This document shows, piece after piece, positions 1-64,000 of a stretch of DNA of 64,000 nucleotides. How positions within the stretch are numbered: the stretch's first letter is position 1; each line of letters begins with the position of its first letter. Source of the stretch: Acidimicrobiales bacterium (lineage in GTDB: Bacteria; Actinomycetota; Acidimicrobiia; Acidimicrobiales; Bog-793); the NCBI GenBank assembly GCA_052143575.1, contig JBKQSP010000043.1:88921-152920 (forward strand), given 5' to 3'. Under the pieces are notes generated by a model, which did no database searches, had not been told where the DNA came from, and worked only from the letters and a program-made list of their open reading frames with translations. Made by a program: the position numbers and the translations under genes.

Positions 1-67
1 CGATCGCCTTGAGCTCCTCGCGCTCCTTACGTTCCAGAATCGAACGCTCGAGCTGCTCTCCGCTCAT
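1..67 (-). CDS. rho: Transcription termination factor Rho, N-terminus only (runs off the window)
   Basis: Manual translation gives MSGEQLERSILERKEREELKAI, a Rho N-terminal-like helix. An AGAGGA RBS-like sequence lies upstream, and the position after argS-lysA-hom-thrC is the conserved actinobacterial rho position. Confidence 0.7.
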   Translation of the reverse strand, partial: MSGEQLERSILERKEREELKAI

Positions 68-549
68 CGAGTTCCTCTCTTGTTGAGACTCGGTCTGCTG
101 GTGATTGTGTTGCAAGATGGCCCCTCGCCTCCCCACCGGTTCACCGGTGGAGGAGTGTGCAGCGGCATCCACCCCCGGTGGCGGGATGTGTCGCCACCTT
201 CGCTTCCTCCTTGGGCCGGCGCCACGATGGAACCGGCAGCGGAAACCCGAGCCGCATCGGCTTGCCGATGCGATTCAGGTTGGCTCCGGGATCAAAGGAC
301 GCTCGGCTCGTTCGGCACGATCAGGCAGAGGAAGGGAAACGCGGTGGAGGGTGCAGACCGAAAACTCCGGCGATTCCCGCCCGCCCTCAACGGTTGCCTC
401 CAGCGTTGCTGTGAGGCCGCCCCCGCGACGACGAGGAAGACATTCAGATGCTAGCGCCGAACACCGGGTCGGGCAACAACGTGCCCGCACCGCCCCCCGA
501 CGCTTCTCGCACTCTAGCGGTTGCCGACGCCAAGAAGGCCGCGGACGGC

Positions 550-1641
550 TCACAAACCGAGTGCAGCGAGAACCGATCCCGTGTCGGCCGGCAACGAGTC
601 CGGCACTGCCACCTGATCGATGGCAAGCCCAGGGTCCTTGAGGCCATTGCCCGTGAGGACGCACACGACACGGGAGCCCTCCGGCACGCCGAACTTCAGG
701 AGGCCGGCAACCGACGCTGCCGAGGCCGCCTCGCAGAACACCGACTCCTCTCGTGCCAGCCACGCGTATGACTCCAGGATCTCCTCGTCGGTGACCGCTT
801 CGATGCGCCCACCCGACTCACTCGAAGCGGCGGTGGCGCCATACCAGGACGCCGGGTTGCCGATCCGGATGGCCGTGGCGATCGTCTGCGGTTCCTCCAC
901 CGGCTTGCCCTCGACGATGGGCGCAGCCCCGGCGGCCTGGAAGCCGAACATCCGGGGCAGCCGGGTCGCGCGACCCGCAGCCTTGTACTCGCAATAACCC
1001 CGCCAGTAGGCCGTGATATTCCCGGCGTTGCCGACGGGCAGGCAGTGGACGTCCGGGGCGTCGCCGAGGACGTCGACGATCTCGAAGGCCCCCGTCATCT
1101 GCCCGGCGATCCGGTCGGGGTTGATCGAGTTCACTACCGTCACCGGTGCGCGCCCCGGCAGGTCCCGCACGATGGCGAGGGCGGCGTCGAAGTTGCCCTG
1201 GATCTGGATGACCGTCGCACCGTGTACGAGTGCCTGCGCCAGCTTGCCGAGGGCGATGTGTCCCTCCGGGATGAGCACGGCGCAGCGCATGCCGGCGCGG
1301 GCCGCATAGGCGGCCGCCGAGGCCGAGGTGTTACCGGTGGAGGCGCATACGACGACTTCGACGCCCGACTCGGCCGCTTTCGAGATGGCGAGCGTCATCC
1401 CGCGATCCTTGAACGACCCCGTCGGGTTGGCACCTTCGATCTTCAGCCACACCTCGGCGCCGAGGCGTTCGGAGAGGCGGCTCGCCAGCAGGAGCGGCGT
1501 CCCGCCTTCTTGCAAGGTGACGACGGGAGTGAGCTCGCTCACGGGCAGAAACGCCCGGTACTCCTCGAGCACGCCCCGCCACGGCCGCAACGCCGGGGCG
1601 GGTACCGAACCTCCGTCGGAGGCCTCGACCGCCCCGCTCAC
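550..1641 (-). CDS. thrC: Threonine synthase
   Basis: PLP motif [10 protein letters not shown], plus ASTGNTS and PVGNAGN; start overlaps the hom stop. Confidence 0.95.
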
Positions 1642-3002
1642 GATCCCGCCGGCTCGGGCCCGATGACGCGCAACATCGATCCGATCCGTTCGACGGAGTC
1701 GAGCTGCCGCAGAACCTGCAGCGTGGCGGTGACGTCCGCCTCGCGGGCCATGTGGGTGATGAAGAGCAGGTGGGCCTCCCCACTGAGACCCGTCTGTTCC
1801 ATGGATCGGATCGAGACGTTGTGATCGCCGAAGACGGAGGCGACGGCCGCCAAGACGCCGGGCCGATCGGCGACGTCGAGCGTCAAGTAGTACTGGCTGC
1901 GCAGCTCCGAGATGGAGCGCAGGTTCGGCGGTCTGCGGCGAGCGGCGCGGCCGCGGCTGCCCTCCCGCAGGTGGTGGGCGGCGTCGATGACGTCGCCGAG
2001 CACGGCACTGGCCGTCGGTCGGCCGCCGGCACCGATGCCGTAGACCATGATCTCGCCGGCGGCGTCGCCTTCCACGAACACGGCATTGAACGAGCCGCGT
2101 ACCGAGGCGAGGGGGTGGTCCTTCGGGACCATCGCCGGATGCACGCGGACGGCGATCGCCGGCGGGCGATCGGGCACCCGGCTGGCACCGTCGCTGAAGG
2201 CGTCCGACCGCTCGGCGACGGCGAGCAGCTTCACCTCGTAGCCGAGCCGGTGAGCGAAGGCGATGTCCCGCGATTCGATGCCGACGATTCCCTCGCGATG
2301 CACATCGGAGGCCCGCACGTCGGCGTCGAAGGCGATACCGGCGAGGATGGCCGCCTTGGCGGCGGCGTCGTATCCCTCCACGTCGGCTGTCGGGTCGGCT
2401 TCGGCGTAGCCGAGCGCCTGCGCCTCGGCGAGCGCCTCGGCGTATCCGATGCCTTCCTCGCTCATCCGCGTGAGCATGTAGTTCGTCGTGCCGTTGACGA
2501 TGCCGGTGAGGCGCACGATGTGCTCTCCGGCGAGTGACTCGCGCAGGAGCCGCACGAGGGGGATGGCGCCGGCCACGGACGCCTCGAACAGCAAGTCGAC
2601 GCCGGCCGCCTCTGCGGCGGCCGTCAGCTCACCGGCGTTCGTGGCGAGGAGCTCCTTGTTGCCGGAGATGACGGGTTTCTTCGAGGCGAGTGCTTGCAAG
2701 ATGAGCGAACGCGCCGGCTCGACGCCACCCATCAGCTCGACGATGACGTCGACCTCCGGGTCGCTGACGATCGATTGAGTGTCGGTCGTCACCCGCTTCT
2801 CGAAAGCGACGCGGTCGATCCCGGGGCGCTCGCGGGCGAGGTCGCGCACGGCGATGCGCGTGACCTCGAGGTCGATCCCGGTGCGGCCGGAGATGGCGCC
2901 GGCTCCGGAGTCGACGAGGGCGACGAAGGCCGCCCCGACGTTGCCGCAGCCGAGAACGCCCACGCGCAGCGCTGCGTCGGGCGTCCACTCTGACCGGCTC
3001 AC
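1638..3002 (-). CDS. hom: Homoserine dehydrogenase with C-terminal ACT domain
   Basis: GCGNVG NAD motif, [19 protein letters not shown] and the ACT motif DRPGVLA. Start set at GTG 3002, 7 nt after a TACGTT -10 box. Confidence 0.93.
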
Positions 3003-3072
3003 GTGCAACAACGTACAAGACCGCGATTGGCCCCCCGAAAAACGGGGGCCGCCCGCCCCCGGCTCGGGTCGC

Positions 3073-4419
3073 CTAGCGATCGAGCCGGAGGAGATCCTCG
3101 ATGGTCTCGCGGCGGACGACGACACGCGCCTCCCCGCCGCCCACGAAGACGACCGGGGGCCTCCCGACGCGGTTGTAGTTCGAAGCCATCGACCAGCCGT
3201 ACGCGCCCGTGACCGGTGTGGCGAGCACGTCTCCCACCTTCAAATCGGCGGGGAGGCGGGCATCGTCCACAAGGATGTCGCCCGACTCACAGTGCTTGCC
3301 GACGACTCGGGCCGCCCGGGGGCGTTCGGCGTCCGGCTCGCGAGGCAGGAACGCCTCGTAGCCGCTTCCGTACAGGACGGGCCGGGGGTTGTCGCTCATG
3401 CCTCCGTCGACCGCCACGTAGGTGCGCACACCGGGGAGCGACTTGATCGTGCCGACGCGGTAGAGGGTGATGCCCGCCGTCGCCACGATGGACCGCCCCG
3501 GCTCGGCCGTCACACGCACCTCGTCCGGCAAGCGGGCGGCCGCACAGGCGGTACGGACGACGGCTGCCCACTCCGCCATCGAGGGGGCGTGCTCCCCATT
3601 GAGGTAGGCGACCCCGAGGCCGCCGCCGACGCAGCACTCCCGCAGCCCGTGCCGGCGCAGGAACGGCCCGAGCAGGCTGACGACGCGGGCGTAGACGTCG
3701 ACCCGGAAGATCTGGCTACCGACGTGGGCGTGCGCACCGACGAGTCGCAGCCCGGGGACGCTTCGCAGCGCCTCGACGGCACGGTCGGCGGCGCCCTCGG
3801 CGAGGCTGAAACCGAACTTGGAGTCCTCCTGGCCCGTCATCACGTACTCATGGGTGTGCGCCTCCACGCCAGGTGTCACGCGCAGGAGGGCGTCCACACC
3901 GCCCGCGAGCAGTCCGGCACGGGAGAGCCCCGCCAGGCGCTCGATCTCGTCGAACGAGTCGACGACGATGCGCCCGACACCTGCTTGCAAGGCCGCCTCC
4001 AGCTCAGGCAGGGACTTGTTGTTGCCGTGGAAGACGAGGCTGCGACCCTGCACGCCGGCGGCGAGGGCGACGGCGAGCTCTCCACCGGTCGAGACGTCGA
4101 GCAACATCCCCTCCTCGACGGCGAGGGCGGCCATCGCCTTGCACAGGAAGGCCTTCGTCCCATAGGCGACGGCACCGCCCCCGAAGCAGGCGACGGCTTC
4201 CTTGCAGCGGGCACGCAGGTGCTCCTCGTCGTAGACGAACAGCGGGGTGCCGACCTCGTCGGCGAGCGCCACGAGATCCACCCCACCGACGGCGAGTGCG
4301 CCGGAGGGAGCCCGCGAGGCCGAGATGGGCAGGAGGTGGCGAGCCACGGGGGCCGCCGCAGACTCCGGATCGGTGACGGGAGCGGGCTCGTGCGAGCCCA
4401 CATCGTTCACGTCGGTCAC
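3073..4419 (-). CDS. lysA: Diaminopimelate decarboxylase
   Basis: YGTKAF, HVGSQI, EPGRSIV, HCESGD and GAYG..MASNYN; the GTG start overlaps the argS stop. Confidence 0.95.
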   Translation of the reverse strand: MTDVNDVGSHEPAPVTDPESAAAPVARHLLPISASRAPSGALAVGGVDLVALADEVGTPLFVYDEEHLRARCKEAVACFGGGAVAYGTKAFLCKAMAALAVEEGMLLDVSTGGELAVALAAGVQGRSLVFHGNNKSLPELEAALQAGVGRIVVDSFDEIERLAGLSRAGLLAGGVDALLRVTPGVEAHTHEYVMTGQEDSKFGFSLAEGAADRAVEALRSVPGLRLVGAHAHVGSQIFRVDVYARVVSLLGPFLRRHGLRECCVGGGLGVAYLNGEHAPSMAEWAAVVRTACAAARLPDEVRVTAEPGRSIVATAGITLYRVGTIKSLPGVRTYVAVDGGMSDNPRPVLYGSGYEAFLPREPDAERPRAARVVGKHCESGDILVDDARLPADLKVGDVLATPVTGAYGWSMASNYNRVGRPPVVFVGGGEARVVVRRETIEDLLRLDR

Positions 4420-6026
4420 ATCTCGTCCGGGGCGCCCACGCCAAGGAGGTCGAGGCCGATGGCCAGCCCGACACGGGCCGCCTCGACGAGCCAGAGGCGA
4501 GCCTGCGTCAGCTCGGGGGCGACGCCTTCTCCCATCACGTAGCAGTCGTGGTAGAAGCTGTGAAAGTCCGCTGCCAAGCGGCGAACCCAATTCGTCACCT
4601 TGTAGGGCGCCCGCTCCACGGCTGCTTCCTCCACGACGCGTGGTAGCTCGACGAGCGTCCGCAACACCTCGAGCTCGCGTGGGTGCTCGAGCAGGCCGAG
4701 GTCCACCTCGTCGATGGGCCGGCGCGCCACCCCGCGTTCTGCCGCCACGCGGCTGATGGAGGCGATGCGGGCATGGGCGTACTGCACGTAGAAGACGGGG
4801 TTCTCGGCAGAGCGCTCTTTCACGATGTCGAGGTCGAGCGTCGTCGCCTGGTCGATGGACGACAGCAAGGAGAGGAGCCGGGTCGAATCGGCGCCGATCT
4901 CGTCGATGAGGTCGTCAAGGCGGACATAGGTGCCCGAGCGTTTCGACATGCGGCCGCTCACGAGCGAGATCATCTGGCCGATGCGTACCTCGAGGCGGCC
5001 CGGGTCGACGCCGAGCGCCTGCACGCCGGCATGCAGGCTCGCCACCTGCCCGTGGGTGTCGGCGCCGAAGATGTCGATGACCCGGTCGAAACCCCGCTCG
5101 ATGAACTTGTTGCGGTGGTAAGCGAGGTCGCCGCCGAGATAGGTCACGTCGCCGTTGGACTTGATGAGGACGCGGTCACGGCTGTCACCGAAAGTCGTGG
5201 CCCGGAACCAGGTCGCCCCACCCTCCTCGTAGACATGACCGCGGGCGCGTAGCTCCTCGATGACCTCGGCGACCTTGCCCCCCTCTTCGATGGAGGCCTG
5301 CGAGTACCACTCGTCGAAATGGATGTTGAGCCGGTCCATCGTCGTGCGGATGTTCGCCAGTATCTGCTCGGCGGCGAAGCGCCCCGCTTCGACGACGTCG
5401 TCGGGACCCTCGTAGGCGCCGGCGAGCTCGGCGACGTACTCGCCCTGGTAGCCCTCTTTCGGAGGGGCCTCTCCGCGGCGCCGAGCCAGCAAGCTCTCGC
5501 CCAGCAGGCGGATCTGCCCGCCTGTGTCGTTGACGTAGTACTCGCGTGTCACCTTCGACCCGGTCCGCGTGAGGATGCGGGCAAGAGCGTCGCCGTATGC
5601 CCCGAACCAACCGTTGCCGACGTGCACCGGCCCGGTCGGGTTGGCCGAGACGAACTCGATCTGGGTGCGTTCGCCGTGGGCGAGGTCAGGGGCGGCGTAG
5701 CCGGACTCCGTCGCCGTCACGATCTCGACGAGCACGTCGTGCAGCCATGACGGGCGGAGCCGGAAGTTGACGAAGCCGGGGCCGGCGACCTCGACGGCGT
5801 CAACATGTCGCGGCGGCGAGGCGGTGAGGGCGGCGGCGAGCTGCTCGGCGATGTCTCGCGGTTTGCGGCCTGACCGCTTGGCGAGGGCAAGGGCGACGTT
5901 CGTCGAGAAGTCACCGTGCTCGGGACGGGCGGGTCGCTCGAGGTGCACGTCGGCCGGCGTGGCCTCGATATCCAGGGCCTTCAGCTCGGCGGCGATCGAC
6001 TCGGCGAGGACGTCAGCGATGCTCAT
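4416..6026 (-). CDS. argS: Arginine--tRNA ligase
   Basis: EFVSANPTGPVHVGN (HIGH-like), MSKRSG and YVQYAHAR; start trimmed to MSIADVL. Confidence 0.95.
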   Translation of the reverse strand: MSIADVLAESIAAELKALDIEATPADVHLERPARPEHGDFSTNVALALAKRSGRKPRDIAEQLAAALTASPPRHVDAVEVAGPGFVNFRLRPSWLHDVLVEIVTATESGYAAPDLAHGERTQIEFVSANPTGPVHVGNGWFGAYGDALARILTRTGSKVTREYYVNDTGGQIRLLGESLLARRRGEAPPKEGYQGEYVAELAGAYEGPDDVVEAGRFAAEQILANIRTTMDRLNIHFDEWYSQASIEEGGKVAEVIEELRARGHVYEEGGATWFRATTFGDSRDRVLIKSNGDVTYLGGDLAYHRNKFIERGFDRVIDIFGADTHGQVASLHAGVQALGVDPGRLEVRIGQMISLVSGRMSKRSGTYVRLDDLIDEIGADSTRLLSLLSSIDQATTLDLDIVKERSAENPVFYVQYAHARIASISRVAAERGVARRPIDEVDLGLLEHPRELEVLRTLVELPRVVEEAAVERAPYKVTNWVRRLAADFHSFYHDCYVMGEGVAPELTQARLWLVEAARVGLAIGLDLLGVGAPDEM

Positions 6027-6113
6027 TCCAGCAGTGAGGATGGCCGAAGTGCGGGTAGCATGCAAACAGCGGAGCTGAAGCGTGCCTGGTAGGCCTGCGT
6101 GCTGTGTCCTCCC

Positions 6114-6188
6114 GCCCTCGTAGCTCAGCGGATAGAGCACCGGCCTCCGGAGCCGGGTGCGCAGGTTCGAGTCCTGCCGAGGGCGCCA
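6114..6188 (+). tRNA. tRNA-Arg, anticodon CCG
   Basis: GCCCTCG/CGAGGGC acceptor stem, TAGCTCAG D-arm, CCGGC-CT-CCG-GA-GCCGG anticodon arm, GGTTCGAGTCC T-arm and an encoded CCA; divergent from argS. Confidence 0.97.
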
Positions 6189-6444
6189 TTGTGATGTCGT
6201 GAGACATCGGACTTCGACCAGCTCTTCCACGGCGCAAGCTACCGGAGCCCCTTTTCGTCATCGATGGCGGCGAAGCGATGACCGTGGGTTGCACGGCGGT
6301 TTCGATTGTCCTCTTTGCCGCGATCACACCGACCGCCAGGACCTTTTCCACATTTTCCCCAGGCTGTCCACTTCGCTGGCACATGCCTGACAAGACTTTC
6401 CCTTGGGCAATTTTCGGCCGAATTCAGCCTCGTCGGTAGGGTGG

Positions 6445-6535
6445 CGAGCAGCGGGCTCATCCCAGAACCCACCTGACAGGGTCGCGGCGGGGCGGCGGCG
6501 TGGAGACGATAAGTTCCCGGCGCCGGAGTGCTCGG
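6445..6535 (+). ncRNA. Candidate structured leader RNA upstream of the secreted beta-propeller gene
   Basis: Follows a TAGGGT -10-like box. Nested pairings CGAGCA/TGCTCG, GAAC/GTTC, CCAC/GTGG and GTCGC/GCGGC enclose unpaired CTGAC and GACGATAA segments. Family not identified. Confidence 0.3.
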
Positions 6536-6746
6536 AAGCTCCTGTTGCCATTCCGTCGGCCCCCCAATCGACCGCTTCCACAGAATTACAGCCGGCCTCG
6601 AATAGCCTGACCCTAGCCGGGTTCTCATCAGGGGGTCTGCTTGAACTCGCTGCCTCGAACGGAGAAGGCCGTTCCCGCTGCTCAAACCCTGTGCCGGACG
6701 CCACGCGTGTCTCAAGTGATCGCCTCCAGGAGCCGATGAATTACTC

Positions 6747-8609
6747 GTGACAACGCTGCGAGCAACCCCAACGACAGCATCGGGCGCTAGCGACCGAGCT
6801 GGACGAACACGCAGGCTGGGGCGTATCACGGCCTCAGCCGCCCTCATGGCGACGGCAGGTGCGGGTGTGGCGCTCGGGACAACGGCGGGGGCGGGAGCAG
6901 CCCTCGGGGCCGCCCGAGCCGCCAGCGCAAAGCCCCACGCGGCCGCTGACCTCGAGGTTAACTCGATCTGGCATGTGTCGTACCCCGTCGGCCAGCGCCC
7001 ATTCGCGCTCTCATCGCCGGTTCTCGTCGATCTTCCCGCTGGGCCTGCCATGGCGGTGGCGGCTCGATCCGGGCACGTCTATGCCATCTACCTGCAGCCT
7101 GGACCGAACGGAAAGGCTCGTAGCGCCTGGACCGTGGCGACTCGCGGCGGCCCGACTGGCTTGATCGGCGACGACTCGTCGCCCTCGAGCTGGAACGGCG
7201 TGACGTACTTCGGCGTCGGCTGGCGTGGCCTACGCGGCCTCGGTGGTTACGAGGCCGTCAATGCGAACGGTTCGGTGAGGTGGGCCAAGAAGGCTCTCAA
7301 CCCGAGTAGCGATGCCGGCGACGTGGGTGTGAGCGGCGGCCTCAGCCTCGGCGTCCTCCAGTCGCAGGTCGCCCTCGTGAGCCCCTCCCAGGGCCAGAAC
7401 ACCTACTTGCTCAAACCCGCCAACGGATCCGCCTTGAAGGGCTTCCCCTGGTTCCAGGCAGACACGGTCTTTGCCACGCCGGCGATCGCTGACGTCGAGG
7501 GCAACGGTCAGGACCAGATCATCGAGGCCGGCAACACAACAGCCGGATACGTGTACCACACGCAGTACATCAACGGTGGCCAGGTCCGCATCCTGAGCGA
7601 GACGGGTAACGGCGGCAACAAGAAGCAGCCCAACGGCGGCCTCTACTGCGCGTACACCGTCAATCAGGGCGTCGACTCCTCGCCGGCTGTGGGCGACATC
7701 TTCAAAGGCGGCGAGCCCGGCATCGTCTTCGGCACGAGCACCGAGCGGGCGGGACCCGGTCGAGCGACCGACGACGTCATTGCCATCAACAGCGCCTGCC
7801 GCCAGATGTGGTCAAGGCCGCTCAACGGTGCCACGACGAGCAGCCCAGCTCTTGCGGACGTGATGGGCAACGGCAGGCTGCAGGTCGTCGAGGGAACCGC
7901 CAATGGTTGGGTGTACGCCCTCAACTCAGAGACCGGCCACGTGCTCTGGGAGACCCAAGTACCCGGATCCGTTCTCGGGGGCGTCGTCACCGTCGACCTC
8001 GGCAATGTTTACCAGGACGTGATCGTGCCGACGACCATCGGTGCCTACATCCTCGACGGCAAGACCGGCGCTCTGGTTCACACCGTGAACGTCGCGACAG
8101 GCAAAGTCGCGGCGGCTCTGGAAGTCGGCATCGGCCTCCAGAACTCGCCGCTCGTCACCGAGGACCCGAACGGCACGATCGGCATCACAGTGGCCGGTTA
8201 CACGGGTGGTCGCGGCGAATCGCACGGCATCATCGAGCACTACGAGATCGTCGGATCCGATGGCTCGGTCGTGACGGAAGCAGGGGCGTGGCCGGAGTTC
8301 CACCACGACCCGCAGCTGACGGGCAACGCCAATGCACCCATGGCGGACACCCTCGGCATCAGCGGCACGTCGGTGCCGAAGGGCACCGTGAAGGAGCACT
8401 ACAGCGTCACGCTGCGCGCCTCCGGCGGCGTCGGTCCCTACACCTGGAGCCGCATCGGCGGCTCGAGGCCCCCAGGTCTCACGTTCACCTCGACCGGAGT
8501 TCTCAGCGGGACACCCGCCGAGCCAGGCACCTATCGCCTCCCGGTTCAAGTCTCGGACAAGACCGGCACGCGAGTTCGGACGGTTCTCACGGTCCGGGTT
8601 ACTGCCTGA
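6747..8609 (+). CDS. Secreted FG-GAP/PQQ-like beta-propeller protein with C-terminal putative Ig domain
   Basis: Basic then hydrophobic N-terminus. Repeats ATPAIADVEGNG, SSPAVGDIFKGG and SSPALADVMGNG; WPEFHHD motif; Ig-like tail GGVGPYTWS...PPGLT...GVLSGTP. Confidence 0.75.
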   Translation: MTTLRATPTTASGASDRAGRTRRLGRITASAALMATAGAGVALGTTAGAGAALGAARAASAKPHAAADLEVNSIWHVSYPVGQRPFALSSPVLVDLPAGPAMAVAARSGHVYAIYLQPGPNGKARSAWTVATRGGPTGLIGDDSSPSSWNGVTYFGVGWRGLRGLGGYEAVNANGSVRWAKKALNPSSDAGDVGVSGGLSLGVLQSQVALVSPSQGQNTYLLKPANGSALKGFPWFQADTVFATPAIADVEGNGQDQIIEAGNTTAGYVYHTQYINGGQVRILSETGNGGNKKQPNGGLYCAYTVNQGVDSSPAVGDIFKGGEPGIVFGTSTERAGPGRATDDVIAINSACRQMWSRPLNGATTSSPALADVMGNGRLQVVEGTANGWVYALNSETGHVLWETQVPGSVLGGVVTVDLGNVYQDVIVPTTIGAYILDGKTGALVHTVNVATGKVAAALEVGIGLQNSPLVTEDPNGTIGITVAGYTGGRGESHGIIEHYEIVGSDGSVVTEAGAWPEFHHDPQLTGNANAPMADTLGISGTSVPKGTVKEHYSVTLRASGGVGPYTWSRIGGSRPPGLTFTSTGVLSGTPAEPGTYRLPVQVSDKTGTRVRTVLTVRVTA

Positions 8610-8659
8610 TCCTGCGCCCGGTGGGCCGTCGGCCGTCGTGGCCGAATAGCGTCCTCTGA

Positions 8660-9244
8660 GTGACCCACACCCCAGACGGGTTCGACGGCGAGAAGTACCA
8701 GGCACGGTTGGAGGAGCTCGTCAAGGCCGGGGTGGACGTGCACGGCGAAGCCAGATTCGTCATGGCATTCGCCCCCGAGAGTGTCCTCGACGCCGGCTGC
8801 GGCACCGGACGCGTTGCCATCGAGCTCGCCCGTCTCGGCGTCTACGTGCTGGGCGTCGACCGGGATGCCTCCATGCTGGCCGTGGCACGTCGGCTCGCTG
8901 ACAAGACAACCGAGGAGCTTCCGGCGGCACGTCTCGGCTTCCTGCACTCCGACCTGGTCGAGCTCGACACCGGTGGCACCTTCGACGTCGTGCTCATGGC
9001 GGGCAACGTCCCGCTTTTCACACCGAAGGGCTCCGAGGCGGCACTCGTCGCCTCCGCCGCGCGCCACGTGCGTCGAGGTGGTGTCCTCATCGCCGGTTTC
9101 CAGCTGGACGGCGGATACGCGCTCGAGGTCTACGACCTGCACTGCGCGGCCGCCGGGTTGGAGTTGGCAGAGCGCTTTGCCACCTGGGACCGTCAAACCT
9201 TTGCCGGGGGGAATTACGCTGTGTCGGTGCATCGGCGCCCCTGA
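8660..9244 (+). CDS. Class I SAM-dependent methyltransferase
   Basis: VLDAGCGTGR motif I; leaderless-type start (TAGCGT, 7 nt, GTG). Confidence 0.88.
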   Translation: MTHTPDGFDGEKYQARLEELVKAGVDVHGEARFVMAFAPESVLDAGCGTGRVAIELARLGVYVLGVDRDASMLAVARRLADKTTEELPAARLGFLHSDLVELDTGGTFDVVLMAGNVPLFTPKGSEAALVASAARHVRRGGVLIAGFQLDGGYALEVYDLHCAAAGLELAERFATWDRQTFAGGNYAVSVHRRP

Positions 9245-9341
9245 CGAACCGGCGGAGAGGTTGCGCCAATGGCAACGTCACTGACGGTTCGGGCATGAGC
9301 GTGGTCGTCGGGACGGTTCGGAACGAGCGAGACTGCCGTCG

Positions 9342-11441
9342 TCAGCGCCCAATTCCGAGGCGGCTGAGATCCTGCTGCACGTCCGGCCAGACGTAGGCGC
9401 CTTCGAATCCGACAGGCGGAATGCCAAGGGCGGCCTGGTAGTAGGCGATCACCGCCGTGGTCCGCGATCCGTAGGGCACGACCGTGACGGCACCGACGTC
9501 ATAAGTCTTGAGGAAGATCTGGATCGCCCGGGCGGTAGCGGCATCGTTCGGCGGCGGTGGTCTCGGCTTGTCGTACAACCCCCAGAGGAGAACCTGTTCG
9601 GCCTGCACGGGGGCGAGCAACAGGGCGGCCGCTTGAATCGGCTTGCCCGTCGGTCCCGCCACGGCGCCCCGGAAGGCGATCAGCTTGAACCGCATCCGGG
9701 CGGCAGACTGCCACAAGAGCGCCTGGTCGTTGGACCCTTCGTAGGAGATCGGCAGCGGGTAAGAGAGCACGACCGACCCCGATTTGAGGGGTGAGTTCGC
9801 TGCCGTGAACAGCGCCGGCACACCGCTCGGGGTCGAGGGGTACGGCAGCGCCGGGAGGAGGGGCGCCAGCGCGAGGGCGGCGATGGCGAGGCAGGCCACG
9901 GTTCGGCCGGTATTGAGGCGCCGAAACCGCGGCGGGGAGGCAGTCGCCTGCTGTTTCCTCGGCGCACGCGTGCCCTGCGCCCGACCCAGGTTGGCGAAGA
10001 TGCCCTCGACCCACATCCGGTCGAGCCCGACAGCGAGTACGACGGCGATACCGAGGTACATGATGAACGAATATCGCAAGTCGAGGGCGCCGTTGATGAT
10101 CGGGATCTTGACGATGAGGTCGAAGGGGAGCCGGACGTTGCCTTTGCCCCGCCCGAGTGTGACCACCCAGCCACCGAAGGCGACGAGGCTGAACAGCTGC
10201 ACCAAGCCGACCCGTCGGCAGCGGATCACGATGAAGGCCAGGAGCACCAGCATCGTGACCCCGACATATGTCGTGTGCTCGACCCCATTGTGCTGCACGA
10301 GCGCCTCACCTTTGGCGAGCCAGCTGCCAAGCCCGAAGTGCTGGAGGCTCGTGGGATAGATGAGCGAAGCGGGATAGGAGTGGTACTGGTCGAGCTCCGA
10401 TACCGGGTGCGGCGGCCCGGAGACGTGGTAGGGCCCGGCGAAATACATCCAGATCGGGTAAGCGGCGATCACCAGTGCCGTCGCACCGGTCGCGGCGAAG
10501 CCTCGGACGAGGTCGCCGAGGCGCTCGCGGGCAGCGACTGGATGCCGGATGGCGAGCACAGCGAAAGCGCCCGCGGTTGCCAACAGAGAGATGACCAGGA
10601 TCTCGGGGGAGATCATGATCTGGGCGGCGACGACGACGCCGAGCAGAACGCCGTTGCGTATGAGGTGCCTGCGCCGGATGACCAACTCGTCGAGCAAGGC
10701 CATCATGATCGGAGGGAGCGGCACGAAGATCAGGAACAGATGCGACTGGGCCTGACCGACCATGAAGGGGCAGAACTCGTAGAGGAGGCCGCCGATGAAG
10801 GCTGCCGGCCACCAGGTCGTCCAGCGGCGGAGAACAAAGCACATCGAGATGCCCGAGAGAGCAAAGGCGAGGCGCATCAGCAAGGAGAAGGTCGACAAGG
10901 CGCCAAAGGTCAGCGTGAAGGGGGCGAAGGCGATGCCCAAGAGCGGGTACGCCGTGTTGTTCATCAGGTTCACGCCGTGCGGGTAGGCCACCCATGACGA
11001 GTAGAAGGGGTTCAGGCCATGCGAGAGGGCGTAGGCGGGCCAGGCGAGGAACCAGATCTGAGACGAGATGTCGCCGCAAGCACACGGTGGCAGGGTCGTG
11101 CTCGTCGCCGGCGGGTGGGCACCGTAGATGAGACCGCCGAGAACGGTGTAAACGATCACGCACAGCAGCGGTGGGCCGATCCGCCGCAACCCCCGCCGTC
11201 GCGTCGGGCGATCAACTGGCAGAAGGTCGCTCGGAAGGGTCGAGCTCGGCAGTATCGAGCTCGGCAATGTCGAGCTGGGCAGTGTTGAGCTGGGGAGGCT
11301 CGAGGCAGGCAGCGTCGATTCCGGAAGATCTGAAGGGCGTGCGACCGTATCGCCAGGTTCCGGTTCGGTCGCTGGGGTGCTGGGGCTGTCAGATCCGCTG
11401 CCGCCGACGCCACGGTCGTCGTTGGCAGCCCCAGCGCTCAT
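9342..11441 (-). CDS. Polytopic membrane protein, probable GT-C fold glycosyltransferase
   Basis: About 12 TM segments and a first loop GDISSQIWFLAW...YPHGVNLMNNT typical of actinobacterial GT-C-like proteins. Confidence 0.6.
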   Translation of the reverse strand: MSAGAANDDRGVGGSGSDSPSTPATEPEPGDTVARPSDLPESTLPASSLPSSTLPSSTLPSSILPSSTLPSDLLPVDRPTRRRGLRRIGPPLLCVIVYTVLGGLIYGAHPPATSTTLPPCACGDISSQIWFLAWPAYALSHGLNPFYSSWVAYPHGVNLMNNTAYPLLGIAFAPFTLTFGALSTFSLLMRLAFALSGISMCFVLRRWTTWWPAAFIGGLLYEFCPFMVGQAQSHLFLIFVPLPPIMMALLDELVIRRRHLIRNGVLLGVVVAAQIMISPEILVISLLATAGAFAVLAIRHPVAARERLGDLVRGFAATGATALVIAAYPIWMYFAGPYHVSGPPHPVSELDQYHSYPASLIYPTSLQHFGLGSWLAKGEALVQHNGVEHTTYVGVTMLVLLAFIVIRCRRVGLVQLFSLVAFGGWVVTLGRGKGNVRLPFDLIVKIPIINGALDLRYSFIMYLGIAVVLAVGLDRMWVEGIFANLGRAQGTRAPRKQQATASPPRFRRLNTGRTVACLAIAALALAPLLPALPYPSTPSGVPALFTAANSPLKSGSVVLSYPLPISYEGSNDQALLWQSAARMRFKLIAFRGAVAGPTGKPIQAAALLLAPVQAEQVLLWGLYDKPRPPPPNDAATARAIQIFLKTYDVGAVTVVPYGSRTTAVIAYYQAALGIPPVGFEGAYVWPDVQQDLSRLGIGR
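11227..11318. repeat. Degenerate 15-bp tandem repeat (~6 units) encoding (S/T)xLPS
   Basis: gagctcggcagtatc/gagctcggcaatgtc/gagctgggcagtgtt...; the protein reads STLPASSLPSSTLPSSTLPSSILPSSTLPS. Confidence 0.85.
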
Positions 11442-11507
11442 TTTGGGGGACAGTACCAGGCGATGTCGGGTCCATGGCGACCGCCGAACCGCTCCAGAGG
11501 GAGAATC

Positions 11508-11948
11508 TCAGGTCGGAGGGACGAGCTTGAAGAGCGCTCGCCCCGACCCGCCCGGCCGTTCGGTCGGGTCACCGGCGGCCTGCTCGTTGCGCAGCATGGC
11601 GGCGGCAGAGACGAAGTAGTTGAGGACGGCGGCCTCATCGGTCTCCGTGAGACCGCCCGCTCGGACGGCCGCCTGCATGTGCCGCAGCCAGGCATCGTGC
11701 TCGGGCGTGCCGATTGAGAAGCGAGCGTGCCGCATCCGCAGGCGGGGGAGACCGCGGACTTCGTTGTAATGCGGTGGCCCCCCGAAATACTGGGCGAGAA
11801 ACATCGCCAGGTGCTCCCGAGACTCCGTCAAGTCCTTCGAGTAGAGCGGACGGAGAACGGGATCGGACTCGACTCCGGCGTAGAAGCGAGCGACAAGGGC
11901 ATCGAACCAGTCCCGACCACCGACGCGCTCGTACAGGCTCTGCTCCAC
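11508..11948 (-). CDS. glbO: Group II truncated hemoglobin (trHbO-like)
   Basis: SLYERVGG, FYAGV..DPVLRPLY, FL.QYFGGP and PRLRMRH; GTG start 7 nt after TAGGCT. Confidence 0.88.
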   Translation of the reverse strand: MEQSLYERVGGRDWFDALVARFYAGVESDPVLRPLYSKDLTESREHLAMFLAQYFGGPPHYNEVRGLPRLRMRHARFSIGTPEHDAWLRHMQAAVRAGGLTETDEAAVLNYFVSAAAMLRNEQAAGDPTERPGGSGRALFKLVPPT

Positions 11949-12049
11949 TGTCGAAAGCCTAGGGAAACGACCCGCCGACGACGGCCGAGGCGCACTCACC
12001 GCTCCGGGCGCGGGCGATGGCCGGAGAGGGACGCGATAGGGTCTGGCCC

Positions 12050-13225
12050 ATGGGGTTTCGGGGGAAATGGCGCCTGTTCTCCGCCGGAGCGCTCGCCTTG
12101 GCCGGCATCGCCGGCGTGACCTACGGCCTCACGTCCCCCCGTCCGGTGGCCGCCCGGTCCGTGAGCCCGCCAGGTTCGGCGGCGCTGGCAGCCGCCAAGC
12201 TCATCGACGGGCGCCGGGTGACCACGATCAACCTCGAATCGCCGAACGCCTACACGCCGCACGCAGCCAAGGGCTCCTACGACGACTACCACTGCACGCT
12301 GCTCAACCCGCACGTCACGGCGAACTCGTTCATCGTGGCCAGCCAGTTCTACCCCGAGAGCATCGAAGTGCATCACTCGATCCTCTTCCTCGTGCCGCCG
12401 AGCCTGGCAGCGGCCGCCGAGAGGGCGAACAAGGGCGGCAAGGGCTGGTCCTGTTTCGGTGAAGCCCCCATCCCCGGGAGCTCGAGCTTCCAGTTCGCCG
12501 ACACGCCGTGGTTGGCGGCGTGGGGTCCGGGTGCCCCGGAGAACGTCGAGCCGGTCGGTACCGGAATGCCGCTGCCGGCGGGCAGCCTCGTGGTCATGCA
12601 GATCCACTACAACCTCCTCCTCGGCGACAAGCCGGTGCAGAGCAGGATGCAGTTGCTGACCGTGCCGGCGAGCACACCGCTGCAACCCTTGAGCTTGGCC
12701 CTCTATGCGGCGCCGCCCGACATCCCGTGCCCGTCGGGCGTTCACGGCCCCTTGTGCAACCGCGCCGCCTCGCTGCAGTTCACCGGGCGCGAGTTCGGCC
12801 AGAGCGAGATCAACTTCATCAACATCCTCGAGCAGCTGTGCGGGCGTAACCCGGCCGATCCGCCGAGTGGCGACTCGACGAGCTGCACGTACTCGGTGGG
12901 ACGGTACGGGAACATCGTCCGCATCGGCGCCCACATGCACCTGCTCGGGGTGTCCATGCGAGTCGTGCTCAACCCTGGGACGCCGCAGGCGGTCGTGCTC
13001 TTGAACGACCAGCACTACGACTTCAACTACCAGCGCGCCTACAACATGGCCAAGCCCATCGCGGTCACGCCGTCCGACAAGATCCAGGTGAGCTGCACCT
13101 ACAACCCGAGGCTGCGCCAGGAGATCCCCTACCTCCGCGACCTGCCGGCGCAGTACATCACCTGGGGTGACGGCTCCGCCGACGAGATGTGCCTCGCCAT
13201 CGTGGCGATGACGCCGGCGACCTGA
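12050..13225 (+). CDS. Secreted copper type II (PHM/DBH-like) monooxygenase
   Basis: Signal or anchor peptide. CuH ligands VHHSI and QIHYN; CuM ligands AHMH and DEMC; YDFNYQ motif. ATG 7 nt after TAGGGT. Confidence 0.85.
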   Translation: MGFRGKWRLFSAGALALAGIAGVTYGLTSPRPVAARSVSPPGSAALAAAKLIDGRRVTTINLESPNAYTPHAAKGSYDDYHCTLLNPHVTANSFIVASQFYPESIEVHHSILFLVPPSLAAAAERANKGGKGWSCFGEAPIPGSSSFQFADTPWLAAWGPGAPENVEPVGTGMPLPAGSLVVMQIHYNLLLGDKPVQSRMQLLTVPASTPLQPLSLALYAAPPDIPCPSGVHGPLCNRAASLQFTGREFGQSEINFINILEQLCGRNPADPPSGDSTSCTYSVGRYGNIVRIGAHMHLLGVSMRVVLNPGTPQAVVLLNDQHYDFNYQRAYNMAKPIAVTPSDKIQVSCTYNPRLRQEIPYLRDLPAQYITWGDGSADEMCLAIVAMTPAT

Positions 13226-13238
13226 TCACTCGACAGCC

Positions 13239-13811
13239 TCAGTCGCCCGCCCAGCACCCGAGGATGAGCGCGGCGACGGTATAGGCAACGTCCGCCCTGC
13301 TCGTCGGCGGTTTTCCGAACTGTGCCGGGAGCGGCGAGATGTCGACGAGGAGCACCTTCCAATCCTTTCGGACGACGACGGAGCCGTCGGATGTCGTGAA
13401 GGCCCCCTGCCCGAGATTGCCGAGCGGGCCAGTGTCCCCCATCGACGAACCAAGGGAATGGAAGTAGGTCATCGTCTGTGGCCAGCTCGAGAGCTCCTTC
13501 ACCGACAGCACGAAGGCGCCGTCGGGATACTCATAGCGGCACGAATACAGGTGGTCCACCCAGCTCGGCGTTGCCACATGCGCTGTCACACCGAGGACGC
13601 GCTGAATCTCACCCTGCGCTTTGGGAGCGCACACCATCTTGGCGATGGCCGACGGGTCTTTGCCCGCCGGCTGAGGCGCCTCGGTCGTCGAGGCGACCGA
13701 GCTGGCACCGGGGGCCTCCGTCGTCGCCACGGAACCGGAGCTCCCACAGGCGGACGCCAACAAGCCGACGGCGGCAAGCGCCCCGAGGAGGGTCAGTCTC
13801 GCCGGTCGCAC
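13239..13811 (-). CDS. Hypothetical lipoprotein
   Basis: Lipobox LASA-C-GSSG, Ser/Thr/Pro linker and three further Cys; GTG 6 nt after TAGGGT. Confidence 0.75.
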   Translation of the reverse strand: MRPARLTLLGALAAVGLLASACGSSGSVATTEAPGASSVASTTEAPQPAGKDPSAIAKMVCAPKAQGEIQRVLGVTAHVATPSWVDHLYSCRYEYPDGAFVLSVKELSSWPQTMTYFHSLGSSMGDTGPLGNLGQGAFTTSDGSVVVRKDWKVLLVDISPLPAQFGKPPTSRADVAYTVAALILGCWAGD

Positions 13812-13904
13812 CCCCGGACCCTACTGCGGCCCGGCTTGGCGGCCGGAGTCAGCCGGCGAGCCGGCGGGCCCGGACGGCAACATGGTGAAACTAGTCTGAT
13901 GCTC

Positions 13905-14186
13905 ATGACCGGGACAGGCAGCGGAAACCCGAGCTCGGCCGAAGGTGCGATCCCCTCTGCATCATCGCTCGTCACGGTCGGCCTCGACATAACCGGTATG
14001 CACTGCCCATCCTGTGCGGCACTCATCGAGGAGTCTCTCTGCGAGCAGACGGGCGTGGCCGAGGCCACGGTCGACCTCGACGCTGCTCATGCCGCCGTCA
14101 CGTTCGACCCCGGCGTGGCGGCACTCGACGACCTCTGCGCCGTCGTCGTCGGCCTCGGCTACGAGGTCGCACCGAGCCTGGCCTGA
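13905..14186 (+). CDS. copZ: Heavy-metal-associated (CopZ-like) copper chaperone
   Basis: ITGMHCPSC HMA motif, directly upstream of a P1B ATPase. Confidence 0.85.
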   Translation: MTGTGSGNPSSAEGAIPSASSLVTVGLDITGMHCPSCAALIEESLCEQTGVAEATVDLDAAHAAVTFDPGVAALDDLCAVVVGLGYEVAPSLA

Positions 14187-14202
14187 GAGCCGCCCGGCCC
14201 TG

Positions 14203-16908
14203 ATGCTGACGGCGCCTCCCGGCTCGGCCGGCGGAGCGGGCTCCCCTGCGCCGGATGCGGTCGAGCACCGTCTCGCCACCGTCGAGCTGGCCCTTGGCGG
14301 GATGCACTGCAGCGCCTGCGCCATCCGTATCCAGAGAACCTTGGCCGGTCGGGCAGGCGTCGTGAGTGCGGCCGTCAACCTAGCCACCAACAAGGCGTTC
14401 GTGGCCTACGACGACGACGTCGTCGCCACCGACGCCCTGTGCGAAGCCGTCGCCGGGGTCGGCTACACGGCAGCGATCGCCGAGACCGGCACCTCGGCCG
14501 GCCCGATCATGCACACCGACCGGTGGGTCACACGGGCAGTCTTTGCCTGGGTTCTCTCGATCGCGGCCTTCTGCCTGGCGATGTTCGGGCCGGCAACGGC
14601 CACGGTGGGCTGGGGAGTGCTCCTCCTTGCTGTGGCCGTCGAGATCGGCGGCGGCTGGCCCTTCCTCCGAGCATCTGTTCGCCTCCTGCGGCACGGCACG
14701 ACGAGCATGGACACCCTCATCGCTGTCGGGACGATGGCGGCCCTTGCCGTCACGGCGGTCGAGACCATCGCGCTCGGTGGTCGGCACGTCCACCTCGGCG
14801 GAGGCGGCGCCTTCGCCGCCAAGCTGCACGGAGTCATGGGGCCGCTCATCATCTCGGTCCTGGCTACCGGTCGGGCCGTGGAGGAGCGTGCCCGCGACCG
14901 GGCCGCCGCCGCCATGCACTCGCTCCTCAGCCTGCGGCCACCGGCGGCGAGGGTCGTGAGCAGCGTCGACGACGACCAGGGAGAGCTCGTGCCGCCCGAG
15001 AGCATCCCCGTCGGCGCACTCGTGCGCGTGCGGGCCGGCGAGACGATCCCCCTCGACGGCATCGTCGTGAGCGGCTGGTCGGCCATCGACGAGTCCATGC
15101 TGACGGGGGAGCCGCTTCCACGCGACCGTGGACCCGACTCGCCCGTCACGGGCGGCACGCGCAACGGCAGCGGCGCCCTCGTCGTCCGCACCGCCACGAT
15201 CGCCGCCGAGTCCGTGCTCACGCGCCTGCAGCGCTTGGTCGAGGATGCGCAACGGGACAAGGCCCCCTTGCAGCGGCTCGCCGATCGCGTGAGCTCGGTC
15301 TTCGTCCCCGCCATCCTGCTCGGAGCGCTCGTGACGTTCCTGGCCTGGTGGCTAGCGGCCGGCAACTTCGGCGTCGCGGTGCTCAGCGCCATCGCCGTCC
15401 TGCTCGTGGCCTGCCCGTGTGCGATGGGGCTGGCGGCGCCCGTGGCCATGATGGTCGGCTGCGGGCGGGCCTCGGCCCTCGGGATCCTCATCCGCAGCGG
15501 CGACGCCCTCGAGCAGCTGGCGCACGCCGACACGGTCGCCTTCGACAAAACGGGCACCTTGACCGAGCGAGCGGCCCGCGTGACGGCGGTGCTACCGGCG
15601 GCGGGCACATCGGCGGGAGATCTGCTGGCGCTCGCCGCCGCTGTCGAGGCGGACAGCGACCATCCCATCGCCGCCGCCATCCGAACGGCCCTCGCCGGTG
15701 ATCCCGTCACGCCGCCGCGGCGGCAGACCGCCAACCGTGAGCTCCCGGGCGTCGGGGTGGAGGGCACGATCGACGGGCACGCCGTGCAAGTCGTGCGCCT
15801 TGATGCAAGACCCCTTCCCGACGAGGTGGCCGTGGCGGTCTCCGAGCGCCTCACCCGGGGCGAGACGCTCGTTTTGACGACGCGGGACGGCGTCGTCGTC
15901 GGAGCGATCGCCGTGAGCACCCCGGTTCGGCCGGAGGCAGCCACTGCCGTGGCGCGCCTGGCTGCCTTGGGCATGACGACGACGATCCTCAGCGGTGACA
16001 GCGAGGCGGCGGTGCGCACCGTGGCGACGGAGCTCGGCATCGACAGCAGCTCGGGCGCCTTGAGCGCATCGGAGAAGCTCGAGGCCATTCACCGGCTGCA
16101 ACAGCAGAGCCACCGTGTCGTCATGGTGGGTGACGGGATCAACGACGCGCCGGCGCTGGCGGCCGCCGACGTCGGATGCGCCATCGGCAGCGGAACAGAA
16201 GCTGCCATCGCCAACAGCGACATCGCTCTTCTCGGGAGCGACCTCGAAGGGGTGCCGGCCGCCGTCGCAGTCGCCCGCTCGACATTGTCGGTCATCCAGC
16301 AGAACTTCGGGTGGGCGATGGGCTACAACATCGCCGCCCTGCCGCTGGCCGCTGCCGGGCTCCTCGACCCCCTCGTGGCCGCCGTCGCCATGGGCCTGTC
16401 GAGCCTCATCGTCGTGTTGAACAGCCTCCGCCTCATGCGACTCGGCCGGGCGGGACTCAGCCGCCTGCAGGCCCCCCGGCTCCTGACGGGCATCCGCGGC
16501 GTCGCGCTGTCGGTCGCCGTGCCGATGGCGCTGTTCGCCGGGGCAACGGTCATCGGCCAGGTGGTTTCGCCCGCACGCGGTCAGCCACTGCTCCCGACGC
16601 TGCCGAGCATCGTCGACGTCGCCCTTCCGGGCGGCGCCACGGCAGAGGTCTACCTCAACTCCGCAACAGCGGGCGTCAACGGGTTCCACCTCGTCGTCGA
16701 GCGGGGCGACAACCCCGTCGCCGCTACGGGCGTCACGGTGACGGCCCTGCGCAGCGGCCACCCGCCCGACCCCATCCGCCTCAGCCTGCTGAGCACGGGC
16801 CACTATCTCGGCTACACCGTGCTGTCGCCAGGCACCTGGCGGTTCGACATCCGGGCGAGGGTACAGGGGCTCCATGTCGCCTTTTCGGTGACCCGCCGGC
16901 TGCACTGA
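14203..16908 (+). CDS. copA: Cu(I)-translocating P1B-type ATPase with an extra C-terminal TM helix and soluble domain
   Basis: GMHCSAC metal-binding domain, TGE, CPC, DKTGT, HP, GDGINDAP, YN and MGLSS motifs. Confidence 0.92.
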   Translation: MLTAPPGSAGGAGSPAPDAVEHRLATVELALGGMHCSACAIRIQRTLAGRAGVVSAAVNLATNKAFVAYDDDVVATDALCEAVAGVGYTAAIAETGTSAGPIMHTDRWVTRAVFAWVLSIAAFCLAMFGPATATVGWGVLLLAVAVEIGGGWPFLRASVRLLRHGTTSMDTLIAVGTMAALAVTAVETIALGGRHVHLGGGGAFAAKLHGVMGPLIISVLATGRAVEERARDRAAAAMHSLLSLRPPAARVVSSVDDDQGELVPPESIPVGALVRVRAGETIPLDGIVVSGWSAIDESMLTGEPLPRDRGPDSPVTGGTRNGSGALVVRTATIAAESVLTRLQRLVEDAQRDKAPLQRLADRVSSVFVPAILLGALVTFLAWWLAAGNFGVAVLSAIAVLLVACPCAMGLAAPVAMMVGCGRASALGILIRSGDALEQLAHADTVAFDKTGTLTERAARVTAVLPAAGTSAGDLLALAAAVEADSDHPIAAAIRTALAGDPVTPPRRQTANRELPGVGVEGTIDGHAVQVVRLDARPLPDEVAVAVSERLTRGETLVLTTRDGVVVGAIAVSTPVRPEAATAVARLAALGMTTTILSGDSEAAVRTVATELGIDSSSGALSASEKLEAIHRLQQQSHRVVMVGDGINDAPALAAADVGCAIGSGTEAAIANSDIALLGSDLEGVPAAVAVARSTLSVIQQNFGWAMGYNIAALPLAAAGLLDPLVAAVAMGLSSLIVVLNSLRLMRLGRAGLSRLQAPRLLTGIRGVALSVAVPMALFAGATVIGQVVSPARGQPLLPTLPSIVDVALPGGATAEVYLNSATAGVNGFHLVVERGDNPVAATGVTVTALRSGHPPDPIRLSLLSTGHYLGYTVLSPGTWRFDIRARVQGLHVAFSVTRRLH

Positions 16909-16980
16909 CCGCCGGCTGCACTGGCCGCCGGCTGCACTGGCCGCCGGCTGGGCTGGCCGGCGGCTGGGCTGGCCGGCGGG
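16893..16980. repeat. 16-bp tandem repeat, ~5.5 units, between convergent genes
   Basis: CCGCCGGCTGCACTGA, CCGCCGGCTGCACTGG x2, CCGCCGGCTGGGCTGG, CCGGCGGCTGGGCTGG, CCGGCGGG. Confidence 0.92.
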
Positions 16981-17010
16981 GCGGTGAGCCCGCTCAGGGC
17001 GAGAGCGCCC

Positions 17011-17691
17011 TCACCGCATGACGACGAGCATGTAAGCCATGGCGAAGCACATGGTGATGTGAGTGGCGATCTCGAGGCGAGGCGCCAGCCAGCGGCGGTC
17101 CTGAGCACGCATCACCTCGGCGACGGCGAACCTCGGTCCCTCACTCATTGTTGCGGTGCCGACAGGGGCGGGCAGCCGGGCGAAGCGAGTGATGCCGTCG
17201 CCGTACCAGACGGCGGACACGAGGAGAGCAAAGGCGAAGACGAACGGTATGCCCGAGGCCGCCGTGCCGACATGGGAGGCGGCCATCGACGCCATGTCCG
17301 CGGTCGCCGCCGCAGAGCCGACGACAGGGAACGCTACGAACATGTAGAACATGGCGGCAACCATGGCCAGGTGCGTGACGTAGTGAGAGGCATGGTGCAG
17401 GTGGTCGTCGTCCCAGCCCCGCAATCCCCAGCGGCGGACGAAGTGCACGACCTGTCCGGCGAACCAAAGGGCCAGGGCGCCGAAGACGATCTCCCAGAGC
17501 CCGTCGGGCAGAGAGCGCAGCGCCGGTAGCAGCATGCCCGCCATGGCGACGCCCATGGCGACGTGGGCCACGTCGACGTCGAGGTGAGTCGCCCGGCGCT
17601 CCTTCCAGGCGAGGACGAGCCGGCCCAGGCAGTAGGCGGCCGTCACGAGCATGAGGATGGCGAGCACATCGACGAGCCCGGCGGGACGCAT
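17011..17691 (-). CDS. DUF5134-like His/Met-rich membrane protein
   Basis: DVAHVAMGVAMAGML, HLAMVAAMFYM and HITMCFAMAYML in TM helices. Confidence 0.75.
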   Translation of the reverse strand: MRPAGLVDVLAILMLVTAAYCLGRLVLAWKERRATHLDVDVAHVAMGVAMAGMLLPALRSLPDGLWEIVFGALALWFAGQVVHFVRRWGLRGWDDDHLHHASHYVTHLAMVAAMFYMFVAFPVVGSAAATADMASMAASHVGTAASGIPFVFAFALLVSAVWYGDGITRFARLPAPVGTATMSEGPRFAVAEVMRAQDRRWLAPRLEIATHITMCFAMAYMLVVMR

Positions 17692-17694
17692 TGC

Positions 17695-18690
17695 TCAGCC
17701 CCGCATCTCGACGGCGGACGCGGCGGACAGATCGGTACGGCGAGGGCGCAGCGGCCAGTAGGCCGCCGCCAACAGGATCAGCAGCGGTCCGCTGTTGGGG
17801 TCGGTGGCCGGCCCGGAGAACACGCCGCCGAAACCTTCGCCGACGACCCAGATCGCCACAGCCGCCACGCAGGCGAGGATGAGGGAGGCCCGCCGGATCG
17901 ATCTCGGCATGAAGACGGCGACAGCGATCAGCCCGAAGAGCACGGCCGTGGCGATCGCCACCCCGCCCCCGCGGCCGGCGAGGTCCTGAGCGATGCTCCG
18001 ATCCAGCGCCGCCAGCCAGGTCGGCTGACCTGCGGTCATGGAGCGGATCACGCCGCTGATTCCGTCCGGCTGCCGGTTGAACGAGGAGACTGAGAGAACG
18101 GCGAGGCCGCTCCACAGCAGCAGCCAGATGAGCCGGGCGGGAATCGCTCCGAGCGGTCGAGCAGCCACGAAGTCAGCGTGGCCGCCGGGTGGTGCCGGCC
18201 ACAACAAGATGGCAAGGAGGGCGTACAAGAGGACCGCCCCGGGTGCGCCGGTGAGTGGGCTTGCGGTGCCCGTCAGGAGGTTCCCGAGACCCTCACCGAT
18301 CCACCAGACACCGAGCGACCAGGCAACGGACAGCCCGAGGGCGATCCTCACGGTCGGCCGCCAGGCGATGCCGACGGCGATCAGCAGCTGCGCGCCGGCA
18401 AAGGCGACGCCGGCAAGGGTGGCATGGCGCGACATCTCGCCGGCCGACCAGGTGATGGCGCTCGCCACCGAGGCCGGGTTGCCGCGGGCGAAGGGTGCGA
18501 TCATCTCGGAGCCGAAGCCGGGCGTGAACATGAACGGTTGCAGCTGCAGCACGGCGTCGAACAGCCAGAGAGCGGCCAGCGACAGCTGCAGGACTCGCCG
18601 GGAGTCCGGGAGGCACCACGGCTCCGTGCGGGGCACGACCCGCCGCAGCGACCGCCCGCCGGTGGTGCCGGCAACCGTCCCCGCGCTCAA
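17695..18690 (-). CDS. Hypothetical polytopic membrane protein with a two-fold WxxGEGxG repeat and TDPNS motif
   Basis: Hydrophobic, and clearly paralogous to the N-terminal domain of 29062..31035. Start codon uncertain. Confidence 0.7.
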   Translation of the reverse strand: MSAGTVAGTTGGRSLRRVVPRTEPWCLPDSRRVLQLSLAALWLFDAVLQLQPFMFTPGFGSEMIAPFARGNPASVASAITWSAGEMSRHATLAGVAFAGAQLLIAVGIAWRPTVRIALGLSVAWSLGVWWIGEGLGNLLTGTASPLTGAPGAVLLYALLAILLWPAPPGGHADFVAARPLGAIPARLIWLLLWSGLAVLSVSSFNRQPDGISGVIRSMTAGQPTWLAALDRSIAQDLAGRGGGVAIATAVLFGLIAVAVFMPRSIRRASLILACVAAVAIWVVGEGFGGVFSGPATDPNSGPLLILLAAAYWPLRPRRTDLSAASAVEMRG

Positions 18691-18781
18691 GGTCGCACCG
18701 TCCTCCCGGGTCGATCGCCCGCCCGTAACTTACCTACCGCCCGCGTGCCGTCGCTGCGCGCGGGCAGGCCCCCCCGGCGCG

Positions 18782-20578
18782 TCAGGCTGTCTCGGCTCGG
18801 CTTTGCACGATGCTGCTGCGGAGCACCGTCTTGAGGAGCTTGCCGGAGGCGTTCCTCGGAAGGGCTTCCTCGAGGATCGTGACGTGAGCCGGCACCTTGA
18901 AGTCCGCCAGCGTCTCGGCCACGAAGGCTCTCAGCTCATCGGGCGTTGCCTCCCGGCCCTCCTCGAAACGCACGATCGCCATCACCTCCTCGCCGAGAGC
19001 GGGGTGGGGAACGCCGACGACGGCGGCCTCTGCCACGGCGGGGTGCTCGACGAGGCGGTTTTCGATCTCGATGCAGTACACGTTCTCGCCACCGCGGATG
19101 ATCATGTCCTTGGCGCGGTCGGTGACATAGAGAAACCCGTCCTCGTCGAGGTGCCCAAGGTCGCCCGTCCGCAGCCAGCCGTTCTGGAGCACGGCCGACG
19201 TCTCCGCCGCCTTGTTCCAGTAGCCAGCCATGAGGATTGGCCCGCGCACGCAGATCTCGCCTGCCACCCCGGGCGGGCAGGCGACGGATGCTTCGATCTC
19301 CGACGTCGCTGTCATGGGATCCACGATCTTCAGCTCGACCACGGGCATGGGACGGCCGACCGAGTCGGGGCGCTCGCGCGCCTCGGCGCCGGTATTCACC
19401 GTGGCGACGGAGCTCGTCTCGGTGAGCCCGTAGGCATTCCCGATCGAGTTGACGTTGGGGAACGTCTCACGCACCATTCGCTGCAGCTCTCCAGCGGAAG
19501 GGGACCCTCCATAGGCGATCGACGTGACCGAGGAGAGGTCGTAGTCGTGGCGACGGGGGTCGTCGGCGACACGCCAGATCATGGTCGGGACGGCGGACCA
19601 GATCGCCACCCGCTCCCGCTCGATGGTGGCCATGACGGCCTCGGGGTCGAAGCGACCCGGCGGGATGACGAGCCGAATTCCTGCCGCCAACGAGACGACG
19701 AGGTTCGAGTGGCAACCCGAGACGTGAAACAACGGCGACGTCAACATCCCGACGGTCTGGCCGCCGTCATTCGTGGGAAGGACCGAACCTCCCTCCCCCG
19801 ATGCCATCGCCGCCATGGCGCCTTTCGCTCCGATGAAGAACGTGTTCTGCAGGTTGGCAAGCATGCTGCGGTGCGTCGAGACGGCGCCCTTGGAACGCCC
19901 CGTCGTGCCGCTCGTGTAGAAGATGACGGCCGAGTCGTCCTCGGTGAGCGGCGTCTCCCACGGATCGCCCTCAGCAGCATCTGCGGCGTCTCCGGCCGCC
20001 TCGCCAGGGAACAGCTCGGCGGCGGGACGCAGCTCGACACTGCCCCCCGGCGCCGGAACACCGGCCACGTCCGCCCCGACGAGGTACACGACCCGCAGCT
20101 CGCTCAGCTCCCCCAGCTGCCCGGCGATCCGTTCGTAACGGCCGCGGTCTGCCACGAGGACGCTCGCTCCGCTGTCGCCCAGGCCGTAGAGGATCTCGTC
20201 CGCTTTCCACCAGCCGTTCAGCCCCACGAGCACCCCGCCCATGGGGACGACCGACCAGAACGCCAGGCACCACTCCGGACAGTTGGCAGCCAGGACGGCG
20301 ACACGATCGCCGGCCCTCACGTGCGCAGGGCCGGCGGCGAGACGGCGAGAGCCTGCCCGCGCCTGCGCGACGAAGGCGGGAAAGCTGATCCGGCGATCGC
20401 CGTACACGAGAAACGTCTCATCCGCCCCCCGGCGCCCCGCCCCCACGGCGACCTCACGCAAGGAGGCGAGCCGATTGCGGTACACCTTCATCTCGACCCC
20501 GCCGACGTCCTGGCGGACGACCTCGAACATGGCGCCCGGCGCCGTCAGTTGCTCCTCGATCTGCCGAGTGTCGGTCAC
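18782..20578 (-). CDS. Class I adenylate-forming enzyme (acyl-CoA ligase)
   Basis: YTSGTTGRSKG, YGLTET, GWLRTGDLG, RGGENVY and NASGK motifs. Confidence 0.92.
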   Translation of the reverse strand: MTDTRQIEEQLTAPGAMFEVVRQDVGGVEMKVYRNRLASLREVAVGAGRRGADETFLVYGDRRISFPAFVAQARAGSRRLAAGPAHVRAGDRVAVLAANCPEWCLAFWSVVPMGGVLVGLNGWWKADEILYGLGDSGASVLVADRGRYERIAGQLGELSELRVVYLVGADVAGVPAPGGSVELRPAAELFPGEAAGDAADAAEGDPWETPLTEDDSAVIFYTSGTTGRSKGAVSTHRSMLANLQNTFFIGAKGAMAAMASGEGGSVLPTNDGGQTVGMLTSPLFHVSGCHSNLVVSLAAGIRLVIPPGRFDPEAVMATIERERVAIWSAVPTMIWRVADDPRRHDYDLSSVTSIAYGGSPSAGELQRMVRETFPNVNSIGNAYGLTETSSVATVNTGAEARERPDSVGRPMPVVELKIVDPMTATSEIEASVACPPGVAGEICVRGPILMAGYWNKAAETSAVLQNGWLRTGDLGHLDEDGFLYVTDRAKDMIIRGGENVYCIEIENRLVEHPAVAEAAVVGVPHPALGEEVMAIVRFEEGREATPDELRAFVAETLADFKVPAHVTILEEALPRNASGKLLKTVLRSSIVQSRAETA

Positions 20579-20689
20579 GGTGTCGGAGCCATTTCACGGT
20601 GGAGCTCCTCATTCGACATGGTGCCGGACTGTAGTTCGACGGGCGACAGCCCGGCGCCAGCCGGTCGGCGACGCCGTCCGGGTCAGCGG

Positions 20690-21433
20690 TCAGAAGACGC
20701 GCAGCCGGCGGGCAATTGCGAGGGCGGATTCGTCACCTACTGCTTGGGCGCCCGCTGCCTCCCAGGTGGCACGCTGGGTCACCCAGCGGACAAAGGCGGA
20801 GGACGACGACCTGACCTCGCCGACGGTGTCGCCCGCCCCGAGGCGGATCGTGCGGCCGCCCGGACCGTGCACGACAATGTCGAGCGCCCCGTCGAGGGAC
20901 CCCAGCACCCCGGCGTTCTGCTGGCTGATGGCTGCCTCGATCCAGTCGATAGCAGGAGCAAGGCGTAGCTCGTCGGATTCCGGCGGTTCGCCGCCGAGCG
21001 GCCCCCGGGGGGCAAACAGGTCAGCCCGGATGTGGGTGTAATGGTCGAAGGCGTACGCAGAGGGCAAGACGGAGAGCGCGTACGTGCCGAGGTCGCCGAG
21101 CGGCAATTCGTACTCCTGGCCGTCGAAGCCCGCCAAGACGCCGAGGGCGTCCGAGCTGACGGACTCGTAATCGGAGAGGACCTCTGCCGAGCTCCACGAG
21201 CGACGGGACTCGACGGCGATGTTCTGTGCCCGCTCGGTCGGCAAGCCGGCCGTATCCGGAAGTCTGGACGGGTCGACGAGAATGGCGAACAACGCTCCCA
21301 TGTGAGCGACGACGTCCTGCACGGACCATCCGGCACAACCGCTCTCCGACGCCCATTCCTCGGCGCTCAGCCCCGCGCAGATCTCGAGCAGAGCGGCCCG
21401 GTCTGCCCGCAACGCCTCAACCGCTGTGCTCAT
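20690..21433 (-). CDS. Maleylpyruvate isomerase family mycothiol-dependent enzyme (MDMPI_N/DinB-like)
   Basis: SGCAGWSVQDVVAHM and DHYTHIRAD metal motifs. Confidence 0.8.
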   Translation of the reverse strand: MSTAVEALRADRAALLEICAGLSAEEWASESGCAGWSVQDVVAHMGALFAILVDPSRLPDTAGLPTERAQNIAVESRRSWSSAEVLSDYESVSSDALGVLAGFDGQEYELPLGDLGTYALSVLPSAYAFDHYTHIRADLFAPRGPLGGEPPESDELRLAPAIDWIEAAISQQNAGVLGSLDGALDIVVHGPGGRTIRLGAGDTVGEVRSSSSAFVRWVTQRATWEAAGAQAVGDESALAIARRLRVF

Positions 21434-21538
21434 CCCAACCACCCGCTCTCGTTCCATAGCAAAAATATGTTAGATTTGATCACTATCTCAGAACCCTCCA
21501 TGCGTGTCAAGCTGCCGCCGGCGCGCTACACAGAGACC

Positions 21539-22171
21539 ATGGCCGACGCCCCGGACCCCGGCGAGCACCCTCCCTCGCTGCGCGACGAGCAGGTGCGACA
21601 GACTCGAGCCGCCCTCGTGGCCGCAGGTCGCCGCCTCTTCGGGCGCGACGGCTTCGCAGCCACCTCGGTCGAGGATCTCGCCCGTGCTGCTCGCGTCACG
21701 ACGGGCGCCCTGTACCACCACTTCCCCACGAAGGCCGCCCTCTTCGAGACCGTCTTCGAAGAGATCCATCTGGAGCTGCTGGCAGCTTCGGGCGCTGCGC
21801 TCGGAGAAAGCCTCGGGACGATCGAGGTGCTGGCGCGAGGCGGGGAGGCGTTTCTCGATGCGGTGCTTGCTCCCGACCTACAGCGCATCGTGATCATCGA
21901 CGCGCCGGCTGTGCTCGGCTTGGCGCGCTTCACCGAGCTGGACGAGCGCTATGCAGTCGTTGCGATCGTTGCGGCCCTGCAGGGGGCGGTGGCAGCCGGC
22001 GAGATCGCCGTCGACGATCCGGAGACCCTCGCTCGCCTCTTCCTCGGCATCTTGACCCGCGGCGCCATGTTGATCGCCAACTCAGCCGAGCCGTCAGCCA
22101 CGCGCCATGCCGTTGCCCGAGCCCTGCGGGTGCTCCTCGCCGGCCTCGCGGCGGGCAGCAATCCACGCTGA
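21539..22171 (+). CDS. TetR/AcrR family transcriptional regulator
   Basis: LFGRDGFAATSVEDLARAARVTTGALYHHFPTK HTH. Confidence 0.92.
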   Translation: MADAPDPGEHPPSLRDEQVRQTRAALVAAGRRLFGRDGFAATSVEDLARAARVTTGALYHHFPTKAALFETVFEEIHLELLAASGAALGESLGTIEVLARGGEAFLDAVLAPDLQRIVIIDAPAVLGLARFTELDERYAVVAIVAALQGAVAAGEIAVDDPETLARLFLGILTRGAMLIANSAEPSATRHAVARALRVLLAGLAAGSNPR

Positions 22172-22232
22172 TTGACTGCCTCGCATCGGGTGTCGCGCAA
22201 GGGCGGCGGGCCACGGCACCGACGTCAGCGAT

Positions 22233-23117
22233 TCAGATGCGCTCGAGCAGATCGCCGTCGAAGATCGGCTCGATGCCGAGCCTGGCGACGTCCTCGGCCA
22301 GTTCCTCGGCTGACGGCGCGCCCAGATCGCGCAGGGCGGAAGCCGCCGCCAGGATCGGCCGCAACAGACGGGCGTCGCTCGAAGTATTGAGGAACAGCTG
22401 GCCGTTCGACAGCACGAACCGCACCGCCCGCCCGAGGGCGGCCGCGTCCTCCGTCGGCTTGTACCAGCTGAACCGCGGGCCTGCGTCGTCCTCGCTCCAA
22501 CGCCGGCGGGCGATGGACTTGATCGTCTGCACGGCGACACCCCGATCGGCGCACACGGCCAGCAGCGCCTCCACGTCCCGGCGGTAGCCGTCGTCCTGCA
22601 GGAGGACGAAGCTGTACGGCAGCAGCACGGTGTCGAGATCGGCTCGTTGCAGGCTGCGCAGGTGCATGGAGGCGATGCGCAACCCGTGCCCGGTGACGCC
22701 GACGTGGCGGACGAGACCCTCCTCCCGCGCCCGCATGAGTGCCTCGACGGCACCGCCCGGCCCGTGCGCCACCTCCCACTCGTCCTCCTCGACGAGGTTG
22801 TGGAGCTGGATGAGATCGACGTGGTCGACGCCGAGGCGCTCGAGGGAGCGCTCGAGGCTGGCGCGAGCGGCTTCGCCGGTGCGGTCGCCCGTCTTCGTTG
22901 CCAGGAAGAACCCGCCCCGGTGCCGTGCCATCCACGGGGCGAGGCGCAGCTCGGAGTCTCCGTAGTCGGCGGCCGTGTCGATGTGGTTGACGCCGAATTC
23001 GAGCAGCGTCGGGAGCAACTCGTCGGCCCGCTCCTGGCGCATGCGGGCGAGCGCGGCTGCTCCGAAGATGACGCGACTGCTGTCGTGCCCGGTGCGGCCG
23101 AACGGTGCGGTGTCGAT
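22233..23117 (-). CDS. Aldo/keto reductase; the conserved N-terminus begins at an ATC codon
   Basis: GVNHIDTAADYG, LATKT and DLIQLH. The in-frame upstream sequence IDTAPFGRTGHDSSRVIFGAAAL extends beyond the track ORF (23042). Confidence 0.8.
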   Translation of the reverse strand: MDTAPFGRTGHDSSRVIFGAAALARMRQERADELLPTLLEFGVNHIDTAADYGDSELRLAPWMARHRGGFFLATKTGDRTGEAARASLERSLERLGVDHVDLIQLHNLVEEDEWEVAHGPGGAVEALMRAREEGLVRHVGVTGHGLRIASMHLRSLQRADLDTVLLPYSFVLLQDDGYRRDVEALLAVCADRGVAVQTIKSIARRRWSEDDAGPRFSWYKPTEDAAALGRAVRFVLSNGQLFLNTSSDARLLRPILAAASALRDLGAPSAEELAEDVARLGIEPIFDGDLLERI

Positions 23118-23246
23118 TCGCCCAGGCTATCTGGGCGTCCCGTCGGCGGCTGTGTCACCTCGGTCAGCTGCTTCCTGTCAGCGCGAGCGCCAGCGGCAAA
23201 ACGCCGGGTGGTAGCGTCCGATCGTCTCGAAAAGGGGGGCACGGAC

Positions 23247-24452
23247 ATGGCGCGGCGGACAGCACCGGTCGATGACTGGTCACGGGATTTCGATGTCCTC
23301 GACGCGGGGTACATCGAGAACCCCTTCACGATCTGGGACGAGCTGCGGCAGACCTGCCCGATCGCTCACACCGATCGGCGCGGCTCGACCTGGTTGCCGA
23401 CGCGCTACGAGGACATCACGGCCATGGCTCACGACATCGAGTCGTTCAGCTCGCTCGAAGTCGGGGTCATCGCCGTCGAGGGTGAGGAACCGGAGGAGAA
23501 CCTGCTGCCCTACGGGTTGCCACCCATCTCGGTCGACCCGCCCGTGCACACCTGGACGAGGCGGCTACTACTCCCGTGGTTCTCCCACCGCCGCGTGGAG
23601 AGCTACGAGGCAATGACGCGCGACCTGTGCGTCGGCCTCGTCGACTCCTTCCTCGCCAACGGCCACGCCGACGCTGCCGAGAATTACGCCCAGCAGATCC
23701 CCGTCCGAGTCATCGCCCACATCCTCGGCGTGCCGGCTGATCTCGCCGACACCTTCACCGGTTGGGTGCGTGACTTCCTCGAGTTCGCAGACGACGAGGA
23801 GCGTCGCATGAAGGCGGCGGAAGGCCTCTTCACCTATTTCGTGGCTGAGCTGGCGAGCCGCCGCGAGCACCCAGGGACCGACCTGCTGAGCGAGCTGCTG
23901 CGAGCCGAGGAAGGCGGGGCGCCGGTCGAGGACAGCATCATCCTCGGGATGGCCGGCCTCGTGCTCGTGGCCGGCGTGGACACGACCTGGAGCGCCATCG
24001 GATCCTCGCTCTGGCACCTCGCCACGCACGAGGCGGATCGCGAGCGGCTCGCTGCCGAACCCGAGCTCCTGCCGGTCGCCATCGAGGAACTGCTGCGGGC
24101 GTACTCGCCCGTCACGATGGCGCGCCTCGTCACGGCCGACGTCGACTTCAAGGGCTGCCCCATGAAAGCAGGCGACAAGCTCCTCATGAGCTTCCCGGCG
24201 GCGAACCGTGATCCCGCCGTCTTCGCGGATGCCGACAGGGTCATCCTCGATCGCCAGCACAACCGCCACGTCGCCTTCGGCTCCGGCATCCACCGCTGCG
24301 CCGGATCCAACCTCGCCCGCATGGAGCTGAAAGTGGCGCTACAGGAGTGGCTGCGGCGCATCCCGGAGTTTCGTCTCGCTGAGGGCGCCGAGGTCATGTG
24401 GGCAGGCGGCCAAGTGCGAGGCCCCCGGGTGCTGCCGGTCGTGTTCTCGTGA
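23247..24452 (+). CDS. Cytochrome P450
   Basis: AGVDTT I-helix, EELLR (ExxR) and FGSGIHRCAG heme motif. Confidence 0.96.
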   Translation: MARRTAPVDDWSRDFDVLDAGYIENPFTIWDELRQTCPIAHTDRRGSTWLPTRYEDITAMAHDIESFSSLEVGVIAVEGEEPEENLLPYGLPPISVDPPVHTWTRRLLLPWFSHRRVESYEAMTRDLCVGLVDSFLANGHADAAENYAQQIPVRVIAHILGVPADLADTFTGWVRDFLEFADDEERRMKAAEGLFTYFVAELASRREHPGTDLLSELLRAEEGGAPVEDSIILGMAGLVLVAGVDTTWSAIGSSLWHLATHEADRERLAAEPELLPVAIEELLRAYSPVTMARLVTADVDFKGCPMKAGDKLLMSFPAANRDPAVFADADRVILDRQHNRHVAFGSGIHRCAGSNLARMELKVALQEWLRRIPEFRLAEGAEVMWAGGQVRGPRVLPVVFS

Positions 24453-24646
24453 GGATTCGAGTCGACCCCGACAAGTGCCAGGGCCACGCCCGTTGTTACG
24501 CCCTCGTGCCTGAGCTCTTCTCCGTGGACGACTACGGCCTCAGCTCGGTCGTCGGCGACGGATCGGTGCCGCACCAGCTCGAGGACAAGGCGCGCCTCGC
24601 CGTTGCCAACTGTCCCGAGTACGCCATCGAAGAGGTCACGGACTGA
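24449..24646 (+). CDS. Ferredoxin (CxxHxxC...CP, 3Fe-4S type)
   Basis: CQGHARC and NCPE; GTGA overlap with the P450 stop. Confidence 0.92.
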   Translation: MRIRVDPDKCQGHARCYALVPELFSVDDYGLSSVVGDGSVPHQLEDKARLAVANCPEYAIEEVTD

Positions 24647-24682
24647 GGCCAGGCGGTGCCGGGCGGCGCCGTCTTTGCCAAC

Positions 24683-24741
24683 TTGACGGGGCAGACCGTC
24701 GTCGGTCATTATTTGAGCGATTGCTTAAGTTATTCGCTTAA
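24683..24741 (+). promoter_or_regulatory. Putative promoter and TetR operator
   Basis: TTGACG-N18-CATTAT, followed by the imperfect palindromes TTGAGCGATTGCTTAA and TTAAGTTATTCGCTTAA in an AT-rich patch just before a tetR gene. Confidence 0.55.
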
Positions 24742-24767
24742 CCACTTGACGAGCGGGAAGGCCCCAG

Positions 24768-25442
24768 ATGGCAAAGCCAGGCAGCACGAGCCAGCTGGGC
24801 GAGCGCTCCGGACCTGCTGGCGCCGCCACCCGGTCGGCCCTGACTGCAGCGGCGGTGAGAGCGCTGCAAGAGGAGGGCTTCGCCGGGGCAAGCGCGCGGG
24901 CGATCGCCCGTAACGCCGGCTGCAACCAGGCGCTCGTCTTCTACCACTTCGGCTCCGTCGTGAACCTCCTGTTGTCGGCCCTTGACGAGACAAGCCGGCG
25001 TCGCATGGAGCGGTACACCGAGGCTGCCGAGTCGGCCGCCGGTGTGAGGGAACTCGTGGACGTGGCTGCCGAGATCTTTCGCCAGGACCTCGATGACGGT
25101 CACCTCTCCGTCCTCGCCGAGATGATCGCCGGCTCCTCCTCGGTACCCGGCCTCGGCCCCGAAGTGGCGGACCGGATCGCCCCCTGGATGTCGTTCGCCG
25201 AAGGTGCCGTCAGCCGGGCTCTGGAGGGCAGCCCGATGGCGGCCATGGTGCCCGTCGCCGACATCGCCTACGCCGTCGTCGCCCTCTACCTCGGCGTCGA
25301 GATGTTGGCGCATCTGGACGGCGACCGCTCGCGGGCGGAGGCACTCTTCGCGAGCGCCAAGCAGCTTGCCGGCCTCGCCGCTCTCGCCGGGCTCGTCACA
25401 AGCGACGAAGTCGCCTCACCGCACACAGGAAGGAACCTCTGA
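24768..25442 (+). CDS. TetR/AcrR family transcriptional regulator
   Basis: GFAGASARAIARNAGCNQALVFYHFGS HTH. Confidence 0.9.
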   Translation: MAKPGSTSQLGERSGPAGAATRSALTAAAVRALQEEGFAGASARAIARNAGCNQALVFYHFGSVVNLLLSALDETSRRRMERYTEAAESAAGVRELVDVAAEIFRQDLDDGHLSVLAEMIAGSSSVPGLGPEVADRIAPWMSFAEGAVSRALEGSPMAAMVPVADIAYAVVALYLGVEMLAHLDGDRSRAEALFASAKQLAGLAALAGLVTSDEVASPHTGRNL

Positions 25443-25444
25443 AG

Positions 25445-26479
25445 ATGGCTGCAACCGAGCCCCAGCCGACCGCGCCGGCATCGAGTGCCTCCCGCAGCAC
25501 GGCCCCGAACGAAGCGGGCCGCGACAGCGGGCTCGACGTCGTCACGGGTGCCTTCAGCTACTCCGGTCAGGCGATCGCCGCCGAGCTCGCACGACGAGGA
25601 AGGCGTATCCGAACGCTCACCGGGCACCCGGAGCGGGCGGACAACGGCCCGCGCAGCCGAGGTGACATCGAGGTGGCGCCGCTCGACTTCCGGGACCCCG
25701 CCAAGCTCGCCGCCAGCTTGGAGGGAGCGAGCACGCTGTACAACACCTACTGGGTGCGCTTTGCACGCGGAGGCGTCACGCACGAGGCGGCCGTCGCCAA
25801 CTCTCGAGCGCTCTTCCACGCCGCCCAGCGCGCCGGTGTCACCCGCGTTGTGCACGTCAGCATCACGAACCCGAGCTCCGAGTCGACTGACTCGTACTTC
25901 AGGGGGAAGGCCCTCGTCGAGCAATCCCTCGCCGAGACGGACATGTCGTATGCCATCGTGCGTCCGGCGATCCTGTTCGGCGGTAACGGGGTCCTCGTCA
26001 ACAACATCGCCTGGCTGCTCCGCCGGTTCCCCGTGTTCGCCATCGCCGGTGACGGCCAGTATCGGATTCGCCCCATCCACGTCGACGATCTGGCGCGCCT
26101 GTGCGTCGATGCCGGCATGCCGGACGCCGAGGGCGAGCGCAAGGCGGACCTCGTCATGGACGCCGTCGGTCCGGAGCGGCCGACCTTCGACGAGCTCGTG
26201 GACTGGGTCGCCGAGGCAGTCGGCGCTCGCTCACGCATCGTCCACGTCCCCGCCGCCGTTGTTGCGCCCATCTCGGCCGTGCTCGGCAGGATCGTGCACG
26301 ACGTCCTCCTCACGCGCGACGAGCTCGGCTCGATGATGCAGGGGCGGGCGGACACCGACGGCGAGGCGACCGGTCACATCTGCGTCTCACAATGGATCGC
26401 CGAGCACGCCGACGAGCTCGGTCGGCGATATGCCAACGAGATCGAGCGCCACTTCCGATCGCCGGCCCGCAGGCCGTGA
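25445..26479 (+). CDS. NAD(P)-binding atypical SDR/epimerase family protein
   Basis: VVTGAFSYSG Rossmann variant, YFRGK (YxxxK) and PIHVDDLA. Confidence 0.82.
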   Translation: MAATEPQPTAPASSASRSTAPNEAGRDSGLDVVTGAFSYSGQAIAAELARRGRRIRTLTGHPERADNGPRSRGDIEVAPLDFRDPAKLAASLEGASTLYNTYWVRFARGGVTHEAAVANSRALFHAAQRAGVTRVVHVSITNPSSESTDSYFRGKALVEQSLAETDMSYAIVRPAILFGGNGVLVNNIAWLLRRFPVFAIAGDGQYRIRPIHVDDLARLCVDAGMPDAEGERKADLVMDAVGPERPTFDELVDWVAEAVGARSRIVHVPAAVVAPISAVLGRIVHDVLLTRDELGSMMQGRADTDGEATGHICVSQWIAEHADELGRRYANEIERHFRSPARRP

Positions 26480-26510
26480 TCGCCCGGGCCCTGCAACCGC
26501 TGATCGCCGT

Positions 26511-27728
26511 CTAGTCCCTGCCCTCGCCCGGGCCTTCTCCGAGCTCGTCTGGCCCCGGTGCATGGTCAGGGACGACGAAGCGAGTCGGGACGTTGCCGGT
26601 TCGCGCCAACCAGGCATATTCCCAGGCCGTCAACTGAGAAACCGGCATCTCAGAGCGGGCACGCCCAGCCCCTCCGGCGGCGGCGGCGCGGGCGGCCACC
26701 GACGCCGGCGAACGGGAACCGGGGGGGATGGGGCCGCCCAGCCCGCTCGAGTCCGCCCCTGCACGATCACGCGACGCCCCCGAGGGCTCGCCGCCGAGAC
26801 GGCCACCCGAGTCGACCTCGAGCCCGAGGTCGAGGCCCGCCAGCCCGTCGAGGCGGTCGCCGCCACCTGACCACATACCCACGAGGGAAACGGCTCCCCC
26901 ACCACGGGCGTCGGCACGCACGGCCACTCGCTGCTCGGAGTGCATCCACTGCAAGTAGATCGGCACGAAGGCACCGAGGGTGACGACCTCGGTCGCCGCC
27001 CACAAGATGCCACCGCCCGTCCTCGAGCTCGAAAGCGTGTACATCGATGCCAGCGGTTTGTGGCTGTTGAGGATGGCCACACCCAGGAACGCCTCGACCC
27101 CGGATCCGAGCAGGATGTTGAGCATCCGCGCCGGGTAGCTCATCCTCCAGTGGATGATCGGGTCGATCCCCACCATCGGCCACCAGAACAGCGTCGCTCC
27201 GAAGAGGAAGCCGATGTTGATGAGATCCATCAACCACATGTGCAACATGGCGTAATTCAGCAGCGGCGTAAGGAAGAAGATGAACATGGCGCCGTAGTAG
27301 AGGGCCCACACGACGACGGGATGACTGATGACGGCGAAGGGCTTCGACCGCAGCACTTCGAGCCACCGCTGCTTCAGGTGGCGGCTGCCTGTCTGCAGCA
27401 GCAGCGTCGAGGGTGCCCCGAGGGCGAGCAGCGGCGGGCCGACGACCATGAGGAGCAGGTGCTGCAGGACATGAGCCTGGAAGTAGGAACCCGTCATGGC
27501 CGCCACGGGAGACTGCAGGGCGAGATCGATGGACACGAGGCCCAACATGAACGACGCCGTCCGCCAACCGCTCCAGCGCCGGCCGCGGGCAGCCAGTTTC
27601 CAGTCGGCCCGCAGGTACCAGACGGCGACGGCCACGAGCACCACGACGACACCGACTGGAAATGCGCTGTACTCCCATTGCGTGAGGGCGTTGTGCACGG
27701 AGAAGCCGACATGGGCCATCCCAGGCAT
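26511..27728 (-). CDS. ctaG: Cytochrome c oxidase assembly protein, Caa3_CtaG family, with low-complexity C-terminal tail
   Basis: FQAHVLQHLLLMVVGPPLLALGAP, LFWWPMVGIDP and GGGILW motifs. Confidence 0.8.
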   Translation of the reverse strand: MPGMAHVGFSVHNALTQWEYSAFPVGVVVVLVAVAVWYLRADWKLAARGRRWSGWRTASFMLGLVSIDLALQSPVAAMTGSYFQAHVLQHLLLMVVGPPLLALGAPSTLLLQTGSRHLKQRWLEVLRSKPFAVISHPVVVWALYYGAMFIFFLTPLLNYAMLHMWLMDLINIGFLFGATLFWWPMVGIDPIIHWRMSYPARMLNILLGSGVEAFLGVAILNSHKPLASMYTLSSSRTGGGILWAATEVVTLGAFVPIYLQWMHSEQRVAVRADARGGGAVSLVGMWSGGGDRLDGLAGLDLGLEVDSGGRLGGEPSGASRDRAGADSSGLGGPIPPGSRSPASVAARAAAAGGAGRARSEMPVSQLTAWEYAWLARTGNVPTRFVVPDHAPGPDELGEGPGEGRD

Positions 27729-27823
27729 ACGCCCAGTGTTCTACCCTCCGGCGAAAATCACAACCGCGGCAACGGCGCCACCGAGCCTCGGTGCCGGCCG
27801 GGCGGCCGGCCGCCCGGCACCCG

Positions 27824-29065
27824 TTAGGTGGGAACCCTGATCACCTGCACGGCAGACCACGCACCGGAGCGGCCGAGGACGGAGACGGTGAGCGTCGCTC
27901 CCTCGACGGCGAGGCTCTCGGTCTTTCCGGCGACCTCGAGCACGAGCGTCGCCGTGCCGGCCGGTAGCGCCGGCAGCTCGTTCCAGCTCGATCCGGCCGC
28001 CCCGAGCACGTCAGCGGTCACGGAACCGCCGCTGTGGGACATCACGACGAAGCTCGATCCGTCCGGGGCAACGCCGGTTGCCATCAGCCGCTCCGAGGGT
28101 GCGACGTCGTAGGCAGGCGACGACGACCAGCTCCCCGAGGCGCTGCGGGACAGTCGCAAGACGGTGGCGGTTCCGTCCCTGGCGACCGACTCGATCAGCG
28201 CCACGAGCTGACCGGCGTCGCTCGAGAGTTGCAGGACCTCGCTGATGAGCGATTGGGCGGAGGCGGCACCGCCGGTAGCTGACGAGCCCCTCCTCGTCGT
28301 GATGCCCCCCGCCACGGCAGCGGCCGGCAGCAGTGGGCCCACCAGCTCCCAGCCCGTACCGACCTGCTCGAAGATGCCAACTCGAGCAGACCCGTAGCAC
28401 CGGCCACCCACCATCGGCTGGCCGGCGGGTCCATAGGCGACGGCCGTGAGCGCCGTCAGATCGCACGAGCCGCCGCCGGCGGCGGCAACGGCGAGGCGGG
28501 AGGTGAGCACACTCGTCGTCACGGCGTTGTCGCCGCTCTCGACGATGGTTGATCCGCTCTGCCCGAGGAGCGCCAGGATCCCTCCGCCGCCTGTCGCCGC
28601 CAGGGCGTCGGGCACGGGGGCGAGCTCAGTCGGGAGGATTCCGGGCGACCACTCGAGACCGCCATCGTGGGTCGTGGCAACCGGGGAGAAGGCCAGCAGG
28701 CCACTCGCCTCGATGCCGACGACGGCCCCCGTCGGCAGGAAGGAGCCGACGAGCCCTCCCTCGTCAGCCACCCCCGGCGGCGTCACGCGCGACCAGGACG
28801 CCTGCGGCCCCCCGAGTGCGAAGAGCTGCCAGGAGGGAGCCGCCGAGTCGCCGAAGGGCACGATCGCCCACGCCGAGGCGCCGGAGGCGGAAGCGGCCAG
28901 GGCACTCGGCCCGGCTGCCTCGGCCGAGGTGGCCAACGGAATCTCGAGTGCAACCGATTGGGGGGCGGTTGGACGCTCCGCTCCCACCGCTGAGCTGCAC
29001 CCACCCAAAACGATGCCGGTGATCAGGACCGACAGGACCGAGCTGGCGGTGGCCCGCTGCCTCAC
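27824..29065 (-). CDS. Hypothetical lipoprotein, beta-rich
   Basis: Lipobox-like VLGG-C-SS; the GTG start overlaps the stop of the SCO-fusion gene. Confidence 0.65.
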   Translation of the reverse strand: MRQRATASSVLSVLITGIVLGGCSSAVGAERPTAPQSVALEIPLATSAEAAGPSALAASASGASAWAIVPFGDSAAPSWQLFALGGPQASWSRVTPPGVADEGGLVGSFLPTGAVVGIEASGLLAFSPVATTHDGGLEWSPGILPTELAPVPDALAATGGGGILALLGQSGSTIVESGDNAVTTSVLTSRLAVAAAGGGSCDLTALTAVAYGPAGQPMVGGRCYGSARVGIFEQVGTGWELVGPLLPAAAVAGGITTRRGSSATGGAASAQSLISEVLQLSSDAGQLVALIESVARDGTATVLRLSRSASGSWSSSPAYDVAPSERLMATGVAPDGSSFVVMSHSGGSVTADVLGAAGSSWNELPALPAGTATLVLEVAGKTESLAVEGATLTVSVLGRSGAWSAVQVIRVPT

Positions 29066-31035
29066 TGCGTCGTCAGCACCTGCTGAACGGTGGCTGCCAG
29101 CACGGCGGCAAAGGAGGCCTGGCTCGCCTCGTCTGACGGCCACGGATCGGCGTTGAGCTGGTATTGCTCCCAGCCGGTGGCATCGATGACAAAGACACGG
29201 TAGGCGCCCGGGATCATCGGGCCCCAGGCGCTCAGGCGACTGTCGACGCCATAGGCCTTCCAGGCGGCCATGAGGTGACGGACCGGCCCGGTGAGGTACA
29301 GCCAGTTCGACATGTCTGCCAAACCCTCGGCCCGATCGAAGGCTTGCAGTGCGGCCGCCGAGCGGTACTGCGAGTTCGCCACGACGGCGACGAACTCGAC
29401 GCGGCCGCTCTGGCTGCCGAGGAGCGTCGAGGACTGCCGCAGCTCCTGTGCGATCACCGGACTGCCCAGCGTGCTCACCGGGTCGAGGAAGGTGAGCACG
29501 ACGACCTTGCCGCGCAGGCTCGACAGGCTGAACAGGCTGCCGTTCTGCTCTCGAAGCAAGAACCCGGGCGCCTTCAGGTGCACGCGGCTCGGGAAGCCGT
29601 TCAGCGCCAGGTCGACGATCGGGTCAGCTCGCTTGTTGAGCGAGGCGGCCGCCATCGGGGCGGCGCCGAGCAGGACGACGGCGACGGCGCCGGCGGCGGC
29701 GAGGGCACGAAACGTGTAGACGGGGCGCGCCCGCACGCGTTCCCGCCAGGTCGCCGGCAGCTCGGGCGGTGGCGGCTCCGAGACCCAGCCGAGATCCGGT
29801 TCGAGGTTGATGGGCAGCTCCAGCTCCGGAGACAGCACTTCGGCCTCGACGGTGGCCCGCGTGACCGCCAGATAGCCACCGACGATGACGATCAGCATGG
29901 GGATCATGCTGTTCGGATCGGTGCCCGTCCCACCGAAGAAGCCAAAGTCCTCCACCAGCACCCAGTCGGCCAGCCCCACCACGACCGAGACGAGGACGGC
30001 CGAGCCCACGATCGCCGTCCGCTTCGCCATGAAGGCCAGACCGAGGGCGGCGAGGACGACGACCACGAAAAGGTTGACCGCAAAGCCGTGAGCCTCCACG
30101 AAGGAGGCGAAGGCGCTCATCCACGAGGACACGTAGTGGGGCTGCGGCGTCCCCGCCATCGTTCGCACCATGGCCGCCAAGGTTCCGGGCCGGCTCTGGC
30201 TCGTCACCCGACCCTGCCAAAAGCCTCGCCCCGGCCAAGCCTGCAGGACCGCCATTGCGAGGAAGAGGAGGCCCATCGCTCGCAAGAGGAACCGGCCGAC
30301 CTGGCCGCTCGACCAGCGCCGTTCGTCGAGAACGAGCAGGGCGCCGACCAAGCAGTACAGCAAGACAGCGCCCGGAGCCCCGAACAGCCAGCTGGCACCG
30401 CTCGCAAAGAGGCCACCGAAGGCCTCGCCGAACACCCAGACGACCAAGCCCCAGGCCAGGCTCGCCACACCGGCCGCCCGAGACCAGCGGCCGCGGGGCG
30501 CCACGAGGAGCCACAGTCCGATCCCGAGCTGGATCCACACCGTCGCCGTGCTGGCGACGATCGGGTGGTCGCTCCAGATGGTGGACCCGAAATGCACGAT
30601 GTGCTGCACCCAGGCGGGAGACGCCGCCGCCGTCGGGTCGATCACCTTCGTCGTCATCCCGAGCGGCATCGACGTCTGCCCCTGCAGGATGCCGTCGAAG
30701 ACCCAGAGCAGGCCGAAGCCGATGCGAAGGAAGCGACGGCCGCTCGGCTCAGGCTCGCCCCAGGGTTCGTGACCGGGGGCGAGGGTGACGGTGAACGCCG
30801 GTAGGCCGGCCCGGCCGTTGGCGCCCGGGATCGCTGCCCCGGTCGTCTCCGCAGCCGCCGCCCCCGCCGCCTGCGCGAGGGCGTTTCGCAGCTGCACGGA
30901 ACGAAGGACGCTCCAGGCGAGCGCCAGGAGAACAAGGATGACGACCACGACGAGGGCCTGGCGCAGGAGCGCGGACTGGAACGCCGACACGATGGTCGAG
31001 TTGCCCGGTGCTACCCCGCTGCTCATGCCCGGCAA
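29062..31035 (-). CDS. Membrane domain (TDPNS type) fused to a C-terminal SCO/thioredoxin-fold domain lacking the CxxxC motif
   Basis: APGFLLREQNG..FSLSSLRGKVVVLTFLDPV...WLYLTG...VFVID SCO pattern; N-terminal domain paralogous to 17695..18690. Confidence 0.78.
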   Translation of the reverse strand: MPGMSSGVAPGNSTIVSAFQSALLRQALVVVVILVLLALAWSVLRSVQLRNALAQAAGAAAAETTGAAIPGANGRAGLPAFTVTLAPGHEPWGEPEPSGRRFLRIGFGLLWVFDGILQGQTSMPLGMTTKVIDPTAAASPAWVQHIVHFGSTIWSDHPIVASTATVWIQLGIGLWLLVAPRGRWSRAAGVASLAWGLVVWVFGEAFGGLFASGASWLFGAPGAVLLYCLVGALLVLDERRWSSGQVGRFLLRAMGLLFLAMAVLQAWPGRGFWQGRVTSQSRPGTLAAMVRTMAGTPQPHYVSSWMSAFASFVEAHGFAVNLFVVVVLAALGLAFMAKRTAIVGSAVLVSVVVGLADWVLVEDFGFFGGTGTDPNSMIPMLIVIVGGYLAVTRATVEAEVLSPELELPINLEPDLGWVSEPPPPELPATWRERVRARPVYTFRALAAAGAVAVVLLGAAPMAAASLNKRADPIVDLALNGFPSRVHLKAPGFLLREQNGSLFSLSSLRGKVVVLTFLDPVSTLGSPVIAQELRQSSTLLGSQSGRVEFVAVVANSQYRSAAALQAFDRAEGLADMSNWLYLTGPVRHLMAAWKAYGVDSRLSAWGPMIPGAYRVFVIDATGWEQYQLNADPWPSDEASQASFAAVLAATVQQVLTTQ

Positions 31036-31297
31036 TGCGAATCGACTCCTCGAATCTGTCCAGCTGCAACAAGCACTGGCTGGACTCCAGCGAGACCGCC
31101 GAGCAGCGCGCCGGTCTCCGTCGGTACCGCCGCGCTTGAATCCGCCACTACTGCCTACAACGGTACCGGAACTTGGCCACCGTGTTCTGCCAGAGGCGGC
31201 ACCCGGGCGTCGGCGTCACGTGGGCCGGAGGCCGATGTGCCTCCCACGTCTCGCGAAAATGCGCAAGGCTGTGGCCGTGACGGCGGAGCAGGCACCG

Positions 31298-32122
31298 ATG
31301 CTCGAGACGCAGGACCTCCCGGCTCCCGGTCCCTTGCCGCGCACGGTGCCCGGGGTCACCCCGGGCACGCTTGCCCGCAAGCGCTACCGGCCCCGGATCG
31401 ACTACGAGCTCATCTCCTGCGGTCTGCACGGTCACGTCCTCGTCGGCCTCGATGTCGCCCAGGTCAGAGCGTCCGACGCCGACGTGCTGCGTGAATCGGG
31501 CGGTCTCCGATGGCACCGCTGCCTGCGCTGTGACGCCTGGATCGTGCAGGACATCCCAACGCAGCCCTCCACCCAATACCTGCCCGACGTCGTCGACCTC
31601 GACATCCCGACACGAGGGCGGCGGCTGCGCGACCGATACGTGCTGCGCCTCATCGTGCTCGACCGCATCCTGCACGCTCTCGTCTTTGCCGCTCTCGCCG
31701 TCGCCATCTTCGCCTTCGCCGAGAACGCCGACCACCTGCACAGCGAGTGGAGCAAAATCCTCACCGCCCTGCAGCCGTACTCGGGTTCCTGGATCGTGAA
31801 GGACGTCAACAAGTTGTTCGCCCTGCACCACACGACCCTCTATCTCCTCGGAGCGGCCGCCTCGCTCTACGTGGCCGTGCTCCTCATCGAGTGCGTCGGC
31901 CTTTGGAACGCCCGACGCTGGGCGGAGTACCTGACGTTCGCCGAATTGGCGGCGTTCGTGCCCTTCGAGCTCTACGAGCTGGCCGGTTCGGTCACGCCCT
32001 TCAAAATCGTGACCCTCGTGCTCAACACCCTCATCCTGCTGTACCTCCTCCTCGTGCACCGCTTGTTCGGCGTGCGAGGAGGTGTCAGCGCCGCCAAAGC
32101 CGCCTACGGGGAAGAGGGCTGA
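31298..32122 (+). CDS. DUF2127 membrane protein with N-terminal Cys/His motif
   Basis: E.VGLW..RRWAEYLT and PFELYEL; CGLHGH and HRCLRC. Start uncertain (31259-31298). Confidence 0.75.
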   Translation: MLETQDLPAPGPLPRTVPGVTPGTLARKRYRPRIDYELISCGLHGHVLVGLDVAQVRASDADVLRESGGLRWHRCLRCDAWIVQDIPTQPSTQYLPDVVDLDIPTRGRRLRDRYVLRLIVLDRILHALVFAALAVAIFAFAENADHLHSEWSKILTALQPYSGSWIVKDVNKLFALHHTTLYLLGAAASLYVAVLLIECVGLWNARRWAEYLTFAELAAFVPFELYELAGSVTPFKIVTLVLNTLILLYLLLVHRLFGVRGGVSAAKAAYGEEG

Positions 32123-32131
32123 GACTTCCCG

Positions 32132-33364
32132 TCACGGGACGGGGCGAAGCACCGAGTAGGCCTCGTCCTCGTAGCAGCGGGACGACACGACGTCGGCGAG
32201 CACCTCGACGGCCTCGAACACGTCGGTGAAGCGCAGGTACAAGGGTGTGAATCCGAACCGGCACAGGTCGGGAGCGCGGAAGTCACCCACGACGCCTCGG
32301 GCGATGAGCGCCTGCATGATGGCGTAAGCCTGTGGGTGCCGGAGCGAGATCTGCGATCCCCGTCGCTCCGGGTCGCGAGGTGATGCGAGCTCGAGCTCCT
32401 CGCCGAGGCGCTCGCCGACCGCCTCGACGAACAGCTCGCTCAAGGCGACCGATTTCGTGCGCACTGCCTGCATCGTGACGCCCTCCCAGGCATCGAGTGC
32501 AGCCTCCAGCGCCGCGATGCCGAGGATGGACGGCGAGGAGGTGATGAAGCGCCGGATGCCGCCCGCAGGGCGGAACGAGGCTACGAAGTCGAAGGGTGCG
32601 TCGTGTCCGAGCCATCCCGGCAACGGGTTCTCGAGGATCTCCTGCAACTCCCGGCGAACATAGACGAAGGCGGGAGCACCCGGCCCGGCGTTCAGGTACT
32701 TGTAGCAGCAGCCGACTGCCAGGTCCACGCCGTCGCGATCGCACTCCACGACGACGGCGCCCGCAGAGTGGCACAGATCCCACACCGTGAGGGCACCGGC
32801 CTCATGGGCTGCCGCCGTCAGGGACGCCATGTCGAACATGGCTCCCGTTCGGAAGTCCACCTGCGTGAGCATGAGCACGGCCACGCTCTCGTCGAGGGCC
32901 TCGCGAACGGTGTCGGCGTCGCTCGAGCGGACCTCGACGTCACCGAGGAGCCGGGCGAGGCCGGCGGCGGCGTACAGGTCGCTCGGGAAGTTCGTCGCCG
33001 TCGTGAGGATCACCTTGCGTCCCGGCCGGGCACCGAGGGCGGCGCCGAGGAGCTTGACGAGGGCGATCGTGGTCGTGTCGATGACGACGACCTCGCCGGC
33101 GCCGGCCCCGATGAGGCGGGCGATCCTGTCGCCGGCCCGGTCGGGAGCCGATATCCAGCTGTCCCAGCTGCCGACGAGGCCCGAGCCCCACTCGTGCTGC
33201 AGCACGTGCGCCATGCGGTCGGGCACCGCCTTCGGGAGCGCCCCGAGCGAGTTGCCGTCGAGGTAGACGAGTCCCTCGCGCAGCTGGAACCGGCCGCGTA
33301 CGTGCCGCAGCGGATCCTGGCGGTCGAGGGCGGCGCATCGCTCACGCGTCCAGGAGTAGCTCAT
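32132..33364 (-). CDS. kynU: Kynureninase
   Basis: YLDGNSLG, NFPSDLY, WDLCHSAG, GCCYKYLNAGPGAP and GDFRAPD. Confidence 0.93.
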   Translation of the reverse strand: MSYSWTRERCAALDRQDPLRHVRGRFQLREGLVYLDGNSLGALPKAVPDRMAHVLQHEWGSGLVGSWDSWISAPDRAGDRIARLIGAGAGEVVVIDTTTIALVKLLGAALGARPGRKVILTTATNFPSDLYAAAGLARLLGDVEVRSSDADTVREALDESVAVLMLTQVDFRTGAMFDMASLTAAAHEAGALTVWDLCHSAGAVVVECDRDGVDLAVGCCYKYLNAGPGAPAFVYVRRELQEILENPLPGWLGHDAPFDFVASFRPAGGIRRFITSSPSILGIAALEAALDAWEGVTMQAVRTKSVALSELFVEAVGERLGEELELASPRDPERRGSQISLRHPQAYAIMQALIARGVVGDFRAPDLCRFGFTPLYLRFTDVFEAVEVLADVVSSRCYEDEAYSVLRPVP

Positions 33365-33525
33365 TCGACCGGGACCTCCCCCAAGGCTTCCATCGCGGCG
33401 GAGGCTACTGCGGGCTCGGCACGCCGCCGCCAGCCGTGGCACCATGAGCCGCGGCAGGATTGAACGGCCGGACAAACCCCACCGGGCGCCTTCGGGCGGG
33501 AAACGAAAGGGCAGGAGCCACAGCC

Positions 33526-35988
33526 ATGCCAGACGCCGTCCCCGAGCGGGCACAGGTCGTGATCATCGGCGGCGGGGTCATCGGGCTTTCGACCGCCTAC
33601 CACCTTGCCAAGCACGGCTGGAACGACGTCGTCGTCCTCGAGCGGCACCAGCTGACCTCCGGGACGACGTGGCACGCCGCCGGCCTCATCACGTCCGCCG
33701 GCATGAGCGACGAGGCCTCTCTCACGATGAGCATCTACTCACGCGAGCTGTACGCACGCCTCGAAGACGAGACGGGCCTTTCCACCGGCTTTCGCCGTTG
33801 CGGGCACCTGCACGTCGCCACGACGCCGACACGGGTGAAGGCGATGCAGCGGGAGGCCGCCTATGCCAAGCGCTTCGGTCAGGAGTCGCACGAGATCGGG
33901 CCCGTCGAGATCGCCGAGCTCTGGCCCATAGCCGAGACGTCCGACTTGCTAAGGGGTTTTTACGTGCCCATCGAAGGCCGGGCGAACCCGCACGACGTGG
34001 CGATGTCACTCGCCAAAGGAGCGCGCCAGGGTGGCGTGAAGATCATCGAAGGAGTGCCGGTCACCGGGGTGACGACAGCCGGCGACCGCGTGACGGGCGT
34101 CGTCACGGACCTGGGCACGATCGAGACCGAGGTCGTCGTGCTGTCTGCAGGGATCTGGAGTCGTCAGTTCGGCGACATGATCGGTGTGCGCATCCCCCTG
34201 CAGGCAGCCGAGCACTACTACCTCATCACCGAACCTTTCGAGGGCGTGCACCCCGACCTGCCCGTCCTCGAGGACCCGGCGACGTACGGCTACTTCCGCG
34301 AGGAGACGGGCGGCCTCCTCGTCGGCCTCTTCGAACCTCAAGCGGCTGCCTGGAAGCCGGACGGCATCCCGGACGACTTTGCCTTCGGCGAGATCGAGCC
34401 GGACTGGGATCGCATCAGCCCCTTCGTCGACCTCGCCATGTCGCGGGTGCCGGCGGTGCGGAGCGTCGGCGTGCGCAAGTTCTTCTGCGGGCCGGAATCG
34501 TTCACCTCTGACGTCCACCCTCTGCTCGGCGAGTCGCCCGAGCTGCGCGGCCTGTTCGCAGCTACGGGGCTCAACTCGCTCGGCATCCTCCTCGGCGGGG
34601 GCGTCGGCAACGTCATGGCCGAGTGGATCGTGAGCGGGCGGCCGCCGATCGACCTGACCGGTTTCACGCTCGACCGCACGAGCCCGCACGAGTCGACGGC
34701 GAAGTTCCGCAGGGACCGGACGCCGGAGCAGCTCGGGGTGCTCTTCGGCGATGCCATGGCGCCGGGATGGACACCCAGATCGGCCCGCGGCGTCCGGCGT
34801 TCACCCGTGCACGAGCGGCTCGTCGCTCACGGGGGGCGTTTCGACACCACGACTGGTTGGGAGTGGGCCGACTTCTTCGCCGGCCTCGGTGCCGAGCCGC
34901 CGCCCGTCGGCCAGTCGTTCCAGCGCCAGAGGCACTGGTCGCTCGTCGAGGCCGAGCACCGGGCCGTGCGCGAAGACGTCGGTCTTCTCGACATGTCCTT
35001 CATGTGCAAATTCCTCCTGCAAGGTCGAGACGCCGGCGCCGTGCTCGACCGCATCGTCGTGTCCGAGGCGGCTCGTGTCCCGGTTGGCAAGGTCGTCTAC
35101 ACCGCCATCTGCCATGACGGCGGCGGCATGTGGGTGGATTGCACCTTCACGCGGCTGGCGCACGACCGCTACATGGTGATCGGCACCGATCTCGTCACCC
35201 GCCGGCTCGAAGCGCTCCTGCGCCGGGCGCTCACACGCGACGACGCCGCCACGGTGACCGACGTGACGGCCGGCTTTGCACTCTTCAGCCTGCAAGGCCC
35301 GAGGTCGCGGGAGTTGTTGTCGCGCCTGACGTCCACCGACCTGTCGAACGAGAACCTGCCGTACCTGAGCGGGCGGCTCATCGATGTCGCCTACGCCCCC
35401 TCGGTCTGGGTGCAACGGGTCACCTACGTCGGCGAGCTCGGCTACGAGCTGCACGTGCGGGCAGACCTGGCCGTATCGGTGTACGACGCCCTCTTCGAGG
35501 CAGGTGTCGACCTCGGTCTTCGCGACGTCGGCATGTCGGCCCTCAACGGGCTACGCATCGAGAAGGGATACCGCGACTACGGGCACGACATCGGCAATGA
35601 CGACACGCCCCTCGAAGCCGGCATCGGCTTCGTCGTCGATTTCGAGAAGACGGCCTTTCCCGGTCGTGAGGCGCTCGTCAAGCAACGGGACAGCGGGCCG
35701 CTCCGCGAGCGCCTCGTCAACGTGCTCGTGCTCGACCCCGAGCCGCTCCTCTTCCACGGCGAGGACGTGCTGCGCGACGGCGTGCTCGTCGGTGAGGTCG
35801 AGGCTGGCGCCTACGGCTACACGCTGGGCGGTTCCGTGGCGATCGCCACTGTGCGCTGCGAGGAGGGCGTCACGGGCGCCTGGCTGACGAGCGGGAGCTT
35901 CGAGATCGAAGTCAGTCGTCGCCGCTATCCGGCACGGGTGCAGCTCGGTCCGCTCTACGACCCGAAACGCACCCGCATCCTCGCCTGA
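33526..35988 (+). CDS. GcvT-family FAD-dependent oxidoreductase (sarcosine/dimethylglycine dehydrogenase-like)
   Basis: GGGVIG, SGTTWHAAG, GPESFT, YVGELGYE and LRIEKGYR. Confidence 0.9.
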   Translation: MPDAVPERAQVVIIGGGVIGLSTAYHLAKHGWNDVVVLERHQLTSGTTWHAAGLITSAGMSDEASLTMSIYSRELYARLEDETGLSTGFRRCGHLHVATTPTRVKAMQREAAYAKRFGQESHEIGPVEIAELWPIAETSDLLRGFYVPIEGRANPHDVAMSLAKGARQGGVKIIEGVPVTGVTTAGDRVTGVVTDLGTIETEVVVLSAGIWSRQFGDMIGVRIPLQAAEHYYLITEPFEGVHPDLPVLEDPATYGYFREETGGLLVGLFEPQAAAWKPDGIPDDFAFGEIEPDWDRISPFVDLAMSRVPAVRSVGVRKFFCGPESFTSDVHPLLGESPELRGLFAATGLNSLGILLGGGVGNVMAEWIVSGRPPIDLTGFTLDRTSPHESTAKFRRDRTPEQLGVLFGDAMAPGWTPRSARGVRRSPVHERLVAHGGRFDTTTGWEWADFFAGLGAEPPPVGQSFQRQRHWSLVEAEHRAVREDVGLLDMSFMCKFLLQGRDAGAVLDRIVVSEAARVPVGKVVYTAICHDGGGMWVDCTFTRLAHDRYMVIGTDLVTRRLEALLRRALTRDDAATVTDVTAGFALFSLQGPRSRELLSRLTSTDLSNENLPYLSGRLIDVAYAPSVWVQRVTYVGELGYELHVRADLAVSVYDALFEAGVDLGLRDVGMSALNGLRIEKGYRDYGHDIGNDDTPLEAGIGFVVDFEKTAFPGREALVKQRDSGPLRERLVNVLVLDPEPLLFHGEDVLRDGVLVGEVEAGAYGYTLGGSVAIATVRCEEGVTGAWLTSGSFEIEVSRRRYPARVQLGPLYDPKRTRILA

Positions 35989-36035
35989 GCCCCCAATCGC
36001 GCCCCTGGCGCGCCGCGACATGTCACGATGACGAC

Positions 36036-37067
36036 ATGCGCATCGGTGTTCTCACAGGTGGTGGTGACTGCCCGGGCTTGAACCCTGCCATCCGGGCCGT
36101 GGTCCGCAAGTGCGAGGTCGGTTTCGGCGACGAGGTCGTCGGCTTTCGCGACGGTTGGCGTGGTGTCATTGAGGACTCCACGATGCCGCTCGACGTCGAG
36201 CGATGCCGAGGCATCCTGCCTCGCGGCGGCACGATCCTCGGCACGTCACGCACGAATCCGTACAAGGTCGAGGGCGGGCCCGAGCTCGCCATCGCGACGC
36301 TGGAGCGGCACGGCATCGACGCCCTCGTCGCCATCGGCGGCGAAGACACCCTCGGCGTCGCCAACAAGCTCGGCGAGCGGGGCGTGCCCGTCGTGGGCGT
36401 CCCGAAGACGATCGACAACGACTTGTCGGAGACGGACGTCACGATCGGCTTCGACACGGCCGTGCAGATCGCCGCCGAAGCCATCGACCGCCTGCACACC
36501 ACGGCTGAGTCGCACCACCGGGTCATCGTGTGCGAGGTCATGGGGCGCCACGCCGGCTGGATCGCCACCTACGCCGGCATCGCCGGCGGCGCCACGGTCA
36601 TCCTCGTGCCGGAGGAGCCTTTCTCCATCGACTCGGTCTGCGACTACCTGCGGCACCGCCACTCGTCCGGTGCCTATGCCTCCATCGTCGTCACTGCCGA
36701 GGGCGCCAAGCCGGTCGAAGGCACCCTCGCCCTCGTCGCCCCCGAGCTCGACCAATTCGGTCACGAGCGCCTCGGCGGCATCGGCACGGTCGTCGCCGAG
36801 GAGGTCGAGCGGCGGACGGGCTACGAGTCGAGGGTCACGATCCTCGGCCACATCCAGCGAGGCGGCACGCCGAGTGCCGACGACCGCGTGGTTGCCACCC
36901 GCTTCGGCACCGCCGCGGTCGACGCCGTCCACGACGGCGCCTGGCGCCAGATGGTGGCGCTGCACGGCACACACATCGAGCGAGTACCCATCGCCGACGC
37001 CGTCGCGAAGCTGAAGACCTTGGACCCTGACCTCCTCCGCTCCGTGGCCGAGGTCTTCTTCGGCTGA
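36036..37067 (+). CDS. pfkA: 6-phosphofructokinase, probably PPi-dependent
   Basis: GGDCPGLN, GGTILGTSR, GGEDT, PKTIDND, EVMGR and LGHIQRGG. Confidence 0.92.
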   Translation: MRIGVLTGGGDCPGLNPAIRAVVRKCEVGFGDEVVGFRDGWRGVIEDSTMPLDVERCRGILPRGGTILGTSRTNPYKVEGGPELAIATLERHGIDALVAIGGEDTLGVANKLGERGVPVVGVPKTIDNDLSETDVTIGFDTAVQIAAEAIDRLHTTAESHHRVIVCEVMGRHAGWIATYAGIAGGATVILVPEEPFSIDSVCDYLRHRHSSGAYASIVVTAEGAKPVEGTLALVAPELDQFGHERLGGIGTVVAEEVERRTGYESRVTILGHIQRGGTPSADDRVVATRFGTAAVDAVHDGAWRQMVALHGTHIERVPIADAVAKLKTLDPDLLRSVAEVFFG

Positions 37068-37077
37068 GGCCGCCGGA

Positions 37078-37173
37078 TCAGCCCTCCGGAGCCGTCAGCC
37101 CGACCGGGGGAGACGCCCGTGCCGCCGATACCGCAAGTAACCATCGGGCTCTGCAACGGACTGCCGGCGGTGG
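37078..37173 (-). pseudogene. msrA: Frameshifted relic of the msrA 3' end (copy 3)
   Basis: Reads PDGY(+1 nt)CGIGGTGVS(-2 nt)PVGLTAPEG*, versus [22 protein letters not shown] in intact msrA. Confidence 0.8.
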
Positions 37174-37213
37174 CGCCGTCACCAGTCGTTGAAGAGGTGA
37201 GGCGAGCTGGTAG

Positions 37214-37762
37214 CTACCGGACGAGGTCGGCGAGCGTCACTTCCAAAGGAAACGGCCAGTCCGTCCGGAACGTGACTGTGCTCTCGGACTCGACGGTGTA
37301 TCCGCGCCCAACAAACCGCAGCGCCAGCAGCGAGGGGCCTGCCGGGTCGACGATCCAGTACACCGGCACTCCGAGCCGCTCGTAGAGGTCGCGCTTGAGC
37401 ATCCGGTCCTGTGTTGGGTTCGACGGCGACGGCACCTCCACAACGAGCAGAGGGACCGCTGACGCCGGCAAGGGTCCGGCGGGGTCGAAGTCATGGCGGC
37501 GGATCACCATCACATCAGGCTGAACGCTGCCCCCATCGGGAAGCCGCCAGTCATACGGCGCCACCATGGCCATGACCTCGTCCGTCTCGGCAGCCTGGAG
37601 TAGCGCATACAGCTTCCCGGTCACCCGCTGATGGCCACCGGTCGGCGCCGGCGTCACGATGAGGCTCCCACCGATGATCTCGCGCCGGTACCCGTCGTCG
37701 GGCATGCCCTCCAGATCCTCGTACGTGAACGGCCGGGCTGGATGGGCCATCTCAACAACCAT
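37214..37762 (-). CDS. Uma2 family PD-(D/E)xK endonuclease
   Basis: MPDDGYRREIIGGSL, QPDVMV, VVEV.SPS and K.DLYERLGVPVYWIVDP. Confidence 0.88.
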   Translation of the reverse strand: MVVEMAHPARPFTYEDLEGMPDDGYRREIIGGSLIVTPAPTGGHQRVTGKLYALLQAAETDEVMAMVAPYDWRLPDGGSVQPDVMVIRRHDFDPAGPLPASAVPLLVVEVPSPSNPTQDRMLKRDLYERLGVPVYWIVDPAGPSLLALRFVGRGYTVESESTVTFRTDWPFPLEVTLADLVR

Positions 37763-37780
37763 CAGAGCTACCGTACAACG

Positions 37781-37916
37781 TCACCGCGAAGATTCAGCTC
37801 CGTCGGACAGGGGAAGCCCCGTTGGGCACGAGTCCGATGGGGTACTTAACTGCACCCCCGTCCCGCCAAGCCCGCAATAGCCCATCGGGTTCTTCGCGAG
37901 ATACTGCTGGTGGTAG
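37781..37916 (-). pseudogene. msrA: Orphan in-frame msrA 3' end (copy 2), without start codon or catalytic domain
   Basis: [44 protein letters not shown]; shares TACTGCTGGTGGTAG (37902-37916) with 39306-39320. Confidence 0.88.
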
Positions 37917-37973
37917 CGGTCGGTGGCTTGCACTCCCAGAACCACCGGCCCCACCCAGTGGAATCGAGAAATA

Positions 37974-38036
37974 ACAACTGGTTGTAACTAGTGGATGACT
38001 GCACGTGTTACCGGCTGTAGCCAGTATTATATCCCT
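37974..38036 (+). promoter_or_regulatory. Putative leaderless promoter and operator palindromes of the HTH/Fic pair
   Basis: ACAACTGGTTGT (37974-37985) and ACCGGCTGTAGCCAGT (38010-38025), the latter abutting TATTAT, which lies 6 nt before GTG 38037. Confidence 0.55.
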
Positions 38037-38492
38037 GTGGCTCGCACGACTTCTCAGGCCCGTTCCCGGCTCGACGCTCGTCTCCAGCGGCTCCGACCGC
38101 TTGCCAGCGAGCCGCGCCCTCACCGGGGCTGGATCCGCGCCATCCGTGACGCTCTCGGCATGTCGAGCAGCGAGTTGGCAGCTCGCATGGGGGTGATTCA
38201 ACAGTCCATATCGGACCTCGAACGTAGTGAGTTGCACGACACCATCAAGTTGGAGACGCTGCGACGGGCGGCCGACGCCCTTGACTGCGACCTCGTCTAC
38301 TTCCTGCTGCCCCGAAGGACGCTTGCCGACACCGTCAACGTTCAGGCTCAACGCAAAGCGGCGAAGCTACTCGGGTCGGTGGCACACCACAGTCGCCTGG
38401 AAGACCAGGCAGTAAACGACGACGACACGGCGGTCCAGCTCAATGAGTTGGCCGCTGGATTCGTCGACCGCCGCGGCCTCTGGTCCGAGTGA
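38037..38492 (+). CDS. Mobile mystery protein A (XRE-type HTH)
   Basis: PHRGWIRAIRDALGMSSSELAARMGV.QQSISDLERSE and LRRAADALDCDLVYFLLPR. Confidence 0.88.
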   Translation: MARTTSQARSRLDARLQRLRPLASEPRPHRGWIRAIRDALGMSSSELAARMGVIQQSISDLERSELHDTIKLETLRRAADALDCDLVYFLLPRRTLADTVNVQAQRKAAKLLGSVAHHSRLEDQAVNDDDTAVQLNELAAGFVDRRGLWSE

Positions 38493-39091
38493 GGCTCGGC
38501 ACGGTGAGCGACCCACTCGTCCCGGTAGGCGACGGTCACACCGAACTGTCCGAAGAGGACCGGGAAGGTCTCATCCCGACTTACATTGCGACTCGCGGTG
38601 ACCTCTTCGACGCCGAGCAGCGCAATATTTCGCGCGCGTTGCTCCGGTCCAGTCCGACGCCTGGCGAGCTCCTCCGGGATTTGTACTTACGCCGCCTGCA
38701 TCAGGCAATGTTCAACGAGGTCTGGAGATGGGCCGGCCACTACCGACTGAGAGAGACGAACATCGGCATCGATCCGACGTCCATCTCCATCGCCGTTCGT
38801 GCGCTCGTCGATGACGCCACGACGTGGGTCGAACTCAAGACCTACGAACCTGACGAACTCGCCGTCAGGTTTCATCATCGCTTGGTGCAGATCCACGCCT
38901 TTCCCAACGGCAACGGCCGGCACGGCCGGATCGCCGCTGATTACCTCGCAGCCGGCCTGGGACAACAACCCTTCGGGTGGGGTGCCGGCCTCGAGGTGGG
39001 CACCGGCGCGCTCCGCGCCGCCTACCGTCACGCGTTGCAGCTCGCCGACGCCGGCGACATCGCCGAACTCCTCGCCTTCTCCCGAAAGTGA
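38489..39091 (+). CDS. Mobile mystery protein B (Fic domain)
   Basis: HAFPNGNGRHGR Fic motif and MFNEVWRWAGHYR; overlaps the upstream stop. Confidence 0.9.
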   Translation: MRLGTVSDPLVPVGDGHTELSEEDREGLIPTYIATRGDLFDAEQRNISRALLRSSPTPGELLRDLYLRRLHQAMFNEVWRWAGHYRLRETNIGIDPTSISIAVRALVDDATTWVELKTYEPDELAVRFHHRLVQIHAFPNGNGRHGRIAADYLAAGLGQQPFGWGAGLEVGTGALRAAYRHALQLADAGDIAELLAFSRK

Positions 39092-39220
39092 CTCCACACG
39101 ATTGTCGGATGCCGCCACCAGGGGGCTCCAAGAAGCGAAGCGAAGACTCGCCTCACCGGCTGACGAAGGAGGTCACCGGAACCTAACGGCGGTCGTACCC
39201 TCCACCGCCGACCGGTTTGA

Positions 39221-39880
39221 TCAGCCTTCAGCCGTCGTCAACCCGACGGGACAAGCCACCCCGGTCCCTCCCAATCCGCAGTACCCATTTATGTTGCGCG
39301 CGAGGTACTGCTGGTGGTAGTCCTCCGCGTAGTAGAAGGGCCCCGCCTCGACGATCTCGGTCGTGATCTCGCGGTAGCCACGCGCCGACAGGGCTGCTTG
39401 GAAGCGGTCCCGCGAGACCTTGGCGGCCGCCAGCTGGGCATCGGAGTTCGTGTAGATCGCCGAGCGGTATTGCGTCCCGAGGTCGTTGCCCTGCCGCATG
39501 CCCTGTGTGGGGTCGTGGCTCTCCCAGAAGATGCGCAACAGCTCGTCGTAGCTCGTGACAGCCGGGTCGAAGGCGACGAGCACGACCTCGGCGTGGCCCG
39601 TCCGGGCCGTGCAGACCTCCTCGTAGGTGGGATTGGGTGTGTACCCGCCCGAGTAGCCGACAGCGGTCGTGTAGACACCATCCGCCTGCCAGAACTTGCG
39701 CTCGGCCCCCCAGAAGCAGCCGAGGCCGAAGATCGCCGTCTCCGTTCCCTCCGGGAACGGCGGCACGAGGGGGCGACCGAGCACCTCGTGGGTGCCGCTC
39801 ACGGGCATGGCTGTCGCCCTACCCGGCAACGCCTCCTCGTTCGCCACCATCTCCTGCTTGCCCGACCGAAAAAAGCCCAT
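39221..39880 (-). CDS. msrA: Peptide-methionine (S)-S-oxide reductase
   Basis: [23 protein letters not shown] and AEDYHQQY. Confidence 0.96.
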
Positions 39881-39933
39881 GACGTCTCACCTTCACTCTC
39901 GTGTCCCCATCGGTCCCAACGCATACAGCCGCT

Positions 39934-40257
39934 TCAGGTGTTCCCGCTCTCGCCGTCGCCGCCCTCGTTCTCGCCTTCGGTGCCCGCCTCGGCCTCCTGG
40001 CGGTAGGAGAGCAAGAGCTCGACGAGACCGGCGCGGGTCTCGGGAGCGAGATCGTCCGGCTGCACGCTGCCGAGCAGGCCGATCGTCGCCCGCATCTGCC
40101 GCAAGTACTCGTCACACCCGTCACAGCCCGCCAGATGGCGCTCGAGGCGCGCACGTTGCCGTGCCGGCAGGGCGCCTTCGAGGTAGTCCGTCATGAGCGC
40201 GACGGCGTCGCGGCAGACGAGGTCTCGTCTCCACGCGCTCAGCAGCCGCACCATCAC
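39934..40257 (-). CDS. Zinc-finger (zf-HC2/ZAS) anti-sigma factor
   Basis: C...DYLEG.L...HLAGCDGC (HxxxCxxC); coupled to the sigma stop codon. Confidence 0.88.
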   Translation of the reverse strand: MMVRLLSAWRRDLVCRDAVALMTDYLEGALPARQRARLERHLAGCDGCDEYLRQMRATIGLLGSVQPDDLAPETRAGLVELLLSYRQEAEAGTEGENEGGDGESGNT

Positions 40258-40853
40258 GCCTCCCACTTCTTCACGTCGTCCTCGAGCATCGCCCGCACTC
40301 GAGAGCGCGCCCGGTGCAAGAGCACGCGCTGATTGCCCTCCGAGAGGCCCAGCAGCTCGCACACCTCGCTACTCGATAGTCCCTCGATGTCGCGCAGCGT
40401 TACCACCTGGCGCTGCGACGCCGGCAGCTCCGCCACGACCTCCCTGATCCTGGCAGCCATCTCAGGTGCAAGCAGCCGGTCCTCGATCTCGTCGGTCCAC
40501 ACGACCGGAGGCTCCCGCCACGAGCCATCGGAACCGAAACGGTCGGGCTCGGGGCCGTCGCCACTGTCGAGGGCGACCGAACGGGGCTCTCGGGCTCCTG
40601 TCGTGCGGGCGCGGTTCACGAGTATGCGGAAGATCCACGTCTTCAGCGAGGAGCGGCCCTCGAAGCGCGGGAGGCCCTTCACGACGCCGAGCCACGTGTC
40701 CTGCACCACCTCTTCAGCCACCGCCCGGCTCGGCACGAACGCCAAGGCGACCCGCACCATCGAGGCGTGGTACCGATCCACGAGCTCCGCGAAGGCGTGC
40801 TCATCGCCGGCGCGCAGCTCGTCGATCAGCTGCCTCTCGTCTGCGGCGCCCAC
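40254..40853 (-). CDS. ECF RNA polymerase sigma factor
   Basis: AEEVVQDTW, FEGRSSLKTWIFRI and NQRVLLHRAR. Confidence 0.92.
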   Translation of the reverse strand: MGAADERQLIDELRAGDEHAFAELVDRYHASMVRVALAFVPSRAVAEEVVQDTWLGVVKGLPRFEGRSSLKTWIFRILVNRARTTGAREPRSVALDSGDGPEPDRFGSDGSWREPPVVWTDEIEDRLLAPEMAARIREVVAELPASQRQVVTLRDIEGLSSSEVCELLGLSEGNQRVLLHRARSRVRAMLEDDVKKWEA

Positions 40854-40954
40854 AGCGCAAATCTACGGGGCGCGTAACGACCGGCGCCCGGCAGGGACTG
40901 CGGAGGTGCAACACGAAGCGTTCGAATGTCTCTCAACGGAAGGAAACCCGCCCC

Positions 40955-42163
40955 ATGCATCGGTCCCCCCGCGTCCCCCTGCGGACGCTGCTCGCCTCCG
41001 CCACGCTGGCGGGGCTTGCGGCCGCCGCCGTCCTAGCCCTGCCGGTCGCCGCCGGCGCCCAGACGAAGCCGGCCGTCCACACTGCAGCGCACGGCGGTAA
41101 GCGCCTCCACGACGAGGGGATCAGCAACGCCGTGTTCGTGCAGACGAATGACACGACCGGCAACCAGATCCTCGCCTACTCACGCTCGGCGAGCGGCACC
41201 CTCTCATTCGTGCATGCCTACAACACCCGCGGGCGCGGCGCCCGTACGGCCGGTTCGGTCGTCGACCCGCTCGCCTCGCAAGGCTCGCTCTACTACGACG
41301 CCGGCTCCGAGCTTCTCGTCGCCGTCAACGCCGGAAGCAACACGATCACGTCGTTCCACGTGAACGGCGACGTGCTCTCCCACCGCCGCGTCCTCTGGGC
41401 CGGCCAGCTCCCGGTGAGCATCACGTCGTACGGCTCGCTCGTCTACGTGCTCGACGCCGGATCCAGCGGGGCCGTGCGCGGCTTTCGCGACGACGGCTGG
41501 GGCCTGCGGCCGATCAGAGGCTCCGCTCGCTCGCTCGGGCTCAACCCGAGCCTGACGCCGCAGTACCTGAACACGCCGGGGCAGGTTGGTTTCACTCCTG
41601 ACGGCAGCCAGCTCGTGGTGACGACGAAGGACAACGGCAGCGACATCGACGTCTTCGGCGTCAGGCGGGACGGCAGGCTGACGGCCACCCCGGTCCAAAA
41701 CGCCTCCGCCGAGCCCATCCCCTTCGGCTTCGTGTTCGACCCTGCGGGCCATCTCGTCGTGACGGAAGCGGGCGGCGCCGACGTCTCTACCTACAGCCTC
41801 GCCGGCAACGGCGCGACGACGCTCATCTCCACCGTCGTCGACGGCCAGAAGGCTCCCTGCTGGATCGCTTCGGTCGACGGCTACTTCTTCGTGGCGAACG
41901 CCGGCAGCAATGACATCGCCGGCTACCAGGTGAGCAGCAGCGGTGTTGCTTCCCTCATCACGGCCGACGCCGGCATCGCCGGCACGACCGACGGCGGTCC
42001 GATCGACCTCGCCGGATCGTCGAACGGTCAGTTCCTCTACGTGGAGGCGGGTGGCACCGGAGCCGTCGACGAGTTCTCCGTCGACGCAAACGGCACGCTC
42101 AGCTCACTCGGCTCGATCACCGGCCTCTCCGGGACGGGCATCGAGGGCATCGTGGCCTCCTGA
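40955..42163 (+). CDS. Secreted lactonase-family 7-bladed beta-propeller protein
   Basis: Signal peptide; VNAGSNTI, QVGFTPDG, APCW and VANAGS repeats. Confidence 0.78.
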   Translation: MHRSPRVPLRTLLASATLAGLAAAAVLALPVAAGAQTKPAVHTAAHGGKRLHDEGISNAVFVQTNDTTGNQILAYSRSASGTLSFVHAYNTRGRGARTAGSVVDPLASQGSLYYDAGSELLVAVNAGSNTITSFHVNGDVLSHRRVLWAGQLPVSITSYGSLVYVLDAGSSGAVRGFRDDGWGLRPIRGSARSLGLNPSLTPQYLNTPGQVGFTPDGSQLVVTTKDNGSDIDVFGVRRDGRLTATPVQNASAEPIPFGFVFDPAGHLVVTEAGGADVSTYSLAGNGATTLISTVVDGQKAPCWIASVDGYFFVANAGSNDIAGYQVSSSGVASLITADAGIAGTTDGGPIDLAGSSNGQFLYVEAGGTGAVDEFSVDANGTLSSLGSITGLSGTGIEGIVAS

Positions 42164-42188
42164 CGGTCGGCGGTTCGTAAAAGCGCCG

Positions 42189-42227
42189 GAGAGCCGGCGT
42201 CGCCCTGCGAGGGGGACGCCGGCTCTC
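42189..42227. terminator. GC-rich hairpin between convergent genes
   Basis: Perfect 13-bp stem GAGAGCCGGCGTC...GACGCCGGCTCTC. Confidence 0.7.
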
Positions 42228-42257
42228 GGGCGCTCGAGCTGACGCCTCCGTCGACCC

Positions 42258-43352
42258 TCAGCCGCAGTGCGCCGTGTACGCGGCCGTGCCGGGCTGGCGG
42301 GCCTGTCCGGAGTTTGCGCTGACCTGCAGGCAGGCTTCGTTGACGGCGACGAACTCCGACGCCGGTATCTGCTTCAGCTGATCGACCTCCGTGTAGGTCC
42401 AGCGCGTGTCCGCCGTGCCTTGGAAGTACCAGTTGCTGCCGTTGTCGGCGAGGATGAGACCGTACGTCTTCATCGTGGTGATGACCGTCTGGCACATGGC
42501 GGCGCACACCCTGGACGAGAGGTGGAAGCTCGCCTTCAGGCGAAAGCGCGCCCCCATGGGCGGGCAGTCCTTGTCCGACACACCCGCCTCGTGGCGGGCC
42601 GGCCACAGATACGACTCCTGCGTGCACTGTGCCGTGAAGCGGATGGCATGGTCCATGGCGCCCGAACGCACCTCGTCGTAGTTGACGAGCCCGAGGAGGA
42701 TGGGCAGCCCGGCCGCATCGGCGGAGGTCCAGCCGGCCGGCCGCAGGGCATCGGACTCGAGGTTCCAGATGGCACCGGATCCGGCCGTCGACTTTCCGCC
42801 GGCGTGGTAGTAGGCGAGCCAGAGCTCGTACAGCGTGCAGGTGGACGGGTTGACCATGATGGCGTGGCGGTCACCGGAGGCGTTCTTGCCGCCCTCGATC
42901 GGCGTCGAGGACGAGAACGGGTAGGGACCCTTGTTGCTCTCGCTGGCGTACATGAACTTCACCTTGACGAGCGGCTGCTTGGGTTTCACGATCTGCCAGG
43001 GGATGCCGTAGGGAAGGCCCCCGGACGGCCCATAGTCAGGGTGGAGGTCCGTACCGGCGCTGTCCATGGACTTCAGCCACGTGGCGCTGTGGGAGTCGAC
43101 GGGCAGGCCGGTGATCGGGGTGTTCCAGACGTTGTCGGCCGGGAAGGCCGGGCATTTCGTACCCGGCAGCGTCACGCCCCGCGCCCCCGCCTCCCGAGCC
43201 GCCGTCTGCCGCCCGGAGGCGTCGTGAGCGGCCGTCGCTGTGGGGCGCCCCGTCGCCGCCAGCGCCGCTCCGCCGGTTCCCGCTACCACCGACGCACAGA
43301 CCATCGTTGCCACGACCGTGGCCATCCTGCGTGACAAAGAGCCGCCGCTCAT
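42258..43352 (-). CDS. Secreted hypothetical protein
   Basis: Signal peptide; conserved-looking FPADNVWNTPI, GDRHAI, SADAAGLPI.GLV.YDEV and DHAIRFT blocks. Confidence 0.75.
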   Translation of the reverse strand: MSGGSLSRRMATVVATMVCASVVAGTGGAALAATGRPTATAAHDASGRQTAAREAGARGVTLPGTKCPAFPADNVWNTPITGLPVDSHSATWLKSMDSAGTDLHPDYGPSGGLPYGIPWQIVKPKQPLVKVKFMYASESNKGPYPFSSSTPIEGGKNASGDRHAIMVNPSTCTLYELWLAYYHAGGKSTAGSGAIWNLESDALRPAGWTSADAAGLPILLGLVNYDEVRSGAMDHAIRFTAQCTQESYLWPARHEAGVSDKDCPPMGARFRLKASFHLSSRVCAAMCQTVITTMKTYGLILADNGSNWYFQGTADTRWTYTEVDQLKQIPASEFVAVNEACLQVSANSGQARQPGTAAYTAHCG

Positions 43353-43454
43353 CGTCTTCCTCCTCCGCCACCGCCCGAGAAAGCGGGCGAGACCAGCAAG
43401 CATACGTGCCGGGCTGTGGCATCATCGCCGTACGCCACCTGAGACGACGTACCC

Positions 43455-44225
43455 GTGAGCACACAGCCCGGCGCCTCCTTCGAGTGGGGTGCCAGCGGAG
43501 CCCGAGCGCTCGCCCCTTCCTGCGCAACGCTCGTCGTCGTCGACGTGCTCTCGTTCACGACCACCGTCTGCGTCGCCGCCGGCTTCGGCACCGAAGTGCT
43601 CCCGTGCGCAGACGAGCGCGCCGCCCGGCAACTGGCCGACGCGACGGGTGCCGAGCTGGCCGTCAGCCGCCACGAGGCCGACGAGCGCCGGCCCTGGTCG
43701 CTCTCGCCCGCCAGCTTGCTGACGGCGCCCCGCGTCGCCCGGCTCGTCGTGGCCTCGCCGAACGGCGGAGCCATCTCGGCAGCGGGTGCCGGACCCGGCA
43801 AGCCCGTGATCGCTGCCTGCCTCCGCAACGTCACGGCCGTCGTCACCTGGCTGCTCGGCCACGGTTTCGGTGAGGCCTCCCGCCCGGTCGCCGTCGTCGC
43901 GGCCGGGGAGCGATGGTCAGACGGCAGCCTGAGGCCGGCCATCGAGGATCTCTTCGGCGCCGGCCTCGTGCTTGCCGGCCTCGCCGAGGGCGGCGTCTCC
44001 ATCTCAGCGGAGGCGACGGTGGCCGCTCACTCGGTCGCAGGCCTCTCGCCCTTGCAGCTCGCCGACCTCGTGCGGGCGTCCACCTCGGGCGTCGAGCTCA
44101 AGGTGGCCGGTTACGGGGACGACGTCGAGATGGCCGTCGAGGGCGATGCCGACGCCGTGGTGCCGATGATGGCGGAGCCGTTGACGGGGTTTCGGGACGA
44201 GGTCGTGAGAGGAGAGCGAAGATGA
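43455..44225 (+). CDS. 2-phosphosulfolactate phosphatase (ComB) family
   Basis: VVVDVLSFTT, SLSP, SPNGG and AGERW.DGSLRPAIED. Confidence 0.85.
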   Translation: MSTQPGASFEWGASGARALAPSCATLVVVDVLSFTTTVCVAAGFGTEVLPCADERAARQLADATGAELAVSRHEADERRPWSLSPASLLTAPRVARLVVASPNGGAISAAGAGPGKPVIAACLRNVTAVVTWLLGHGFGEASRPVAVVAAGERWSDGSLRPAIEDLFGAGLVLAGLAEGGVSISAEATVAAHSVAGLSPLQLADLVRASTSGVELKVAGYGDDVEMAVEGDADAVVPMMAEPLTGFRDEVVRGERR

Positions 44226-44974
44226 GCGGACGGCTGGACGGCAAGGTGGCGCTCGTGACGGGCTCGGCGAGCGGGATCGGCGCCGCCGTGGCGCGTGCCC
44301 TCAGCGCCGACGGCGCCACCGTCGTCGTCAACTCGGCGCACTCGGTCGAGGCGGGCCGGGCCCTCGCCGACGAGCTGGGTGACGCCATCTATGTGCGAGC
44401 CGACATCTCCATCGAGCACGAGGCGCGCGAGCTCGTCGAGACGTCGGCACGACGAAACGGGCGCCTCGACATCCTCGTCAACAACGCCGGCGTCACCGTC
44501 AAGATCCCGCACAGCGAGCTCGACGAGGTGACGCCCGAAGTCTGGAAGAAGATCCTCGGCGTCAACGTCATCGGTACCTGGTCGGTGACAGCCGCCGCCG
44601 TTCCCTACCTGCACGCCGCCTCCCACCACCACGCCGGCGCCTCCGTCATCGTGAACGTGTCCTCCCTCGCCGGCAGCCGGCCGACAGGCTCGTCCATCCC
44701 CTATGGCGTTTCGAAGGCGGCCGTCGACCACATGACCCGCATGCTCGCCAACACGCTCGGTCCCGAGATCCGGGTGAACGCCGTCGCACCGGGGCTCGTC
44801 GACACCCCATGGACGGCCGACTGGGAGCTCGAGCGCGACTATGTGAGCGCGCACGCCCCCCTCAAGTCGATCGCGCAACCGGAGGACGTGGCCGAGGTCG
44901 TCATGGGGCTCGTCCACTCGCACCACGTCACTGGCGAGGTCGTCACCGTCGACGGGGGCTTCCACCTGCGCTGA
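44222..44974 (+). CDS. Short-chain dehydrogenase/reductase
   Basis: TGSASGIG, NNAG, YGVSK and VNAVAPG. Confidence 0.92.
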   Translation: MSGRLDGKVALVTGSASGIGAAVARALSADGATVVVNSAHSVEAGRALADELGDAIYVRADISIEHEARELVETSARRNGRLDILVNNAGVTVKIPHSELDEVTPEVWKKILGVNVIGTWSVTAAAVPYLHAASHHHAGASVIVNVSSLAGSRPTGSSIPYGVSKAAVDHMTRMLANTLGPEIRVNAVAPGLVDTPWTADWELERDYVSAHAPLKSIAQPEDVAEVVMGLVHSHHVTGEVVTVDGGFHLR

Positions 44975-44982
44975 GCTGGACC

Positions 44983-46038
44983 TCAAGCAAGCGAGTCGAG
45001 GCGAAGGAGCAACCACTCGAGCAGGAGCAGGTCGTTCACGTTGCGCGTGAGCCGCTCCGCCGCCTCACCGACGAGCTCGACGGCTCGCAGCGCCGTCGAC
45101 ATGGTGTGGGCCGGTGGCGATCCCTCCAGACGGCCCCGATAGACGCCGGCAAGGGTGGCGAGCCCGGCGCGCATCTCGTCGGTACGCACACGCCGTTGCT
45201 CGCGCCGGTGGCGGTCCTCGATGGCGGCCCGTCCCGGGATGGCCCGCTCCCCGAGACGCTCAGATTGCGCCGCCAGCTCCGCCAGCTCGGCGGCCTGGCG
45301 GGCCTTTACGGTCTCGACCCGCTCGCTGGCGGCGGCGACGAGCTCCTCAGCAAGGAGGACGACGGTCGCTCCCGTACCGTCGAGGCGGGACGGGAGGGAC
45401 CGCCAGCGGTCCAGCCGCTCGATGAAGCCCTCCTCGCTCACGAGGAGCCGGGCGCGGTCGAGGCGGCCGCCGGCGACGTCGGCGACGGCGGCCGCCGTGG
45501 CGGCGTCCGCCCCCTCGCGTACGAGCACGCTCACGATGTCGGCGCCAGCGAGAGGGTCGAAGTTCACCGTCACACATCGGCTGGCGATCGTGACGAGATC
45601 GGGCGGCACGTTCTCGGCGAGCACGAGCACGACAGTGGTGTCCGGCGGCTCCTCGATCGTCTTCAGGAGCACTGGCGCCGCCTGCTCGACGAGGTGGAAG
45701 TCCACGAGGATGAGCACCTGGAAGCGGGCCGCCCGCGGTGTCCGCAGCGCCAGTCGCACGACCTCCTGCGCCTCGGGCACCCGGATCGAGGCACCCTGGC
45801 GCTCGACGACGACGACGTCGGGGTGACGGCCGGCGAGCGCCTCGCTGCAGGCTTCGCACGTTCCGCAACCGCCGTCCGGGCAGGTGAGAGCGGCGGCAAA
45901 GGCGAGGGCGGCTTCACGTTTGCCCGTGCCGGGCGGGCCAAGGAACAGATAGGCGTGCACCGGAGAGGCGATGGACGCCTCGAGCTGCTGCACGGCCCGC
46001 GGCTGGCCGACGATGCGCTCGAGCACGGGGGTCGTCAC
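44983..46038 (-). CDS. holB: DNA polymerase III delta' subunit
   Basis: HAYLFLGPPGTGK, Zn cluster CGTCEAC, LLKTIEEPP and TIASRC; follows tmk. Confidence 0.88.
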   Translation of the reverse strand: MTTPVLERIVGQPRAVQQLEASIASPVHAYLFLGPPGTGKREAALAFAAALTCPDGGCGTCEACSEALAGRHPDVVVVERQGASIRVPEAQEVVRLALRTPRAARFQVLILVDFHLVEQAAPVLLKTIEEPPDTTVVLVLAENVPPDLVTIASRCVTVNFDPLAGADIVSVLVREGADAATAAAVADVAGGRLDRARLLVSEEGFIERLDRWRSLPSRLDGTGATVVLLAEELVAAASERVETVKARQAAELAELAAQSERLGERAIPGRAAIEDRHRREQRRVRTDEMRAGLATLAGVYRGRLEGSPPAHTMSTALRAVELVGEAAERLTRNVNDLLLLEWLLLRLDSLA

Positions 46039-46676
46039 GATGTCACCCCGTTGCCGAAGAGCCCGTCGACGGCGCCGCGCACGAGCCGGGCGACTTCGTC
46101 GACAGGACCGCTGCCGTCGACCACGACCCAGTGCCGTGGGTCGTCGCTCGCCAGCTGACGGAACCCTGCGGCCACCCGTGCATGAAACCCCTCCAGCTCC
46201 GACTCGATCCTGTCCGGAGGCGAGCCGCCCTCGGCACGACGGGCCGACCCGAGGGCGAGCGGGACGTCGAGAAGAACCGTGAGGTCCGGCCAGAGCTCGC
46301 CCGTGGCGAGGTCGCAGGCCGCCTTGACGGCGACAAGGGGAAGACCGCGCCCGAAGCCCTGGTAGGCAAGGGTCGAGCCAGAGAATCGGTCCACGACGAC
46401 GTCACGGCCGGCTTCGAGGGCGGGCCGGATGCGCTCAGCCACGTGCTGGGCACGGGCGGCCAGCAACAGCATGAGCTCGGTGCGGGCGTCGATGAGGGTG
46501 CCCTCGGCCGTGGACTCGGGATGGAGCAGCCACTGGCGGATGCGGTCGCCAAGGGCGGTGCCGCCGGGCTCGCGCGTGAGCTCGGCCCCGAGCGCCGTCG
46601 CCAACCGGCGCGCCTGGGTGGACTTGCCCGCCCCCTCGCCACCCTCGAAGGCGATGAGACGCCCGCGGCCGCTCAT
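46035..46676 (-). CDS. tmk: Thymidylate kinase
   Basis: FEGGEGAGKST, TREPGG and DRF..STLAYQG. Confidence 0.95.
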   Translation of the reverse strand: MSGRGRLIAFEGGEGAGKSTQARRLATALGAELTREPGGTALGDRIRQWLLHPESTAEGTLIDARTELMLLLAARAQHVAERIRPALEAGRDVVVDRFSGSTLAYQGFGRGLPLVAVKAACDLATGELWPDLTVLLDVPLALGSARRAEGGSPPDRIESELEGFHARVAAGFRQLASDDPRHWVVVDGSGPVDEVARLVRGAVDGLFGNGVTS

Positions 46677-46703
46677 TGTCGTCGCCCCGTCATCGCCCGC
46701 ACC

Positions 46704-49649
46704 TTAGGGGGCTGCGTCGCCCGCACCCTCCGTCGCGGTCGTGACGGGCGTCGCCTTGCTCACCGCGGCCTTGGCGGCCTTCCTCGCCGCCGTCTTCCCG
46801 GCCGCCGACTTCGAAGCGGGCGTCTTCGCAACTGCCTTTTGGGCGACGCCGGCCTTCTTGGTGGCGGCCTTCTTGGTGGCGGCCTTCTTGGTAGCGGCTC
46901 TCTTCGCAGGCACCTTCTTGGCCGCCGACTTCCTGGCGACGCCGGCCTTCTTGGCACCCCGCCGCCCCCCGCGTGCCGACGGCCCCGCCTCCCGCCGGGC
47001 GGCGATGAGCTCGGCCGCCCGCTCCGGCGTGATCGTGTCGGGGTCGTCCGCCCGCCGCAGCGAGGCGTTCACGGTCCCGTCCGTCACATAAGGCCCGAAG
47101 CGCCCGGAGCGCAGCACGATCTGCCCGCCGCTCACGGGATCGGCGCCGAGCTCGCGAAGCGGTACGGCCGTCACGCCGAAGCGGCGCTGCTTCGGCTGCG
47201 AGAAGCGGGCGACTGCCTCGTCGAGGGTCACCGTGAAGAGCTGGTCCTCGTTGTCGAGTGATCGCGTGTCGGCTCCCTTTTCGAGGTACGGCCCGTAGCG
47301 GCCGCTCTTGGCCACGATCTCGTCCCCGGAGGACGGGTCGAGGCCGACGAGGCGAGGGAGCTCGAGGAGCCGGAGGGCATCGTCGAGCGTGAGGGTCTCG
47401 AGCGACATCGAAGAGAAGAGCGAGGCCGTTCGCAACGGCCTGCCACCGTCCTCAACCCCGCCGAGCTGCACATAGGGGCCGTAGCGGCCCGCCCGCGCCA
47501 GCACGGGCTCCCCCGTGCGCGGGTCCGTACCGATGACACGGTCACCGGAGGGCTTCGAGAGCAGCTCGAGGGCGCGCTCGACGGTGAGCTCGTCGGGTGC
47601 GAGATCCTCCGGCACGGCGGCGCGCGTCTCGCCTCGCTGCAGGTACGGGCCATAGCGACCGACCCGCACGACGATCTCCTCACCGTCGGGGTCGGCGCCG
47701 ATGGTGATCGAGTTGACGTCGCGGGCGTCGATCTCCGCCAGGTGGACAAGGACGGCGTCCTTCAGACCCCGGGTGCCGTCCACGGCGAGCGCATGACGAG
47801 GCTGGCGCGAGGCCCCGCCGTCGTCCGGCCGCGGCACGTGGTGCGACTCCCCGAAGTAGAAGCGCTCGAGCCAGGGCACGCTTTCCTCCGCACCAGAGGC
47901 GATCTCGTCGAGGTCGTCCTCCATGGAGGCCGTGAAGCCATAGTCGACGAGGCTCGGGAAGTGCCGCTCCATCAAGTTCACGACGGCGAAGGCCGTGAAG
48001 GACGGAACGAGTGCCGTGCCCTTGCGCCACACGTAGTTCCGGTCCTGGATCGTCTGCAGGATGCTGGCGTAGGTCGACGGCCGCCCGACGCCGAGCTCCT
48101 CGAGGCGCCGGACGAGCGACGCTTCGGTGTAGCGGGCCGGCGGCCGCGTGTCGTGGCTCTCGGTCGTGAGGGAGTCGCACTCGACGGGCTGCCCGGCCTG
48201 AAGCCGCGGCAGGCGGGCGTCCTCGTCCCTCGTCCTTGTGTCATCGCCGTCGTCGTCGTCCTCGCGGTACACCTGTAAAAAGCCGGGCACCGTGATGACC
48301 GTGCCCGTCGCCAGCATCCCGGCGACGGTGCCTGCCACCACCGGAGCGGCCGCCCCCACCGGAGGAGGCGACTCCGCCCGCGTCGTCGCTTCGAGCCGGA
48401 CGCGGGCCGTCGTTCCCGTGGCGTCGACCATCTGCGAGGCGACGGTGCGCTGCCACACGAGCTCGTACAGGTGCAGTTCGTCCCCCGACAGCTCGCGGGC
48501 CACGGCGGACGGCTGCCGGAAACGGTCGCCGGCCGGGCGGATGGCCTCATGGGCCTCCTGGGCGTTCTTCACCTTGTTGCGGTATGTGCGAGGCGCAGGG
48601 GGAACCGAGGAGGGGCCGTAGAGCGACGTCGCCTGCTGGCGCGCCGCCTGCACGGCCGTGTCCGACAGGGTCGTCGAATCGGTTCGCATGTAGGTGATGT
48701 AGCCGCGCTCGTAGAGCGCCTGGGCGAGACGCATGGTCCGCTGCGCCGAATAGCGGAGCTTGCGGGCGGCCTCCTGCTGCAGCGTCGAGGTCATGAACGG
48801 TGCAGCCGGGGACCGGCGGTAGGGACGCTCCTCGACGGAGACGACGGCGAAGTCGGCGTCCTGCAGGGCAGCCGCCAGACCGGCGGCCGCCGGCTCGTCG
48901 AGCAGGACGAGATCCCCCGGGTTGGAGAGGCGACCGTCGGAGCCGAAGTCGTCGCCCGTGGCGACGTCACGAGCGCCCACGTCGACGAGGCGGGCGGCAA
49001 AGCCTTGCCCGCCGGCGGCGAAGGCACCCACGATCCCCCACCACGAGGCCGAGCGGAACGCCATGCGCTCCCGCTCGCGCTCCACGACGATCCTCGTCGC
49101 CACGCTCTGCACGCGGCCGGCCGACAGGCCCGTTGCGACCTTCTTCCAGAGCACCGGCGACACTTCGTAGCCGTAGAGGCGGTCGAGGATGCGCCGTGCC
49201 TCCTGCGCATCGACGAGGCGCCGGTCGAGCTCGTGCGGGCTGGCGATGGCCGCCTGAATGGCGGCCGGCGTGATCTCGTGGAACACCATGCGATGAACCG
49301 GCACACGCGGTGACAGCACCTCGACGAGGTGCCACGCGATCGACTCCCCTTCACGGTCACCGTCTGTGGCGAGATAGAGCTCGCTCGCATCGCCGAGCAG
49401 GCGCTTCAGCTTGGCGACCTGCTCGCGGCGCTCCTTCGAGACGACGTAGAGCGCCTTGAAGTCGTTGTCGACGTCGACGCCGAGACGCGCCCACGGCTCG
49501 CCCTTGAAGGCGGCCGGCACGTCGGAGGCATTGCGCGGCAGGTCGCGGATGTGCCCGATGGAGGACTCGACGACGTAGTCGCGCCCGAGGTAGCCGGCAA
49601 TGGTCTTCGCCTTCGCCGGCGACTCGACGATGACGAGTGGTTTGGCCAT
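46704..49649 (-). CDS. topA: DNA topoisomerase I
   Basis: LVIVESPAKAKT, SAGRVQS, YITYMRTDS, four GR(Y/F)GPY C-terminal repeats and a Lys/Ala-rich tail. Confidence 0.97.
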   Translation of the reverse strand: MAKPLVIVESPAKAKTIAGYLGRDYVVESSIGHIRDLPRNASDVPAAFKGEPWARLGVDVDNDFKALYVVSKERREQVAKLKRLLGDASELYLATDGDREGESIAWHLVEVLSPRVPVHRMVFHEITPAAIQAAIASPHELDRRLVDAQEARRILDRLYGYEVSPVLWKKVATGLSAGRVQSVATRIVVERERERMAFRSASWWGIVGAFAAGGQGFAARLVDVGARDVATGDDFGSDGRLSNPGDLVLLDEPAAAGLAAALQDADFAVVSVEERPYRRSPAAPFMTSTLQQEAARKLRYSAQRTMRLAQALYERGYITYMRTDSTTLSDTAVQAARQQATSLYGPSSVPPAPRTYRNKVKNAQEAHEAIRPAGDRFRQPSAVARELSGDELHLYELVWQRTVASQMVDATGTTARVRLEATTRAESPPPVGAAAPVVAGTVAGMLATGTVITVPGFLQVYREDDDDGDDTRTRDEDARLPRLQAGQPVECDSLTTESHDTRPPARYTEASLVRRLEELGVGRPSTYASILQTIQDRNYVWRKGTALVPSFTAFAVVNLMERHFPSLVDYGFTASMEDDLDEIASGAEESVPWLERFYFGESHHVPRPDDGGASRQPRHALAVDGTRGLKDAVLVHLAEIDARDVNSITIGADPDGEEIVVRVGRYGPYLQRGETRAAVPEDLAPDELTVERALELLSKPSGDRVIGTDPRTGEPVLARAGRYGPYVQLGGVEDGGRPLRTASLFSSMSLETLTLDDALRLLELPRLVGLDPSSGDEIVAKSGRYGPYLEKGADTRSLDNEDQLFTVTLDEAVARFSQPKQRRFGVTAVPLRELGADPVSGGQIVLRSGRFGPYVTDGTVNASLRRADDPDTITPERAAELIAARREAGPSARGGRRGAKKAGVARKSAAKKVPAKRAATKKAATKKAATKKAGVAQKAVAKTPASKSAAGKTAARKAAKAAVSKATPVTTATEGAGDAAP
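46851..46895. repeat. 15-bp tandem repeat x3 encoding ATKKA in the TopA tail
   Basis: ggccttcttggtggc x2 followed by ggccttcttggtagc. Confidence 0.85.
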
Positions 49650-49679
49650 GGGAGGCCGAGGATACGTGGCCGCAGGGCC

Positions 49680-52004
49680 CTAGGCGGTCACCGCCGCCTT
49701 CGCCTCGGCCTCCGCTGTGGTGTCATCAGTCATCGAACCGGTCGAGCGCTTCGAGAACAAAATGGCACCGAGCAGGACGACAAGGGCGATAGCGGCGATG
49801 GCGTACCGAGCCCCGGCGTGGTGTTGCAACGTGATGACCGCCGGCAGGATCAGGAGCGACACGAGGTTCATGACCTTGATGAGCGGGTTGAGCGCCGGGC
49901 CGGCCGTGTCCTTGAAGGGGTCACCGACGGTGTCACCGATGACGGCCGCCTTGTGGGAGTCCGAGCCCTTGCCCCCGAAGAAGCCGTCTTCGATGTGCTT
50001 CTTGGCGTTGTCCCAGGCGCCGCCCGAGTTGGAGAGGAAGTTCGCCATCAGCTGACCGGTGAGGATCGTGCCGGTCAGGAAGGCACCGAGGGCGAGGTAG
50101 CTGATGCCGAACCCGACGATGACGGGTGAGAGCACGGCGAGCAGGGCCGGCGTTGCGAGCTCACGCTGGGCGGCGGCCGTGCAGATGGAGATGACGTTGC
50201 CGTATTCGGGCTTCTCTGTGTAGTCCATGATGCCCGGGTGCTCGCGGAACTGCCGCCGCACCTCGTGCACGACAGTGCCCGCCGAGCGCCCGACGGCGCG
50301 GATGGCCAGCGACGAGAACAGGAAGGCGATGGAGCCGCCGATGAGCAAGCCGATGAAGATCGTCGGGTTGGCGACGTTGATCTGGGTGAGGGGCGCCTTG
50401 AAGAGGGCGTCTCCGGTGATGTTCTTGAGGGCGGGGAGCTGGTTGCCGATCGTCTCGATGAACGACGAGAACAGCGCCACCGAGGCGATGACGGCCGATC
50501 CGATGGCGACACCCTTCGTGATGGCCTTTGTCGTGTTGCCGACGGCGTCGAGCTTCACCATGACGCGCTCGGCCTCGCCGGTGAACTCGCCGGACATCTC
50601 GGCAACACCGGCGGCGTTGTCGGAGACGGGCCCGAAGGAGTCCTCCGAGATGATCATGCCCGTCGTGGACAGCATGCCGATGCCGACGAGGGCGACGAGG
50701 TAGAGCGACACGGTGAGCTTGCCGCTGCCGAGGGCGACGGCCGAGGCGATGGCGATAGCGATGGCGATGATCGCCCACACGCTCGACTCGAGGCCGATGC
50801 TGATGCCCGCCAGCACGGTCGTGGCCGGCCCCGTACGCGTCGACTCGGCGATCTCCTTCACCGGTGGCAGCTCCGTCGAGGTGAAGTACTCCGTGATGAG
50901 GCTCGCCACGTTCGCCAGCACGACACCGATCAGGACGGCCCAGAAGACCTTCAGGTCGTGGATGTAGAACTGGGCGACCAGGAAGGCGCCCACGAGCGTG
51001 AGCACTGCTGAGCTGCGAAAGCCCCGGTTGATGGGCGCCATGGCGCTCTTGTCCTTCTCGCGGGCCTTGACGAGGAAGATGCCCACGACGGAGGTGAGGA
51101 TGCCGATCCCGGCGACGATGAGCGGGTAGAGCAGGCCACGGGCCGGGTTGAGGCCGAGCGTCTTGAAGGCCTCGTAGCCGAGGATGAGCGAGGCGATGAT
51201 CGTGATCTCGTAGGACTCGAAGAGGTCGGCGGCCATGCCGGCACAGTCGCCGACGTTGTCACCGACGTTGTCGGCAATGGTGGCGGCGTTGCGAGGGTCG
51301 TCCTCCGGGATGCCGGCTTCGACCTTGCCGACGAGGTCGGCGCCCACGTCGGCGGCCTTGGTGAAGATGCCGCCGCCGACTCGCATGAACAAGGCGATGA
51401 GGGACGCCCCGAAGCCGAATCCGACGAGGACGGCCGTCGCCGAGTTCTGGAAGATGAACACGATCGTCGTGGCCCCGATGAGGCCGAGGCCGACGCAGAG
51501 CAGGCCGGTGACACCGCCCGTGCGGAACGCCACCTTGAGGGCCGGCGCCAACTGGCCGTCTCGGGCGGCGGCCGCCGTGCGGACGTTGCCCCGCACGGCC
51601 AGGCTCATCCCGATGACGCCGGTGGTGCCGGAGAAGAGCGCCCCGCAGAGGAAGGCGATGGCGCGGGCGAGCCCGGACTGCACAAAGGTGAGTGCGACGT
51701 GGCCGTTCGGCTCGACGACTTTGGTGGCCGTGAAGAAGACGAGGACGCCGAGCGGTACGACGATGATGGCGATCGTCCGGAACTGGCGCTTGAGGAAGGC
51801 TTCAGCGCCTTCTTGGATGGCGGCGGCGATCTCGCGCATCTTGGCCGTGCCGGTATCGGCCGCCACGACGCCACGCACGAGGTAGATCGCTACAAGAATT
51901 GCCACGAGGCCGGTCGCGAGGGCGAAGAGTAGCCATCCGCGTTCGGCCCCACCGAGCGTGAAGGCCTGGTAGCCACCACTGCTCGCGAGGAGGTGGGGAG
52001 TCAC
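49680..52004 (-). CDS. hppA: Membrane H+-translocating pyrophosphatase, K+-independent type
   Basis: DVGADLVGKVE, DNVGDNVGD, GNTTKA and GDTVGDPFKD. Confidence 0.95.
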   Translation of the reverse strand: MTPHLLASSGGYQAFTLGGAERGWLLFALATGLVAILVAIYLVRGVVAADTGTAKMREIAAAIQEGAEAFLKRQFRTIAIIVVPLGVLVFFTATKVVEPNGHVALTFVQSGLARAIAFLCGALFSGTTGVIGMSLAVRGNVRTAAAARDGQLAPALKVAFRTGGVTGLLCVGLGLIGATTIVFIFQNSATAVLVGFGFGASLIALFMRVGGGIFTKAADVGADLVGKVEAGIPEDDPRNAATIADNVGDNVGDCAGMAADLFESYEITIIASLILGYEAFKTLGLNPARGLLYPLIVAGIGILTSVVGIFLVKAREKDKSAMAPINRGFRSSAVLTLVGAFLVAQFYIHDLKVFWAVLIGVVLANVASLITEYFTSTELPPVKEIAESTRTGPATTVLAGISIGLESSVWAIIAIAIAIASAVALGSGKLTVSLYLVALVGIGMLSTTGMIISEDSFGPVSDNAAGVAEMSGEFTGEAERVMVKLDAVGNTTKAITKGVAIGSAVIASVALFSSFIETIGNQLPALKNITGDALFKAPLTQINVANPTIFIGLLIGGSIAFLFSSLAIRAVGRSAGTVVHEVRRQFREHPGIMDYTEKPEYGNVISICTAAAQRELATPALLAVLSPVIVGFGISYLALGAFLTGTILTGQLMANFLSNSGGAWDNAKKHIEDGFFGGKGSDSHKAAVIGDTVGDPFKDTAGPALNPLIKVMNLVSLLILPAVITLQHHAGARYAIAAIALVVLLGAILFSKRSTGSMTDDTTAEAEAKAAVTA

Positions 52005-52198
52005 CGCTAGCTCCTTTGCTGAGGTCGGGGGGCAGGATAAACGCTGGGCACGGCTCGTTCAAACTTGCCCTTCCGACAACGGCCGCCATCAGCGGCCTCC
52101 GAGAGGGGTCCGGATCTCCGATCCGGGTGTTGGCGAGCGACACTTCCGGTCCGAGACCGCAGCCAGAACGTAACCGGTCCGGCGCCGGCCTCAGGCGC

Positions 52199-54685
52199 TC
52201 AGTGTCGCGGCGGCACGTGCGGCTGGGCGGGAGGTTGCTCGCGCGCCTCAGAGGTGCGCAGGATCGTGAAGAGCGGGTTGACCATGACGATGCGTCTCCC
52301 CCGCTCGCCGACCATGCCCTCCACGACGAGTTTCGAGCCCGGCTCGATACCCGGGACGCGGCGCCGGCCCTGGAATACGAGCATGAGCTGCCCGGTCGGG
52401 TCGGCGATCGTGCACTCCACGCTCGGGACACCGGCTCCCGCCTGCACCCGGACCGAGCGAACGCGGCCCGAGACACGCGCCCGCTGTCGTGGGCGCAACT
52501 CGTGGATCGGCGTCGTGCCGGGAACGGCGTCCGGCACCTCCGAAGGATGAGGGCCGCGGCCCTCGCCGTGTCCCCGCGCCGTCGAGGCTAAGGGGGTGCC
52601 GTCGGGGGCGGTGCCGGCCGCCAGGCCCCAGGGGTGGATCGGGGTACGCGAGCGTCGGTGCCCGCCGGCCAGGTCGTGGGCGTGCGGCGGGAGCGGTCGG
52701 TCGATGCCGCCGGCGCTCCAGGGCACGAGCGACTTGCGACGGTTGCCGAGCGGGAAGGGGATGATGGTGGCATTGGCGTTGGGAAGCTGGCTGACGTAGG
52801 CGGAGATGTGGTCGGCCGTGCGGTCGTGGAGGACGCGCTGCCAGTAGCTCTCGAAGCCTCGCCTCGGCAGGATGACGCTCACCTCCGTCTGACCGTCCTC
52901 GGCCGCCTCGGCGACGAGCTCCATGGCGGCGCGCTCCAGGCGCCGGTCGGGGCACTCCACGATGTCAAGCGGGAAGCGGTTGAGCCCGAGGCGGCTCCAC
53001 TCGTCCTCGAGCTCGCGGGCGACGGCCGTGTCGAGCACGAAGTGGACGGCGCGCAGCTCGTCGGGCGACAACGTGCGGGCGTATTGCAGGGCGCGTGCGG
53101 TGGCGAGGTCGAGGCGCTCCACGAGCACGATGACGACGTGGCGGCGCAGCACGGGGGCGATGGCGGCCTTGGGGGCGTTCTCTGCCAGCTCGGCCGTCTC
53201 CTCGGTGTACTGCTTGTGGAGGCGGATGAGCACCCAGACGAGGATGGGGAAGAGGACGACGACAAGCCAGGCGCCCTGTGTGAACTTCGTGACCGCGAAG
53301 ATGACAACCACGATGGCCGAGAGCACGGCGGCGAAACCATTGATGCACATCTTGTGCCGCCACCCTTGCTGGCGGTAGGTCAGATGGTGCTTCACCATGC
53401 CCGAGCCGGCCATGGTGAAGCCGGTGAACACGCCGATGGCATAGAGGGCCACCAGCGAGGTCAGATCGGCCCTCGTGACGACGATGAGGGCGATGGAGAG
53501 GACGGCGAGGATGATGATGCCGTTCGAGAAGACGAGCCGGTGACCTCGTCTCGTGAGCCGTCTCGGCAAAAAGGCGTCCTGGGCGACGAAGCTCGTCAGG
53601 TTCGGGAAACCGTTGAAGCTCGTGTTCCCGCCGGTGTACAGGATCAGCATCGTCGTCGCCTGCACGGCGTAGTAGCCGACCCGTCCCGCCAGGGCGTGCC
53701 CGAACACGTACCTCGCCTCCTGCGACAACACGGTTGGCGTGCCGTGCAGGTAGGGCACTGCGTGGGTCACGTGGGCGAGGTAGGAGACACCAAGAACGAG
53801 GGAGCCGAGGGTGCACGACATGAGGACGAGCACGCGGCGGGCGTTTCGACCCGTCGGTTCCCTGAAGTTGGCAACGCCGTTCGAGATCGCCTCGAGGCCA
53901 GTGAGCGACGAGCCACCGTTTGCGAACGCCCGCAGCATGGCGAAGACCGATGCAAAGACCAAGAGGGAGGCCGAGCCGTGAGGTCCGATAGCGACGACGC
54001 CGCGCTGGTCGATCGCATGTGCGTGCAACTGCCCGAGGAGCGCCCGCACGACCCCGATGACGACGAGGGTGCCGATCGAAGCGATGAACAGGTACGTCGG
54101 CAGAGCGAAGGACTTGCCCGCTTCTCGGATGCCGCGGAGGTTCCCGTAGGTGAGCAGGATGACGACGCCGACGGTGATCGCCACCGACGCGCCGGCCAGC
54201 GACGGAAACGCCGACGTGAGAGCGTCCGTGCCGGCCACGGTCTGCACAGCCACGGTGAGGATGTAGTCGATGATGAGCGCAACGGCGGCCACCTGAGCGA
54301 TGCGAGGGCCGAAGTTGTCGCGGGCCACGACATAGGAACCGCCTGCCTTCGTGTACACCATGACGACCTCGCGATATGACAGCGTCACGAAGAAGAGAAC
54401 CGTCAGGATGGCGAAGGTGATCGGCAGCAACAGGCTGAAGGCTGCGAGGCCGAAGTACGGGATGAGCTGGTTGAGCATCTCCTCGCTGCCGTAGGCCGTA
54501 GACGAGATGCAATCAGGGGCGAGCACACCGAGAGCCAGCACTTTGCTGAGCCGCTCCTCGGAGAGACGCTCGGTGATGAGCGGCTCGCCGAGGAGCCGCT
54601 TCTTGAGCCGGTACGAGAAGGACTCCGGCAGCACATAGGCGACCGCCCCCGGAGCATCGGGACGTTGCGGGGGCGGCAGGCTCAC
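52199..54685 (-). CDS. APC-family (KimA-like) permease with fused C-terminal OB-fold domain
   Basis: DCISSTAYGSEE, GGSYVVA, LTGLEAISNGV, LYAIGVF and LHDRTA; OB-fold tail TPIHELRPRQRARVSGRV...VNPLF. Confidence 0.85.
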   Translation of the reverse strand: MSLPPPQRPDAPGAVAYVLPESFSYRLKKRLLGEPLITERLSEERLSKVLALGVLAPDCISSTAYGSEEMLNQLIPYFGLAAFSLLLPITFAILTVLFFVTLSYREVVMVYTKAGGSYVVARDNFGPRIAQVAAVALIIDYILTVAVQTVAGTDALTSAFPSLAGASVAITVGVVILLTYGNLRGIREAGKSFALPTYLFIASIGTLVVIGVVRALLGQLHAHAIDQRGVVAIGPHGSASLLVFASVFAMLRAFANGGSSLTGLEAISNGVANFREPTGRNARRVLVLMSCTLGSLVLGVSYLAHVTHAVPYLHGTPTVLSQEARYVFGHALAGRVGYYAVQATTMLILYTGGNTSFNGFPNLTSFVAQDAFLPRRLTRRGHRLVFSNGIIILAVLSIALIVVTRADLTSLVALYAIGVFTGFTMAGSGMVKHHLTYRQQGWRHKMCINGFAAVLSAIVVVIFAVTKFTQGAWLVVVLFPILVWVLIRLHKQYTEETAELAENAPKAAIAPVLRRHVVIVLVERLDLATARALQYARTLSPDELRAVHFVLDTAVARELEDEWSRLGLNRFPLDIVECPDRRLERAAMELVAEAAEDGQTEVSVILPRRGFESYWQRVLHDRTADHISAYVSQLPNANATIIPFPLGNRRKSLVPWSAGGIDRPLPPHAHDLAGGHRRSRTPIHPWGLAAGTAPDGTPLASTARGHGEGRGPHPSEVPDAVPGTTPIHELRPRQRARVSGRVRSVRVQAGAGVPSVECTIADPTGQLMLVFQGRRRVPGIEPGSKLVVEGMVGERGRRIVMVNPLFTILRTSEAREQPPAQPHVPPRH

Positions 54686-54765
54686 GCGGCTATCTTGGCC
54701 TGCTCCGTGCCCTGTCCGCCTGCCGGCTCTCGATTGGCTTGTCTGCCGGCACCCGATCCGGAAGG

Positions 54766-55446
54766 ATGAAGGCGATGCACGTCATCATCGTCGGCTGCGG
54801 CCGAGTCGGTTCCGGGCTGGCCGCCGGGCTGACGCGAGAGGGCCACAGCGTCGCCATCATCGACAAGAACGCCGGGGCGTTCCGCCGCTTGGCGTGGGGC
54901 TTCGACGGGCAGAAGGTCGTCGGTTTCGGGTTCGACCGCACGCACCTCGAGTTGGCGGGGGCGCAGCGAGCCGACGCCTTGGCGGCCGTGACGAGCGGCG
55001 ACAACTCCAACATCCTCACGGCCCGCATCGCCCGGGAGACCTACGAGATCCCGAATGTCGTCGCCCGCATCTACGATCCGCGGCGGGCGGAGATCTTCCA
55101 ACGACTCGGCATCCCGACCGTGCCGAGCGTGAGCTGGACGATCGAGCAGGTCTTCCGGCGCATCCTGCCGAGCACCCAGTCCTTCGTGTGGTCGGACGGG
55201 AGCGGCCACCTCCATCTCCTCGAGCGCCCTCTTCCCTTCTCCTGGGCGGGCTCGCGCATCACCGAGGTGCTGCCGAGCGAGGGCGTCCGCCTCATTGCGG
55301 TCACGCGTGCGTCCGTTCCGACACTCGAGGTGGCCGATCTCGTCGGCCAGGAGGGCGACATGTTGCATGTCATGGTCTCGAGCGAGGCCGTCGAGGCGCT
55401 GCAGGCCCGCTTCCTCGCCGCCGACGAGGCGGCTGCCCGCCCATGA
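54766..55446 (+). CDS. trkA: TrkA family potassium uptake protein (CeoB-like)
   Basis: IVGCGRVG RCK motif, GDNSNI and VVARIYDP. Confidence 0.9.
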   Translation: MKAMHVIIVGCGRVGSGLAAGLTREGHSVAIIDKNAGAFRRLAWGFDGQKVVGFGFDRTHLELAGAQRADALAAVTSGDNSNILTARIARETYEIPNVVARIYDPRRAEIFQRLGIPTVPSVSWTIEQVFRRILPSTQSFVWSDGSGHLHLLERPLPFSWAGSRITEVLPSEGVRLIAVTRASVPTLEVADLVGQEGDMLHVMVSSEAVEALQARFLAADEAAARP

Positions 55447-56111
55447 GGGTGGCCGTTGCGGGAGCCGGGAAGGTGGGGCGTTTCCTCGCCGAGGATCTCG
55501 CCAGCAGCGGGCACCAGGTGCTGTTGCTCGAAAAGGACCCCGTCCTCGCCGCCGCCATCGAGCCTCCGGCCGGAGTCACCTGCGTGGCGGCCGATGCCTG
55601 TGAGGTCTCCTCGCTGCACTCCGCCCACCTCGACGACGTCGACGTCATGGTGGCGGTGACGGGCGACGACGAGGACAACCTCGTCATCTCCTTGCTCGCC
55701 AAGCAGGAGTTCGCCGTGCCCCGCGTGATCGCTCGCGTCAACCACCCCCGCAACCACTGGCTGTTCAACGAAGCCTGGGGCGTCGACGTCGCCGTGTCGA
55801 CGCCGCAGCTGCTGGCCGGGCTCGTGGAGGAGGCGGTCTCGGTCGGTGTGCTCGTGCGGCTCCTGCAGTTCGAGGGCGGCAACACCCGGCTCGTGGAGGT
55901 GACCCTGGCGGAAGAGTCGCCGGCGCGCGGCCAGGCCGTCGGCGACCTCGGCCTGCCCCGCGGCGCCACGATCGTCGCCCTCGTGCGCGACGGACACGTC
56001 GTCGTGCCGCGTTCGGACACCATCCTCGACACCGGCGACGAGGTGCTCCTGCTGGCGAGCGCCACCATCGACGACAACGAGATCAGGGATCTCCTGGCCA
56101 CGGGCTCGTGA
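55443..56111 (+). CDS. trkA: TrkA family potassium uptake protein (CeoC-like)
   Basis: AGAGKVG, TGDDEDNLV and WGVDVAVSTP; TrkA_C domain. Confidence 0.9.
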   Translation: MRVAVAGAGKVGRFLAEDLASSGHQVLLLEKDPVLAAAIEPPAGVTCVAADACEVSSLHSAHLDDVDVMVAVTGDDEDNLVISLLAKQEFAVPRVIARVNHPRNHWLFNEAWGVDVAVSTPQLLAGLVEEAVSVGVLVRLLQFEGGNTRLVEVTLAEESPARGQAVGDLGLPRGATIVALVRDGHVVVPRSDTILDTGDEVLLLASATIDDNEIRDLLATGS

Positions 56112-56965
56112 CGACCAAACAGACGAAGCAAGCCGCCTTCTTCGATCTCGACAAGACCGTCATCGCCAAGGCCTCCATGGTCGCTTTCGGCCGCCCCCTC
56201 TACCACGGCGGTCTCATCAACCGGCGGACGGTGCTACGGGCGCTCTACGGGCAGCTCGTCTACCTGCATCTCGGCGCCAGCGAGCAGAAGCTCGAGCGCA
56301 TCCGTGAGTCCGTCCTCCGCCTCACCCGCGGGTGGGAGCAGGCGCGGGTGGCCGAGATCGTCGAGGAGGCACTCGAACAGATCGTCGACCCGATCATCTA
56401 CGCCGAGGCGGCCGACTTGATCGACCTGCATCGCGCCGCCGGGCGCAGTGTCGTGCTGGTGTCGGCCTCTCCGGCCGAGATCGTCGTCCCCCTCGGCCGC
56501 TACCTCGGCGCGGACGCCACCATCGCCAGCCGCGCCCGCGTGGACGAAGCCGGGCGCTACACGGGGACGATGGAGTTCTACGCCTACGGGGAGTACAAGG
56601 CGGAGGCGATGCGCTCCTTGGCCGAACGTGACGGGATCGACCTGTCGGAGTCGTATGCCTACAGCGACTCCTACACCGACCTACCGATGCTGGAGGCGGT
56701 CGGGCATCCCGTGGCGGTCAACCCTGACCGGGTGCTGGCGCGCTTCGCCCGCGAGCACAGCTACGAGATCACCCGCTTCGTGCAGCCCGTGCGCCTGCGC
56801 GATCGCGTGAGGGACGTGCGGCACCGCATCTCTTCTGTCTCGGTTCCGGCACCACGGCCCGCCATCGCCGTATCGGCGGCGGCCGTCGGGGTGGGCGTCG
56901 GCGCGTTCGTGCTCGGCTGGTGGCTCGGCGGCAGGCGACGGCGCCCCGTCGGCGAGGCGCCCTGA
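56108..56965 (+). CDS. HAD-IB family hydrolase with C-terminal membrane anchor
   Basis: AAFFDLDKT, VSAS and AYSDSYTDLPML..VGHP.AVNPD. Confidence 0.88.
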   Translation: MTTKQTKQAAFFDLDKTVIAKASMVAFGRPLYHGGLINRRTVLRALYGQLVYLHLGASEQKLERIRESVLRLTRGWEQARVAEIVEEALEQIVDPIIYAEAADLIDLHRAAGRSVVLVSASPAEIVVPLGRYLGADATIASRARVDEAGRYTGTMEFYAYGEYKAEAMRSLAERDGIDLSESYAYSDSYTDLPMLEAVGHPVAVNPDRVLARFAREHSYEITRFVQPVRLRDRVRDVRHRISSVSVPAPRPAIAVSAAAVGVGVGAFVLGWWLGGRRRRPVGEAP

Positions 56966-56988
56966 TCGGCGCCGCCGGCTACGACGGC

Positions 56989-57066
56989 TCAGTTACCGCG
57001 TAGGCGCTTGGCGGCAACGGCCCCGAGGGCGACGAGCAGGGCCAAGATGAGCACCTTCTTGATCAT
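56989..57066 (-). CDS. Small single-helix membrane peptide (25 aa)
   Basis: MIKKVLILALLVALGAVAAKRLRGN*, mostly GC3-rich codons; alternative start at 57078. Confidence 0.55.
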   Translation of the reverse strand: MIKKVLILALLVALGAVAAKRLRGN

Positions 57067-57174
57067 GCGGTCGATCATATGCGCAGATGCGCGGGTCCCG
57101 TCCGCCCGTTCCCGCCGCCTCGACGCCGGTCAGCCCCGATGCGTCCTTCAGGGCGAGAGGAAGGCCGTTCTTAC

Positions 57175-58110
<936 letters not shown>

Positions 58111-58291
58111 AGCCGAAGCCTCCATGTGTCGCAGATCGGGGGATCGAGCGCCGACTCAGGGTGCCGTCGGTCGTGAGGAAAGAGATCCGAGCCGCACGAA
58201 GCGGTTTACAGCTCCCGTCACGCACGCCCGCCGGGAAATCAGCCCTCGAACCTGCACTGCCGTATGTCCGGGACTTAGTGTAACGGTGGAG

Positions 58292-58828
58292 TCAAGCGCT
58301 CCTACCAGGCGGTTTCGGGAGCCGTCGCACGGCCTCTTCCTCAGCCTGCAGATCGGCCTCGACACGGCAGAAGACCCGCCCGAGCGGCCCGTCGGCCGCC
58401 GGCGAGAGCCGCTCGAGCCGGAATCGGTAGGACGCCGCCAGGGCTCGGTACCAGGCCGCCGCCACCTCCGGCACCCGCTCAGGTCGCTCGACCTGCTCAG
58501 CGGCGTTGAGCTCTCGGAGGCGGGCGGCCGCCCTCGAGGACGGCGCAAGCGCATCACCGACGGGTTCGAGGCCGGGCGAAACAGGAAGCAGCTGCTGCAG
58601 CTCCCCAGCGCGCCAAGCGGCCTGCAGGCTGGCCGAGGATGCCCAGACGACTTCTTCGGGTGTTCCGGCGGTCGGGGCGAGCCGCCCCAGCCAGGCGAAC
58701 AGCACCAGTTCGACGGCCCGGAGAGCGCCGACGACCCTCGCCGTGTCGATCATCTGAAGGGGGCCGTCAGGCCCCCTCAGCTCAGCCGTCAGATCGGCGA
58801 GGACGCCACCGGCCTCATCGGAGCTCAC
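58292..58828 (-). CDS. Hypothetical all-helical protein, possibly a degenerate ferritin-like fold
   Basis: GTG start overlaps the nadE stop; helical pattern AVELVLFAWLG...AAWRAGELQQLLP...RVEADL. Confidence 0.5.
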   Translation of the reverse strand: MSSDEAGGVLADLTAELRGPDGPLQMIDTARVVGALRAVELVLFAWLGRLAPTAGTPEEVVWASSASLQAAWRAGELQQLLPVSPGLEPVGDALAPSSRAAARLRELNAAEQVERPERVPEVAAAWYRALAASYRFRLERLSPAADGPLGRVFCRVEADLQAEEEAVRRLPKPPGRSA

Positions 58829-60558
58829 CAGGGGGTGAACCGGTTCGTGATCGGCATGCGCCGGTCCTTGCCGAAGCCGCGGCTCGTGACGCGAGGCCCG
58901 GGCGCCGCTTGGCGTCGCTTGTACTCGGCCCGGTCCACGAGGCCGACGACTCGTCTCACGACATCGGGGTCGAAGCCGTCGCCCACGAGCTCCGCCGGGG
59001 TCCGATCGAGCTCGACGTAGCCGTAGAGGATGGGGTCGAGGATCTCGTAGGGCGGCAGGCTGTCGTCGTCGCGCTGACCGGGCCGGAGCTCCGCCGAGGG
59101 TGGCTTCTCGAGGACGGCGAGCGGGACGACCGGGACCGTCCCGGCGTCGTTTCGATACCGGCACAGCTCGTAGACAAGCGTCTTCGGAACGTCCTTGATG
59201 ACGGCGAACCCGCCGTTCATGTCTCCGTACAAGGTGGCGTACCCGACGGCCATCTCGCTCTTGTTGCCCGTCGTGAGGACGAGCCAGCCGAGCTCGTTCG
59301 AAAGGGCCATGACGATCGTGCCGCGGATGCGGGCCTGCAGGTTCTCGGCCGCCACGCCGGCAGGGCCGGACCCCGACGCCAGCACAGGTTCCAGCATGGT
59401 GAGCATGGCCTCGTGCGCCGGCTCGATCTCGATGGTCCGGGTGTCGATTCCGAGGTTCACGGCCAGCTGGAGGGCGTCGGCGACCGAGCCTTCGGAGGAG
59501 TACCGCGACGGCAGGAGGACGCCATGGACTCGCTCGGGTCCGACGGCATCGACGGCGACGGCTGCCACGAGCGACGAGTCGATCCCCCCGGAAAGAGCCA
59601 CGAGCACATCGGCGAAGCGGTTCTTCTCCACGTAGTCGCGGGTGCCGAGCACGAGTGCCTTGTAGACGGCCTCCGTCGCCGGCAGCTCTGGCGCGACGCC
59701 GCCGGCGAGCGGGGGGCCGGCCTCGTCGCTCCGCTGCTCGCTGACGAGAAGGGCAGGCAGCCCGGGCATGACCGGGCGACCTCGCGGATCCAGGATCCGC
59801 TTGCGGTAAGCGGGGCGCAGTTCGAGGTCCGTGACCAGCGTCGCCTCCTCGAACTGGGGAGCCGCCGCCAGCAACGTGCCGTCATGGTCGAAGATCATCG
59901 ATCCGCCGTCGAAGACGAGCTCGTCCTGTCCGCCCACGAGATTGACATAGGCGAGCACGGCCGACGCGTCGGCCGCCCGCGTCGCCAGCATGCGCCGCCG
60001 CTCTCCGAGAACGCCGGCCCGGTACGGTGATCCGTTGAGGACGACGATCAGCTCGGCGCCGCCGTCGCCGAGACGAGCGACAGGACCCGTCGGGCTCCAG
60101 GCGTCCTCGCACACGACGACACCGACGCGGACGCCGTTCACGAGATAGAGATGGTCGTCGCCTCCCGCCCCGCCGCCGGAGCAAAACCAGCGCTGCTCGT
60201 CGAACACCCCGTAGTTCGGGAGGAGCTCCTTGTGCCAGACGCCGTGCACCTTGCCGCCGGCACAGACGGCCGCCGCGTTGTAGAGGTCGCCGTCGGCATC
60301 GACGTAGCCGACGACGGCGGCACAACGGCCGGTGCGCTCAGCGACGCTGTCGAGGGCACGCAGGTTGCCCTCGACGAAGGCTGGGTTGACGAGAAGATCC
60401 TCAGGGGGGTAACCCGTGATGACGAGCTCCGGGAAGACGGCGAGATCGGCCCCGGCGGCCTCGGCATCAGCCAGGGCAGTGAGTACCTTGGCGACGTTGC
60501 CGTCAAGGTCGCCTACCACCGGGTCGAGCTGGCACAGAGCCACGCGCAATCGGCCCAC
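58825..60558 (-). CDS. nadE: Glutamine-dependent NAD+ synthetase
   Basis: Nitrilase domain (FPEL, K.LLPNYGVFDE, CED) plus SGGIDS, ENLQARIR, TGNKSE and PPSAEL. Confidence 0.95.
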   Translation of the reverse strand: MGRLRVALCQLDPVVGDLDGNVAKVLTALADAEAAGADLAVFPELVITGYPPEDLLVNPAFVEGNLRALDSVAERTGRCAAVVGYVDADGDLYNAAAVCAGGKVHGVWHKELLPNYGVFDEQRWFCSGGGAGGDDHLYLVNGVRVGVVVCEDAWSPTGPVARLGDGGAELIVVLNGSPYRAGVLGERRRMLATRAADASAVLAYVNLVGGQDELVFDGGSMIFDHDGTLLAAAPQFEEATLVTDLELRPAYRKRILDPRGRPVMPGLPALLVSEQRSDEAGPPLAGGVAPELPATEAVYKALVLGTRDYVEKNRFADVLVALSGGIDSSLVAAVAVDAVGPERVHGVLLPSRYSSEGSVADALQLAVNLGIDTRTIEIEPAHEAMLTMLEPVLASGSGPAGVAAENLQARIRGTIVMALSNELGWLVLTTGNKSEMAVGYATLYGDMNGGFAVIKDVPKTLVYELCRYRNDAGTVPVVPLAVLEKPPSAELRPGQRDDDSLPPYEILDPILYGYVELDRTPAELVGDGFDPDVVRRVVGLVDRAEYKRRQAAPGPRVTSRGFGKDRRMPITNRFTPW

Positions 60559-60654
60559 GACTCGAGCGTACCCGTTGCGTCGCAACGATCGACGAAACGA
60601 GGCAGGCGGCGGGAGGGACCGCCTCCGCCCCTAGCCTGCGGACGAGGCGATTCG

Positions 60655-63444
60655 ATGACCCTTCCCGTGGAGCTTGAAGCTGCCGCTTCCTCTTCAGCCG
60701 CGCCCGAGGTCGTGCGGCTCGGTCTCGAGCGCCTCCTCGAGCGGGACGCCACGGCCGCCGACCGGCTCGACGGCGACGGCCGTCTCGCCGGAGTCGTCGC
60801 CACGGTCATGGCGGCCAGCCGCTCGCTCGGCCGCCTCGTCATCACCGACCCGGCGGCCATCGACGTCCTCGAGGCGTCACTGCGGCGCCCCACCGGCGAC
60901 ATCGACCGCAACCGCCCCCCGACTGCGGTGTCACGGGTGGCCGATCCGGCGCTGGCGAGCGATCCCGCCGACCTCGTCCGCCGCAAGCGGCTCGGTCTCC
61001 TCGTCATCGCCGCGCAGGATCTCGCCGGCTTCACGGCCTTGGAGGCGGTGGGCGAAGCGCTCTCCGATCTCGCCGACGGGGTGCTCGGAGCCGCCTGTCG
61101 ACTGGCCGGGGTTGGGCCGGGCCTGGCGGTGATCGCCATGGGCAAGCACGGCGCCCGCGAGCTCAACTACGCCAGCGACGTCGACATCATGTTCGTAGGC
61201 GACGACGAGGCCGGGAGCGCCCGCCGCGTGCTGAGCATCGCCGGCGGGGCCTTTCGCGTCGACACGGATCTGCGGCCCGAGGGGCGCAACGGCGCCCTCG
61301 TCCGCTCGCTCGACTCCTTCCACAGCTACTGGGAGCGCTGGGCGCGCCCCTGGGAGTTCCAAGCCCTTTTGAAGGCCCGCGCAGCCGCCGGAGGGGCCGA
61401 GCTCGGAGCGGCTTTCGAACGGGCTGCCGCCGACGCCATCTGGGGCCGTCGCCTCGACGCAGACGATCTCGCCGAGCTTCGCTCCATGAAGGGCCGAGCC
61501 GAAGAGCTCGTCTCCAAGAAGGGGCTCTCCGATCGGGAGATCAAACGCGGCCGGGGCGGCATCCGCGACATCGAGTTCTCCGTGCAGCTTCTTCAGCTCG
61601 TGCATGGCGGTGCCGACCCCCTCATTCGGCTGCCCGCCACGCTGGCGGCGCTCCGCGAGCTCGCCGAGGCCGGGTACGTGGACCGTGGGGATGCGGCCGC
61701 CCTCGCCCTCTCCTACCGCTTCCTGCGCACGGTCGAGCACCGGTTGCAGCTCGTCGAAGAGGCACAGGTGCACACCGTGCCGGGCGACGAAGCGGCACGC
61801 GAGTCGCTTGCACGCGTGTTGGGCTTCGCCCGCCTCGGCAGCCGGGCCGGCGGGGGCGTGCGGTCGGCCACGGGGGCCCTCGAGCGCATGGATAGCGTCA
61901 TGGGACGGTACCAATCGTCGGCGCGGGCGATCCACGAGCGTCTCTTCTTCCGCCCGCTCCTCGAGGTCTTCGCCGCCGAGGGAGACGCCGGCGACCACGG
62001 GCGATGGACCGTGGCGGCCGCCGAGAGTCGCCTCGAGGCGCTCGGCTTCCGAGAGGCGGACCGCACCCGCCAGGCCCTCCGGGAACTGACGCGGGGCCTC
62101 ACACGCTCGTCCCGCCTCATGCAGCAGCTGCTTCCCGTGCTCCTCGGCTGGCTCTCGGAATCGCCCGATCCCGACCAAGGACTCCTCAACCTCCGCACCC
62201 TCGTCTCCGTCCCGCATCGGCGCGACGTCCTCGTGGCATCCTTCCGGGAGTCTCCGGAGTTGGCGCGCCGTCTCTGCCTGCTTCTCGGCACGGGCAGACA
62301 AGTCGGCCACCTGATCGGACGGCATCCGGAAGTCGCCACCCATCTCGACGACGACAGAGAGCTCGAGCATCTTTCGCGCGGCGAGATCCTCGAGCGAGCC
62401 GAGCAACTGGTCGACCAGGCGCCCCCGCGGGCAGCACCGGCGCTGCGCCGATTCGTCGAATCGACGACGCTGGGCATCCTCGGCGCCGACGTACTGCTGC
62501 GGACGTCGCCGACGGCGACGTCGCGGGCGCTCGCCGCCCTCGGCGACGCCGCCCTCGCCGCAGCGCTTCGCGCAGCCGCCCCGCAGGTGCCCTTCGGCAT
62601 CATCGCCATGGGACGCCTCGGAGGAGAGGAGCTCGCCTACGGGAGCGACCTCGACGTCCAGCTCGTGTACGACGGCGCCGGTGCGGGCGACGCCGCCCTG
62701 GCCGAGGAAGCCACCTCCTCGATCTTCCGGCTGTTGAACGGCGCCACCCCGGCCGAGCGGATCCTGCCGGTGGACGCCTCGTTGCGCCCGGAGGGCCGTC
62801 AGGGCCCACGCGCCCGCAGCCTCGAGGCCTACGCCGAGTACCACCGCCGCCGGATCGAGACCTGGGAGCGGCAGGCGCTCCTGCGGGCGCGGCCGGTGGC
62901 GGGCGATCCCGAGGTGCTGCAGCGTTTCATGGCACTCGCCGCCGATGCGCTCTGGGCGTCGCCCGTCGGGAGCGAGGAGGTGCGGGCGATCCGGCGTATG
63001 AAGGCCCGTGTCGAGCGCGAGCGCATCCCGGCGGGCGAGGACCCCCAGTTCCACCTGAAGCTCGGGAAGGGATCGCTCTCGGACGTGGAATGGACGGTGC
63101 AGCTCCTGCAGCTCGAGCACGGCGTCGCCGAGACGAACACGGTCGAGGCACTCAAGCTCCTCGTGAGCGCCGGCCACCTCGAGGCGGGAGAGGGGGCGGT
63201 GTTGAACGAGGCCTATCGCTTCTTGTCGGCTACACGCAACCGCTGGCACCTCGTCGGCAGCTTCATCGCCGGTGCGGGCGGCATCGTGAGCGTCGTGGGC
63301 TCAGACTCCCTCCCCTCCGATCGGGAAGCCCTCTCGCGCCTGGCCCGTTCGCTCGGGACCTCGCCAACGGAATTGCGCGAGGCCTACCGGCGCGTGACGC
63401 GGCGCGCCCGCAGAGTCGTGGAGGCCCGCTTCTACGGCCTGTGA
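60655..63444 (+). CDS. glnE: Glutamine synthetase adenylyltransferase
   Basis: Two nucleotidyltransferase modules: AMGKHGARELNYASDVD and AMGRLGGEELAYGSDLD; LRPEG; GGIRDIEF. Confidence 0.93.
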   Translation: MTLPVELEAAASSSAAPEVVRLGLERLLERDATAADRLDGDGRLAGVVATVMAASRSLGRLVITDPAAIDVLEASLRRPTGDIDRNRPPTAVSRVADPALASDPADLVRRKRLGLLVIAAQDLAGFTALEAVGEALSDLADGVLGAACRLAGVGPGLAVIAMGKHGARELNYASDVDIMFVGDDEAGSARRVLSIAGGAFRVDTDLRPEGRNGALVRSLDSFHSYWERWARPWEFQALLKARAAAGGAELGAAFERAAADAIWGRRLDADDLAELRSMKGRAEELVSKKGLSDREIKRGRGGIRDIEFSVQLLQLVHGGADPLIRLPATLAALRELAEAGYVDRGDAAALALSYRFLRTVEHRLQLVEEAQVHTVPGDEAARESLARVLGFARLGSRAGGGVRSATGALERMDSVMGRYQSSARAIHERLFFRPLLEVFAAEGDAGDHGRWTVAAAESRLEALGFREADRTRQALRELTRGLTRSSRLMQQLLPVLLGWLSESPDPDQGLLNLRTLVSVPHRRDVLVASFRESPELARRLCLLLGTGRQVGHLIGRHPEVATHLDDDRELEHLSRGEILERAEQLVDQAPPRAAPALRRFVESTTLGILGADVLLRTSPTATSRALAALGDAALAAALRAAAPQVPFGIIAMGRLGGEELAYGSDLDVQLVYDGAGAGDAALAEEATSSIFRLLNGATPAERILPVDASLRPEGRQGPRARSLEAYAEYHRRRIETWERQALLRARPVAGDPEVLQRFMALAADALWASPVGSEEVRAIRRMKARVERERIPAGEDPQFHLKLGKGSLSDVEWTVQLLQLEHGVAETNTVEALKLLVSAGHLEAGEGAVLNEAYRFLSATRNRWHLVGSFIAGAGGIVSVVGSDSLPSDREALSRLARSLGTSPTELREAYRRVTRRARRVVEARFYGL

Positions 63445-63473
63445 GCCGAGGGCTTCGGCGCGACGGCTCCTGC

Positions 63474-64000
63474 TCAGCCCCTGCCGCAGGCCAGATCGCC
63501 CGGCCGATCGGCGTCCCGGAAGGCGCCCGCCGTCGCCACGCCGGCCCACTCGGCCTCGTCCAGGTAAGCCGTGTCCGGCCCGAGGGCGGAGAGTACGGCG
63601 CGCACACCGCCCTCGACGAGCACGACGACCCGTTCGAGGTCCTCCTCGCACCAACGGGCGCACAGCGGTTGCGCCCGGCCCTCCACAACCGGCACGACCG
63701 AGACCGTCTCGGGGCGGGAGGCCATCCAGGCGAGGACGTCAGCCGTGAGCGACGGCAGATCGGTCGCGAGCACGATCACATCGCCCCGGAAGCCCTGCTG
63801 GCGGAGCGACCGCCAGCCGGCTGCGATGCCGGTGAGCGGACCCTCGCCGAGGTCGGGTCCGGCCGTCGCCAGTCCCGACCATCCGGGCCCGACTTCGAGA
63901 ACCGGCTTCGCCACAGCAGCAAGGAGTCGCCCCGTACGGGCTGACAACGTCTCGCCGCCCAGGACGAGGCTTGCCTTGTCGCGACCCATGCGCCGGCTCC
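63474..64000 (-). CDS. mobA: Molybdenum cofactor guanylyltransferase (5' end outside the window)
   Basis: GASRRMGRDKA, GPLTGI, ATDLP and QPLCARW. Confidence 0.85.
   Translation of the reverse strand, partial: SRRMGRDKASLVLGGETLSARTGRLLAAVAKPVLEVGPGWSGLATAGPDLGEGPLTGIAAGWRSLRQQGFRGDVIVLATDLPSLTADVLAWMASRPETVSVVPVVEGRAQPLCARWCEEDLERVVVLVEGGVRAVLSALGPDTAYLDEAEWAGVATAGAFRDADRPGDLACGRG

Follow-up and report, generated by a model that had tools for sequence, protein, structure and literature searches.

Displaced copies of the msrA 3' end in an Acidimicrobiales genome: a compact array that looks like the remains of serially integrated elements

How a housekeeping gene came to be followed by two additional copies of its own last ~30 codons, with small genes lying in between, is the question raised by the msrA locus of this Acidimicrobiales bacterium. 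The locus was analysed in a window of 64,000 nucleotides (the whole stretch of DNA considered here), which belongs to the 172,820-bp contig C43. From pfk to msrA, the features are the following:

36036..37067, plus strand: pfk, phosphofructokinase, ancestral convergent neighbour of msrA (Pfam PFK, E 1.4e-106)
37078..37171, minus strand: tail 3, ancestral msrA 3' end, still where it first stood beside pfk, with two +1 frameshifts (nhmmer E 1.3e-5)
37214..37762, minus strand: gene of a Uma2-family PD-(D/E)XK nuclease, cargo of unit 2 (Pfam Uma2, E 5.7e-27)
37781..37916, minus strand: tail 2, displaced msrA 3' end, still an open frame of 57 aa (nhmmer E 5.8e-19)
37917..37994, no strand: right end of unit 1, from upstream of the HTH gene to the junction with tail 2 (from the sequence)
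37995..38492, plus strand: HTH_3 gene for mobile mystery protein A, unit 1 cargo (Pfam HTH_3, E 2.6e-11; TIGR02612)
38489..39091, plus strand: Fic-family gene for mobile mystery protein B, unit 1 cargo (Pfam Fic, E 7e-12; TIGR02613)
39092..39220, no strand: spacer from the msrA stop to the stop of the convergent Fic gene (129 nt)
39221..39320, minus strand: tail 1, the active msrA 3' end, acquired horizontally, with an attL-like junction (DNA identity to G115)
39221..39880, minus strand: msrA, peptide methionine sulfoxide reductase A, functional gene (Pfam PMSR, E 3.8e-61)
39307..39317, minus strand: proposed crossover core, 11-nt block from the His codon of YHQQY (conservation over 61 family msrA genes)

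The three msrA tails, which an earlier note had described from the letters alone, are real: besides the open reading frames, a whole-genome nhmmer search (4.19 Mb), using a DNA profile of msrA tails (20 rows, from the window and 19 relatives, G002 included), gave three matches only, at E 2.9e-28, 5.8e-19 and 1.3e-5, all of them on contig C43 and on one shared strand. When a 44-aa tail query was used in tblastn, tail 2 was recovered at E 2.4e-10 and tail 3 as two adjoining sub-significant pieces in different frames; the likeness of the displaced copies to MsrA is thus significant by nhmmer for both, and for tail 3 it falls short by tblastn. Decay follows the distance from the gene, as that note had stated, the farthest tail being the most decayed. 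Tail 2 bears a 7-residue insert ahead of the second Cys. The 15-nt repeat reported before is indeed identical at 37902-37916 and 39306-39320, with a spacing of 1404. Tails 1 and 2 share 75% identity over 64 nt and, in 22 codons, show 7 synonymous and 4 non-synonymous codon differences; moreover, both have nearer relatives in other genomes than within their own, which agrees with their description as alleles and not as local duplications. A local tandem duplication or an assembly artefact might be suspected, as repeats can break or mis-join assemblies, and the assembly of the relative G009 does break at its tail; this reading is refuted by the codon differences, by the tail-versus-body identities given below and by an independent study of a wetland (metagenome X4), in which one contig of 5,647 nt covers 36830-40400 with all three tails, differing there from the window by 8 letters and, outside the array, by an insertion of 21 nt. 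We consider its probability negligible.

The active end of the gene is foreign to the body that it closes. The msrA body of the genome under study (G000) is nearest to G006, G007 and G001, with 84-85% identity in the body and 70-72% in the tail, whereas the tail is nearest to G115, from another genus, with 92.7% DNA identity in the tail and 79.9% in the preceding 300 nt; among 60 relatives (G002 included), the tail-minus-body difference in identity had a mean of -0.04 and an sd of 0.058. The breakpoint falls between +14 and +18 nt from the start of the proposed 11-nt core, and past this switch 16 consecutive informative sites are of the G115 (donor) type. On these identities, tail 1 is a transferred foreign patch comprising the last ~30 codons of msrA. 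The sequence common to G000 and G115 is the coding tail only, not the DNA behind it, and in G115 the new tail and a remnant are separated by ~85 nt without cargo.

Tail 2, together with the 5' end of the Uma2 gene, is colinear with G009, in which an active tail is followed by Uma2 (77% over 222 nt), and the tail-2 type is active in G033, G100 and G081. Tail 3 with the end of pfk (36981-37171) is colinear with the empty sites of G005 (79% over 200 nt) and G008 (75% over 196 nt), where the pfk-msrA gap is 22-32 nt. Tail 3 hence occupies the ancestral place and is the ancestral msrA end, still beside pfk. The layout formerly proposed as ancestral, pfk convergent with msrA, is borne out by these comparisons, pfk-msrA synteny being found at the loci of 12 relatives, and so is the proposal that the gene was restored by a foreign tail while the old one was pushed downstream. 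The interval between the two genes, which the earlier note had suggested comparing, does vary, from 22 nt to about 3 kb in the same genus.

Different genera exchange the final ~30 codons of msrA. Type-1 tails are found in genera g1, g10 and g25 and type-2 tails in g1, g25 and g3, and the tail of G004 joins the start of one type to the end of another. Such mosaic, polyphyletic alleles would also be expected if no recombinase had been involved and foreign msrA had been patched in by homology-facilitated illegitimate recombination, or by break repair, near the conserved block; one side would have been anchored at YHQQY and the other joined illegitimately, the tail would have been duplicated, and Uma2, HTH+Fic and the Phd-PIN cargo of a relative would have settled later in the new non-coding space. 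The fact that G000 and G115 have only the tail patch in common points the same way, as does the cargo-less duplication in G115. So does G009, in which a Uma2-less junction weakly resembles the Uma2 stop region (23 of 500 shuffles reach this resemblance): Uma2 may there be an indel independent of the tail, in which case cargo and tail need not share their arrival. Among the contigs searched, none continues the Uma2 end of G009.

The position of the joints tells against such patching. Displaced tails in the window, in G021 and in G007 begin 0-4 nt from the CAC of the YHQQY codons (tails 2 and 3 begin at positions 23 and 26 of the profile, in which YHQQY begins at 25), and the 33-nt remnant in G115 spans the core. 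Successive insertion at or next to YHQQY, as claimed before, thus finds its counterpart in a boundary shared by the displaced tails. The 11-nt core is the longest run of columns conserved at at least 90% in the region from -300 to +60 of 61 family msrA genes; 11 bases are too short for efficient RecA recombination and typical of an integrase core. Four independent joints within 0-4 nt of one point, with a fifth remnant across it, are hardly what illegitimate joining would give, since its joints should scatter, and the perfectly conserved block, just 11 nt long, is short for homologous pairing. On the other hand, the left flanks of the displaced tails, which would be the P arms, have a short GC-rich motif in common and are otherwise unlike; this poor conservation suits patching without a recombinase and weighs against a site-specific reading, for which the P-arm likeness is below the expectation for one element family. 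As part of the reading that we prefer overall, the msrA 3' end is a candidate attachment site centred on the YHQQY codons, an assignment that we hold to be somewhat probable.

The genes between the tails are those described before, an HTH+Fic pair between tails 1 and 2 and a Uma2 nuclease between tails 2 and 3 (Pfam HTH_3, Fic and Uma2). Unit 1 (37917-39320) measures 1404 bp and unit 2 about 743 bp. The HTH_3 and Fic genes are adjacent, with a 4-nt overlap, and both lie above the curated NCBIfam cut-offs (TIGR02612, 152.4 bits against 122.6; TIGR02613, 207.7 bits against 124.4); the HTH_3 protein is presumed to be an antitoxin or a regulator. The Uma2 match (PF05685) reaches 94.7 bits against a gathering cut-off of 27. 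The Fic gene is a PADLOC candidate, PDC-S04, and the Uma2 gene another, PDC-S03 (E 6.5e-23); together with the Pfam and TIGR matches, this supports the toxin-antitoxin (TA)/defence type formerly assigned to the cargo. Non-coding stretches in the array amount to 129, 78, 18 and 42 nt only, and the first 19 nt of the spacer at 39092..39220 are in common with G004. A scan of the locus found no promoter or terminator, and Rfam gave only two sub-threshold snoRNA chance matches.

If a recombinase made the joints, it is not encoded at the locus. The array holds no integrase or integrase fragment, and neither PF00589 nor PF00239 matched anywhere on contig C43, so that the statement that no recombinase is encoded nearby stands. 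The rest of the genome, searched for a trans-acting recombinase as the earlier note had advised, holds 9 PF00589 matches and 1 PF00239 match. Family-wide, PF00589 has 1,491 rows of matches, of which 150 were listed. An 11-protein tblastn panel gave no integrase-like match at 61 msrA-downstream loci (533 kb); no intact element using the msrA site was therefore seen anywhere, a result that is also in favour of patching without a recombinase.

The relatives show what may have happened to the enzyme. Mystery protein B (TIGR02613) is patchy, occurring in 12 of 92 family genomes. The nearest homologous HTH+Fic pair, that of G110 (53% and 60% aa identity), is placed between the copies of a perfect 46-nt repeat of the 3' part of tRNA-Leu, and beside the tRNA there is a truncated integrase, which has the Arm-DNA-binding domain but, out of 172 catalytic-domain positions, only 7-58. 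A 230-nt repeat (87% identity), containing the 5' part of tRNA-Ser, encloses the G091 pair. In G082 the distance from the pair to a full-length integrase is 1.1 kb, and no link between the contig that holds them and the G082 msrA contig was found. The relatives' islets measure 2-2.5 kb and are flanked by partial tRNA copies, and the sequences place the cargo family in a mobile context, where it behaves like cargo of integrative elements. Since one of these att-flanked tRNA islets has a truncated integrase and one pair lies near a full one, decay would explain the missing recombinase at msrA. A homologous cargo pair in att-flanked islets with integrase remains is a further point against patching without a recombinase, which we regard as rather unlikely.

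Extra msrA tails were found by protein search in 3 of 92 family genomes, and one further short remnant, in G115, by the DNA profile, giving 4 of 92; in the order-level sample (n=131 genomes) G000 alone has one. The family and order tallies of extra tails, TIGR02613 and PF00589 are the only results that include G113 and G132, and none of the conclusions rests on these two genomes or on G002. In the order sample, G118 and G167 show two tail matches each, starting at query residue 1-2, which were taken as second msrA-type gene ends. The survey of tails in relatives that had been recommended thus did reveal extra tails elsewhere (G021, G007 and G115), and it revealed them to be rare. In G021, from another genus, a displaced msrA tail is accompanied by Phd and a frameshifted PIN as cargo. 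In G007 an orphan type-1 tail lies away from msrA, ~1 kb from a tyrosine integrase, which shows that tail segments move independently of the msrA body; it is joined to a fragment that we take to be RHS-like and that has no match in Pfam.

The earlier note had seen in the array an age-ordered, integron-like series of living cassettes, each consisting of a tail and cargo, without integrase and moved in trans by a distant recombinase. More generally, HTH+Fic, Phd-PIN and perhaps Uma2 would be recombinase-less cassettes of 0.7-2.5 kb that carry a replacement end for their target (msrA, tRNA-Leu, tRNA-Ser) and are inserted in trans, newest first; if true, this would amount to an integron-like cassette economy in this phylum, from which classical integrons are, to our knowledge, unreported. 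The units are compact (1404 and about 743 bp), self-contained and bounded on either side by att-like repeats; TA cargo without an integrase is found in three more mini-islets, one at msrA (G021), one at tRNA-Ser (G091) and one at tRNA-Leu (G110); and both the G007 orphan tail near its tyrosine integrase and the PF00589 and PF00239 matches elsewhere in the genome are compatible with action in trans. Yet extra tails are rare, no array exceeds two units, and no identical cassette was seen at two sites. The truncated integrase in the G110 islet speaks for decay rather than design, and no intI, attI or attC-like feature was found (attC by Rfam), the repeats being coding tails.

Further searches bear on the same proposal. 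A screen of the own genome with the last 40 residues of 6,850 high-GC3 ORFs (tblastn E<1e-4, same strand, within 12 kb downstream; sorted by eye) found the pattern at msrA only, among the 80 of 84 matches listed; the remaining listed matches were, by eye, tandem-repeat proteins or neighbouring paralogues. The displaced-tail pattern had 3 matches in genome contigs, all of which are ordinary msrA with Arg ahead of YHQQY. The ARNINGY allele was matched exactly in G000 only, among 401 order-level genomes; another four matches, each off by 2 mismatches, have ARNPNGY, which is the ordinary form. Four records in viral contigs contain whole msrA with a single tail each and have no bearing on the 3' site; in two viral-contig msrA records an integrase lies on the 5' side of the gene. 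As to the 1404-bp circle and empty site that had been predicted, contigs of four metagenomes (X4, X6, X12 and X19), which cannot show rare forms, contained no excision joint for unit 1 or unit 2. The joints 37135>39303 and 37135>39305 were rejected as excision, as they equal the ordinary msrA-pfk layout of relatives (sides of 23-27 nt, 22-24 other letters between), and 37648>39040, with a 24-nt side in a single run, was set aside. An integrase-free, integron-like cassette system is thus not upheld, given the 4 of 92 genomes with extra tails, a pattern seen at no other gene of this genome among the matches listed, the lack of excision joints in these contigs and the integrase remains of the relatives' islets; we consider it quite improbable.

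The explanation to which we lean, with modest confidence, is that of successive site-specific integrations into an att site within msrA, with later decay to integrase-less remnants. A small integrating element would have recombined twice at the YHQQY-centred site, each time carrying its own version of msrA from the crossover onwards, down to the stop codon; because the element brings an msrA end, the gene would have stayed intact after integration, composed of the native body, the core and the element's tail, and the previous tail would have been pushed downstream as a pseudogene. In the first event tail 2, now with Uma2, would have come in and the ancestral tail 3 been displaced beside pfk; in the second, tail 1 would have entered with HTH+Fic and displaced tail 2. 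We infer that a site-specific recombinase, most likely a tyrosine integrase, made the joints and has since been lost, by later deletion, unless it acted from elsewhere. What remains would be att-flanked, integrase-less remnants that keep addiction- and defence-type genes, CIME-like and grown by tandem accretion. In other words, the locus looks like an ordinary, unusually compact case of integrating elements that later decayed, and its pattern is of the known e14/icd and CIME-accretion kind.

In E. coli, the element e14 replaces the 3' end of icd by its own version and leaves the C-terminal pseudogene icdC, the two ends differing by synonymous changes (PMC13626634). As at icd, direct repeats of a 3' segment of the target gene flank the msrA inserts, the active msrA end is foreign, and the original one is displaced beside the old neighbour, here pfk. 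By contrast, e14 is a 15-kb prophage that has its own integrase and still excises, while the msrA inserts are of 0.74 and 1.4 kb, lack an integrase and are stacked twice; no site-specific recombinase of their own (PF00589 or PF00239) is present on C43. Phage 21 also integrates in the icd 3' end.

For IMEs and CIMEs, a history in three steps has been described: an element integrates, it decays until it is att-flanked but devoid of integration genes, and a further element then integrates (PMC5704250). The msrA array resembles CIMEs and tandem accretion of the ICESt1/ICESt3 type in that attL and attR are kept, integration and transfer genes are absent, and later arrivals stand in tandem. CIMEs are described mainly in streptococci, at tRNA or other target genes, whereas the present target, msrA, belongs to a high-GC genome of actinobacterial type; moreover, for a derivation by integrase deletion the window shows no remnant, and the case is made by analogy only, from the G110 pair beside its truncated integrase. 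With integron arrays the locus shares a one-directional stack of small TA/defence units, promoter-poor or self-contained, the newest at the entry point. It differs from them in having no IntI or attI (no tyrosine recombinase occurs on the 172.8-kb contig), no attC, the repeat being a coding gene tail (by sequence and Rfam), and two units only, rare among relatives. In Rhs/CDI orphan modules, displaced C-terminal fragments that start from one conserved point come after a main gene, with small genes between them; unlike these, the msrA tails are no polymorphic toxins, nor are the intervening genes cognate immunity genes. The one link to such modules is the RHS-like fragment joined to the G007 orphan tail. 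Phage PhiM247 of Lactobacillus crispatus attaches at msrA (PMC10763512), its attB being 96 nt at the 5' end of the gene in a Firmicute with a complete prophage, whereas here it is the 3' end that is concerned. In the literature, a search for msrA with attB and an integrase yielded this 5'-end case only.

The finding would add the msrA 3' end to the list of attachment sites, and the locus offers a clean, datable record of a housekeeping gene serving as an undamaged landing pad: as each arrival brings a spare gene end, the sequence of events can be read from the pseudo-tails. A further result is the link between the mobile mystery HTH+Fic pair, itself little understood, and tiny att-flanked islets at three different targets. 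Should such islets prove mobile in trans, they would be minimal integrative cassettes of a new class; at present, the msrA array is a tidy example of known biology.

The msrA-pfk locus of the window holds three msrA 3' ends, one active (tail 1) and two displaced (tails 2 and 3), whose copies are spaced by 1404 and 741 nt. In minus-strand order the locus reads as follows:

Features of the msrA-pfk locus
40254-40853: ECF sigma factor, read first
39934-40362: zf-HC2 anti-sigma factor, next to the sigma factor
39221-39880, minus strand: msrA, followed by a 129-nt spacer
38489-39091, plus strand: Fic gene, antisense to msrA
37995-38492, plus strand: HTH_3 gene, antisense to msrA
37781-37916: tail 2, second msrA 3' end, separated from the HTH_3 gene by 78 nt
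37214-37762: Uma2 nuclease gene, 18 nt beyond tail 2 and 42 nt before tail 3
37078-37171: tail 3, third msrA 3' end, frameshifted
36036-37067: pfk, convergent with msrA, its stop codon ten bases past tail 3

A DNA profile of the msrA tails of the window and 19 relatives, searched against the whole 4.19-Mb assembly, gave exactly three matches, all on one strand of the contig of the window, C43 (E-values 2.9e-28, 5.8e-19 and 1.3e-5; next best match, E 3.9). On the profile, the YHQQY codons open at position 25 and the two extra tails at 23 and 26. Mis-assembly of the array is excluded by X4: this 5,647-nt contig, which comes from the wetland metagenome of a separate study, spans 36830-40400 with 8 letters differing. 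The profile and X4 thus confirm the three tails described in the earlier note, and the 15-nt identity that it reported is present in the sequence. Of 22 codons, 11 differ between tails 1 and 2 (7 synonymously), so the two are diverged functional alleles and not a recent local copy. Relative to the window, X4 carries an in-frame insertion of 21 nt in the anti-sigma factor gene, at window 39969.

In same-genus relatives msrA and pfk are separated, both stop codons included, by 22 nt in G008, 32 nt in G005, 169 nt in G003, 274 nt in G006, 713 nt in G007, 756 nt in G001 and about 3 kb in G004; in the window 2,153 nt lie between the stops. The stretch 36981-37171, comprising tail 3 and the end of pfk, aligns in a single piece to the empty sites of G005 (79% over 200 nt) and G008 (75% over 196 nt). 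This alignment opens two bases into the first Tyr codon of YHQQY and identifies tail 3 as the original msrA end, which has kept its place. Tail 2 and the start of Uma2 likewise align in one piece (77% over 222 nt) to G009, in which the tail-2-like end is the active msrA tail, with Uma2 behind it. An 8-nt direct repeat, CGGTAGCT, lies on either side of the Uma2 gene of the window (minus strand, 37766-37773, just past the tail 2 stop, and 37212-37219, overlapping the Uma2 stop codon), and may be due to chance or be the trace of a separate Uma2 insertion.

Tail 1 is foreign to the source genome (G000). Among 60 relatives, the nearest to the 300 nt preceding the core, an 11-nt conserved block starting at the His codon (CAC) of YHQQY, are G006, G007 and G001 at 84-85%, but identity to tail 1 is only 70-72% in their tails. 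In G115, of a different genus, the tail is 92.7% identical to tail 1 and the gene body 79.9% identical. Site by site, msrA of G000 keeps to the pattern of its own genus as far as +14 nt from the core CAC and to that of G115 at 16 consecutive informative sites from +18 to +89, and the resemblance stops at the stop codon. The three tails are graded in decay, with tail 1 active, tail 2 displaced but open and tail 3 frameshifted twice, an order that agrees with the successive insertions beside the gene body proposed in the earlier note. Among the other msrA-pfk gaps, that of G006 (L033, 274 nt) contains a unit of ~95 nt in two head-to-tail copies. The gaps of G007 and G001 (L031, L032) hold a small gene whose start resembles a signal peptide, and no extra msrA tail, so tail duplication is not a feature of every insertion here.

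Over 360 nt of 61 family genes, the 11-nt block exceeds every other run of conserved columns in length. In the window, G021 and G007 the displaced tails start within 0-4 nt of its beginning, whereas random joints would scatter along msrA. Such a block is short for homologous recombination but suits the core of a site recognised by a site-specific recombinase. To the left of the displaced tails, the sequences have only a short GC-rich motif in common, a weaker likeness than would be ideal for a single element family. Two lower-GC viral/proviral records (IMG/VR; L112 8671-10563, G483) carry a tyrosine integrase directly upstream of a complete msrA, recalling phage PhiM247, whose attachment site lies at the 5' end of msrA (PMC10763512).

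Displaced tails were rare. A protein search of 92 family genomes, 86 of them with msrA, gave tail-only matches in G000, G021 and G007, a DNA profile search of 61 msrA-downstream loci revealed one more case, a short remnant in G115, and in a 131-genome sample across the order G000 was the only genome with a displaced tail. Between its active and displaced tails G021 carries a Phd/YefM-like gene and a PIN gene with a frameshift; the displaced tail starts with the His codon of the core. The orphan tail of G007, of the tail 1 type, lies on another contig, far from msrA (L051 8100-10100; G007:C3, about 1048100-1050100); it is interrupted by a frameshifted IS256-family transposase gene, has a 319-aa tyrosine integrase ~1 kb away, and meets, at the core, a fragment, without a match in Pfam, that presumably resembles an RHS core end. 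Either an insertion at a secondary site or an attP-like remnant could explain it. G004 retains a tail-1-type end, 19 nt of the spacer of the window and 98 nt of a Fic gene, together a decayed copy of the unit made up of tail 1 and its Fic/HTH cargo. Tail types are out of step with species groups, type 1 and a type with a 7-residue insert each occurring in three genera. A different kind of copy was observed in G100:C3 (L091 2994-3290), where a partial internal msrA (residues 68-166, 73% identical), lacking N-terminus and tail, lies ~6 kb downstream of the complete gene.

The HTH and Fic proteins of the window are full-length members of the NCBIfam 'mobile mystery protein A and B', and Fic and Uma2 match candidate defence families (PADLOC). 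Protein B has a scattered distribution: 12 of the 92 family genomes encode it, and these belong to 6 of 29 genera. The closest homologues of the pair (53% and 60% identity) lie in G110, in a 2.5-kb islet between the two copies of a perfect 46-nt repeat of the tRNA-Leu 3' part (L133 4223-6827; G110:C330), where the integrase beside the tRNA ends after position 58 of its 172-position catalytic domain. In G091 the pair lies in a 2-kb islet without integrase (L132 9604-11898; G091:C127), flanked by a 230-nt repeat (87% identity) including the tRNA-Ser 5' part; in G096 the pair adjoins tRNA-Ser, and G082 has a full-length integrase 1.1 kb from the pair, amid IS elements. Neither integrase nor tRNA was found within the flanks examined in G093, G010 and G011. 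The pair is thus habitual cargo of integrating elements and tends to outlast their decay, as would be expected of an addiction-type module.

The simplest account, which we favour by a modest degree, supposes that elements integrated one after another into an att site of msrA by site-specific recombination; each would have brought a replacement msrA end and later lost its recombination genes. This account matches the integration-decay-accretion scheme described for IMEs/CIMEs (PMC5704250) and the icd/icdC arrangement around e14 (PMC13626634). Several observations count against serial integration: neither an integrase nor a fragment of one was found in the array, nor an integrase in 533 kb downstream of msrA at 61 loci; G000 and G115 have the coding tail alone in common; and in G115, where the active tail has a protein sequence identical to that of tail 1, a 33-nt core-spanning piece about 85 nt behind it is a duplication without cargo. 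In addition, two G009 contigs, C6 (L039 2948-3165) and C244 (L052 1-230), have 94 identical nt, the msrA tail plus 12 nt, beyond which one enters Uma2 and the other runs towards pfk; either one genome carries two identical tails, or Uma2 presence is polymorphic in the sampled population. This hints that Uma2 comes and goes independently of the tail, although the junction resemblance backing such movement is weak. Because of these points, a recombinase-free route, by which the conserved block would take up a patch of foreign DNA and selfish genes would become established later, is still a serious rival, if a rather improbable one. The interpretation given in the earlier note is upheld in part. 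Its active, integron-like system is suggested by the compactness of the array and nothing further; the pattern is rare, arrays do not exceed two units, and the search for excision products, confined to contigs, found none, making such a system quite unlikely. Under serial integration, the kind of element is a known one, and what is new here is the target, the 3' end of msrA, the lineage and the very small size of the relics.
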